DNA of 64,000 nucleotides from Eledone cirrhosa (taxonomy: Eukaryota). This document shows, piece after piece, positions 1 through 64,000 of this stretch (position 1 is its first letter; each line of letters opens with the position of its first letter). Position numbers and translations under genes: made by a program. A model generated the notes under the pieces. It saw only the letters and a list, made by a program, of their open reading frames with translations, was not told the origin of the DNA and made no database searches. Location: assembly GCA_964016885.1 (NCBI GenBank), contig OZ024745.1, positions 34,472,001 through 34,536,000 of the forward strand, written 5' to 3'.

Positions 1-321
1 ATATATATATATGTGTGCATGTATGTATATATATATATATACATACTAATGTACGTCTGTATACATATATGTATGTACGTATACTTACATACATACTTAC
101 ATTTAAGTAACTGCCGTACTAAAATTGAGAAATGAAATTTCGTTTCATTCTATTCCATTTATATATATATAAGTATAAAGAAGGTGCTCAAGCATAGAAA
201 TGATGTAAACATAACTTATAAAACAGTGACGAAAAAAGAATTTGCCATAGACCGTTATAGCGTATTAAACTCCATAACTTCCAGATAGTTAATTTGTTGT
301 GGAACTAACTATCTCTCTCTC

Positions 322-428
<107 letters not shown>

Positions 429-448
429 GGAAATATAGATAGATAGAT

Positions 449-782
449 ATGTTTCTTTATTAGCCACAGGGGCACAAAAGAAGGGGACAAATACAAAGGG
501 GGAAGTTTACATACAATAAAAACGTGTAAAATATTATCACAAATGCAATTTAAAAATTAATCGATTTTTCCCCAATAGGGGGAGACATTACATATGGGTA
601 ACACATACCCCCCGAAAAAAAAATGTGCAACCCTCATCTCCATGAGTACGACGAGTTTGTACTCCTTTCCTCCCCTCCTCTTTTTCCTCAACCTACAGGC
701 TGATATAGAGAGAAGGCCCATTCACTCGGGCCATTCTCGCCACTTTCACCCACCTTTCATAAAATTTTCTGGGGTACAGCAC
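449..782 (-). mobile_element. 5'-truncated 3' fragment of Tx1/L1-clade LINE (same family as 19399-21206)
   Basis: Reverse complement matches the 20885-21206 ORF end and 3'UTR (YPRKFYERWVKVARMARVNGPSLYISL vs YPSKFYKRWVNVAKMARVVWPSLYISL; 3' end GGCTAATAAAGAAA). Flanked on both sides by (GATA)n. Confidence 0.9.
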
Positions 783-1640
783 ATAGATAGATAGAGAGAG
801 AGAGAGGGGGAGAGGGAGAGAAAGAAAGAGAAAGAGAGAGAAGGGGAGAGAGAGATAGAGAGAGTAATATATATGAGAGAGAGAAAGAGGGCAGTCGTGA
901 ACGATAAGAAAGCAGTTCCGACCCCTGTATTTCATCTATCTACCTCTCACGGATGAACTAAGGTGATTTTAACTCAGAGCATATTCAGCAAGTATAACTA
1001 CCGAGGCATATTTATAACTCTGCAAATTATACGCCTTGTAATGTAGTAGACTGAATAATATTCCCAGACTGAAGTTTTAATGATCCAAAACCAGCGATGG
1101 ATTAGTAACATTTCATTTGTCTCAACTTTATCATTTATAAAAAAATACATTGTATGTATGTATGTATGTATGTATGTATGTATGTATGTATGTATGTATG
1201 TATGTATTAGGTGTGTATGTATAAGGTATGTATATATGTATGGACGTATGGCTGTATGCATGTATATACGTATTTATGTATGTATTTATGTTTGTATGTG
1301 TGTGAGTGTTTATTTATGTATGTATGTATGTATGTATGTGTATACGCATGGATCTAACTGTTTTTTATCTATGTATTAGTGTCTATATATGATTGTGTGC
1401 AGGTACATATATATATTTGGATGCATGCAAGTATGAATAAATGGTTCTATGTCATTCGAAACTAGATAGTTTATTGGTACTAATGAGTATGCATATATAG
1501 TCACTTGCGCTCTGATTTTATCGTATAGAAAGCCACATACAAGCACTAACAAAAACACATACACACGCGCGCATACTACAATAATTGACTGGCATTAACT
1601 ATGAATCATGATTCTATACAGCGGAAATTATACATATATG

Positions 1641-1671
<31 letters not shown>

Positions 1672-1680
<9 letters not shown>

Positions 1681-1984
1681 ATAAAAGAGAAAACACAGGT
1701 AAGCATTAAGAGAAGGATTTTATCCAGGTATTTACGACCGTTTCATTGGTAAGTGCAACCTTATATTGTTATACTGCAAATAGCAGCCACTTAATTATAA
1801 TTGTTGTTCACAGTCCAAATTATCAAAATTTTGAAAATGTGGACTGTGAACAACAACTATAATTAAGTGGCTGCTATTTGTAGTATAGCAATATAAGGTT
1901 GCACTTACCAATGAAACGGTCGTAAATACCTGGATAAAATCCTTCTCTTAATGCTTACCTGTGTTTTCTCTTTTATACTTTATA
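1672..1984. repeat. Fold-back palindrome (~155-bp arms) next to (TA)n; probable PLE pLTR remnant with 3' half of an HHR
   Basis: 1672-1824 is the near-exact reverse complement of 1835-1984. The right arm contains GAAA-CGGTCG-TA-AATACC. The apex CAAAATTTTG lies where the CTGANGA core would be expected. Confidence 0.85.
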
Positions 1985-2182
1985 CTCCAAGATTGAACGG
2001 AATTCTTACAAACTTGTGGAGTTACCCCTAACCGTATGTTGAAACCATCCATGAAACTGGCTTTCTTAACCACGAACTGGATCACAAAAAGCAATTTTCT
2101 GCTTCCCTAACTATATATATATATAAATTAATAAAAACAATGAAATAAAAAACAAAGAACAGGTTCCTTATATTTAAAAAAT

Positions 2183-2321
2183 CATCATTTTACGATCGTT
2201 TCTGGGATATATATGTGTGTTGATATATATATCATGTTAAAGATCTATGTAAAAGAATATTACAAATTATCAGAGGAGATATACATACCTTCACCTATAC
2301 ATGCCATCTTCAGAAATGATG
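2183..2321 (-). ncRNA. Type I hammerhead ribozyme with long stem II insert
   Basis: Minus strand: CATCATTT-CTGAAGA-TGG...~100 nt...CCA-GAAA-CGATCG-TA-AAATGATG. Perfect 8-bp stem I and palindromic stem III ACGATCGT. Confidence 0.8.
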
Positions 2322-2740
2322 AAGTATGTTTATTGAAAGAAACAAAGTATTAATATAAAAGGTCTGTTTGGGAACAGGTTTTGAATTGATCAATAGAAAA
2401 GAGTTAGAGGTCAAGATTATAGAATTACAGTAGTAGAACTTGATGCTAGGAGTGGAGGAATGTAAATCTATGCTTTGAATGAAAAGAATACAATGGAGAA
2501 GAGAATGGTAGGGGTTAAAATGAGATCAAATCAATGAGATAGTGAAGGAGTCCCAAAAATTTGATGTTATTAAAAAATGCTGTTAAGAGCGAAGGGAAAG
2601 AAATTTGTGGGATGAGAGTGTTAGTGAGAAATACTAATCCTATGTAAATTTCAAGGAACCTAGATACATAAGAGGAAATTAAATTAATTGATAGGTATAC
2701 TTACAGAGTTATAAATATATACATATATATAAATATATAT

Positions 2741-3473
2741 CATAAAGTATGTCCATAGAATCATTTGATAAAATATATACACCATTTCATCTCCCAATTA
2801 GCATAATTAACCACATAAAAAATTAATTAGACCAGGCTATAAGAATAAAGGCTCCTATGAAGAAATATTTGATAAATAAACGAAAGCAGCCTCTTCGCGG
2901 CCGACCGCAATAGAATATTTACCCAACATTTCAACAGCATGTAGAAATCGACTAAATATACCGTCAACCATACACAATTAGGTATAAAATTAAAGTTAGA
3001 AGATATGCGTACACTCTTACCATGATTATATCCCTACCCTGGGGTTTCGTTCGCGTTTTGAGATATCCTATTAAGGATAAAATCTCGAGTTTCGAACTCA
3101 TCAGGAGACAAACTCATAGGACAGTTAATTTTCCAAAGCGATCCCCGCCAGAAACAGATTCAAAAATGGCTAAGAATCGTGACGTGGCAGTGATTAGTTG
3201 CTTACGGCGAATGGCTGGTTGCTAGAAAGCGCAGCCCAATATTGCCCAAATTGCATCTCAACCTAATGGGAGATTATTAAATATAAATATTTACATATAC
3301 ACAAACTAAACAAAGTCACAGATATATATGTGGCAACCATTCACGATGTGGCTCAATGAAGAATTAATAAATTAACTAATCAGAGCAATATATCATAAAG
3401 TATGTCCATAGAATCATTTGATAAAATATATACGCCATTCCCTCTCCCAATTAGCATAATTAACCACATAAAA
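2741..3473. repeat. (TA)n-flanked insert with ~80-bp terminal direct repeat (period 653 bp)
   Basis: CATAAAGTATGTCCATAGAATCATTTGATAAAAT...AACCACATAAAA occurs at 2741-2820 and 3394-3473. HHR-core-like motif inside at 3083-3108 (-). Confidence 0.8.
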
Positions 3474-3489
3474 TAATCATAAAATAACC

Positions 3490-3650
<161 letters not shown>

Positions 3651-4153
3651 CGTGTGTGTGTATGTATGTGGTGTGTGAGTACGAAAATCCCCATACAAGC
3701 CATAACTAGGAAATCTTGTAGCTGGAATAAGGACAGGACACTCCTAATTAACCCCAGGCAGGGCTATAGTTAACAGTGCAGCGATGTGTTGTAAGGACGC
3801 ACAACCTAGGCGTGAGACTGCTATCCAAATTATAACACATATTTAAGAAAAACCTGATAGAGAATTTATGTATTAATATTTTCTATATTTATGAAGTACC
3901 AGTGATTTCGTAGACATATACAAGGTAAAGTCTTCTTATTCAGAACGCATATATAGATTGATGAATGCTTACGTTTATTATTGGTAATGCATGATTAAGT
4001 GCATATATAATTCATTATCGCAAAGGTGGAGCCTTGTGCCTTGTAGATGTTTCATACTTTGCGCCAGATTTTAACTTGTAAAGATTGTACTCTATATCTA
4101 TCTCTACAACTTTTTATCAGTTGCTAACTTCTCTGCCTATCAAACATAAACAC

Positions 4154-4236
<83 letters not shown>

Positions 4237-4250
4237 GGTAGAGTTAATAA

Positions 4251-4330
4251 CTCATACTGATGATGCCCGTGGATTATCTGTTGCAAACACGCTCAGGGCG
4301 AAATAGATTAACCCATAATCTGTCCGGGAG
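4251..4330 (+). ncRNA. Type I hammerhead ribozyme (stem I degenerate) in a (TA)n-flanked insert
   Basis: CTGATGA-TGCCC...GGGC-GAAA-TAGATTA-ACCCA-TAATCTG-TC. Stems II and III pair; stem I CTCATA/CGGGAG is imperfect. Confidence 0.7.
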
Positions 4331-4903
4331 ATGTAATCGTTATTGAGGCGGTCTGTATAAATATTGTTATCATTCTGTCTGTGTCATGGTTAAATATTTC
4401 AAACAAATGTAGTTCTTCAACCCTCGTAATATTAGACACACGATTTACTGTGTTTATTACTGCATATATTATTATATATATATATATATTCAGTGTTCAC
4501 GTTTCATAGACATATATATATATATATAATTATACGTGTGTATGGGCGTAAGGTTGGTTGGCTGGATCTCAACCAGTATTTACGACATTGTCACAATGAC
4601 ATAAGATTCAATCTTTACAAACAGAAGCAATTGAGTACAACAGTTGTAGTGGAGTTGGGAGAAGATATCCAAGACAGAACAAGCATTTCGTTAATCTTTC
4701 ATACAGAAATGTTATAGGTTTACTATTTTATATATACTATTCTCATAGATCATGACATTTAACATGAAACACTAAATATTAATCACATTGATATGTAATA
4801 ATTACTTTATTTGTTTTCTGAAATAAGTAACATAAAAATTATATATGTATGTATATATATGTATATATATATATGTACAAATGCACACAAGCCATTGCAC
4901 ACA

Positions 4904-5022
<119 letters not shown>

Positions 5023-5613
5023 TAATACAGATTTGAATAAAAGGACCCAATCTGTTTTTATGTGCTATATACATACTGCCTCAATAGTACACAACAAAAG
5101 AACAGCTTTCATATCAAAAGGAATAGATTTTGTACTTGACCGGTTTCACTTAAAGGTTTTTTCATCCCTAATGTTCTACGTTTTCATTTGTAATGTTATT
5201 GCCGCGAATGTTTTGTTAAAAAAGGGACGCAACTGGTTGTATCGTTGCCCCTTATTACGAGGAAAACTCAATCACTGACAAGGGACATAACTCTGGTCTG
5301 ACCAGTATTAAAAATTATGTCTGCAAAGAGTTCAGCTTTGGCCTAAATGTTTCTATAAAAAATCTTTCTTCGACAATGTGCTTTTCTTCTTACGTTGTCT
5401 GGCAGCATAAGTAGAATGAGAAAGACATTAACATTTTGTTAAATTCGTCCTCCGCATTTCTCCATATGTTAGCTATGAGGGATGCTTTCATCGTATGGAT
5501 CACTAACTTGCTGGCAGTGAACTGTCATTCCTGTTTGGCCAATGTCATTCCTGTTCATGGCAACCATTCCAGTTCATGGCAACTCACACACACACATATA
5601 TATATGTGAGTGT

Positions 5614-5683
<70 letters not shown>

Positions 5684-5722
5684 GTATGTGTGTGTGCGTG
5701 CGTGTGTGTGTGTGTGTGTGCG

Positions 5723-5811
<89 letters not shown>

Positions 5812-7119
5812 AATTTTCTAAAATAAACAAGGGGTAATTTTCAATTTTGAAATTGGGACCTTCTTCCAAGTGAAATTCGTGGCCTTCCTATAGATAGCTG
5901 CACACCTTGCAGTTAGGCTGGTTGCATCATTTTACTTCAGACTCTTTAATTCCGAATTGTAGTTTTGCATTTGTTAGTATCTTTTTAGTTACATTATATA
6001 ATTTGGTGTTTTGTATTTTAGTAGCATTGGTAGGTATGGTTGTATGTGTGTCTACATTTCTGTTTTCTTTATGTTCAAAGTTGAGATATAGAGTAACATG
6101 TATGTTTGTGTGTCTGAGGGTGCACACGTGTCTGTATCTGTGTGTGTCTATCTCTATGCATACCATTTACCCGCAAGTAACTATTGACTAATTAATCAAA
6201 TATAATATATTTGCATATTATCCACAAACTATGAATGTTGCTAACATTGGGTTTATATCGTTGCTTTATATGTAGAATTTTGAATGCAGCATGACCAAAT
6301 GTCTAAAGACTTCGTTTCTCAATCATTTGCTCCTAGTTCGATAGCTCTGTGTAGCGTCTCTTGCAAGTGTCATTTTTCAAAGCCTTGGTTTGATCCATAT
6401 CTTGTAAATGAAATTGTGTTGACAGAAACTGTTTTAAAGCCAGTCAGATGGACTATATTTGTAATTAAATAAGCCACACATTCTGTCGTGATGGATCTCC
6501 CTAGGAATTAGTATAAGGTTCACGTGTCTGTAGAATGTTCAGCCACATGCATTTTCATTAGTTTCATGAGCAGGGTGTACTGTTGATCGAATAACTGTGA
6601 CACTCAAAGTCGAAACCATTTATGAGTAAAATTGTTATGGTCACATACACACGTATGAATATATGCAAAATTATTTCACATATTTTTCTTATACTTCTTT
6701 TTTTGTTCCATCTATTGTTTAAATATTTATGAAACTATATATACACGTGAACTGTGTTGATTTGTTCGAGAGGTTGGCAGAAACATATGTAGTAATATAG
6801 AAATACATATCGTTCAAATGTGCCATCTTAAAACTAGGAGTTTAATAAGAGTTATGTGTACATATGTTTATGAGAGCCATTCGATTTATAATAATCCTTT
6901 CAAATTAAGTGCCATAGAGCGTTTGATTAAGAATTTTCAATAAATACGTTTTTATTCACCAAAGCCACTCATCAACGTCCACTTGAAGATGACATAAATT
7001 TTATTGTAAAAGAAACATTGGAAATGCTGCAAAATAAGCGTCCATTGGTGCAAAAAACATTTCATCAATGTCACTTGACATTCGCCATTGAAGTAGTAGA
7101 AATATGTTTACATATGAAG

Positions 7120-7544
7120 AAGGATCGGCGCTACCACTAGGACAACTAGGTATCTATCAAGGGTGCGAACCTCGGAGGCACATTTCTAAACCGTAAAAGG
7201 GTCATAGGGTTATACCAATTTTATAATTAGATTAAGTATATAGTGATTTTCTAAATATTTGTACCATGTAACAACATTGTGGAAATATCTAAAACGATGA
7301 AGAGGCTCTTATGGTGTTGTAACCTATCACATGAATGGTATAGGTGAGTGTGGACGATGTAGTGAAAAATGCAGGCTTAGTAATTTAGTTTGTATTGTCA
7401 GATTGAGAAGTGTGCAAAGGTAGGTTCTTCGGGTTACCAAGGTGTTAAATCATTTTGTTTGGGAGAATCGGGCGCATATGTGGGAAAGGTTGTCCACACT
7501 TTGTAGGGATAGTCTTGGTGCTAAATACCCACGTCCTGGCTCTG
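7120..7544. mobile_element. Non-autonomous hAT-like DNA transposon (MITE)
   Basis: Degenerate TIRs (AAGGATCGGC.../...CCTGGCTCTG), 8-bp TSD ATATGAAG/ATATGTAG, and internal similarity to 58460-58851 (e.g. CAGGCTTAGTAATTT, TTGGTGCTAAATAC). Confidence 0.6.
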
Positions 7545-7879
7545 ATATGTAGTGTCGGCTTTATACAATCGCCACAACCAATATTCCAATCATGATGTTT
7601 ATCAACTTCATTTGTTTTTATCCTTAGTATAAGATAGAACAACTAAGGCGGCAAGTGAACCTCCAGATCCATTGTAGCACAGTTACAATTATAATATGGA
7701 GTCCCTTCGCGAGTTGGCTTGATAAATGATGTACAACTGACATAACTGAAGCACAAGCTCCATTGTGTTGTGGTTGTTGACAATCTACATGTTCCCATTG
7801 ACTCTGTAAACAGATTACTAAGCGCATTCTTGCTATGACCATCCCTTCTTCTTCCAGACATTGTATCTAAAAGTCTAAA

Positions 7880-8133
7880 GTCTGTCTTAAGCCAGAAGGC
7901 TCATTTGGCCGGTGCTTATCCCGGTTTCATGGCGTGAAGCGACTGAGAGTACAAGACTCCCCCCTGGACACGACGCCAGTCCATCGCAGGGTTAAACCTC
8001 CAGCTATTGCTGGTACTCATTTTCAGCTGAAATGAAGTGTTTTACTCAAGAAAACAACACGCAGCCCAGGAATCGAACCCACGACATTATGATCGTCAGT
8101 CCAACACTCTTACCACTAGGCCACGTGCCTCCA
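7880..8133 (-). mobile_element. tRNA-derived SINE with V-domain-like body
   Basis: Minus strand: A-box GTGGCCTAGTGGTAAG and B-box GGTTCGATTCC, followed by CCCTGCGATGGACTGGCGTCGTGTCCAGGGGGGAGT...GAAACCGGGATAAG. Confidence 0.75.
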
Positions 8134-9772
8134 CAGGCATTGTATATCCAGCACTATATTATCTACACTGATCCCTCTTTATTCAAGTCATATTTTGAGA
8201 GAAACTTAATTGCTATTCCAATCAGACTGACGGACTCCGTGCCGACTCCCTCACAGTCATGCCTCTTAATCATTATTTTTCATAGATGTTCAATTCATAT
8301 GTTTAAAAATATTGAGCTTATGGGAGGGATGTAAACTTCAGATACACAGTGTATAAAACAGAAGAGACAATTTCGCAGGACCTCGAAATTCGTGTAGTTC
8401 TGAGTGGTAATATTCTCATCATTGTCATTACTGAGTTTTTCTAGGGGTTTATGGTCTTCTATCTGTTTCTTTTTTTTTTCTCCTCTTTTCAGCAGCATGC
8501 CAATCCTATACATGACCACCTCTTCCTCATTGGCTCTTGAGAGTGGGGTGGTCCTAATACGAGCCTTCAGCTTTCATCACTGTGATCTTCAAATACCATT
8601 ATCAGATTTCTGTCAATTGAGGCGCCACCCGACAACGTGGCATTGCTGCTTATTTCGAAACACTGCCTGCTTATCTGTGCTACAAATGTAATGATGAGGC
8701 ATGAAGTTAATGTCATTTCCCATAATCCCTGTTATGTGAACTTCCATATATTGTGGCACCAGTAACTTGGCAGGGATATGGGTCAACAGCTCGGCTTGCT
8801 TAATCGTTCTATCTTCAGTTTAAAAATATAACTATACGGTCCTCTTTCTCTATATCGACTGATAGAAGAGATATATGCCCACTAATCAGCCAGAATTACT
8901 ACTGATTGTTTTCTTAAGAGAGTAAGAAACGCTAGTCTGCTTTTTGTGATGCAGAGATACATAATTCCGCCTCTTATCACACTTTTGCATAAAGAGTTCT
9001 GGCGAATAGGCTTTACATCATCAAATTAGCTCTGCCAAATATATCTTTTTCTCTGTCAGGTGAATCATACCAGATACATGTTTAATACGCACAATATTTA
9101 GGAAATAAATTCTGATATTTCTCATCTTTATCGCTCGTAGTGAGTGTGTGACTATATGTGTGTATGTGAGTGTTTGTGTGTTTGTAGGATCGTATGTGTT
9201 GATGTTGTTGTAAACCGTATCATTGGAAATGTTCGGATTAATGTTAGTTTTATCTGTCAAAAGGTCGTTATTTTTTCCGTGTTGATATCGTACGTCCAGC
9301 TGTGCAATCAAATTTACATTTTTATTGTTTCTTTCTGTTTCTTTTTTTTCCGGGTGTGTGGGTGACTGTTACATCAATTTCATTTTTTTCTTCCTTGCGG
9401 ATACTGAATGTAAACAAAATAAAATCATACTAAAAAGATATTAAAAACAAAATACCGTATGTATTTTCCGGTCTGGAGAGACGTCCAAAGTGTTCCAGAC
9501 AGATTCCCCGAGAAAAAATATTAAAACAATTCTTTCATTTTATCTTCAGCTGTGCTTGACATAAGCCGTTGACAAACATTAAGATATTGTTAAAATATAA
9601 AGGTTATTCATTGAAGGCACGTGACGTAGTGTTTAAAGTATTCGGTTCACAAACACAAGGACGTACGTTCGATTCCAGGAAGTGTCTTTAGCAAGCACTT
9701 TATTTAAAATTATGTGGGTACATTTAACTGGTAAACCTGAATTGTATCTGTAATTGGAAAGTCAAGCCTGAT

Positions 9773-10064
9773 GTTAGAGTCTCTAGACTCTACTTCTCCG
9801 GATTGTGAGATCACAGCTCCGATACTATGGGCATGTGGTTAGAATAATCTCAGGAAAGAATCACGGGACAGATTTTACGAGCAAACCCTACCGGCAGGCG
9901 ACCCAGGGATAGATCATGGGCAAGATGATTGGATATCATCCATGAACTCGGCTGGTTTTGCTTGGGAATCTAACCGTATCAGATCGAGATGGTTGCTTCT
10001 GACAGAATCCGTTTAAGGACTCTACCCCACACCCTCTCAGGAATAAGTGGGTGAAGAAGAAGAA
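9773..10064 (+). mobile_element. RTE-clade LINE 3' fragment inserted in an older SINE
   Basis: Translates to QLRYYGHVVR...QERITGQILRANPTGRRPRDR (RTE C-terminus). (GAA)n tail; TSD AAGCCTGAT at ~9764 and ~10062. tRNA-like SINE head at ~9613-9700 and body continuing at 10070-10225. Confidence 0.75.
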
Positions 10065-10872
10065 GCCTGATTTAACAATGTGTCAGGCTGAATCTCCCCC
10101 AGCACTACATTAAGGTTACACGTCGCAGTGGAATGCCCAGCCACTTGTGAGTAAATTTCACAAACAAGTTGTTCCATTGTTTGAACATCTAGAATACTCG
10201 TTGTCGGAACCGATAGATGTCCAGCACAAAAATCATTATATATATTCCTTGGTAAAAAGTGTTTCGTCGCACTGTGTTTTACTTGGTCACTGGTACCATA
10301 TCACTGCGTTTCAGTAATAAATGCGAAGTGTATGTAACCGGTTTTTTTCTTTAGTTTTTGAATGACTAACATGACATTTTCCCGATGTAATATAAGCAAC
10401 ATTTACTCACAAACTCGAATGAAAATTTAGTTTTCTTTCCAGCTATATTGTGTGTACAAATATGACTACGTTAACAGTGCCACTCAAACTCAACCTCTGG
10501 TTTCTTAAGCCAAGTATACAATCACGTTTATGTCCTTCCTTTAAGTTAAGATTCGGCTTGAAATTAGCAAAACTAAATTCATATGCTCTACAATTGTCAC
10601 GTAAACTCCAGACATTGAACAAAAAAGTAAAGAAATAAAATAAATGCATAAATTAAATATTAGGAAAAATTTATTTTCTCCTGAAGTTTATTTATATATT
10701 AAAAAAACCCATTTCCTCAAAGAAATTTTATTTCAATTCCATTCTCGATTAAAATATTATTTCATATATTCCGAAATAATTTATGATTTTTAAAAATGAA
10801 TTCGCAACATAATTGTGATTTGATGTTTGTTATATCTGATGTCATGCATGGATTTTACATATATATATATAT

Positions 10873-11092
10873 AGTAGAATAATCGAGTATCGAAAAATCG
10901 GCTCACGAGGTCACGATAAACAAATTCGATATGAGTGGCAGAGGGCTCAATAATTCAGATAAATCAGAGCTATAACTATCGTTAAAATACCAACACACAA
11001 AGATTATGTCTAAAATCACCCATACGACCGAAAAATTACGATCAGGAAGATTCGGGTCACTCAGATAAAATATCAATAAATCAATAAATCAT
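10873..11092 (+). mobile_element. (TA)n-flanked interspersed repeat, probable PLE pLTR remnant (second copy 48553-48745)
   Basis: Shares CAGAGCTATAACTA.CGTT.AAATACCAAC and ATTCGGGTCA with 48553-48745. Both copies sit in TA tracts. Confidence 0.65.
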
Positions 11093-11093
11093 A

Positions 11094-11132
<39 letters not shown>

Positions 11133-11205
11133 GTGTATGTGTGTGTATATGTCCGTGCGTACATGTATGTGTGTATATATGGGAATATATATATATATAT
11201 ATATA

Positions 11206-11416
11206 TAACTGTTTCTACTTTTGGCACAAGGCCAGCAAATATCCAGTGTATTACTGGTACTTTATTTTATCGACCCCGTAAGGATGAAAGGCAAAGTTAA
11301 CCTCGGCGGGATTTGAACTCAGAATGGCAAGGGCCGTAACTCAATGCGTCAAAGCATGGCGTCCGGCCCTCTACCGATACTGCCAATCCACCGCCCTTAC
11401 TGCCAATCCACCGCCC
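11206..11416 (-). mobile_element. tRNA-derived SINE (main family), 5' 20 nt duplicated
   Basis: Reverse complement of GGGCGGTGGATTGGCAGTATCGGTAGAG...GAGTTCAAATCCCGCCGAGG...GTCGATAAAATAAAGTACCAGT...GGCCTTGTGCCAAAAGTAGAAAC. Confidence 0.9.
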
Positions 11417-11427
11417 TGGATATATAT

Positions 11428-11570
11428 AACGAAGGAAGTGTGGTAAGGAACCAGATGGACCAGAGTACTCAATACTTAGAGTAGTACGAGAGGAAAATGA
11501 TTAACCCCGACGGCAGAGCTCAAGCCGTTGAAACGGCTTGAGCTCTGCCGTCGGGGTTAAACATTTTCCT
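11428..11570. mobile_element. PLE pLTR-like remnant ending in a fold-back at an HHR GAAA/stem III (family also at 48387-48430 and 49727-49890)
   Basis: Hairpin AGGAAAATG...CCGT-TGAA-ACGG...CATTTTCCT. Contains GAAA-CGGC-TTGAGCTCT-GCCG-TC-GGGG. Confidence 0.7.
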
Positions 11571-11969
11571 ATATATATATATTGCTAAATCGTGATCTGG
11601 ATTAATAATCACACCATTACATCATATATAAGAATTTCTCTTGATATATATATACATAAATAAGTTTATTTTATGTTTAAATTCATAAATTGTTTCATTT
11701 CTATTATTGTGTCAATTACTGCCTTCTCTCCCTTTATTTTCATATCCTTGCCATCATCCTATTACTGCTCACATTTATCTCTCATTGCTTCTACAATTAT
11801 AATTTTACTTTTCTTTCTCTCTGTCACTTTCTCGCAGTTTTATTTTATTTTTTGCCTTCGTTTTCTATTATCTCAATCAAATTTATCTAGTCTCTGCATT
11901 TCTAGAAATAATTGCTTTCTTGGGTTGTCAAAACTATAAGACACACTCACACATACACGTATGCTTAGA

Positions 11970-12004
<35 letters not shown>

Positions 12005-12117
12005 ATATATATACGTGTGTGCATGTGCACACACACACACACACACACGCACACACACACACGCACACACACACAGACACACACACACACACACACACAC
12101 ATATGCACACACACACT

Positions 12118-12172
<55 letters not shown>

Positions 12173-12177
<5 letters not shown>

Positions 12178-12212
12178 ATTAACGAGACGAAATTCATCAT
12201 AAATTAATTCAA

Positions 12213-12249
<37 letters not shown>

Positions 12250-12363
12250 AATGAAATATGTATGTATGTATGTATGTATATACGCACACGCACACAGGTA
12301 TATATATATATATATATATACCTGTGTGCATGTGCGTATATATATACATACACACACACACAG

Positions 12364-12394
<31 letters not shown>

Positions 12395-12452
12395 CCTGTG
12401 TGCGTGTGCATATATATATGCATACATACATACACACACACATATATATATA

Positions 12453-12518
<66 letters not shown>

Positions 12519-12558
12519 TTGAATTAATTTATGATGAATTTCGTCTCATTAATCGCAT
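12173..12558. repeat. Fold-back palindrome enclosing nested microsatellite palindromes
   Basis: ATGCGATTAACGAGACGAAATTCATCATAAATTAATTCAATGTACA has a near-exact reverse complement at 12513-12558. The right arm continues as a degenerate HHR core: ATGATGA-ATTT...AAATTC-GAATACGTC. Confidence 0.8.
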
Positions 12559-13803
12559 ACTCCTAAATTCGAATACGTCTTTAACTCTCTTACTCTCGGG
12601 CAGAATAAATGTGTATCAATAATACCACTTGTTTCTGTTACTGTTAGTTAATCCCAGATCACAACACTGATGAGCAGTTCTATGATTAAAATTGTTTTCC
12701 CAGTCTTATTCTCACACTGAATTATCGGACAAAGTATTATTTAAACGACAATTGGCTGCTATTTCTCGCTAGCTAAAAGATTTGGCTATTATTTAACCTT
12801 AGATTTTCCCGGATGGAGTCGATTTATTATCGAAAAAGAATGATCTGTGAATATCCTATATTACTATTTTCATATTTTTTTGAGCAACATTAGATAATGT
12901 TTTCATACATATTAAAGACAACAGGGAGTGATTTGTAGTAAATATTGCTGATATTCTTAGCACATCAAGCGACCACGTTGAGGCTCTCAAAGAACATGAA
13001 GTAAATGTCATGTAATTAATTATTGGTGTATAAAATCGCCGTAATTAATATAGTTTCGTCAAAGTCCTGATTATATAAGACAAAAATAATACAAACATTA
13101 TATCAAATGATAATAATTGTTTTGTTTTGCTTTCATCTGCATTTATTTCGTCTGCATTTATTTCGTCTGCATTTATTTAAATATCGCTCAAATCCCGTAT
13201 CCTGCAGTATATAACGTGGTATGGCCAAATTAATTAGTATAATATTAGATATGATATCGCTGATAACGGCTGCTATATATTTGATCAAAGATTTGCTAGA
13301 TTATGGTTTAACTGGGATTAAACACCACCATAGAGCTTTGCACAGTCGAACGGATCTACCTCGCACTGGACACCAGCTCCTCGCAGCGTTACACGCCATC
13401 TTCTGCCAGTAATCACACGTCCATCTGCTTAGTGGACGAGAACAAATTGAAATATATTGTTTTATTCAAGGATAGAACGTAACACCAATACACTCACAAC
13501 TAGAAAGACTACCTCCATACCTTCAATAATTATAACAACAAAAAAAAAAAAAAAAAAAAAAAACAGCAAAAGGCGCATATAAAGCGTAATTTTCAACGGA
13601 AGTTGGTTTTGGAAAAATATAATTCAGCATTGAATATATTTAGAAAGTTTCGCAATAAGTGTAACAGTGTTTACAAATATTGTAAATGTCAAACGATTCA
13701 CATCTGTATAGTTAATTTGAAGTTTAAGACAACAACCTATAATATTGTTATAATTATTGTATAATTACGTATCTTAATACCAGGGGTCTTTCCTTATTTA
13801 CAA

Positions 13804-13905
<102 letters not shown>

Positions 13906-14000
13906 TATGTGTGTGTGTGTTTGTATGTGTGTGTGTTTGTGTGTATGCATGTGTGTGTATGTATATATATATATATACACACATATATATATATATATAT

Positions 14001-14055
<55 letters not shown>

Positions 14056-14056
<1 letters not shown>

Positions 14057-14245
14057 GGCGGTGGATTGGCAGTATCGGTAGAGGGTCGGACGCCATGCTT
14101 TCCAGCATAGTTACGTCTCTTTACGATCTGAGTTCAAATCCCGCCGAGGTTGACTTTGCCTTTCATCCTTACGGGGTCGATAAAATAAAGTACCAGTAAT
14201 GTACTGGATAATTGCTGGCCCTGTGCCAAAAGTAGAAACAATTAT
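14056..14245 (+). mobile_element. tRNA-derived SINE (main family)
   Basis: Full-length copy with A/B boxes and family tail, inside (TA)n. Confidence 0.9.
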
Positions 14246-14253
14246 ATATATAT

Positions 14254-14300
<47 letters not shown>

Positions 14301-14334
14301 CATGTATATATATATGTGTGTGTGTGTGTATATA

Positions 14335-14368
<34 letters not shown>

Positions 14369-15117
14369 ACCAAATTTAAGTTCTTGTTTGTATGCACAGG
14401 GAACAGCAGAAATCTATTATTTTTTAATAGTCAGATCGATCGAAGCATCACTGCCCACGAAATACTGATAGTGTAGTGGAGGCACTTTATTTAATTTCCC
14501 CTGTGAGATTAAAAGTGTATGTTTATTTAAAAGGGTATAGGGCTATAACCTGGAATTGTTGGAGTTGAAGGTGCAATGCATCACAGGTTCATCATCCGAT
14601 TCGACTAAAATGACACTCGACGCACACTGTGAGGAATTTTCCCGTTAGTTCTATCAATAAAAATCCTAAAAATGCAAACTCTATGGAGGTCTTAATAACC
14701 TTCTTATGAAGGTAGCTATAGTTAGTATTAAAAGGTATGTATGTTTATATATTTATAGCTTTTGTTTTGATAGCAGGAGAAATAAAACATAATAGATGGG
14801 AGAGAAGGATGTATGTTTTATTATAGTTGGGAAGTTATACCAGTGATTCGACAGTCCGGAGGTTCATATCTTCTCAGCAATATTATATGTTAAACCAGAT
14901 CTGCTCTATAGTTTGGTATCGTTGCAATACGTTTCTTTTTTTCTTATTCTTTACTTTTCTTATTCGAATTTGATAAAGCGTTTTATACAAAACAGCAGAG
15001 ACTTCCTTCTCTTATTTTTTCACTTTCCTTCTACTTCCTTTAAACTGTCGCCTTTTGACTATTTTCCCCTTTGCACCGTTACCTCATCTTTACCAACACA
15101 CAGAAACGCACACAAGC

Positions 15118-16188
15118 ATGGGTACAAGAATGGGCCCGAACTATGCCAACCTTTTTGTTGGCCATGTTGAGGCCCAAATCTTTGCCTAGTACACCGGCCC
15201 CACGCCCGAACTGTACGGTCGTTACATTGACGACTGTATCGGAGCCACGACCCTCACCCGAGAACAGCTCGACTCCTTTCTCTCCTTCTTCTGCTCCTTC
15301 CCCATCACCTACCACCCCTCCATCTTACCCCTCCACCGCACCATCCGCCGCCTCTTCCGACGCCTTCAGTCCGACCCCTCCACCTCCCACATCTTCCCAA
15401 CCCCACCACTACCCTCGTTCAAACGCGCACGCAACCTCCGCACCCTCCTCGTCCACAGCTCCCTACTCCCCAACCCACACCCCCCCCCGGTTCCTTTCCC
15501 TGTTCTAGGCCCCGCTGCAACACCTGTCCCCACATCACCAACACCACCACCTTCCAGGGTCCCAGCGGCCACTCTCTCTCTGTCCGGCATGCCTTCCGCT
15601 GCACCTCCTCCAACCTAGTCTACGGACTTCGTCGGACAGACGGGACGTCGCCTGGCGGACAGATTCACTGAGCACCTCCGGGATATTCGTCTCGGTGGTA
15701 GTTCCTCCATCGCCCGCCACTTTGGTGCCCCTGGACATTCCGCACGCCATCTTACAGTCTGTGGCCTACTCCAATGCCACGGAACACCCGCCAATCTCCT
15801 CAGAGTCGAACAAAGAACCATCTTCATCTTACAGACCCACACTCCCCCCGGCCTGAACTCCCCACCCTTATTCCTTTAGCCTTCGACCGCCCCCTCCCCC
15901 ACACATATCCCCCACTAACACCACTAACGCACCCCTCCTTTTCACCGCCCACCCCACAACTAACAATACTAACACCTCCACTCCACCCCTCATCCGACCA
16001 CCCTTCCCCAACTAACCTACTAACATCCCTCCCTTCTTCTCCCCCCCCCCTTTGAACTCTCTTCCCAAACACTTCTCACCTGAGGAAGGGCTTATGCCCG
16101 AAACGTCGTTCCCCACCACTCTCCAGAGCGTGAAATTAATAAACATTCGTTGTACTGCCTCTCTGTTTTGTTCCTGTTCAAATTTTCC

Positions 16189-16190
<2 letters not shown>
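15118..16190 (+). mobile_element. Internally deleted Penelope-like element (Neptune-type RT + GIY-YIG) with 3' pLTR
   Basis: Hand translation: MGTRMGPNYANLFVGHVE...YGRYIDDCIG (RT); ITYHP...FKRARNLRTLLVHS; PCSRPRCNTCPHI...FRCTSSNLVY (Zn linker); TGRRLADRFTEHLRDI...IARHF...EQRTIFILQTHTPPGLN (GIY-YIG). Contains a stop and deletions. C-rich strand, ends at (TA)n. Confidence 0.9.
16076..16112 (+). ncRNA. Minimal hammerhead ribozyme in PLE pLTR
   Basis: CTGAGGA-AGGGC-TTAT-GCCC-GAAA-CG-TC, sense to the upstream PLE ORF. Confidence 0.75.
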
Positions 16191-16238
<48 letters not shown>

Positions 16239-16363
16239 GGGAAGTAAGGTTATATACAAAACAGTGTATATAGCGAAAAGTTGAAGTTGGAAATAGACCC
16301 TTAAATATATTTTCCGTGCTATATCCAACTTCACCTTCTCTCTCTCACTCTGTCTCTCTCTCA

Positions 16364-16407
<44 letters not shown>

Positions 16408-17247
16408 TATTTAAGCTAAATAGTGAGTGTTACTCTGGTGTTTCGCCTGTATCTGAATATTTAATGTCTACTTCTGTATTTAGAACTGCTTTCTCAACTA
16501 CATAAATATATAAATATATATATATATATATATCTTTTAATAGAAATTATAAAACCCGATATCAAACGTTGTAATGATGTAATGAGACTGTAAGTTATTA
16601 TACACAATTGCATCAAAGTTATTTAGGAGTATTTATATAAAAGCAAACAAGAGCAATACCGTCCCTTAGTTCACATATAACCATATAAAACGAAAACCTT
16701 GGCTCCTGAACATATTTCCGGTGGATATTTACTCGACCTATACTTATACAAAGTTGCCAGACGTATTCTCTGTTTCTATTCAAGGTTTGAATTACCTAAG
16801 ATACAAAGGCAAATATACTTCTTTTCCTTTGTAGCTTCAAATAATAATACTTAGTAAAATAAATTGTTCTTAAGCAACAGTAGTATAACTAATACAGCAT
16901 TATTCAGAATAGAGACACATGTAATCATATACCATATACGCCTCGATTTTGCATTATGCTGAGTTGGTGCTACTGCTAATTGATACTAGCTCTTTAAGGC
17001 CACGACTATCTGAAACGGAACATCTTAAAAAATGTGATATTTGCAAGATGTGTATATAAGCTATAGCTTTCCTTATGTTAGTCACTGATAATGGATAAAA
17101 ATATTGAAATATTAGTAGTTCTCACACTACCGAGATAGCTGTGATATGATCACACCTTAAAATACTCACAGTGACGCTTATGTATGTAGATTATACATAA
17201 ACATATTGTGTATAATTTTATAAATACACCTCTTATTATTATTATTA

Positions 17248-17457
17248 AGGTCGGTGAATTGGCAAGGGCGGTGAATTGGCAGTATCGGTAGAGGGTCGGA
17301 CGCCATGCTTTGTCGCATAGAGTTACGGCCCTTGCCATTCTGAGTTCAAATCCCGCCGAGGTTAACTTTGCCTTTCATCCTTACGGGGTCGATAAAATAA
17401 AGTACCAGTAATACACTGGGTAATTGCTGGCTTTGTGCCAAAAGTAGAAACAATTAT
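17248..17457 (+). mobile_element. tRNA-derived SINE (main family), 5' end duplicated
   Basis: Family consensus with CGGTGAATTGGCA repeated twice. Confidence 0.9.
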
Positions 17458-17459
17458 CA

Positions 17460-18440
17460 TTCTTAAGGGAGACGAGAAAAATTGCTGTAATTACAGAGGG
17501 GTCCCTTTGTTAAGCCTCCCCGTAAAGTCTACACTAAGTGTCTGACAAATAGACGTAAAGATATTCTCTCTATATGAATTCCTTAGATTTATGTTGGGAT
17601 ACATTGACAAAATCATTCAATGTAAATGTCGGCTTCTGTCAAGGGTACTATTCATAATCACTATGAATGACATGCGCAGCCGGGGTGGAAGTGGTATTGA
17701 TACTAACTGATGTTTGATTAGTCAGCCGGATTTCCGCGGCTGATGGCATTACTTAGCTTGTCAGAAGTTGTTCTCCCGCATGCATATGATAGGTCTGATA
17801 CCGAAGACTACAAGGCAGGAATGAAAATCAGTGCTGCGAAGACTGAGACACTCGACTCCTCAAGAAAGCCTGCGTAGTGCACTCTACATGTGAGTGGAGG
17901 TGGTGGAGAAGTTCAAGTATCTTGGGGCCGTGTTCACGAGTGGTGCAAAGCAAGAGGTTGAAACAAGCGCCAGTATTGCTGGAGCTGGTGCAGTAATGCA
18001 TCAGCTTCAGCATTTGGCGATCTGAAGAAGGGAGGTAGGTATAAAAGCCAAACTTACTATCTTCAATTTGGTATTTGTGCCAACCCTTACCTATGGTCAG
18101 GAATCTTGGGTAATGACCGAAAGAATGCGATTGCTAATACGGGCGGCCGATGTGAGGTTCTTCTCAAAGGTCTTTGGAGTAACGCTACTCGATAGACTGT
18201 GTCGCTCGAAGATTAGAGTGTCACTCCAATTAGAGCCGCTACTTCTCCGAGACCCTCGTCAACACCCCTATCAACATAATTGATTAATATCCATGAGCTC
18301 AGCTGGTCGCGTTGGGATATCGCCGGATGCGGTTGTTTCTGATAGGACACGCAGGAAGGTGTGTTTCAGGACTCTCCCCCAACGACCCCCTCGTGAATGA
18401 GTGTGGGGGGGAGAAGAAGAAGAAGAAGAGGAAGAAGAAT
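17460..18440 (+). mobile_element. Degenerate RTE-clade (Expander/Rex3-like) LINE
   Basis: KGDEKNCCNYRGVPLLSLP, AGMKISAAKTE, VEKFKYLGAVFTSG, VFVPTLTYGQESWVMTERMR...LEPLLLR. (GAA)n tail. Confidence 0.85.
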
Positions 18441-18538
18441 GCTACAGATGATACCTATTCTGTGGATGGTTATAATTTAGATAACAAAAAGGACATGAAA
18501 TACCCATTTCCAGAAGCACACGCAAATGTAAATTCAAG

Positions 18539-18573
<35 letters not shown>

Positions 18574-18582
18574 ATGTATATA

Positions 18583-18652
<70 letters not shown>

Positions 18653-18678
18653 TAAACATATATAAACACACGCATATA

Positions 18679-18737
<59 letters not shown>

Positions 18738-18809
18738 TTATATATGCATGTATGTTGAAGAGTGCGTGTGTATAATTATATATCTATCTACACTTCTATC
18801 TAATCTGTT

Positions 18810-18864
<55 letters not shown>

Positions 18865-18875
18865 TTATCTCTCTC

Positions 18876-18945
<70 letters not shown>

Positions 18946-19157
18946 TCACATCTGCATTTCAGTATATTTGACTACCATTGTACACATGTGATTTCACGGT
19001 TACATTCTTCTTTTATGACTTCTCTCCGTTTTTCTTTGATTTTCACCGCCGTCTCTTGTATTGCAACTGTTTCTATTTAAATAGTTACGCCATCAATTTT
19101 ATCATTTCATAAACCTCGCCTTGTATTAAGTAAACTAAGGTGTTGGCTGTTTTGTTT

Positions 19158-19193
<36 letters not shown>

Positions 19194-19398
19194 CGTGTGT
19201 TTAGTGTATCTTCTCGTTGCATATAGACTGATTCACACACGCACCACACACGCGCGCGCGCGTATAAAGACACACACAAAACACAAGCACATACACATGC
19301 TTACGAACACTATATCCTCTAATAAATTATTTTCATTTACAGGATGTACTTTAATGTGCCCTGTATATCTAATTATCTATCTATCTATCGGTTGATTG

Positions 19399-21206
19399 CT
19401 GCAATGCACAACAGCAACATCTGCTCAAGGGTCAAGGTGAACGCCTACCTCTCGGAGTCGTTCCATATCACGCGATCCATCCGACAGGGATGCCCTCTCT
19501 CCTCCCTTCTGTAGGCTCGAGCCACTACTGCGGATTTGGAGCTATTGCAGAGCATCCCTTTGGAACCGGGACTGCGAAAAGCGGCGTCAGCCTACGCCGA
19601 TGACGTGACACTGATGGTGTGGAGCACCTCGCAAATCGGGGAGATCGGCACCTTACTGGAGGAACACGAAAGGTTCACAGGAGCGAAGCTGAACCGGGAC
19701 AAATCTGTCGGTTTGCAACTTGGAACGTGGAGTGGCAAACCGATGCCTTCCGATGACGTCGTCGGACGCTGGACGGAAGGACCGGTAAAGCTGCTCGGGG
19801 TCTGGTTTGGTCCTGACCTCCAGGTGGAGAAAACTGGAACGAGGTGACGGCCAAGGACTTTGCGCTCTCCCAGAAGTGGGCCGAGTGCAAACTATCCTTG
19901 AAAGGTCGAGCGGAGGTGGCGAACACTTTTATAGCGTCCGTCATCTACTACCGCTTGACCGTTGTGCCTTGTCCAGCTAAAACGCTCACCAAAATGGAGC
20001 GCGCGCTCTTCCAATCCCTTTGGAAGAAACGGGCTCCTTTGGTGAGAAGATCCATCTGCTGCCAACACCCTTCAGACGGAGGGCAGGGGTTGCTGTGGCT
20101 GACGATGCGCAAACACGCGCTCAGGCTGCGGCACCTCCACGTATTCCTCACCAGACAACCGGTGTGGGCCCCGTTCGTGAGGTGAGCCTTCCCACGACTC
20201 GTCTCACTGACCGAGCTGCAGACCAGGGTCAAGCAAAGACCGAGGAAAATGGGCGACTGGCATATCGAATGTGCTGAGGCGCTCACAGTCCTCTGGCAAA
20301 CGGGCCCGGCGATCAGTGGAGACTTCACTTCGACATTCTATAGAGGGTTGGTCCGCAGCAAGTGCGATGACACACTCGGAGAAACTCTAGGCGTAGAGGA
20401 GGACGATCTGGCCAGTCTGTTCGATAAGACCTTTCGCCCGGGACCAATGGACAACTTCCAAAAGTCCCTGGCCTGGCAGTGCTACCGAGGAGCTCTACCA
20501 GTTCGAGACAAGCTCTACAGACACAGGCGCCCGGGTAGGGACCCTTCGAAAAAGATATGTCCGAGATGCATGCGCGACGAGAAAACCGTTGCATACGCAT
20601 TTGTACACTGCCCGGGCGTTACCGACCTGTGGCGCTATGTAGAACGACTATTATCGCGTCTGGGACCAATCCAGTTGACCACCGAGTCCATTGTCATGAT
20701 CAAACTGCCACCCTCCTTCAAAAACGAGGGAGAGTCAGTTTTCCTATGTGTTATGGCTATGGTGAAAGAGGTTATATGGTGGACGAGGTTAAAAGGGCTG
20801 AGGTCAGACACCTTTCTCTCCGGCGAGCAACTGATTCGTTTTTTCAAATATCATTTTGGAAGAAGAATCAGGATGGAGAGAGAGGTGCTGTACCCCAGCA
20901 AGTTTTATAAAAGGTGGGTGAATGTGGCAAAGATGGCCCGAGTGGTTTGGCCTTCTCTCTATATAAGCCTGTAGGTTGAGGAAAAAGAGGAAGAGAGGAA
21001 GGGAGTACTCACTCTTGGTGCTCCTAGAGATGAGGGTTGTACATTTTTTCGGGATGTGTACAACCCCTGTGTAACACCTCCCCCTATTGGGGATTTCAAT
21101 TGTTATTTGTTATTGTATTAATAGTTTTATTTTCATATACCTGTATGTAAACTCCCCATTTGTATTTGTCCCCTTCTTTTGTGCCCTTGTGGCTAATAAA
21201 GAAATG
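19399..21206 (+). mobile_element. 5'-truncated Tx1/L1-clade LINE (RT C-half + CCHC zinc finger, frameshifted)
   Basis: RSIRQGCPLSPLL, SAYADDVT, KLLGVWFG, LSLKGRAEVANTFIAS, CPRC...H.FVHCP-type finger. 17-bp TSD TATCTATCGGT(T/G)GATTG at 19382-19398 and 21207-21223. Confidence 0.92.
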
Positions 21207-21213
21207 TATCTAT

Positions 21214-21419
21214 CGGTGGATTGTCTGTGTTGGTAGAGGGTCGGACGTCATGCTTTGCAGCATAGAGTTACGATTTGAGTTCAAATCCCGCCGAGGTTAA
21301 TTTGCCTTTCATCCTAACGGGGTTGATAAAATAAAGTACCCGTCACGTAATGGGGTAGATTTAATCGACATTCGCCTCCCCCAAAATTGATGGCCTTGTG
21401 CCTATATAAGAAACCATTA
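21214..21419 (+). mobile_element. tRNA-derived SINE (main family, longer-tail variant)
   Basis: Family head and core, with extra GGGGTAGATTTAATCGAC...CCCCCAAAATT segment. Confidence 0.85.
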
Positions 21420-23096
21420 CCGATAAATAATAAAAAAATAAAGAAATCTATCTATCTATATCTATCTATATACATATATATCCTTTCTCTCCCCCTCTCT
21501 CTCTCTCACTCTCTCTTTATATATATATATAAAGAGAGAGATAGATAGATAGATCTATGTGTGTGGGTTTGTATATGTATATATACATGAGTACGTTTAT
21601 CTATATATGTGTTTGCTCTAGTGTTCGTGTAACCTTATGTTTAACTGACTATACATGATTACATATTAATTGGTATATACTAAGTTCCACATATCTTGAT
21701 AAGACGTAACTATGTTTCTGTATATATATCTACATCCAATTGGCAATATGTAAATCTCAGTATCTGAATGTATGTATGACTTTGTGTTTGTATGTATACC
21801 TCGTGTTACTGCCTTCGTGTGTGTGCGGAAGGTATGTGTGTATTATTAGATAAATTATATTTATTATAAATAACCTCTGCTATCTACCCACGGTTGATTT
21901 GACTTTAACTATGCACATAAATGTTTCGCCGTGTATATAAAGAGGAATTTTCTCTAAGCATACCGAATAATATTTCACCAGCGGCACCTACTATAAAGTA
22001 GTAGATGCAGCATAGCCGAATAGTTAACAAGTTTGCTTCGCAATCAGTAAATCTTGTGTTCGATACCACTGGGTGGCATGTTCAGCAAGTGTCGAACAAG
22101 TTCATGATTATCGTCGAAATCGACGGAGAATCCAGCACCACATATCTACATATCTATCATTCTTAGTAATTTAGTTAGGTGTTCTCTTGATGTTGTCATT
22201 CAAGTTAAATGTATTAATATTTAAAAGAAATTATAATGAAATATAAAAATATTGACAGCATTTTTCTCACATACAAAAATAAAATCGTCGAACTTTTTCT
22301 CCAAGTTCAGACAAGTTAAGTGAGCTGATAACACTTTAATACATTTTCTTAATTATTTCTGTCAAGCATTTCCCAAGACACCATATTTCTCTGGAAACTT
22401 CCAAATTTGAGATTAATATATTATTTATAGTAAACAATTTGCATATTATTATTCAGGTAAAAAATACCTTGACGTGTAATATCAAGAGATTATTCTTGAA
22501 GACTTTACTTGTAGTCATTTATAAGATAGTTATGTTTAAGATAACATCCTATTTTCAGATCAAATTTTCTATAGAAATCAACTGTTGTCTTGAGATCAAT
22601 AGTTATAATTAAAGGTCATATTGGAATTAACTCAATATGTAAAACAAAAACGGCGCAAAAACATGGCTGTATAGATAAGGATTTGGGTTCGCTACCGAGC
22701 GGTTCCATATTCACTTTCACTTAGGGCATCATATATATATATATATATGACGTTGAATAACTTGTGCATCATTTGGTGTAAATGGATTTGTTTAAAGAGC
22801 TAATGGATCATCTATAAAAGAGGTTATTTCATCACGTGTCAACCTCCCCATGTTGTATTCCCAAGATATTTTACAATCATCTACATAGCGTGCAAACAAC
22901 CTCATTTCGTTCTGATGATGGCTCTGAGAATCTCCTGAAACGTTAATGGACTAATGAATTTAGGAACGCTGTTGCCGTGAGAAAAACATAAATAATTTAA
23001 AGAAAATCCTAAATAAAACCTTAAATACACCTTTAATAAAGGTATATGTGTAAACTCACACGTACAGATACACACGCACTCACATCTCACACACGC

Positions 23097-23132
<36 letters not shown>

Positions 23133-23136
23133 GTGT

Positions 23137-23196
<60 letters not shown>

Positions 23197-24945
23197 ATAT
23201 GATATCATTTATTGAAAGGCAGAATCGTTAGAGCGTTGGACAATATCTTTTCGCTATTTATTCCGACTCTCTTCCTTCTGAGATTATATATCGCCCGGTT
23301 TAAGTTTGCCTTTTATCATTTCTTGGCTGACAAAAATAAAAGGACTCATCAAGTACGTGGCTTGTTATGATACATTTCACCTTAGCTAAAATTGCTGACC
23401 TTGTACCTAATTTGGAAACAATTATTATTTATTGAAAGTAATTTAAACAAGTTTCGATAAATGGTTGTCGAAAGATAGATTTACGAAATAAACAATAAAA
23501 GACGGAATATGAGTGGATTATGTAGTTAAACTCCCTTATAAACTGTGCACTGGTTTCATTTGACCGAAAATTCTTGAATCGCTTTTGAAAAAGTAAGAAG
23601 AAATTTAAAGATACGGGAACGAAAGCCGGCACCCGGCTATTTAGCACCTATAATTTGCGACCCATTCTCTTATATAAAATGTTAGTAGGTTAATTAGCAC
23701 GTCGGATTAAAAACATTTCGATTCTTGTTCTCTTTCTCTGGAATAAATCAGCTTTTAGCCAGTCTGGAGAGGGATGTATTCCACAACATTTAAAATGTTA
23801 GGACGGCACCCCTAAAGCTCTTTCAAGAGTTAACAGCCCTTTTATAGTTTAGTAAGCTGGCAATCTAAAATTTGAAGCTTCTTGCTCTCACAAATACTCT
23901 AAGAAAAGTACTGAGTCTTCATTTTCTAATACGTAATCCACATTCACCCACAGCAAATCTTGTTACAAGTCATCGCACCATATGGCCTTCTACGCCGCTT
24001 TGGATCTTTCCATAATGTGGATACACCGCAAATATATTTAAAGAAGTGTTTTTTCATAACAGGAAATTATTATTAATTTAATTTAATATATGTACGAAAC
24101 ATCTTTTAATGTTTAGTAATATACTCCTCTGAGCTCTACAATCTAGGCAGCTGTTGACTCTCACACTAGCTATGTTTCTCTTGACGTTCTATAGCTATCA
24201 AGTCTCTCTTTTGGTTTCGGGATATCACTCTCTGTAATAATCTTATATGTTGTATATATAAACCCTATATTGGCTATCTATACTATCTATAGTGTTAAAT
24301 AGTGTTTCTGATATATTAATGGTGACAGTAGAATCTAAATATAGCATGGACGTTTTGATAAATAATGATTTATTGGAAAGAGACTATAAATGTTTGAAGA
24401 GTCCTCAGTCGATTATATTGATCCTAGTACTTAAGGGATATTTATTTTATCGATTTCAGAAGGAGGAAAGAAAAATTGACGCAGGCAGGCGTTTGAACTA
24501 AAAAGTAAAAGTACATATGTAACCATACACTTTAATGCATTTTTACGGTGCTCTACCAATTCACTTACTCCATTCACCTCTTTATTTTGATAAACATCTC
24601 AAATATAGCTTGCAACTGTACAAGAGTGACCTTTATCCGCCTGTATATGTGCACAAAATCTATCATTCCTGTATTATTATCTACCATACCTTTCATCTTT
24701 CCGTAGCCGATAAATAAGTACCAGTCAGGAAATGCAGTCGATCTGCACTGACAAAGTCTTGCCTCTAAATATGGGCCTTGTTTCCTCTTTATGTGAGAAA
24801 TTCACACACACGCGCGCGCGCGTACACGTATAGGCAGGCGTGTGTGTGTGTGCGTATGTGTGCATGTGTTTATAAGTATATATGTCTATATGTTTGTACA
24901 TGACTATAGACACACACACACGCGCGCAAATACACACACACACAC

Positions 24946-24993
<48 letters not shown>

Positions 24994-25096
24994 TTGTGTC
25001 TATAAATACGCTCGTTGCAGCTTTAAGGTACATATTAATATGTTTCTGATACACTCACACAGAAAAAAGAATATCCTTCTTTGTATAACATTATTT

Positions 25097-25275
25097 TTGG
25101 CAGTATCGGTAGAGGGTTGGACGCCATGCTTTCTAGCATAGTTACGTCCCTTTACACTCTGAGTTCAAATCCCGCCGAGGTTAACTTTGCCTTTCATCCT
25201 TATGGGGTCGATAAAATAAAGTACCAGTAATGTACTGGGTAATTGCTGGCCTTGTGCCAAAAGTAGAAACAATTA
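25097..25275 (+). mobile_element. tRNA-derived SINE (main family)
   Basis: Family consensus. Confidence 0.9.
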
Positions 25276-25649
25276 TTTTTATAATATGTTATCATTGTGA
25301 TAATTTGTACATAATTTCTATTTAAATAACATAGTCAAAAACAACAAACACAAAAGAAGAATATATATGAATATAAATTGCTTCGAGGTCAGAACGCAGC
25401 CAATCTCTGAAAGAGAGAGGGTGATAAATAATGAGATAGATTTATAGATAAATAGATAGATAGCTAAAGAGAGAGAAAGAGAATCGGTCGTAGTTCAAGT
25501 CATTCATTTATTGACATGGAAAGGATAAAATGCAAAGATGACCGTGGCGGTATTTGAACTTAGAATGCTGAGAGCCGAAATATATATCGAGGCCTTTTTA
25601 ATTCGATGTCATTAAATCTAAATAAACAACAACTTGGATATATGATATA

Positions 25650-25827
25650 CCATATTTCTCGGCGTTAAAGAGGCTACTTTTTTTCCTAAAATAAGTCTCA
25701 AATATCTACCATGCGTCCTGGAGGGCGAACATTGTTTTTTTTTTTTGTTTTTTTTTTTTCAATATTTGGTTGTCAAAATTAGAGTGCGTCCTCGAGAACG
25801 AAGCGTCTTCGGTACCGGGAAATACGG
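25650..25827. mobile_element. pogo/Tc2-like MITE
   Basis: TA-CCATATTTCTCGG...CCGGGAAATACGG-TA: imperfect TIRs of CCGTATTT type with TA TSD. Confidence 0.7.
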
Positions 25828-27696
25828 TAATACAAATAGAAATCTACTGTGATCATCTTCATTAAAAATGAAACTTTAATATTGTTGCATTTACAAAGTT
25901 TCTCGACTTTTGCAACTGTAAAATGTAAATTACTGTCATCTAAGTCGAACCCATGGCGGTATCCTTACTTACCGTGATCCGCAAGAATGAGCCCCACACA
26001 TTGGGCTGGCTTTTTTTAGCGTATTTTAGTCGCTGAACTCCGGGATAACGCATTCTCAACTGTGTCCTCTGGAACCATGATGCAATATCTATCTCATGTT
26101 GCGCAAATGATTGAAAGGATATAATACTAGTCATAGAATAGAGTTGTTTCCCTTCACGATTCATCTAAGTTGTAATAATTAATGTTCACCATATAGCATT
26201 TATATAGTCTGTAACCTAGCTTCAAGAACTGTTATGTTCTGTGAAACTTTTAATTATATTTAATCAAGCACTAAATTTAAAGATAATCACATATACTCCC
26301 CCTATAGTATATTCACGCCTTCAACGAAGATGCAACACTGAAGATAATAAATATAATTAGTTAAATACATCTTTCGATAAACATTCATTCAGCAGAGATT
26401 TAGAAGAAAAAAAAAACAAAAGGAAATTTAAAACCTATCATAAAGTAAATTGTCATACTAAATACACGCAATACATATCATATAATAAATATAAACGTGT
26501 AATATACGTGTAATATATTGGTGGGAAAGGAAAAAAACGAAATATCAGCATGTGGTTTAAAATAATTAGATTTCCATCTTTGATTTATATAAAGAATTTG
26601 TGAATCAACTCTATTCATCAATGATGCTATCACAAGAATTTAAATTTAGATGAAACTACTGCTGAGAAACCAGGTTATAAGACAGTTAAAATCAAACTTA
26701 AGGAAAGGAATAATACTGAAATCATTGCAGAAAGTAATAAATCAGAATGTGGTTATGTTCCCTGAATTGCTTTGCTGCTCTCCAACTCAACACCACTATT
26801 CATTATAGATCGTTAGTAATTTCCTTTCACTCCGACATTTTATAAAGACCATTAATAAGCCACGTAGAGATAAATGAACAACGAAAACAATAATTTAACA
26901 AAGCGCTGGCACGTTATAAATTCAACCAATACATACATCTATATATTGCACAAAGCATTTCAAGGTTATCAAAATGGAAAGGATACGAGGTAAATGATAT
27001 ATAGACAAGGGTGGGGAAAATGATTAATAGAAATCGATATAATTTTGTTATTTTTATAGAATATATTGATTAAATATATTTAATTATATAAGGTTTTGAT
27101 AATAACATAGTAATAAACTTATGTGAGCTCTTTTTTATGTATCTTTATAAGATAATTTCTTTCCAGGATCTTCTCTAAATGTTACTCAAATATATTTCCC
27201 CGCCCCGTTAAAGACTAAAACTAGTCATATTTCAAAAATGGGTTAAATTGGACGAAGCCGTGTATTTTTTTATATTCTATCTCTACATATCACACCCTGT
27301 TAATAGGCATTATGTACGCTACACAAAATAAAGTACCAGTAATCTACTGGGATAATTGCTGGCCTTGTGCCAATAGCAGAAACAATTATGTACGCTACAC
27401 ATAATATAATGTCTCTACATTATAAGGTTTGTCTACACATCATATGCTCTCGCTCTAAATCAAGAGTTGATTTTCGCCATCATATCTTGTATCAGCACAT
27501 CGTATACTATTGGTCCGCATCAAATACACGCTCTACTCATCATACACACGATCTACTATCGCTACACATCTACACATCACAGGTAAGCATATTCTCACTC
27601 TACCTATCAAATTTTTTGAATGAGATATAACATAGTTTTATTTAGTAAAGTTGAAGGTAAAAATGGAAGGCAATCCTACACACACATATATATATA

Positions 27697-27774
<78 letters not shown>

Positions 27775-27777
<3 letters not shown>

Positions 27778-29490
27778 GTAGAAGGGGTATTTAATTTGTT
27801 GGAAATCCGACAAATATAAATATAAATGTTTATAAATGATATAAAGCACTCAACAGTTTCCTGGATTAAATATTCAATGATATTAAATAAATGGAAACTA
27901 TATTTATAAAACTATATTCATTTTATTATATGTATTTCAAGGGTACCAAAACACTTTGGTACGCTTTCTTCAGATGAAATACAAAGTTTGTTTTATAAAT
28001 AGAGACATGCCCAGGAAAATCATACCTTATCATATTGGATATTCTCTGGATAGTGGAAATGTATTAGGAATTTTTCAAACTTATGGGTGAATATGCAAAT
28101 GAATATGTAAATAATTGAAAAACAACCGTTTATTTAAACGACTATGGAGAGAGAGAAGAGAGAAGAGAAGAAAAGGACAAAATAGTGAGAGAGTGAGAAA
28201 GAAGAAGAAAAAAGCGAAGATGAATAAAAAAAAAACTCATATAACGTTAATTTGAGGGAAATATATTCAAACAATTATCTAGGTATATATCTTAAGTATA
28301 TATCTTAATAGTATGTGTATTTATATTAAAAGGATATTTTACGATTATTAGTTTGTTTATAATATAATATTTTTCTTCTCTTATAAGTAGATAAATAAAT
28401 AAATAAATAGATGAGTACATCATGTTATAGATAATTGTTCTAATGAGTTAGGAGGGATATTGGTTTTGTATTTTATGTAAATAAATATTTATTTAAAATT
28501 AAATTGAATTAAATTAAATTAAATTAACTGAGTTAAGTAAGAATATTTATATTTATATGATTGAAAAGGGAAGATAAGGAAAAAACTCCGGTTTTATTTA
28601 TTTATTGGTTAGTGTGAGACTATTTAGTCAAAATAGTATGGATGTTTAGCGAGAATCAGTTAGTGAAAAAATATTGAAAAAATATTGAGAAAATATTGAA
28701 TAAATATTGAAAAAATTTAAAAGAATTTTGAAAAGAATTTTGAAAAGAATTTTGAAAAACTTTTTGAGAAAATTTTAAATAAATAAAAGAAATATAATTT
28801 TTTAAGAGATAAGTAATTTTTAAAGAAATAAAAAGTCATTAAAATTAAAATAAAAAAAAATTAGAATTATATGAAATAAAAAGTCATTAAAATAAAAATA
28901 AAAAAAAATTAGAATTATATGAACATTTTTAAGAAGTGGAAGTACAGCAAATGTTAGAGATATTATGATTTAGAGATATCAATATATTAAAACCACGTAG
29001 ATGAGATTTTTATGGAGATTACTAGGAATATTATAAGTATAATTATAATTTATATATTGAATTCTGGCGATGTCTACAATAATTAAATGAGTTCGTTCTT
29101 AGATTAATAGAGTTTTTACAGTTAAGTATATGAAGAATTTCCTCAATACACAATTTGCAGAATCTAGAAAAAGCTGTGTTACAGTACGCGGGTGCTTATG
29201 AAACTGTTTCCCAACCTTTTTTCCTTCTTCTTTCTCTCACTCTCTTTCTCACTATTTTGTCCTTCTTCTCTTCTCGCTAGTCGTTTAAATAAACGGTTGT
29301 TTTTCAATTATTTACATATTCATTTGCATATTCACCCATAAGTTTGAAAAATCCCTAATACATTTCCACTACCCAGAGAATATCCAACTGATAAGATATG
29401 ATTTTCCTGGGTAAGTCTCTATTTATAAAACAAACTTTGTATAAATATAGTTTTATAAATATAGTTTCCATTTATTTAATATCATTGTAT
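27775..29490 (-). mobile_element. 5'-truncated Penelope-like element: ORF C-terminus, 3' pLTR with HHR, inverted pLTR copy upstream
   Basis: Minus strand 29195-29060 translates APAYCNTAFSRFCKLCIEEILHILNCKNSINLRTNSFNYCRHRQN, comparable to ARSYNGNKRPCDLCAAEALEIIY...LNKKSEAISACKHK in the 50132 ORF. 27875-28215 is inverted at 29218-29490. (TA)n flanks. Confidence 0.8.
27919..27978 (-). ncRNA. Minimal hammerhead ribozyme in PLE 3' pLTR
   Basis: Minus strand: TTTCAT-CTGAAGA-AAGCGTACCAAA-GTGT-TTTGGTACCCTT-GAAA-TACATA-TA-ATAAAA. Confidence 0.75.
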
Positions 29491-29502
29491 ATATATATAT
29501 AT

Positions 29503-29820
<318 letters not shown>

Positions 29821-30028
29821 TGTATAAAATGAGTTAGGAACTCAAAATAGTCTCTTACAACAAAATAGCTCTAAGAAATTTTGTATTTATTTTCTTAATT
29901 TTTTCTTAAATTGGGACAAGCGAACCCAATTGTCTATAGTTAGTATTCTTTATACGTTAGCGAATCAGGTCCCTTACGATTTGAACACATATTTATATAT
30001 ATCTGTGTTCGCTTTTCTTTTATATTCT

Positions 30029-30089
<61 letters not shown>

Positions 30090-30181
30090 ACACGCCCCGC
30101 ACGCAGTCTAGTATTGCCTATGTGAAGTGACCGAGTTTTTTGCGCATGCGCGTTCGTACGGTTGTCCTTCCTCTTCCTATA

Positions 30182-30239
30182 ACCATACACATCCCCAGCT
30201 GAAGATCCGCGAAGGTGAAACAATTGTTCTCGGTATGGT
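30182..30239 (+). ncRNA. Minimal hammerhead ribozyme in a (TA)n-flanked insert (30085-30337)
   Basis: ACCATAC...CCAG-CTGAAGA-TCC-GCGAA-GGT-GAAA-CAATTG-TT-CTCG-GTATGGT. Palindromic stem III ACAATTGT. Confidence 0.75.
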
Positions 30240-30332
30240 GAAATAACTGTTGTCTAACCACTTCTACCTAACTCAACTCGTCCCTTGGACTGAGTGCTCT
30301 ACCACTACGGATATTACCTTCCAGTGTTCCAC

Positions 30333-30383
<51 letters not shown>

Positions 30384-30516
30384 GGTTTGTGGTTCACCAC
30401 TGTATAGAGCTGGTCTATTCCGTATGGTCAATCGTAATGTAATAATATAGAGAGTACTCAACGTAAAGCAGTTCAACCGTCTTTGTTTTTGTAGTTGGTG
30501 GTGCTATTACGGAGTT

Positions 30517-30870
30517 AAATATTATAATGAAATGAAAGGAGGCTGGATTTGTGTAAATCCTTGAAAGGTTTATTATACTATGATCATTTCAATGACCGGG
30601 TTCCGTATGAATCCGGTGATATCATCAGGTATTCGAAATATAATGCGTGAATGTAATAGATAAAATCCATGGGGCTGAAAATCGAGGACCCGAGGGCGAC
30701 CGCTATCTTGCGATTTTCAGCCCCATGGATTTTATCTATTACATTCACGTATTATATTTCGAATACCTGATGATATCACCGGATTCATACGGAACCCGGT
30801 CATTGAAATGATCATAGTATAATAAACCTTTCAAGGATTTACACAAATCCAGCCTCCTGTCATTTCATTA

Positions 30871-30877
<7 letters not shown>
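30517..30877. repeat. Fold-back palindrome (~168-bp arms, 26-nt spacer) carrying an HHR in each arm
   Basis: Plus strand 30763-30820: ATAC-CTGATGA-TATCACCGG...CCGGTCATT-GAAA-TGATCA-TA-GTAT. Mirror copy at ~30575-30632. (TA)n on both sides. Confidence 0.9.
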
Positions 30878-30940
<63 letters not shown>

Positions 30941-31952
30941 AGAATGTATTTATGTATGTATATAAACGTATATATATATGTGTATGTGTATTTGATTAGG
31001 CGGAAATAAATATGGAAAGTTAAAGAGTTCATTATATGATGTAACAATAAGTGTATTATTGTTTAAAGTGGCGGAATCATGCGTGTCTATAGCTTGATGG
31101 AGAACTAGTTATTAGCTAAGTGTTGTAATAATCTCTTCTAGATAAATGTATATGAACAGATAATGAGTTTAATATACTGAGGTATAAAAGATAGCAATAA
31201 GGATTAGGAGATAAGGGGTTCAATCGCAGGATCATATACAGCTCTAGGCCGCCACAGCGTCAACTAATAAGCAGCTTTCCTGATAAACATATTCCTTTTT
31301 AATTAATGTTGATACGAATATTACTAAAAGAAATTCTCATCTGTAATAGACAGGCCTTTCTCCCCATCATAGAAAGCTATTTAATACAACCAGTCTTAAA
31401 TCGAAATGCCGATATATGTTTAACATGAGAAATGTAAATGTAAACAAACTGTGCTAAATGTTGCTACTTACATATGCAAAAATCACTGAAGCGATTGTAT
31501 ATGTAGTAGAAATTCATCTCACCAATCCAAATCAAGTCCAGGTATGAACGAAATTAGATTCAAACAACGATACTTTAACTACATTTCTTAGTTTATTATT
31601 ATACAATGGAGGAATACGTCAAATCTATAGAATTATCTACGGTACTTGAAATAAGCTTCAGATTTCAATATTGTGTGTAAATTTCACTGAGAAGCAAACC
31701 ATAGAGAAATGGCTCACGTTGGTGCCAGTTATATAATGTTGAGAAGAGACTCGAAATAAGGACAATAAGGACATAACTGCAACTGATTGCTTTGTATTAT
31801 ATCAGCAATAATTATATTCTCTATTTTCGTTTACATGTTTAACCCTAATAAATGCATTCTTGATTTATCTACGGACCTGTTATTTTTATCTAAAGACATT
31901 TTTTCCAATTCTAACCCACCCGTCCCCTCAATCTATCTTATTTCTCATTCTT

Positions 31953-31988
31953 TCTTCTGATGAAGGACTAGCGTCCGAAACGTTAAGA
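31953..31988 (+). ncRNA. Minimal hammerhead ribozyme (PLE pLTR type)
   Basis: TCTT-CTGATGA-AGGAC-TAGC-GTCC-GAAA-CG-TT-AAGA. Degenerate relative at ~45214-45250 (CTGATAAAGGATTAACGTCAGAAACGTTAA). Confidence 0.8.
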
Positions 31989-32135
31989 CCTTCTTCCTGC
32001 TGCTATATCAAGCGTGAACCTAATATATCCCTTCCGTATACTGTACCGACTGTGTTGTTATTTATGTTTACCTTTTACACACACACACACATACGCACAC
32101 ACGCACACACACACACACACACACATACACACACA

Positions 32136-32255
<120 letters not shown>

Positions 32256-32361
32256 TAGTATATCTACTAACATATATATACAGATGCATACCTATGCCAG
32301 CAAATATATAGGTTTTGTCTTAGTAACTTTGTGGTTCAATGCATGGGGATGCAGAACAATA

Positions 32362-33090
<729 letters not shown>

Positions 33091-33611
33091 TTATATATAT
33101 ATATACATATCAACGATATATACATAGATATCAATGACGAGCATTTCGACATTTTCAAATCTACTGACAGATTCTCTCTTTCGTTTTCTCCTTCTCCTAC
33201 TCCTCACTCTCTCTCTATCTATCTATCTCCCTCTGTATCCCTGTTTCCCATTTAACCCCTCACAATATTCCTATAAACAATAATGCACTCATGCTAAGCA
33301 ATATTTTCACATCTAACGATGAATACTTATTTTCGTATTATTTTTACATTGCTTTTGGGCTATTTTCTCCCATTTATGAGACTTTATGTCCTTTACCCTC
33401 CATATATTTTAAGAAATTTCAAAGTGAATATTTCTGATCACTCAAGGGAAAGAGTTGGCCTTCAAAAATATGGATACATAAGATATATAATTTTCTTCGT
33501 GTAAACACCAATCTTTTTAAACACCTATTACCTTTTTACACACACACACACACACACATATATACACATGCACACATACACATATAGACGCATACACACA
33601 TATATATATAT

Positions 33612-33713
<102 letters not shown>

Positions 33714-33804
33714 CTGTGTGTATATATATACACTAATGTCTATGTGCATATATATGTATATGCTAATGTGTATGTGCATATATCATATATAGAAATATAC
33801 ATGT

Positions 33805-33852
<48 letters not shown>

Positions 33853-33942
33853 AAGTTAAACAAGGTTCAATGGATACATCAAAGAATGAGTTTTACAATA
33901 GATTTGAAGCACTCAGCTGTAAAGGTTTTCCAGAGTTATTAA

Positions 33943-34740
33943 TATTAATTCAAAATATTAACAAGATAGATATTCTTGTGATCAAGTATATTTTATTATA
34001 CATATTTCAGAGGTACTGAGTTAAGTTCAACAGTACGTCCTCATCAGATAAAATAAGATGATGCATGACATACCCTGACATAGTAGATGGTTAAGATTCA
34101 GTCATGGTAGTTATTAATATATGACAAACCTCAATATTCATACCCTAATATTGAGAACATGATAAAATTATATAATAAAAACAATAGAGAGATGCGTGTA
34201 ATACAGCTTAAAAAATACATGACATCAATATAAGAGTTAAAAAATTTTTTTTTTTTAAACTACTGAAGAAAGAGGAAAGAAAGGAAAGCATAGAGGAAGA
34301 AACAGTTGATGGGATCCTATATTTAATCATCTTTCATTTGTTTTTCGAGAAACCTACTAAATATAGTATCCCATCAGATGTTTCTTCCTCTATGTTTTCC
34401 TTTGTTTCCTCTTTCTTCAGTAGTTTATAAAAAAAAACAAAAAAAACTGTTATATTGATGCCATGTATTTTTTAAGCTGTATTACACGCACCTCTCTATT
34501 GTTTTTATTATATAATTTTATCATCTTCTCAATATTAGGGTATGAATATTGAGTTGTGTCATATATTAATCACTACCATGACTGAATCTTAACCATCTAC
34601 TATGTCAGGGTATGTCATGCATCAGCTTATATTATCTGATGAGGACGTACTGTTGAACTTAACTCAGTGCCTCTGAAATATGTATAATAAAATATACTTG
34701 ATCACAAGAATATCTATTTTGTTAATATTTTGAATTAATA
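33943..34740. repeat. Fold-back palindrome (~385-bp arms) with HHR in each arm
   Basis: Arms 33943-34326 and 34358-34740. Plus strand TTAT-CTGATGA-GG...CCTCT-GAAA-TATGTA-TA-ATAA at 34632-34690. (TA)n flanks. Confidence 0.9.
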
Positions 34741-34750
34741 TATATATATA

Positions 34751-34863
<113 letters not shown>

Positions 34864-35525
34864 CATCTGTTACTGCCACCAAACTATGAAATCAAATGTA
34901 GATTGTAAATACAATAAACAAAGATTTAGTAAACAATAGGTAACGATGTATGAAGGAAACCTGAGTGAAATTACAAATATATATATTTAATGGAATAGCA
35001 ATTAAAATCTATGTTGCTTTCAGGCGCTAGACAAGGAATGTACTTTAAGAAAATGTATTGCAATCCAAGTATAACCTCTTGTTAAGATACTCTAATTCAT
35101 TTCCTTCATTCTAGATCCTGCATTTCTTAATATTAAATAGAAAAGTCTTTCCATTAGTAGCTGCATCTTAAGAGAATAGATAACATGTTCTAAGTATATG
35201 TAGAAAGTGATCAATTTATTTGGATTAACTAAAATAAAAACTATTTAGAGTGACATAAATATGATTTTGGTGGCATATCTATATATTGGTGTTCTATATA
35301 TATAGATAGTCATATCGCTTGTATGTACATGGTCTTATAGTCTTTTATACTGTTACTGGTTTTAGTAGTTAGTTAGTAGCCATACTGGGCATCATCTTGA
35401 TTAAAAATGGTCATCTCGAGCCCATGGTTTATTTTCATCATGTGTAGAACTTATTATATCAATTGCTTTTCTCAAGCTGTTAAACGCAGAAACGTAAACA
35501 GAAAAACAAACGTAAACACAGCCTA

Positions 35526-35643
<118 letters not shown>

Positions 35644-35867
35644 CATATACATACATATATATATACATACATGGATATACATACATATTTATACATACAT
35701 GCACACATACATATACATACACACGCATATGCATACATACATATATTTGTTTACATCCAATCTGTTCGCTATAGACTCCTAATCCAAAAGGAATCTGCGG
35801 GTAAGGACACTTTTTTCTCTCCATAGGGGTATTTTAACCAATTTCCTATGCTAATCTTTAATGTAAT

Positions 35868-36101
35868 ATAATTGTTTCTACATTTGGCACAAGGCCAGCA
35901 ATTACCCAGTACATTACTAGTATTTTATTTTATCGACCCCGTAAGGATGAAAGACAAAGTAAACCTCGGCGGGTTAATGTAATATAATTGTTTCTACTTT
36001 AGGCACAAGGCCAGCAATTACCCAGTGCGTTACTGGTACTTTATTTTATCGACCCCGTAAGGATGAAAGGCAAAGTCAACCTCGGTCGGATTTGAACTCA
36101 G
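35868..36101 (-). mobile_element. Two tandem 3' halves of the main SINE
   Basis: Units 35868-35973 and 35984-36101. TTAATGTAATATAAT is repeated three times at the junctions. Confidence 0.85.
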
Positions 36102-36724
36102 TTAATGTAATATAATGTCGCTACATTATATTTGTCATTTCTACATTTTGTAAAAAGGAATTTTGATGGCCCAGCACTTCGATATTTTAATGGAATATTG
36201 TTTATATCGACGATATTATGTATAGCTATCTAATTCAGACGAAATCCCTCGTTAGAAGTCTCCTAGCATAATGGTTAGAGCCCTCAGTCGCCATTTGAGA
36301 AACACAGAGTTCGATTTTTAGTAGCGGCAGTTCACTAGGTTTTCACCTCCAGCGTGGGTGCGCAGCAAACTTCTTAAACATACATCTATGCCTGTATAAA
36401 TGTTATAAACGTATCTGGAAAGAATAACTTATTGACACAATATATGTGATTATGGTGACAACTTGTATACTTAAAAATGGACTACACATAGTCGGGTTGT
36501 TTGTATCTATATACATGTAAGTGCATATATTATGTAAAACTATATTTTGTTTTAGATTATATACGAGCATGCATGTCTGAGGGGTTAAGAAGTGTGCTTC
36601 GCACGTTTCTCTATTAAGGACGGCAGAACCGCACCCTTTTCGTGTATTTTCTACTATACCCTCCCGTTGACAATATTTTTGAAGTTATCATCATCATTAT
36701 CATCATTTAATATGCATATGTATA

Positions 36725-36771
<47 letters not shown>

Positions 36772-36800
36772 CATGCATACATATATATATGTATATGCCA

Positions 36801-36869
<69 letters not shown>

Positions 36870-36876
36870 AATATAT

Positions 36877-38370
36877 GGCAACCGCTCTTTCAAACCAGTT
36901 CCTGTACACAGCTAAGTATTCTATAAGTCTCTAGCTGTGTCATTCTCGATAAAAGCACTGGATATGTAGTCCTGAAGATTTCTAACAAGAATGAAACGCG
37001 TAGATTACTTCCCTTGCTTTTATCGAGAATCTAATTGTAATACGTGACGTATTCTATTCTATAGCGATTAGGTCTTCAAAATGTTTATTATGAACATACA
37101 GAATATTTTCGAATATTCTATGTCTATATTCACATATATATCGCTATTTCAGAGCATTTATTCCAATTTCTAATTTCTGCCGGACCGGCAACCGCTCTTT
37201 CAAACCAGTTCCTGTACACAGCTAAGTATTCTATAAGTCTCTAGCTGTGTCATTCTCGATAAAAGCACTGGATATGTAGTCCTGAAGATTTCTAACAAGA
37301 ATGAAACGCGTAGATTACTTCCCTTGCTTTTATCGAGAATCTAATTGTAATACGTGACGTATTCTATTCTATAGCGATTAGGTCTTCAAAATGTTTATTA
37401 TGAACATACAGAATATTTTCGAATATTCTATGTCTATATTCACATATATATCGCTATTTCAGAGCATTTATTCCAATTTCTAATTTCTGCCGGACCGGCA
37501 ACCGCTCTTTCAAACCAGTTCCTGTACACAGCTAAGTATTCTATAAGTCTCTAGCTGTGTCATTCTCGATAAAAGCACTGGATATGTAGTCCTGAAGATT
37601 TCTAACAAGAATGAAACGCGTAGATTACTTCCCTTGCTTTTATCGAGAATCTAATTGTAATACGTGACGTATTCTATTCTATAGCGATTAGGTCTTCAAA
37701 ATGTTTATTATGAACATACAGAATATTTTCGAATATTCTATGTCTATATTCACATACATATCGCTATTTCAGAGCATTTATTCCAATTTCTAATTTCTGC
37801 CGGACCGGCAACCGCTCTTTCAAACCAGTTCCTGTACACAGCTAAGTATTCTATAAGTCTCTAGCTGTGTCATTCTCGATAAAAGCACTGGATATGTAGT
37901 CCTGAAGATTTCTAACAAGAATGAAACGCGTAGATTACTTCCCTTGCTTTTATCGAGAATCTAATTGTAATACGTGACGTATTCTATTCTATAGCGATTA
38001 GGTCTTCAAAATGTTTATTATGAACATACAGAATATTTTCGAATATTCTATGTCTATATTCACATATATATCGCTATTTCAGAGCATTTATTCCAATTTC
38101 TAATTTCTGCCGGACCGGCAACCGCTCTTTCAAACCAGTTCCTGTACACAGCTAAGTATTCTATAAGTCTCTAGCTGTGTCATTCTCGATAAAAGCACTG
38201 GATATGTAGTCCTGAAGATTTCTAACAAGAATGAAACGCGTAGATTACTTCCCTTGCTTTTATCGAGAATCTAATTGTAATACGTGACGTATTCTATTCT
38301 ATAGCGATTAGGTCTTCAAAATGTTTATTATGAACATACAGAATATTTTCGAATATTCTATGTCTATATT

Positions 38371-38380
<10 letters not shown>
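36877..38380 (+). mobile_element. Non-LTR retrozyme-like tandem array: 4.85 x 310 bp, each unit with a type I hammerhead ribozyme
   Basis: Units start at 36877, 37187, 37497, 37807 and 38117, identical except one visible substitution near 37757. Each has GTAGTC-CTGAAGA-TTTCTAACAAGAAT-GAAA-CGCG-TA-GATTAC. No ORF. Embedded in (TA)n. Confidence 0.9.
36966..37008 (+). ncRNA. Type I minimal hammerhead ribozyme (copy 1 of 5; others at +310, +620, +930, +1240)
   Basis: Stem I GTAGTC/GATTAC, extended by ATTCTCGATAAAAGCA/TGCTTTTATCGAGAAT. Core CUGAAGA and GAAA; stem II TTCT/AGAA; palindromic stem III ACGCGT. Predicted cleavage after GUA at 37002. Confidence 0.88.
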
Positions 38381-38429
<49 letters not shown>

Positions 38430-38455
38430 CATGCATACATGTATATATGTATATG

Positions 38456-38495
<40 letters not shown>

Positions 38496-38538
38496 CATAT
38501 ACATATATACATGTATGCATGTATTATATATATATATA

Positions 38539-38736
38539 AAGGCGGTGGATTGGCAGTATCAGTAGAGGGTCGGACGCCATGCTTTGAAGCATAGAGTTAC
38601 CTCCCTGTATGATCTGAGTTCAAATCCCGCCGAGGTTAACTTTGCCTTTCATCCTTCCGGGGTCGATAAAATAAAGTACCAGTAATGCACTAATGCACTG
38701 GGTAATTGCTGGCCTTGTGCCAAAAGTAGAAACAAT

Positions 38737-38738
<2 letters not shown>
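38539..38738 (+). mobile_element. tRNA-derived SINE (main family)
   Basis: Family consensus. Confidence 0.9.
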
Positions 38739-38767
<29 letters not shown>

Positions 38768-39404
38768 GTATATATATATTATAATATATATAGTATATAT
38801 ATATATATAATATATATGTGTTGTGTGTGTCTGAGTCTGTATGTCTACCGGTTTCTCTGTGTGTGTTTATCCGTAGGTTTGCCGTTTTTATTTTGTCTAG
38901 GTGTTGATGTTCCATTACCTATCGGTTTGAATACAAGAAATTGTTGACATAAGTGGGAAACTTGAACAGGACATCGTACTAAGTATTGGGATCGATATGA
39001 CATTCAAAGTCAAGGCGATGGCCCAGCATGGCCACAGTCTAATGATTGAAACTCGTAAAAGAAATACAAAATACTTGAATAGAAGAACACATATTTTACA
39101 ATATCTGTTAAGTTTTAATTAATTTTCCATGTGTCACGTTTAGTTATTGCTGCAAGCTCCTAATTGATGTCGAGAAATGTGATATATTTGAAGGCGGACA
39201 ATAGTTAAGTGCGTGAAATTTTATACTAATTAAAGACAAGGCTCTTATTTCTTGCCTTTCCCCATATAACATATATAACATGTATATGTCTAATACTTTA
39301 CATTAAGGAAATGAGTTTTAAAAAGCAAAACTAAAATGTTCAATAACAGAATCCCACAGAAATATATAAATATATAAAGGTATAAAAGAATGTATGTATG
39401 TATG

Positions 39405-39483
<79 letters not shown>

Positions 39484-39763
39484 TTATACATATGTTTGTG
39501 TTTCTGTGTATGTGTGTGAGAAAGTGTATCTACTACAGAAAGCTGCTAAGAGATCTGAAAATCACTTGAAAGCATATTTGGCAAGGCCTTTTATGTCATG
39601 GAACTTCTGATATGATCAATGCATCAACTTTATTTAGTACAATCTTGTATTTATATCCGCGTATGGAAGTCAGTAAATGAGAATTGTAAGGTTAAACAGA
39701 GGTTTCTTACGGATTAAACCATTAGATTTGGATCTATTTGTGTATATATATATACATACATAC

Positions 39764-40340
39764 ATGGGGGCTGCCAACTCGTTTTCGAGTACGGCCACTA
39801 CTTTATATCCATGTAGGAGAACCCCTACCGATGCGCTGAACGAGTGTGACTTTTTATTCCAGCCAGCGACTTGAAAACTCTGGTACAAACAGTACACCTG
39901 TGACAACTATTGACACATACTGCTGGGCCCATGGTACCATGTGACGACAAGTGCAGAGAGATCTCCAGATATAAAGCAATACCTGTGCCGTGAAGCTTTT
40001 ATAGTGAGCAAAGGCACTGCACAAAGCCAGTCCCTCTCTCTTAACCAAGATGATATTTACCAAAAAGAAGAACAAGTCAACATCATTGGATACCATCAGG
40101 GTTGCAGGTTTTATATCAGAGTTTTCCTTCTCCTAGAATTCTGCCTTGACAAAGGCTAAGGGGTCAGCTCTCCCGGTGATTTTGGATGGCCATTGACTCT
40201 TAAGAGCTCCTTTGCCCTTTGACAGGTTTTTTTTTTAGTCCAGCAGGATGTCCAAAGTCACCCTCCTCACCAAGAAACCTTGGTGGGGTTGCCAGTTTAG
40301 TCGCCAACGACCCGACCATGGGACAGGTTGTACTGTGATA
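39764..40340 (-). mobile_element. ~575-bp non-autonomous interspersed repeat, probably RTE-derived (second copy 49131-49706)
   Basis: Highly similar end to end to the reverse complement of 49131-49706. Contains TTAGCCTTTGTCAAGGCAGAATTCTAGGAGAAGGAAAACTCTG, resembling an RTE 5'UTR/Ceph-domain motif. (TACA)n flanks. Confidence 0.75.
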
Positions 40341-40440
40341 CATACATACATACATACATACATACATACATACATACATACATACATACATACATACATA
40401 CATACATACATACATACATACATACATACATACATACATA

Positions 40441-41061
40441 CAAAAGCTACAGCAATGTGGAAGATATCCATGTACATATTATGAAAGAGTACTGGTGGAA
40501 TGTTCCAGTAAAAACCCCAATAAAATGCAGGCATAACAGACCAGATATTATGGTATGGAACAGGGAGAAGAAAGCATGCGCAGTAGTGGAAATTAGCTGC
40601 CCAGCAGATGCCAATATAATATCAAAGATTAACGAAAAGGAGAATATTTATGCAGAACTGATGAGAAATATGCAGATACTCAACCCTGATTACACCTTCA
40701 GATTTATGCCTGTGATTATTGGGGCACTGGGGTATGTTAGTAACTGCCTCAATACAAATTTTGAGAAGCTAGGCTTCACAGGAACAGAAAGCACACAACT
40801 AGTTATGAAATTATAAGTACAATCCATTAATGGAACAGTAAAAATATGTAAACCATTCCAAAAATGTTGCAGCTCAAAACATCCACATCCACAACTCATA
40901 ACATACACATCCACACATACAATAACATCCATATCTACACATGCAGACATAATCTACCTAGTTGATGTTGTGTAAATTCCATTGAGAGAGTCTTGTGTCT
41001 ATGTTAGAAACCGACTCTCTCTTTATTGGGAGATAATTTGTGAAATTATAAAACCAGAAGA

Positions 41062-41063
<2 letters not shown>
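40441..41063 (+). mobile_element. 5'-truncated R4/Dong-like RLE LINE (endonuclease end + 3'UTR)
   Basis: EYWWNVPVKTPIKCRHNRPDIMVWNREKKACAVVEISCP (PD-(D/E)xK-type RLE). Starts directly after (TACA)n and ends AAACCAGAAGAA-CATACAT. Confidence 0.9.
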
Positions 41064-41116
<53 letters not shown>

Positions 41117-41163
41117 CATATATATATGTATATATATATTATATATATATATATACATATATG

Positions 41164-41261
<98 letters not shown>

Positions 41262-41273
41262 TGTGTATGCATG

Positions 41274-43625
41274 TATGTTCTTCTGGTTTTATAATTTCAC
41301 AAAGTTTTACCAATAGAGAGAGAGTCGGTTTCTAACATAGACACAAGACTCTCTCATTGGAATTTACACAACATCAACTAGGTAGATATGTATGTCTGCA
41401 TGCATGCATGTGTAGATATGGATGTTTTTGTATGTGTGGATGTGTATGTTTTGAGTTGTATGTGTGCATGTGTATATGCTTTGAATCTGTACATGTGTAT
41501 ATGCAGTTAATAGATGCAACATTTTTGAAATGTTTTACATATTTTTACTGTTCCATTAATGGATTGTACTTGTAATTTCCTAACTAGTTGTGTTCTTTCT
41601 GTTCCTGTGAAGCCTAGCTTCTCAAGATTTGTATTGAGGCAGTTACTAACATATCCCAGTGCCCCAATAATCACAGGCATAAATCTGAAGGTGTAATCAG
41701 GGTTGAGTATCTGCAGATTTCTCATCAGTTCTGCATAAATATTCTCCTTTTCACTAATCTTTGATATTATATTGGCATCTGCTGGGCAGCTAATTTCCAC
41801 GACTGTGCATGTTTTCTTCTCCCTGTCCCATATAATATCTGGTCTGTTATGCCTGCATTTTATTGGGATTTTTACTGGAATATTCCACCAGTACTCTTTC
41901 ATATTATGTACATGGATGTCTTCCACATTGTTGTAGCTTTTAATGTGTTTATTATCGGGGCTATCTTTTTTACGAAATGCATTGCACAGTGTTTTGACCA
42001 CTACATCATGCCTCATAGGTAGATAGTACCGCGATGACATCTTTGGGAAGCTGCTGATGACATGGGTGATATCCTCGATGTTAGTTTTGCAGAGTCTGCA
42101 CTTGTTATCACATCTAGGTGTTTTGCCTGCATCTCTATCTCTTTTGTGAATCAGGTATTTCGTGCTAATCTCCTGTGCTTGGATTGCAAAAGCGTATCCT
42201 TCAAAGTGGGAGCCAATATAGCGGTTGTTGGTCCAAGATAGACTACTTTTGTTATCTATATTACTCTCACTCTAGAGCTTCCTGGCAACATATCCATGCA
42301 TGATTTTTTGCTGATAGGCATGCAGTTTTTCATCAATGGATTCACTGCGATACTGCTGAGCGACATCCTTGGGTGTGAGTTTTTGATTATCACACAGGGA
42401 ATATCTCTCAAGGATATCTTCCCAACTCTCATGATCTTATCTGTTTCATGCAGATAGACTTGCTCGAGAAGCGGGCTCCTACGCTTCAAGGTTCGTAGAT
42501 GTTGAGTATTTCAAACGTTGGTGTTAGAACAGGCACAGCAATCACATTGTGGCCCACTGTTTTGTTTTGCGCAGAGAGTTCCGATGACCAGATCTTTCTT
42601 AATCGGGTGTAGTATTCCTTGGTTATGCGTTCTTTATTACAGATTCCATTATAGGATATGTTCTCATCTATCCCCAGGTATCTGTAGCAGTCCTCATCAG
42701 ATATCGGTGAAACAGTTAGACCATTGATGACAATGTTGCTAGATTGGGTTGTTGTTTTTCCCCGCTTTACAGTCATGTATGATCATTTATCGTGGCCAAA
42801 CTCCATTCCTATATCCTTTGAGAACGTTGTAACCAGGTCAAGATTTTTCTTCATCCCATCCATGCTCTTGGCATAGAGTTTCAGATCGTGCACAAAGAGT
42901 TATGGGTTAGGTTCGTATTTCTGTCCTCCTGTGAGCCAATGATGTATCCCTCACATTTCTTGAGCAGAAAGGACAAGGGGTTTAATGACAAGATGAACAA
43001 TATCACAGAGAGACTGTCCCCCTGAAATATACCCCTGCAATATTTTATTTTATCAGTGAAAATATAGTCCTCCCTCTCTGTCTTTAACCTTAGGATAGTA
43101 GCCCAAGAAGAAGACAGCCTCCCTATGGCTCTGACAATGATGTCTGGGACTTTAGCAAGTTGGAGGGCCTCTATCATCCAAGAGTGGGGAACAGAATCGA
43201 AAGCTTTCTTGTAGTCCAGCTAGACTGTAGTCATATTCCTCCTATGTTGTCGCACCTCCGACATCGCAGTTTTGTTGATTAGGAGTTGTTCAGCACATCC
43301 CCAAACCCTTTTCTTTCCAGCTGCTTGTTCATCTGTGATGATGTTATTATTTTCACAGTGATCTTGGAGGAATAGGTTGAGGCAGGCTGTATACATCTTA
43401 TACATCAGGTTCTGGCATGCAATGGGTCGGTAGTTTTTTGCCAAGTGGGTGTCTTTGTTCTTGGGGACCAGTAACGTTTGTGCTAATGTCAACCATTCTG
43501 GTATAAGTGTATCTCCCTTAAGAACTTGTTGGTAGAGGTCAGTAAGGTACCTCCGATAGAATATTAGTTGTTTGTACCAGCAGCCGACAATCATGTCTCT
43601 TCCTGGTGTTTTCTTATCTTGGAGT
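41274..43625 (-). mobile_element. R4/Dong-like non-LTR retrotransposon (RT + Zn knuckle + RLE), 5'-truncated, frameshifted
   Basis: KNYRPIACQNLMYK, DYKKAFDSVPHSW, RGIFQGDSLS, YRYLGIDE, CRLCKTNIEDITHVISS, RHD, NRPDII...VVEISCP. (TATG) context at both ends. Confidence 0.92.
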
Positions 43626-44049
43626 TTTCCTATGTATGATTGTATGTATGTATAAGAAATTCCGATGTCAAGGTGAGATTCTGCTACTTTCTGTGCGTGT
43701 GTTTCGCAATATACCCATCAATATGCAGATTATTTGTACTCTATACTTGATATACTTGTTAGTATACATTTTGCTGCTAATAGAAATAAAGGTAATTCTA
43801 AATATGTGCCATATTCGAGAGTTGAACTCTGGGTGCTGAGTATATAAGCCAGAAATCTATGCGGACACATTTTCCTCTCTCTTTCTCTTTTATTTTGCAT
43901 TCCTCCTTTTCCACACTACTATAATACACCAACCCCATTAGAAATTTTAACAGCCAAAGATAATTCTGTTGCATGCTTTATGTAGTATCGAAATCCGTTT
44001 TCCTCTGAGTTCACAAGACATTCACACGTTATCAGTCTTCTTCCACTTT

Positions 44050-45000
44050 TTAATTACGATGAAATATAACAAGCATTGTGAGGAGCTTTCTCCTCCACTT
44101 GCCCAGGAATTGTAATTCCTTCTTTTACTTAAGGACACCAAGTGTTAGCCGCTTGAAACTACTCAATTTATTTTAATCGTAGCACCGGCCTTATTCTTCG
44201 GTCATATTTTTGGGTAAAAGCCTTTTTCAATTGTATCTCCATAAACTCATATGTTTAAATTATGTCTAATTATGTCTGATTTGTACCCATTCTCTCATAT
44301 TTGACTTACGTTTCTCTTGGAGGGGCTTCCATACTTTCCATGTTATGCACCTCTCAACAGTTGTATTAATCTAAATTCTATTCTGAAGTCAGCACTGAAG
44401 CAATGAGCTGTATTCAGTAATGAACTGAATTTGGATTCAACTTTACCATACATCTTAGAACCACTCATAAACAATAAATTGTTGATAAATTGTCTTCTTT
44501 AAATTCACACCCATCTTCCACACTTTTTAGCAACAATGTGAAGGGGAGCATGCAAAATATAAATAACAAATAAGGCAAACCATCAACTTGAAAAATTCCT
44601 CTTTTTCAGCCTCAGTGCTCACAGGTTCTGTCCTAATGACGTGATATCAGTTTCCTAGCTTCTCATGCATTTACTCGGAAAATTATCAACTTTCCTTTCT
44701 ATTCAATCATGTCCAAGCACTCGATGATCCAGTGTATCATAACATATCTCATTATTCAATCACTCCACGTCTTCACTAAATTGGTATTTCGTCACCAAGA
44801 ATATTTCATCACTGTTTTGTAAATGAGCAGTTAATACTTAGTCCTGCATTTCTGTGTCTACAGCCGTTTTGCTCCACTGAAATTTCATTCACACACGAAA
44901 GTGTACATATATGTCATCAGTTATTATGCCTATGAGCAGTGTCCATATATGTATTGTTGTCTACATCATTTCTTTTTGAAGTATCTTTAAAGCAAAATCA
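44050..45000 (-). pseudogene. Highly degraded pogo/Tc2-like transposase remnant
   Basis: Minus-strand fragments resemble HTH-CENPB (WIIE...EARKL...EEFF) followed by the DDE_1 N-terminus (TIEKG...RLTLG...GGESS/MLVIF). Many frameshifts. Confidence 0.4.
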
Positions 45001-46617
45001 TTTTCCCACAGAATTTGTAGCCTATAAAATGACATGAGTATGATTTGATATCAAACAGCTGCAGAGTAAATATATTTTACTGTTTCTTTCTTTGTCTTCG
45101 CGATTGGTGTTGATCGTTTAACAGCACTTCCCAAAGAGGGCAAAATCTTTTTCCCGTTTCTCTCTCTTCTCAAGTTTTTCTATATGTATATCTATTCTTA
45201 TTTTCTCATTTTATCTTCTGATAAAGGATTAACGTCAGAAACGTTAAACTTCTTTTTCATACAATATATAGCGTCAAACTAATGTGTACCATTTTGCTTC
45301 GTGCATTTCTGATCTATTATTTATCCTTGGTTTTATACGGCTGATGATAATGGCCTCTTTAATCCTTAAATTGCCTATATACATTTGTGTTGCCTCTATG
45401 GTGACCTCAATGTCTTGGCTACGTACGTGTGTCTGTGAGAGAGTGTGCGTGTTTGTAGATAATTGTGTTAAAAGATAAATGCCTACCTGAAAGAAATTGA
45501 TAAATACATAAAAATATTTTTATTTATTTCAATCAAAGGGAATATAAATAATTCATATTCTCTTGGTATACTTATACAAACGTTAAATGAAATAAAACCA
45601 AAACAAACAGGAAATAATATGAAACGATCAAGGAAAAGCCCTGACCTAGGTAGGCTACATGCGTATAGCAATAGAACAAAAACATATCCCTCTAGATTTC
45701 TGTGACAGGAGCTATACATATATTTCATCATTTGTTTCCCTGTGTATTATTTGATGTTGCTAAAATATCTTTTTCATCGCCTTCCCACTCCACGTATGAT
45801 TATATTCGCTATACGACATGCAGCATGGCAAAACTGGTTTCAATCCCACTGCTAGATATCATGAGAATGTGTCATTTACCATAACCTCAGTTTGACACAT
45901 GGCGTAAGACTGAAGCCGTTTGGACACCCATAGGACTGTGGTTGTAATTACACGGGTCAGGCTATGTCACAAAATATCACACTGAATCGCCTGAGAAAAG
46001 TCTTAACGTTACACATATCTGTGGAATACTCAGCTATTTACACGTTTCATGACAGCTAGAATACTTAACGATGGAACCGACGGAGTTCCATTCCATTTCC
46101 TTCCATATTCACTAGTGTTAATGTGTCAGGTTACTTCTTTTACCAATTCATATTTTACCGACTGCCAACGAGACCTCCGGTGTCCTCGATCCCGAATTGT
46201 CATTGTCCTCCTGGAGTGGTTATCGCTGGCTGTTTCCCGCACCCAATCTTTCGCCATCTTCTTAACGGGGTGAAGCTGGGATATATCGTCTAGCCAAGTG
46301 TGTAGATTTTGTCCCTTCCTTATTTCCTTTATTCTTTATTTATCTATTCCTTTCTTTCTCCACTTTTTATATTTTTTCTCTCTTCCTGTATGAAGTATTT
46401 ATCCTTTCTTGACTATATTGTAAACGAATAATACTTTCGAACCACTTGGTGGTTCAAAATCCTCTATATGGAATGAGAGTCATTCAAGGTCCTTAAATAT
46501 TTAATATCTGTGTCATCCACAAAATATTTGTGTCACCCACAAAATATAATTGTAATTGATATTTCTCTTCAAAACGCTTTTTTGAAAAACTCATTTTCTC
46601 ATATTATTTATAATGAA

Positions 46618-46808
46618 AGGGCGGTGAAATGGCAGTATCGGTAGAGGGTTGGACGCCATGCTTTCTGGCATAGTTACGTCCCTTTACAGTCTGAGTTCAA
46701 ATCTCGCCGTGGTTAACTTTGCCTCTCATCCTTACGGGATCGATAAAATAAAGTACCAGTAATGTACTGGATAATTGCTGGCCTTGTGCCTAAAGTAGAA
46801 ACAATTAT
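46618..46808 (+). mobile_element. tRNA-derived SINE (main family)
   Basis: Family consensus. Confidence 0.9.
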
Positions 46809-46979
46809 TTATAATGTTAGACAAGTATGAGAAGATATTTAGTAATATAACTAACGTCCTCTTTATTACGCTTATGTTTGAGGCGTAATTTTACAATGTT
46901 CTTAAAATACATACATACATGCATACATACATATGAGTGAGAGAGGGGGAGAGAGGGAGATAAGAAGGAAAGAGAGAGT

Positions 46980-47033
<54 letters not shown>

Positions 47034-48473
47034 AATATAGTTAGAAATATTATATTATAACACTATGAAATCTCCCATGCCACAGCCGCAATTGTAAATC
47101 CTCTGAATACATATTTATGGATTTAATTTTTACATATAATTCATAGAATTCAATTCATGTTTTGTAAATCTTATCACGCAAAAAATCTATTGATAGCTGT
47201 TTTCTTCTCTATAATAGTTTACCATTTTAACACATTTAATTACATCCACATAACATTTCAAGAACTTGGTCAATTTCCCCACCCGTCTCTTCCTATTGAA
47301 TCAAAACAAAACAGAAAAAAATTCTACATATTCTAATAGTGCATTTTTCTATATTTGCCGATTATTGATTCATAAAAATGTAATATTGAAATTAAATAGC
47401 CAGATACTAATACAACAAACAAACAAACGAAATTTCTACTTATTTTATTTCACAATACTTTAAATAAAAGTCCCTTGCTTACTGATGATTTGTTGGTGAT
47501 ATAATTCTATATTTAAAATAAAATTTTAATATAAGTTTTAATATACTTTTATTCATATATATTATATTATTTTTGTAATTATTTTCTTCATCTGAATTGC
47601 ATTTCAAGCAATTTCCTTTCATTTAATTTTAATATATATATATTTTTTTTATTCTAATTTCAGGTAAGAAAATCAATTATTCTAAAATACATGAATAAAA
47701 TAAAATAGAATAGAAAATGAAAAGATGTTAATACAGAAAGACGTGAGTGCATATTGAAATATTTTCTTTATAAAGATATATTCTAAACATTCTTTGTCTT
47801 AGCAGATCAAATCTACTAATAGATATCTAAGAGTACGTGACTGAATATCATGATATAAATATACATGAACATGTTAATAACTGTGATCAGATGTGTCTTG
47901 GAGTCTTGTTTCCAATTTGAATGTTTACATTACCACATGATATCATATTATACAATTATACATGCATATGCACACATAAACATACACATACATACATGCA
48001 CACACAGACATACACCCGCTTATGTATGTGTGTGTGTCTATATCTCTTTCTCTATCTTGCACTCTCTCTCTCTTGCACTCTCTCTCTCTTGCTCTCTCTC
48101 TATCTATCTCTATCTCTTTCTCTCTCTCTCTGTATGAAGACGCATGGCTTAGTAGTTAGAGTGATGTGACGAGATCGTAAGGTCAGGGTTCTTTGCTCGC
48201 ATCAAGTGGTGTATTGCCTCCTGTAACAGGACACCCTATTCATCAATGTCCCAGTTCAGTCAACTGTAAAACGAAATGTGTTGCAATTTGAATTACAAAT
48301 ATTATTAAACCTACTAAAGTACACTGGAATGTGCACTGGACTGTTTGTGAATAAGGTTTGTTGACATGAATATATATATATATATAGGAAAATGTTTGAC
48401 CACGACGGCAGAGCTCAAGCCGTTTCGACATATATATATATATGTTTGTGTGTGTGTGCGTGTGCGTGTGTGT

Positions 48474-48550
<77 letters not shown>

Positions 48551-48552
48551 AA

Positions 48553-48745
48553 TTATCGAGAATCGGAATCTCGGCCCACGAAATAACGAAACACAATCTT
48601 CGAAATGTGTGGCAAAGTGCTCAATAGTTTGGATAAACCAGAGCTATAACTAACGTTTAAATACCAACTCACTGAGACGATGCTTAAACAATCATTCGCA
48701 CAGCCGAAAAAACGACCCAGAAAATTCGGGTCAGACAAATAAAAA
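48553..48745 (+). mobile_element. Second copy of the 10873-11092 (TA)n-flanked repeat
   Basis: Collinear similarity; hairpin GACCC-AGAAAATTC-GGGTC after a GAAA run. Confidence 0.65.
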
Positions 48746-48833
48746 TATATATACATATATGTGTGTCTAAATATAAATGCATATATGTTTGTACGTATAT
48801 ATATAAATGCTTATGTATATATATATATATATT

Positions 48834-49022
48834 ATTTCTACTTTCGGCACAAGGCCAGCAATTACCCAGTGCATTACTGGTAGTTTATTTTATCGACCCC
48901 ATAAGGATGAAAGGCAATTTAACCTCGGTAGGATTTGAACTCAGGATGGCAAGGGCCGTAACTCTATCCGTTACGGCCCTTGCCATTCTGAGTTCAAATC
49001 CCGCCGAGGTTAACTTTGCCTT
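48834..49022 (-). mobile_element. 5'-truncated SINE with fold-back inverted duplication
   Basis: The minus-strand SINE 3' part turns at GTAAC-TCTATCC-GTTAC into a plus-strand copy of the same ~52 nt. Confidence 0.88.
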
Positions 49023-49130
49023 ATGTATATATATATATATATACACACACACATACACACTTATATATGTATATATATATGCATGCATGTGTCTGTGTGT
49101 GTGTGTATATAAACCTATATATATATAACA

Positions 49131-49706
49131 TGTATCCCAGTGCAATCTGTCTCATGGTCGGGTCGTTGGCGACTAAACTGGCAACCCACCAAGGTTTCTT
49201 GGTGAGGAGGGTGACGTTGGACATCCTACAGGACTAAAATCAAAACCTTTGAAAGGGCAAAGGAGCTCTTCAGAGTCAATGGCCATCCAAATCACCGGGA
49301 GAGATGACCCCTTAGCCTTTGTCAAGGCAGAATTCTAGGAGAAGGAAAACTCTGATATAACACCTGCAACCCTGATGGTATCCAATGATGTTGACTTGTT
49401 CTTCTTGTTGGTAAATATCATCTTGGTTAAGAGAGTGGGACTGGCTTTGTGCAGTGCCTTTGCTCACTATAAAAGCTTCACGGCACAGGCATTGCTTTGT
49501 ATCTGGAGATCTCTTTGCACTTGTCGTCACACGGTACCATCGGCCCAGCACCATATGTCAATAATTGTCACAAGTATAGTGTTTGTACCAGAGTTTTCAA
49601 GTCGCTGGCTGGACTAAAAAGTCACACTCGTTCAGCGCATCGGTAGGGGTTCTCCTACATTGATATAAAATAGTGGCCGTACTCGAAAACGAGTTGGCAG
49701 CCACCA
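49131..49706 (+). mobile_element. Second copy of the ~575-bp non-autonomous repeat
   Basis: See 39764-40340. Confidence 0.75.
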
Positions 49707-49726
49707 TATATATATATATATATATA

Positions 49727-49890
49727 AAGAAGGAGGTGTGGTAAGGAACCAGATTACTCAATACTTAGGGTAGTAGAATGGGTAACAGGAAAATGTTTAA
49801 CCCCAACGGCAGAGTTCAAGCCGTTTCGAAGGCTATTTCTGGAATAGCCGTCGAAAGGGCTTGAGCTCTGCTGCCGGGATTAAACATTTA
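49727..49890. mobile_element. PLE pLTR-like remnant with fold-back centred on HHR stem II (family of 11428-11570)
   Basis: AATGTTTAACCCC...CGTTTCGAAGGCTATT-TCTGG-AATAGCCGTCGAAAGGGC...TTAAACATT. Confidence 0.7.
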
Positions 49891-50131
49891 TATATATATA
49901 TATATATATAGTAATAATAGTAATAATAATAAAATTGAAGACTAAAATCCAAAGAGGGCTCGATAAGGAAAATATATATCAAATATATAAGAACCGTAGA
50001 GCAAATATTTATTAAAATAACAGATTAGAGTTTAAGCAAAGAATCGCTGCTTTCACCCTTAACGGGATCTTCTGAAACTAACAAAGTCAATCTGTAAACG
50101 CAGAACTGGATATTTCAAAAAACGTTTCAAG

Positions 50132-51406
50132 GTGGTTAAGAATTTTGAAGTTGATGTCATCCTTAATGCCCGAAAGTCGGTGATTAATTTCGATGACTCT
50201 ATTTGGATTAAAAAATCCAATAGTACCCCATTCGACGTGAGTATGGGCGCCAGTGACTCTGCGGAGGTTACTGATCTTATTGGCCTTTTCCTTCTTTTCT
50301 CTATCAAGGACGAATTCCCCAACGCGGGCGGTGGTTTGTACCGTGACGATGGTCTTTTGACCATGACTAAGTGCGGACCTCGTGCTTGCGACAGGTTCAG
50401 AAAAGAACTCACAGCCTTCTTTAAAGGCTTCAACCTCTCTATACAGGTTGAGGCCAATCTCTCGGTCGTTAATTACCTCGACGTTACCCTCAATTTATTG
50501 AATGGGTTGTATTACCCGTATAGAAAGCCGAATGATACGCTTAATTACATAAGTAAGCATTCCAACCATCCTGCCAGCATAACCAAGAACCTGGTAAGAA
50601 ACGTTTCGTTGAGGCTTTCCCGTCTTTCCACCAACGAGCGCATTTTCAACGACCATTCCACTTATTACAATGAAGCTCTTGCTCGAAGTGTATTTGTCGA
50701 TAAGGTAGCATATACAGAGTACGAAAATAGACCTAGAAGAAATAGATCCCGTCGCATTTGTTGGATTAACCCACCATATAATATGGAGGTGGCCACACCA
50801 TTAGCTAAGATCTTTCTTTCCCTTATTACGAAGCATTTTCCCCCTACACATAAATATAGTAAAATTTTTAATAGAAATACTATTAAAATGTCTTACTCTA
50901 CGACTCCTAACCTTGCACATAACATCAGAGCTTCAAATTTAGCTAAACTACCTAGCCGTAGGAACACGTGCAACCCTGTAGTTAGTACTAACTGTAATTG
51001 TAGGAATCGGGCTGATTGCCCCCTATCCGGGAAATGCCTCTCTAGTAACATTGTCTACAAATGTAAGGTTGTAACACCTACGTCCCGTAGGGCCTACATA
51101 GGGTTAACCGCCAATGGTTTCAAGCAGCGTCTTTACATGTATACGCATTCTTTTCGTTACTCTCTAAGAAGGAATATGACGTCACTTTCAGCTTATATCT
51201 GGAGTCTAAAAGACAACCACACCCAATATAAGTTACACTGGGAGATCCTAGCTAGGGCTAGATCGTATAACGGAAATAAAAGACCATGTGACCTCTGCGC
51301 CGCTGAGGCCCTGGAAATAATCTACGCCACAGACCACATCTTAAACAAAAAATCTGAGGCAATTTCGGCTTGTAAACATAAATTGCACAAAACTTTCCTG
51401 TATTAG
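50132..51406 (+). CDS. PLE reverse transcriptase (C-terminal half) + Cys-rich linker + GIY-YIG endonuclease, N-terminally truncated
   Basis: 424-aa open frame: MGASDSAEVTDLIG, GLYRDDGL, VNYLDVTLNL, YRKPND...SNHP, CNCRNRADCPLSGKC, IVY...YIGLT...FKQR, CDLC...CKH. Confidence 0.93.
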   Translation: MVKNFEVDVILNARKSVINFDDSIWIKKSNSTPFDVSMGASDSAEVTDLIGLFLLFSIKDEFPNAGGGLYRDDGLLTMTKCGPRACDRFRKELTAFFKGFNLSIQVEANLSVVNYLDVTLNLLNGLYYPYRKPNDTLNYISKHSNHPASITKNLVRNVSLRLSRLSTNERIFNDHSTYYNEALARSVFVDKVAYTEYENRPRRNRSRRICWINPPYNMEVATPLAKIFLSLITKHFPPTHKYSKIFNRNTIKMSYSTTPNLAHNIRASNLAKLPSRRNTCNPVVSTNCNCRNRADCPLSGKCLSSNIVYKCKVVTPTSRRAYIGLTANGFKQRLYMYTHSFRYSLRRNMTSLSAYIWSLKDNHTQYKLHWEILARARSYNGNKRPCDLCAAEALEIIYATDHILNKKSEAISACKHKLHKTFLY

Positions 51407-52363
51407 AGCCCCACGTTATACCCTAACGGATAGCACGATCTATACGTGGATATTTTACGTCTTGATGTGGGAGCTAAGTATATGTTTTGTTTATTCCTTT
51501 ACTTATTTGCATAGGTAAGTATATATTACCCGTATGTTTTGTGAAGGTATGTATACCTTCTCGTACGTATATTTGACTGTTATGGCGTATAATTTTTACA
51601 TATTCTGGTATTTAGAGTTTGGCTATGTGTATACGGGAGTTTTGCGTCTGCGTGAGTATGCAGGTTCGTACGAAATGGTGGGTGTGTGTATATGTGTACT
51701 CCTTGTTTTAGTTGACTTACGTCTCCGAACATTCGTGTATTTATATGTAGGTATGCGTGTGCGCTTGTTATATACGTATTTATTTACTTATATACGTTTA
51801 TATAATTATTTATTTATTTGTACACAAGCATACACACACACACACATATTTATATGTGCGTGGTTTTGTATACCTATGGTAAGGTTTTGCGTATGCTTGT
51901 GTATGTACGTATCTGTTTGCGTGTATGTATTTATTTGTTTTTATTACTTCTGTATTGTATTTATTTACTTTGTTCTTAACTCTTAGCGGAGATTCATTTG
52001 GTCTCCTAGTTAGAATTTTAGTCTACGACTTCTGCTATACCATTTACGTGGTTTTGTCTTTGCGTGCTATTGTTCTCCACGATCCACATATGACTTATTA
52101 TCTTCGTTTTTTCGTTCATTGCCAGAGAACGTCTCTATGCACCACCTAAGAGAACATTAGTCTACGACCTCTTTTATACCATAAACGTGGTTCTGTCTTT
52201 GAGCGCAATTGTTTTTCACCGCTCCTATTAATGACGTATTATTCGTTTTTCCCGTTCTTTGCCAGCGAACGTTACCACGAACCAAAGTATCGTCCTCCTG
52301 TCTTCCTCCGGTTACAACGTTTTTTGAAATATCCAATTCTGCGTTTACAGATTGACTTTGTTA

Positions 52364-52412
52364 GTTTTAGAAGATCCCGTTAAGGGTGAAAGCAGCGATT
52401 CTTTGCTTAAAC
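52364..52412 (+). ncRNA. Core-mutated hammerhead in PLE 3' pLTR
   Basis: AGTTT-TAGAAGA-TCCC-GTTA-AGGGT-GAAA-GCA...TGC-TT-AAACT. Core reads TAGAAGA here, CAGAAGA in the inverted 5' copy and canonical CTGAAGA at 29566-29572. Confidence 0.7.
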
Positions 52413-52429
52413 TTTAATCTGTTATTTTA

Positions 52430-52564
<135 letters not shown>

Positions 52565-52997
52565 TGATTGTATAATATGGGAGGGAGAGAATGACAATGC
52601 TCTTTCATCATCGACTGCTGAAGGTATTGATACATAATCATGCTTATGTTACAAAGTCTTGTGCATTTCAATGTCAATCGCTTTTATGCATTCCTTATTA
52701 ATCTTAATCCTGTTAAGAGTCACCTATGTATATCACAAGCTACAACATTTCATTAGCGACAGGACATGGTATTATATCTACTAGTATATGACCCATTGTT
52801 TTAGGTGTGGAATAGATAGTATTTGGTTCCTTTCTCAAATTTCAACAAAACTATCCTTACGGATTTTAAATAAATAAATAAATATATATATATATATCCG
52901 AAATAAATTTAATTAAATTAAGGGAGTCATGTCCGAGACATGCGCCATATCTACCGTAGAATAAGCTCAAAGATTCCAATGAATAGATCTGGCATTT

Positions 52998-53337
52998 TAT
53001 ATCAACTAGAAATTGATTGACATATATATATATATTTAAAATAAACACATGAAACAATCACAGGGGATAATTTGAAAGTGTGTAATCACACATAGCTAGG
53101 TAGGTAACTAATTAAAGTTTAACTAGAGCTTCAAATAATACCTTTTAAAAAATGATTAATACTCCTTTAAAAAATGATTAATCATTTTTTAAAAGGTAAT
53201 ATTTGAAGCTCTAGTTAAACTTTAATTAGTTACCTACCTAGCTATGTGTGATTACACACTTTATAAATTATCCCCTGTGTTTGTTTCATGTGTTTATTTT
53301 AAATATATATATATATATATGTCAATCAATTTCCAGT

Positions 53338-53344
<7 letters not shown>
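52998..53344. repeat. Fold-back palindrome (~165-bp arms) ending in (TA)n
   Basis: 52998-53160 is the reverse complement of ~53178-53344. Apex has duplicated CCTTTAAAAAATGATTAAT. Confidence 0.9.
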
Positions 53345-53377
<33 letters not shown>

Positions 53378-53454
53378 AATATAAATATATGTGTGTGTGT
53401 GCATGCTTTAACCTTTCTTTCTTTCTCTTTCTCTCTCTCTCCGTATATATATAT

Positions 53455-53497
<43 letters not shown>

Positions 53498-53505
53498 GAG
53501 AGCGC

Positions 53506-53580
<75 letters not shown>

Positions 53581-53674
53581 GTTTAGAGTACGCTGATATC
53601 TGGTGTGGATGAAAAAGATTTAGAACGTTTTGAACAGAAGAAAAGATTGTTCACATATGATATAGATTAACATT

Positions 53675-53855
53675 GATTGGCAGTATCAGTAGAGGGTCGG
53701 ACGCCATGCTTTCCAGCATAGTTACGTGCCTTTACAATCTGAGTTCAAATCCCGCCGAGGTTGACTTTGCCTTTCATCCTTACGGGATCGATAAAATAAA
53801 GTACCAGTAATGCACTGGGTATTTGCTGGCCTTGTGCCTAAAGTAGAAACAATTA
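53675..53855 (+). mobile_element. tRNA-derived SINE (main family)
   Basis: Family consensus. Confidence 0.9.
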
Positions 53856-54834
53856 ATTTATTATATATCTAACCGCTGAATGGATGCAATAACAACGCTA
53901 AAATATACTTGTTACTATTAAAAGTCTTATCACAAAAATCCCCATTACCATCATCACGATCACTAACAAAAATCGCAACATGGTAGTCTTTATGTGGTCA
54001 TTATCTCTACTACAAATAGAATTCAAATCCCCCTCGGATCTCATCCTACTTCTATCCTTGAGAATATGTCATAGTAGAATTATGTAGACAGTCTTACATA
54101 ACGCAAAATGAACGGGATAGTCACGGCTAAAGTGACTTCAATCAAGTGTCTGTCCAGGTAGAAGTGTCCCCTGATTAAATAACAATTAATAGTTAAACTC
54201 GCTCACCCAGCATACGAGAGATGCATGGTTCGTTACTCCGCAGACAACTCTGTCCACTTCATTCCGTCTCCATGGTCACTTTCCCGATGTATCAATTATT
54301 ATTACTATAGTTACCTTCATGGTGGCGACTATATTCCTAATAACAGCTATTTATTATACAACTTAAGAAATAGTTCTATGAAATTATATTGCAAGATTAT
54401 AATTAAAATGCAAACCTTTTTAAAATGCGTTGTTTTCTTTCGAAACATTTAGTGGCAATTTTACTGGGGTTAGTATAAAAAGGGTCATTAGAAAAAGAGA
54501 AAAATACGTTAGTTAGTGTAGTTTTAAGTACCACGAAATTGGTAACGATAATCACGCCTAGAATGTGCGATCCCGGTTGATATTCTGTTAAACTAAAACT
54601 ACAACAGTAGTGACATTGGGATTTATAACAATACAATGAACTATCAAAAGAAGTTCATTCTAACATGGTTAGGAAAGCATTTATTTGAAAAAAAAAAAGG
54701 TTTGTTTGCATTTAAAAGACAATTATTCAGAGACTGCTGATAGCAAGCAAATAAAGCTTCTTTGTGAAAATAACACGAACAGCCCTTACAGTCAGAGAAG
54801 TTATGTGTACGGAATGTGCTTTCTAAAAGAAAAT

Positions 54835-54872
<38 letters not shown>

Positions 54873-55913
54873 TTACTACTACTACTACTACTACTACTAC
54901 TACGTCGTCGTTGTCGTCATCAAACTAAAAACTAATGTCCACCTTAGTCCTTTGCTATGAAGGTATTTATTCTATCGCTTATCCATTCTCTTATGCTATT
55001 TCTTAAATTATTGATTATTTTCAAAATTATTTGAAAATTACAGGCAATGTCTCTCATTTGAAATATGGTAACAAAAGGGTTAAGATGACAAACACATTCA
55101 TGAGCACACGCATACTGACATCACCATACAACTTTCCACCAGCGTATTCACCATTAACACTGTCATAACCACATTCATTGTTACCACCATATATGCTGTC
55201 ATCACCAAGAACATTGTCATCACTACTTATTCAATCATCATGATGCACATTGTCATCACAACATACGCTGATTGTTCTTCATGTATGACTGTATGATTAA
55301 GAAATTCTCCTCACAATCACATAGTTTTTTAGTTAATTTAACTCTTTTGATTTTAATCAGCCTTGTATTCTACAATACAAAGCAATATACTTTAAAATGT
55401 TTGTATTTATCTGAAAGGTTTCTACCATAATGTTATGTAAAGATATGTCTTACGCTGTGTTCCAAACAGCTTTAGAATGAGTAAGTTAGTTCTATCACTA
55501 AATCCATCAAAATTCAACATTATTATTATTTTATTTCAATACAATTTTCAAAATTATTTGAAAATATAATGACATGTTTTTCCTTAGAAATACGGTACCG
55601 AAATGGTAAAAGATTAATGTTATACGGTGTTCTACAATTCTTTTTCGGATTTTCCTTGCAATAACGTAGAGAGCAACACAGACATAGACACAAGAATAGA
55701 CACATTAAAACGTACAAACAACCACATACTCACACATCTATATTTACACACATGTACACTTCTACAATCGTGCATCTTTCCATGTAAAGTTATTTCTTTC
55801 GATATGGTGAGAACAATAATTATCTGTCTTTCTACTCTGTTTAATAATATTTGTCCATTTTTCTATGGTCTTGCATACATACATATTTACAAACATATAC
55901 AAACACACACCCA

Positions 55914-56006
<93 letters not shown>

Positions 56007-57161
56007 CTTACACATCCTCCCCCCCAACACATATATATGTGTGTGTGTGTGTGTGTGAATGTGTGTAAGTATGTATCTATATGTATATATGTGTGTGTTT
56101 GTGTGTTAGTATATGTCTGCATGTATGTATGTAAGCATGTATGTATATATGAATGTATGTATGTATTTTGTGTGCAGTTATCATTATTTTATATAAATCT
56201 ATACACACGAGTGTAGCGTCTTTCTACAGCCATCCAAGCATTAAAACGATTGTAATTCGTTTCTTGTAATATATACAATACCAACAACTCTAATCACAAT
56301 TCATTTTCCACAGAAAAAAAGACTTAACACTACAATATCTGGAGCTACAATTACAACAGAAGAACATAATAAGATTTCTAAAAAATACAGAAAATAGTTA
56401 AAGAAATAATTACAACAGAAAAAATTCTCTTTATATTATTTCATTTAAGAAAATCATTATTTCGTTTAATACTTAGGTTGTATCTGTTATCTATTCAACA
56501 TACATTTCCCAACAGGTCTACAGTGATCTTTAGATATGAATTGAGTTACAGCATGGAATATTCCTAACAGTTTGTTTGCTTCTGTTCTCTTGTTATAATA
56601 ACAAAGCTTTGTTTCTATGAAATATATATTCATATATATTCCAACATAGCATTCCTTCGGGAGCAAGTCGATTTGGTTCTTTCATTCTTCCATGATATTA
56701 CTATGTGATGCTGTTCTTTACTATTATGACAATGTTATCCAGCTAAAGACACTTTAATGTTAATATTACAAGCATTACATTGAGAATCAAAATTATACAC
56801 ACACACACACACAAGCATGCATATGTGCGTTCGTGTGAGTATGTTTATGTGTGTGTATGTGTGTGTATGTATCTGTATAAATATATTTATATTTTTTCTT
56901 ACACAGCTCTATCTAACAACAAAATACAACAAAACTAGACTCGTCAAAACACATGACATAAAATACAATTATCTAAATAAATAAAATGAATAATAAAAGC
57001 AATCCCTATCCTGGTTTTACGAATATAAAATTCATTAGAACCCCCCCCCCCCCCACATCCCCTGTCACTCATAGTATTTCGTTCATGTTGAATTTTAGCT
57101 ACAAGAAAAAATTAGTACCATATTCTCTGTAGTGCTCTAGATACGGAAAACACCTTCGTGA

Positions 57162-57206
<45 letters not shown>

Positions 57207-57207
57207 C

Positions 57208-57252
<45 letters not shown>

Positions 57253-57253
57253 C

Positions 57254-57293
<40 letters not shown>

Positions 57294-57298
57294 TTATT

Positions 57299-57426
<128 letters not shown>

Positions 57427-58459
57427 CTTATACATATCTGAATACCATTCTGTTTAAGAATACAATGGAACCCCATTGAAAGTTGAATGTTAGACGTTTC
57501 TTTCTATTTCATTTCGTGAAACAGAAATAGTCCTCTAAGATACAACATTTATGCAGGACATTTGCAGAGCATTTATGGCACTTTTTAAATTCTAAAATAT
57601 TAGTATTACTATAAATACGTAAAGAAATGTAAGTATATTTTTGCTATTCTCTTTGCATACATATATATTGATGTATATAACTGAATATCACAAATTAACT
57701 ACAAATTGCCGCATTTCCGTATATCTAAAACTTTACATAAAGATACGAAAATGAATGATAATAAAATATGAAATTACAGAGATTATATTATATTCCATAG
57801 GATATTTTAAAGAAATTGTTATTTAAAATGTAGAAGAAATTCTGTGTTATATAATATTTTGACGTTATTCAAGTTTTTCTCCGTTATGACATAAAATTAA
57901 AACATTTTTTCCTATTGCATAATTGTTTCAGTGAAGTAATTTTGCTAGATGTTAACCTGGGCGTAAAAATTAGAGGTCAGTAAGCTTGATCTGGTAATTC
58001 TTGCAGAGAGAAATTAGTTGTTCTATGCGAATTGTCGGAGCCATTTTCCATTAAATGGTGCCTGGATATTGTGTTAAAATTAGGAGACTGGGAAATCTAC
58101 TAAGTATATTTGCTTTTTGACGACGGGTTGTGTTTAAATTTTTAGACATTCTGTTCCCATACATCACATTAATATTACAGCTGAATTATTTAAATTAATA
58201 TTATAGAATAATCATAGAATTAATATACGAATAATCTGATACACACATCATCCGAATACATACATAATCATTCACGAAATATGCACATAAAATTTAGATA
58301 TTAAATACTTTGAACACATTAACGTGGAGAGGTATTGTAACATTCATACATATATAAAATACAACCGTGGATTTACATATTCATAAAGACCTGTTCTGTC
58401 AGGCTTCATCTTGGGTTATACAATTAGTTTCATAATTTCTCTATACATATACACCTATG

Positions 58460-58851
58460 CAGGGCCGATGCTACTATTGCGACTAACTAGGTAGGTGCCT
58501 AGGGCGCATTGCTAAACATTAAAGCATCAGAGTTCTATTCAAATTTGTATAATTGAATCGTTGCCGCGTAGTAGCTATTGAAAAAATCATAAGGTGTGGA
58601 GAAGGTTGAATACTGTTATAACCGGTCTCATGATTTGGCATAGAGTGAAAGAGGAGTGCTTAGTGGAAAATTCAGGCTTAGTAATTTTCATAGTGTGGTC
58701 AGAGCACGAATTGTTAAAAACATTACCTTCGTAGGTTTACGAAACTGTATGTTGGAAATATTTTATTTGAGGGTATGTGGAGCATAACTGATGGAATGGG
58801 GCGCACATTGTATAGCTAGCCATTGGTGCTAAATACGCAAACTTCGGCTCA
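58460..58851. mobile_element. hAT-like MITE (family of 7120-7544)
   Basis: Ends CAGGGCCGA.../...TCGGCTCAG; collinear similarity to 7120-7544. Confidence 0.55.
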
Positions 58852-58892
58852 GCATACATACATACATACATACATACATACATACATACATA

Positions 58893-59183
58893 CATTTACG
58901 AAACAACAAGTACTATCCATTAATGGAACAGTAAAATATGTAAAACATTTCAAACATTCTGCATGTAATAACTGCATGTATACATCTACAGATACAAAAC
59001 ATATGCAATCATATAACTCAAAACTTCCACATGCACACATACATTAACATCCATAACTGCACAAATGCAGACATGCATACATATCTACCTAGTTGATGAT
59101 ATCTACATCCCAATGAAAGTCTAGATTCGGTATTAGAAACAGACTCTCTATTGGTAAACATTTATAAAATTATGAAACCAGAA
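58893..59183 (+). mobile_element. R4/Dong-like 3' fragment
   Basis: QVLSINGTVK... plus family 3'UTR ending AAACCAGAA-CATACATAC; between (TACA)n tracts. Confidence 0.8.
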
Positions 59184-59361
59184 CATACATACATTCATAC
59201 ATACATACATTCATACATACATATATACATACATACACACACACATACATACACTCACACATGCATACATACATACATACATACATACATACATACATAC
59301 ATACATACATACATACATACATACATACATACATACATACATACATACATACATACATACA

Positions 59362-59662
59362 TAGTTAGGAAATTACAGGTACAATCCGTTAATGATACAG
59401 TAAAAATATTTAAAACATTCCAAAAATGTTGCATCTAATAACTGCATATACACATGTACAGATACAAAAGCGCACATACAACTCAAAACATACACATCCA
59501 CACATACAATAACATCCATACACATGCATGTATGCAGACATTTATACATATCTACATAGTTGACGTTGTGTAAATTCCAATGAGGGAGTCTTGTATCTAT
59601 GTTAGAAATCGACTCTCTCTCTATTGGGAAAAATTTGTGAAATTATAAAACCAGAAGAACAT
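59362..59662 (+). mobile_element. R4/Dong-like 3' fragment
   Basis: VRKLQVQSVNDTVKIFKTFQKCCI plus 3'UTR ending AAACCAGAAGAA-CATACAT; preceded by (TACA)n. Confidence 0.85.
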
Positions 59663-60676
59663 ACATATACTCAGACACATATACAAACCTCCATAGACGA
59701 CCAACCCTCTTACCTCTCACTATCCAATCCCGACATAGCCATTTCATTCATTGATCGTTTCTATTCTTTTAATTACCTCCGTTGCTATTCAAATCCGCTA
59801 TTCAATATTTCTAATCTGATTCTCACTTTATAATCGCAACCCTATTCACACTCTTTCTCTCTACATTAGTTTTTATCTAAACCCCATTATCATAGATTAG
59901 TACTGAATCATATAAATCAGTGGTTTGATTCTTTATACTAATAATTTTTTGTCTAGAATAACTTTGATGAATAACTATTTGCTTTGTCTCACTAAAAGGT
60001 GCTTCTTTCTCAACTCCTACAATTTATCGAAATTCCTTTGATTCTCCACAGTTTTCTCTAATTTTCTGACGCAGTTTAATGGGAATGCTGGTTCTTGTTA
60101 ATGAAAGCTCACTTCTAACGCCTATTTAAAATACATCACATCCAAATTTAGATTTAGATATTCTTTCGAGAGGGTAGTATCGGATAGTAATAGGCCTCGG
60201 GCCTATGTATCAGATAGACTTCTCTGATATATGTATTTACCCTTAAATACATAAAATATAAATTGTTCAGTTATTAAAATGGTATAACTTCGTATATAAT
60301 TATTCTTAAAAAATACTCTATAGTACTCTATTTGTTTGTGTGTGTGTTTGTATGTATGTGTAAGTGTATGTATGTAGCTTTGTACGAAGGTATGTATGGA
60401 TAGCTTGATGGATAGATAGCTTTCGTTGTTATACGAATAACTTCACTCCTGTCAGTTGTTTACCAATATATCTTATCTCATCTTCTTTATAGTCATGTTC
60501 TTGATTACTATTACATCGTCAGCTTCTATAAACTAATTATCTAATTCACTTAATGATGAAACATATACGTCACAACGAACATTCATCGATCAGAGCATTG
60601 TCAACTATGTTGGTATGTTACATACTTGAGCATAAAGAAAGAAAATATAGCGCAAGCTATATATATATATATATGT

Positions 60677-60745
<69 letters not shown>

Positions 60746-60747
<2 letters not shown>

Positions 60748-60846
60748 TGGTGTCCAACAAAAATGTATAGGCTCTTTGATTACCTGTACAGGCAATATTT
60801 ATTTGAATACTGTTGAAGTATGTATACATTTTTGGAGGACACCCTG
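60746..60846. mobile_element. Tc1/mariner-type MITE (101 bp)
   Basis: TA-CATGGTGTCCAACAAAAATGTATA...TATACATTTTTGGAGGACACCCTG-TA: ~24-bp TIRs with TA TSD. Confidence 0.8.
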
Positions 60847-62449
60847 TATATATATATATTAATATATATATATATACATATATATGCAAAGAGAGAGGGG
60901 GATGGAAAGAGGGTGGGAGAGAAGAGGAGATAGATGAGGAGAGGGGAGAGGCATAGGATGAACGCTACTCGATTGTTCCATTAACTGCTGTTTCTCGTTC
61001 TGATCAGAGTTTCAGTTCCAGCAGATTGGTATTCAATCTAATTTGGATAAATAACCGGATTTATTTTCTATTGACAAGGCTCCGTTAATCTGTGTATTGT
61101 GTCAATCTGACATCTAAGTGACCCCTACACAATCACTGTACCTGGTAATATGACTAATACCATCCTACCACCACATATCATCACAATCGCCAACTCCAAT
61201 ATAACCAATATCATTAACACTACAAGTTCAACATCAACATAGAAACAATATAAATGGCATCAGGTTGAATGGAATATATCGCTTCATTTTATCTTTTTTC
61301 TTCTTCGTATATTCAATGAACAACGCGAATAGCAATATCTCAGTATGTAACTACTGTAACAAAGTTATATGTAGATATTAGATGCTTCTTTGCGTTTTAG
61401 GATGAGCGGCAAAGTTCCAAATGACAACAAAGGATGTTTACTTTTTAAAAGGACTGAGAGTAAATTACTTGATTCAATATATATTTCTGTGACGTTATCA
61501 ATAATAGAACACAGAATACAGAATACCCTGACGTATTTAACACTGCTTAGAAGGTATATTTGCCAGCAGCACACTAACTAATAGGTATATCAGAGAGAAG
61601 AGAAGTTTCTTTAACGGAAAGAAAACTAGATTTGGCAACTAGTTCTTTAACGTTTGTTTTTATATTAAAAATATACCAGATATTTTTTGTTATTTTTTTC
61701 TTCTTCGAAACTCTCTAAAAAGGAATACAAAAGAACCGGCGATCAGAGGATCAGACCCAGGAAGTAATTTCCTTATTGGTCTTTCCATTGCTGATAATAT
61801 CTACCAATTGCAACTCCTGACAGAAGGAAGGACGTGGGATTTGAACTCAGAACCCACAGAGCCGGATTAGATATCACAAAGCACCCTGTCCGACCTTTAA
61901 ACAATTTCACTAACTCAGCATCCCTAATATTGTACTTTATGTATCGACTATCAAAAGGAGTTGACTTGGGATAAATTTGAACTCAGAGCACAGTGAGGCG
62001 GAACAAATACTGACGTATTTAGTCTGAAAGCCCTAACTACTCAGCTAATTAGTCGCATAAGCACTCTCAAAATATAATATACATATAAGTGAAGGTTGAT
62101 ATACATGACATAGTACCGTAGCACATTCCAATCATCTCACTGGTAGTGATATGATGAAACATCAATTTAATTACTAACACCACTCAAGACAGGCGAAACA
62201 TAATTTTCTGAAAAATGTGTGGAAATAAGTGGTGGAAATATCAGTTATCTAGATCATTTGAATCTCCTCAAGACCGAGCTCTGCGAGTTGGACTGACTGT
62301 TTCAACGCACATTCCTCGTTATCTGTCAGGGTTACACATCCACCATTTTGTCCGCAGAGGCAATGAATCATCTGCTTGATGTACTGTGGTTTCCTTCGTT
62401 TATTATATTGATGAAATGATTTTGAACGCCAGACAAATGTTTTGGCGAT

Positions 62450-62615
62450 ATTTATGCAGGTTGTTTAGATTCTGATTTCAAATTCCACCGATGTCAACGT
62501 TTCTTTTTCTCCTTTCGAGATCGATAAAATAAAGTACCACTCAAGTGCTAGAGTCAATTTAATCGACTCCCCTCCCTGCGAGATTGATAGATTTGTACGT
62601 AATTTAGAAGCCATA
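62450..62615 (+). mobile_element. Old degenerate copy of main SINE (similar remnants at ~23215-23425, 24690-24790, 27325-27390)
   Basis: TTCAAATTCCACCGA...TCGATAAAATAAAGTACCA...TTTAATCGAC. Confidence 0.65.
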
Positions 62616-63920
62616 ATTTCTACAAAATATAAATATATCATTAAAAGTTAAACAGGAGTAGACTAGGCGCATTGAGTTGAATACACAACAGACAAAATTA
62701 GCGGTGAAATCACATTCAAGTAGTTTACATTTGTCGTAAAAAATTTCCTAATTAGTTATTTTTACGTCTCATTTCTACAATACTGAGAAGCCTCGCAGTG
62801 TATACCAATTAACGTTAAGGAAGCCAATATTCTGTCTCATACTCTCCTTCTTTGTTTGTCTTATTGTCTCTCTCTCTTTCACTCTCCCATTCCCACCCTA
62901 CCTTTTTTTTTCTTTTCAAATATTGCTTGATCACATTACTGACGATAAATTAGCGAGTTAAATAATTAAATTATATAAATAGAGTTAAATATTATAATCA
63001 GAAAAATGAAAAAATGAAAGTTGTTTCCTGCCTGGTGTCGTATAGAGCAATTCGAACCTTGGATATCACCGGTTGTATCTGATTTTAGTATTCTTATTGA
63101 ATCTCCACGTTAAGTGTTTATGTGGAATGGATTTATGTCAGTTTCAACGATATGTATTCTAGCTGTTCGATCAACATAACAACATGCTCAGGAAATTAAG
63201 GTGAAAGTGGATGAGCACTCCACAGATACGTGTGTCTTTAATGTAATGTGTGACACAATACCTGACCCTTTGAGTTAAAACTTCTGTCCACGCGACGAGC
63301 TTCCAAACCGTTTCCACTTACCCAATTCTCATACAAGCTATGGGTCGATCCGCGGCTATTTTAAATGTCACTTAAGCCAGATGTAGGACAATGGGATTAA
63401 ACTCGGTACTTAATGATTGCAAAATGAACTTGTTAACCCTTTAGTTATGTTGTGTCAACTAGTTTATAATGTATTGTGTGTAGGAAGATGGGTTCTATTA
63501 TTTGTTATATTATTTGAGATTAGAAGTCAATAAATAAAATACCACTGAACTACAGAGAGAGATTGAGAGAAAATGAGAGAGGGGATCCTCTCTCATTTTC
63601 TCTCCATCTCTCTCTCTACCTCTCCCTTTTTCTCGATCTCTCTTTCTCCATTTCTTTCTTCAGACCTGGAGACGAACGAGCTTCGTCAGGGTTTAAAGGT
63701 TCAAGAGGCAATGTGAATCATGACCGCGCTCCTACGATTCTATCAATAGTTCGTGGTTAAGAAGAAAACGATAGAATATCGTCACATTTTCAGTGAAAAA
63801 AAAACTGTTTTACTATCCTCAGAAGCTTAGCAACATTGAGCTAATCCCTAAGGTTCAGAAAGAAGACCATTAAGCATTCTTTGTCTCAAACGTTAACTTA
63901 TTCTTTCTTTTTGTCTTCAG

Positions 63921-64000
63921 ATAAAAGCAAAAGAAATAGTTACATTTGATGAAGATGAGAAAATAATGGAAATAAATTCACGTAATCTAATAGACGAAGC
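63921..64000 (+). CDS. Possible host-gene exon running off the window end
   Basis: Strong acceptor TTCTTTCTTTTTGTCTTCAG, then an open, non-repetitive frame IKAKEIVTFDEDEKIMEINSRNLIDE. Confidence 0.3.
   Translation, partial: MKAKEIVTFDEDEKIMEINSRNLIDE

Follow-up and report, generated by a model that had tools for sequence, protein, structure and literature searches.

A tandem array of 310-nt units in Eledone cirrhosa

The window, the whole 64,000-nt stretch of Eledone cirrhosa DNA that was analysed, carries a tandem array at 36877-38381 (Table 1). With a period of 310 and 99% matches, the array comprises 4.85 units (four complete ones plus 265 bases of the next), which start at 36877, 37187, 37497, 37807 and 38117; the match stops at 38381. 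The sole mismatch among the units is a T>C at 37757. The longest stop-to-stop frame is 59 aa, and the unit has a GC content of 34.5%, within the limits used for retrozymes (~170-400 nt, GC under 45-50%). This confirms the sequence-only reading, which had described about 4.85 near-identical, ORF-less units of 310 bp. The array lies between two (AT)n tracts, and the pair of 35-bp anchors flanking it is a candidate long, imperfect target-site duplication. A very abundant SINE-like repeat (38543-38735) adjoins the array, and a 116-bp tandem pair at 35858-36100 is related to that repeat.

Table 1. Features of the window array, with the family loci that carry the unit-129 insertion
Feature	Position or loci	Strand	Remarks
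One-armed retrozyme array of 4.85 x 310-bp units	36877..38381	+	truncated 5' end at unit position 1; 3' end falls on site A
Type I hammerhead of unit 1	36966..37008	+	predicted cut after 37002; recurs every 310 bp
16-bp helix, 5' arm	36942..36957	+	closes the ribozyme domain; compensatory changes vs sister family F2
16-bp helix, 3' arm	37015..37030	+	from folding
3' module (unit 185-298)	37061..37174	+	common to older sister families; contains end sites A and B
Unit position 216 = G (family mostly A)	37092, 37402, 37712, 38022, 38332	+	template RNA possibly A-to-I edited here
Lone single-unit difference, T>C	37757..37757	+	class enriched among family-wide single-unit changes
Site-A array end	38372..38381	+	AT run passing into target (AT)n
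Left (AT)n target	36716..36876	.	35-bp anchor 36768-36802, repeated on the right with one mismatch
Right (AT)n target	38382..38538	.	second anchor copy 38426-38460 within a perfect 126-bp palindrome 38413-38538
Unit-129 insertion	L206, L207, L221, L223, L225, L230, L232-L234, L240		insertion of C or T

Each unit carries a putative hammerhead ribozyme

Every unit contains a type I hammerhead motif with a 6-bp stem I, CUGAAGA, a 4-bp stem II, GAAA, a 2-bp stem III and GUA, which should be a usable hammerhead cleavage triplet. The core and cut positions claimed earlier were recovered: CTGAAGA starts at 36972+310n and GAAACGCGTA ends at 37002, 37312, 37622, 37932 and 38242, after which (unit position 126) cleavage is predicted. 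The hammerhead region folded with z=-4.95, and 0/200 shuffles were as good. With z=-4.0 for the circular monomer and z=-5.1 for its reverse complement, the strand cannot be read from the fold alone. The perfect 16-bp helix that had been described does close the ribozyme domain; it is not a direct extension of stem I, as had been claimed, because an 8/6-nt internal loop lies between it and the 6-bp stem I. At the base of stem II lies a U.U mismatch, and the pairing probability of this stem is only ~0.17; stem III is formed by the palindrome ACGCGU. In a search of the kind suggested earlier, no Rfam hammerhead model matched at the gathering threshold or at E<=10.

Of 16,319 genomic units, 16,202 (99.3%) had kept every core letter, with ~0.06% change per site, near the single-unit mutation level; the free hammerhead position N7 is polymorphic among genomic units. 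Stems I and II and the 16-bp helix show compensatory pair changes relative to a 314-nt sister family that is 68% identical over the unit. Pairs were counted in 11 and 25 sequences, per family by anchor, since a 3-nt gap in stem III had escaped the aligner. Judged from these alignments, the hammerhead of the 310-nt family is under constraint. Metazoan type I hammerheads that act as dimers typically have a short palindromic helix III (PMC4209133), and the present ribozyme probably needs a dimer, via its palindromic stem III. The axolotl hammerhead HHR_Amex2 likewise has a 2-bp helix III and a U.U that forms the base of helix II (PMC7229834). For Xenopus retrozyme dimers, the text of a 2026 preprint reports 8/9 without cleavage (bioRxiv 10.64898/2026.07.22.740005).

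The family is abundant and young

Exact matches to a 31-mer of the core number 933 genome-wide, and those to its reversed control 0. The array is thus neither a chance product nor an artefact of a single locus, and the unit is not present at this locus only, the outcome that the sequence-only reading had named as contrary to its view. We counted 16,319 units (~16,300) in the 3.0-Gb genome, in ~1,400-2,800 loci when extrapolated from 17 loci. The family is young, in support of the earlier claim of a very recent event. One very long locus (L230 and L241, G000:C1:183.18-183.19 Mb) holds at least 16 plus ~20 units, all with a private A>G at unit 244.

The 314-nt sister family is older and has retained the core with GUC. 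Its 2,633 candidates include loci with the same two end sites as the 310-nt family (L138:1491-1854, L139-L167, L069:2431-2881), and its arms were short, at most 2.3 units in the 29 other loci sampled. A family of ~317 nt (L176-L204), older than the 314-nt family, shares the 3' module; its stem III is long and palindromic, and its core appears to be of the U3-A8 type. No attached ORF was found in either family.

Insertions end at two fixed 3' sites

We mapped 95 loci, a non-random sample made up of the window, the 37 best BLAST matches, 35 early pattern matches on contig C1 and 22 loci picked for their variants. Among 161 resolved 3' ends, 82 fell at site A (unit 250-268, modes 256/265), 75 at site B (unit 284-300, mode 291), ~26-35 nt away, and 4 elsewhere; AT-rich DNA lay beyond 150 of the 161. 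The 172 5' ends were uniform across the unit (p=0.61), and none fell within 3 nt of the cut site, compared to 3.9 expected. The earlier expectation of dispersed arrays with permuted start positions held for the scattered 5' ends; the 3' ends are fixed at two sites. An apparent 5' hotspot at unit 217 was rejected as an artefact of the window array's own 216G.

With arms under 60 nt dropped, 73 of the 95 loci were simple head-to-head pairs, 2 were complex and 20, including the window array, were single-armed. The 73 pairs comprised 61 with one arm ending at A and the other at B, one B+B pair (L226), one with an interrupted arm and 10 cut by a fetched edge or gap. Among the 62 resolved two-arm loci there was thus no A+A pair (p about 1e-17). 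The central junctions overlapped by at least 2 nt in 21/33 cases compared to 18% expected, indicating microhomology; at L122:2225-2240, L137:1556-1569 and L132:3814-3816 the arms were joined through the 16-bp helix itself. Informative target-site duplications of 12-52 bp were found at 7/56 loci and were unreadable in (AT)n or absent at the others; in metazoan non-LTR retrozymes such duplications, where present, exceed 4 bp. The arms are concatemers of up to ~19-20 units, and their lengths deviated from a clean exponential (p=0.005 and 0.08).

We infer that sites A and B are reverse-transcription start sites. Insertions of Penelope-like elements (PLEs) are described as having a head-to-head copy, a 30-40-bp tail on one end and a bias for (TA)n (PMC8557442, PMC3846280). 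The inverted truncated copy, the 30-40-bp tail on one end and the (AT)n targets of the 310-nt family match this signature and argue for mobilisation by PLEs, a proposal of the sequence-only reading that the end positions, layout and AT-rich targets support. The window array is very probably a real, young, PLE-mobilised retrozyme.

Each array carries a single haplotype

In the 83 loci with enough units, 30 haplotypes were found, and a single haplotype ran through all units and both arms of a locus. Variants were present in single units in 113 cases and at intermediate frequency in 12, and no variant among the 83 loci was confined to and fixed in one arm. On the element strand, single-unit changes comprised 24 T>C compared to 5 A>G (p=0.002), a bias seen in both contig orientations and counted without the changes that had been searched for; C>T and G>A were even. 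This strand bias suggests reverse-transcriptase error with each unit copied separately, which is the simplest reading, other strand-specific processes being possible. The possibility that the T>C changes came from an edited antisense template was rejected, as the disfavoured neighbour was not depleted (7/24 compared to 27/111). Together, whole-array clonality and strand-biased single-unit changes lend indirect support to the rolling-circle reverse transcription proposed earlier.

Some arrays depart from this pattern. Private variants recurred in non-adjacent units of one arm at L039, L051, L052, L055, L136 and L236, and L032 and L243 were mosaic. At L208 a variant was common to the first unit of both arms and found nowhere else, and at L053 a variant occurred in offset units. 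These loci suggest that multimeric templates, inter-arm conversion or later DNA duplication also act. In a crude test against stepwise duplication, 9/46 were shared compared to 31% expected (p=0.06).

Array-wide private variants numbered ~14-16 in the 83 loci by hand count; 0.15 per unit is expected from a draw of one monomer. The haplotype tables held no array-wide change at unit 126/127, and one single-unit change was seen at unit 127 (L243). A one-base insertion at unit 129, two bases past the predicted cut, was array-wide and arose 3 times; it is possibly a scar of ligation or of a jump.

A recurrent A>G change at unit position 216

A G at unit 216 was found in 57 units at 9 loci, a genomic frequency of 0.35%. 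At eight of these (the window array, L062 and L221-L226, of which L226 is small and decayed) it was present in all covering units, each locus on its own background, and at L227 in 1/9 units. Parsimony, using one best tree from 12 random-addition starts, gave 6 origins for 216G (7 haplotypes tabulated) and 3 for the next site. Drawing genomic units would yield 0.11-0.22 origins rather than 6. The mirror change 210C, whose DNA context on the opposite strand is identical, occurred in 4 single units and in no fixed array. For the 75/145 pair, 98 of the first 100 matches listed were 75G in whole arrays and 2 were single 145C units; 75G had only 2 origins and is largely a lineage. Among array-wide sites that were not searched for, a hand count gave 8 A>G and 4 T>C, opposite to the single-unit spectrum (p=0.004); selection could add to this A>G excess, as A>G keeps a G.U pair, and confounds the array-wide counts.

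The all-or-none presence and many origins of 216G suggest that the change arises in RNA before copying and is then cloned into all units. This pattern points to a bottleneck of one monomer, most simply a circle. Position 216 is a paired A with a 5' U; octopus ADAR is very active, and the enzyme disfavours a 5' G (PMC5625713). On balance, A>G at unit 216 is probably A-to-I RNA editing written back into DNA.

Comparison with known retrozymes and PLEs

By its sequence features the 310-nt family is a metazoan non-LTR retrozyme, a class already described. This supports the earlier class assignment: a type I hammerhead in every unit, a short low-GC tandem unit, no coding capacity and dispersed arrays were all found. 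The non-LTR retrozymes of coral, mussel and axolotl (PMC7229834) are also short, low-GC, tandem, ORF-less and dispersed units with one type I hammerhead each. Their cleavage and circles were demonstrated, whereas the 310-nt family is known here from DNA. For these retrozymes Cervera and de la Pena 2020 proposed circle-templated reverse transcription by PLEs (PMC7229834). The text consulted describes no two-arm layout, fixed end sites, clonality or editing marks and does not include the 310-nt sequence family; 'inverted' and 'cephalopod' have 0 occurrences in the main text of that paper. Vertebrate retrozymes (Li, Clavereau and Pollet 2026, bioRxiv 10.64898/2026.07.22.740005) are likewise non-autonomous, with ~300-bp units, and co-occur with PLEs. 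Their link to PLEs is pLTR homology, whereas that of the 310-nt family is insertion geometry. The text of this preprint ascribes retrozyme arrays to local amplification and has 0 occurrences of 'tail' and 'mollus'. As presented in these sources and in PMC7761336, PLE mobilisation of retrozymes was proposed without end mapping. A literature search (subscription journals and Repbase lay outside it) returned no account of the 310-nt family, of a cephalopod retrozyme or of two-arm retrozyme insertions, nor of strict A+B pairing in retrozymes or edits fixed in arrays. The PLE footprint of two end sites, the clonality of arrays and the candidate editing at 216G go beyond the cited papers.

Endonuclease-bearing PLEs share with the 310-nt family the head-to-head 5'-truncated copy, the tail on one end and the AT-rich/(TA)n targets (PMC8557442, PMC3846280). 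PLEs also share two internal start sites (PMC11167929) and a dimer-acting hammerhead with a short palindromic helix III (PMC4209133). In contrast to PLEs, the unit has no RT-endonuclease ORF and the arms are long concatemers; the pairing of a tailed with a tail-less arm is near-strict (61/62), whereas the PLE papers call the tail optional in the text available (PMC8557442, PMC3846280). Being ORF-less, the unit is not an autonomous PLE, which has an RT and GIY-YIG ORF between pLTRs. PLEs are abundant in this genome, with 10,598 GIY-YIG candidates, and RT and GIY-YIG frames are present; PLE protein matches near the sampled loci were separate fragments. Using blastn and a unit profile, no pLTR homology to the unit was found in 50 GIY-YIG loci (of the 10,598 candidates) or in the window, the matches being to older retrozyme families only. 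Retrozyme relatives, followed as a route to an autonomous partner, led to the 314- and 317-nt families, neither of which has an ORF.

A relaxed hammerhead pattern gave 7 matches in the partner search. The terminal-repeat hammerhead of a PLE family at L097, L101, L102, L104 and L112 also has a palindromic stem III and a basal U.U in stem II; the family has no sequence match to the 310-nt unit. Within the window, a C-rich 3' fragment at 15040-16190 resembles another PLE, has a GUC hammerhead-like motif near 16080-16110 and ends in (AT)n; it was not matched by the unit profile. A 5'-truncated element at 49887-52437 has a 447-aa RT-like frame (50063-51406) with a weak PLE-protein match and no Pfam match, an inverted end copy at ~50005-50126 and AT flanks. 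Broken non-LTR retrotransposon frames lie at 40301-43717, and another, with a weak zf-RVT match, at 20186-20974.

Discussion

The tandem units, conserved fold, dispersal, two 3' sites, A+B pairing, (AT)n targets and single haplotype per locus suggest that the arrays were written by a PLE enzyme that copied one monomer RNA, probably a circle, for several rounds; we give this mechanism as a whole a probability of roughly 0.7. An existing array would be transcribed by read-through. The hammerhead, probably acting as a dimer held by its palindromic stem III, would cleave the transcript immediately 3' of unit position 126. The monomer would be ligated to a 310-nt circle, the stems of which may occasionally be A-to-I edited. 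The PLE GIY-YIG endonuclease would nick both strands of an (AT)n site, and a single RNA would serve both DNA ends, one priming at its site A and the other at its site B. Synthesis with strand displacement would then go around the circle until a random stop, and the two cDNA ends would be joined by microhomology. At the window locus only the site-A arm would have been captured, its 5' end joined to the (AT)n target. In the anole PLE studied by Frangieh et al., two internal start sites were found and both DNA strands were cut and extended in vitro (PMC11167929).

Against this mechanism speak the same anole PLE, whose ribozyme was dispensable in vitro with uncut RNA as the main substrate (PMC11167929), the uncleaved Xenopus dimers, the weak stem II of the monomer, the lack of pLTR homology in the 50 GIY-YIG loci and the window, and the arrays with recurring, mosaic or offset variants. 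A 340-nt contig of the unit from three runs was set aside as evidence for circles, as tandem DNA yields the same. The PLE enzyme may instead copy long uncut linear (or multimeric circular) read-through transcripts, with the ribozyme mostly a passenger, which we consider unlikely but deserving of attention. Seamless junctions and random 5' ends are also expected from such templates, axolotl retrozymes produce multimeric RNAs (PMC7229834), and the position-specific variants common to both arms in L208 and offset in L053 fit them. However, new variants should then appear in one unit first, whereas 216G is all-or-none at 8/9 loci on different backgrounds; the number of array-wide private variants fits the draw of one monomer, and the core is conserved across sister families. 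A nicked rather than closed template, in which the cut, unligated monomer is held by stem I and the 16-bp helix and copied by template jumping over the nick, would give the same clonality with its cut ends kept together, and could account for the three origins of the inserted base at unit 129. The absence of 5' ends near the cut and of an array-wide scar at it, with only the one change at 127, makes such a template very improbable.

Insertions of one or two units of PLE type might also have grown later by unequal crossing-over or slippage, as the 2026 preprint would have it (bioRxiv 10.64898/2026.07.22.740005). Later growth explains clonality trivially and agrees with the private variants recurring within one arm at six loci, and the crude stepwise-duplication test (p=0.06) does not speak clearly against it. 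DNA-level duplication does not predict strand-biased single-unit changes, arm-specific fixed variants are absent, both arms usually have several units, and the arms of the older 314-nt family are short despite more time; we therefore find later growth improbable. Long AT tracts with near-identical units make assembly difficult, and none of the contigs assembled from three runs spanned the array. That the array is an assembly artefact, or a PLE terminal repeat simply duplicated in place, is nevertheless scarcely credible given the locus-specific haplotypes, the fixed ends, the target duplications at other loci and the number of units genome-wide; the unit also contains no flanking DNA, and no PLE ORF is attached to it.

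Copying of one monomer RNA by a PLE enzyme can be taken one step further. From both ends of a cut (AT)n site, a PLE enzyme dimer may prime at two fixed points of one hammerhead-made circle and travel round it, so that each array would be the fossil of one RNA molecule, with A-to-I edits heritable in every unit and reverse-transcriptase errors confined to single units. We put this forward tentatively, at slightly less than even odds. In the cited texts, animal retrozyme circles as the template of PLE reverse transcription are proposed, not demonstrated, and the 2026 preprint favours local DNA amplification. With units that number ~16,000 and are nearly identical, two mapped start sites and arrays that are clonal, the family makes both questions testable with a 310-nt substrate. 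It also supplies many natural insertions in which to study the still unexplained tail and inverted layout of PLEs. Should the 216 A>G change be due to editing, it would represent an RNA edit fixed in the germ line via a mobile RNA. If each array is indeed the fossil of one RNA, the family would provide genomic proof that animal retrozyme circles are a transposition template and would explain the PLE tail and inverted layout, and RNA editing would be a driver of element evolution.
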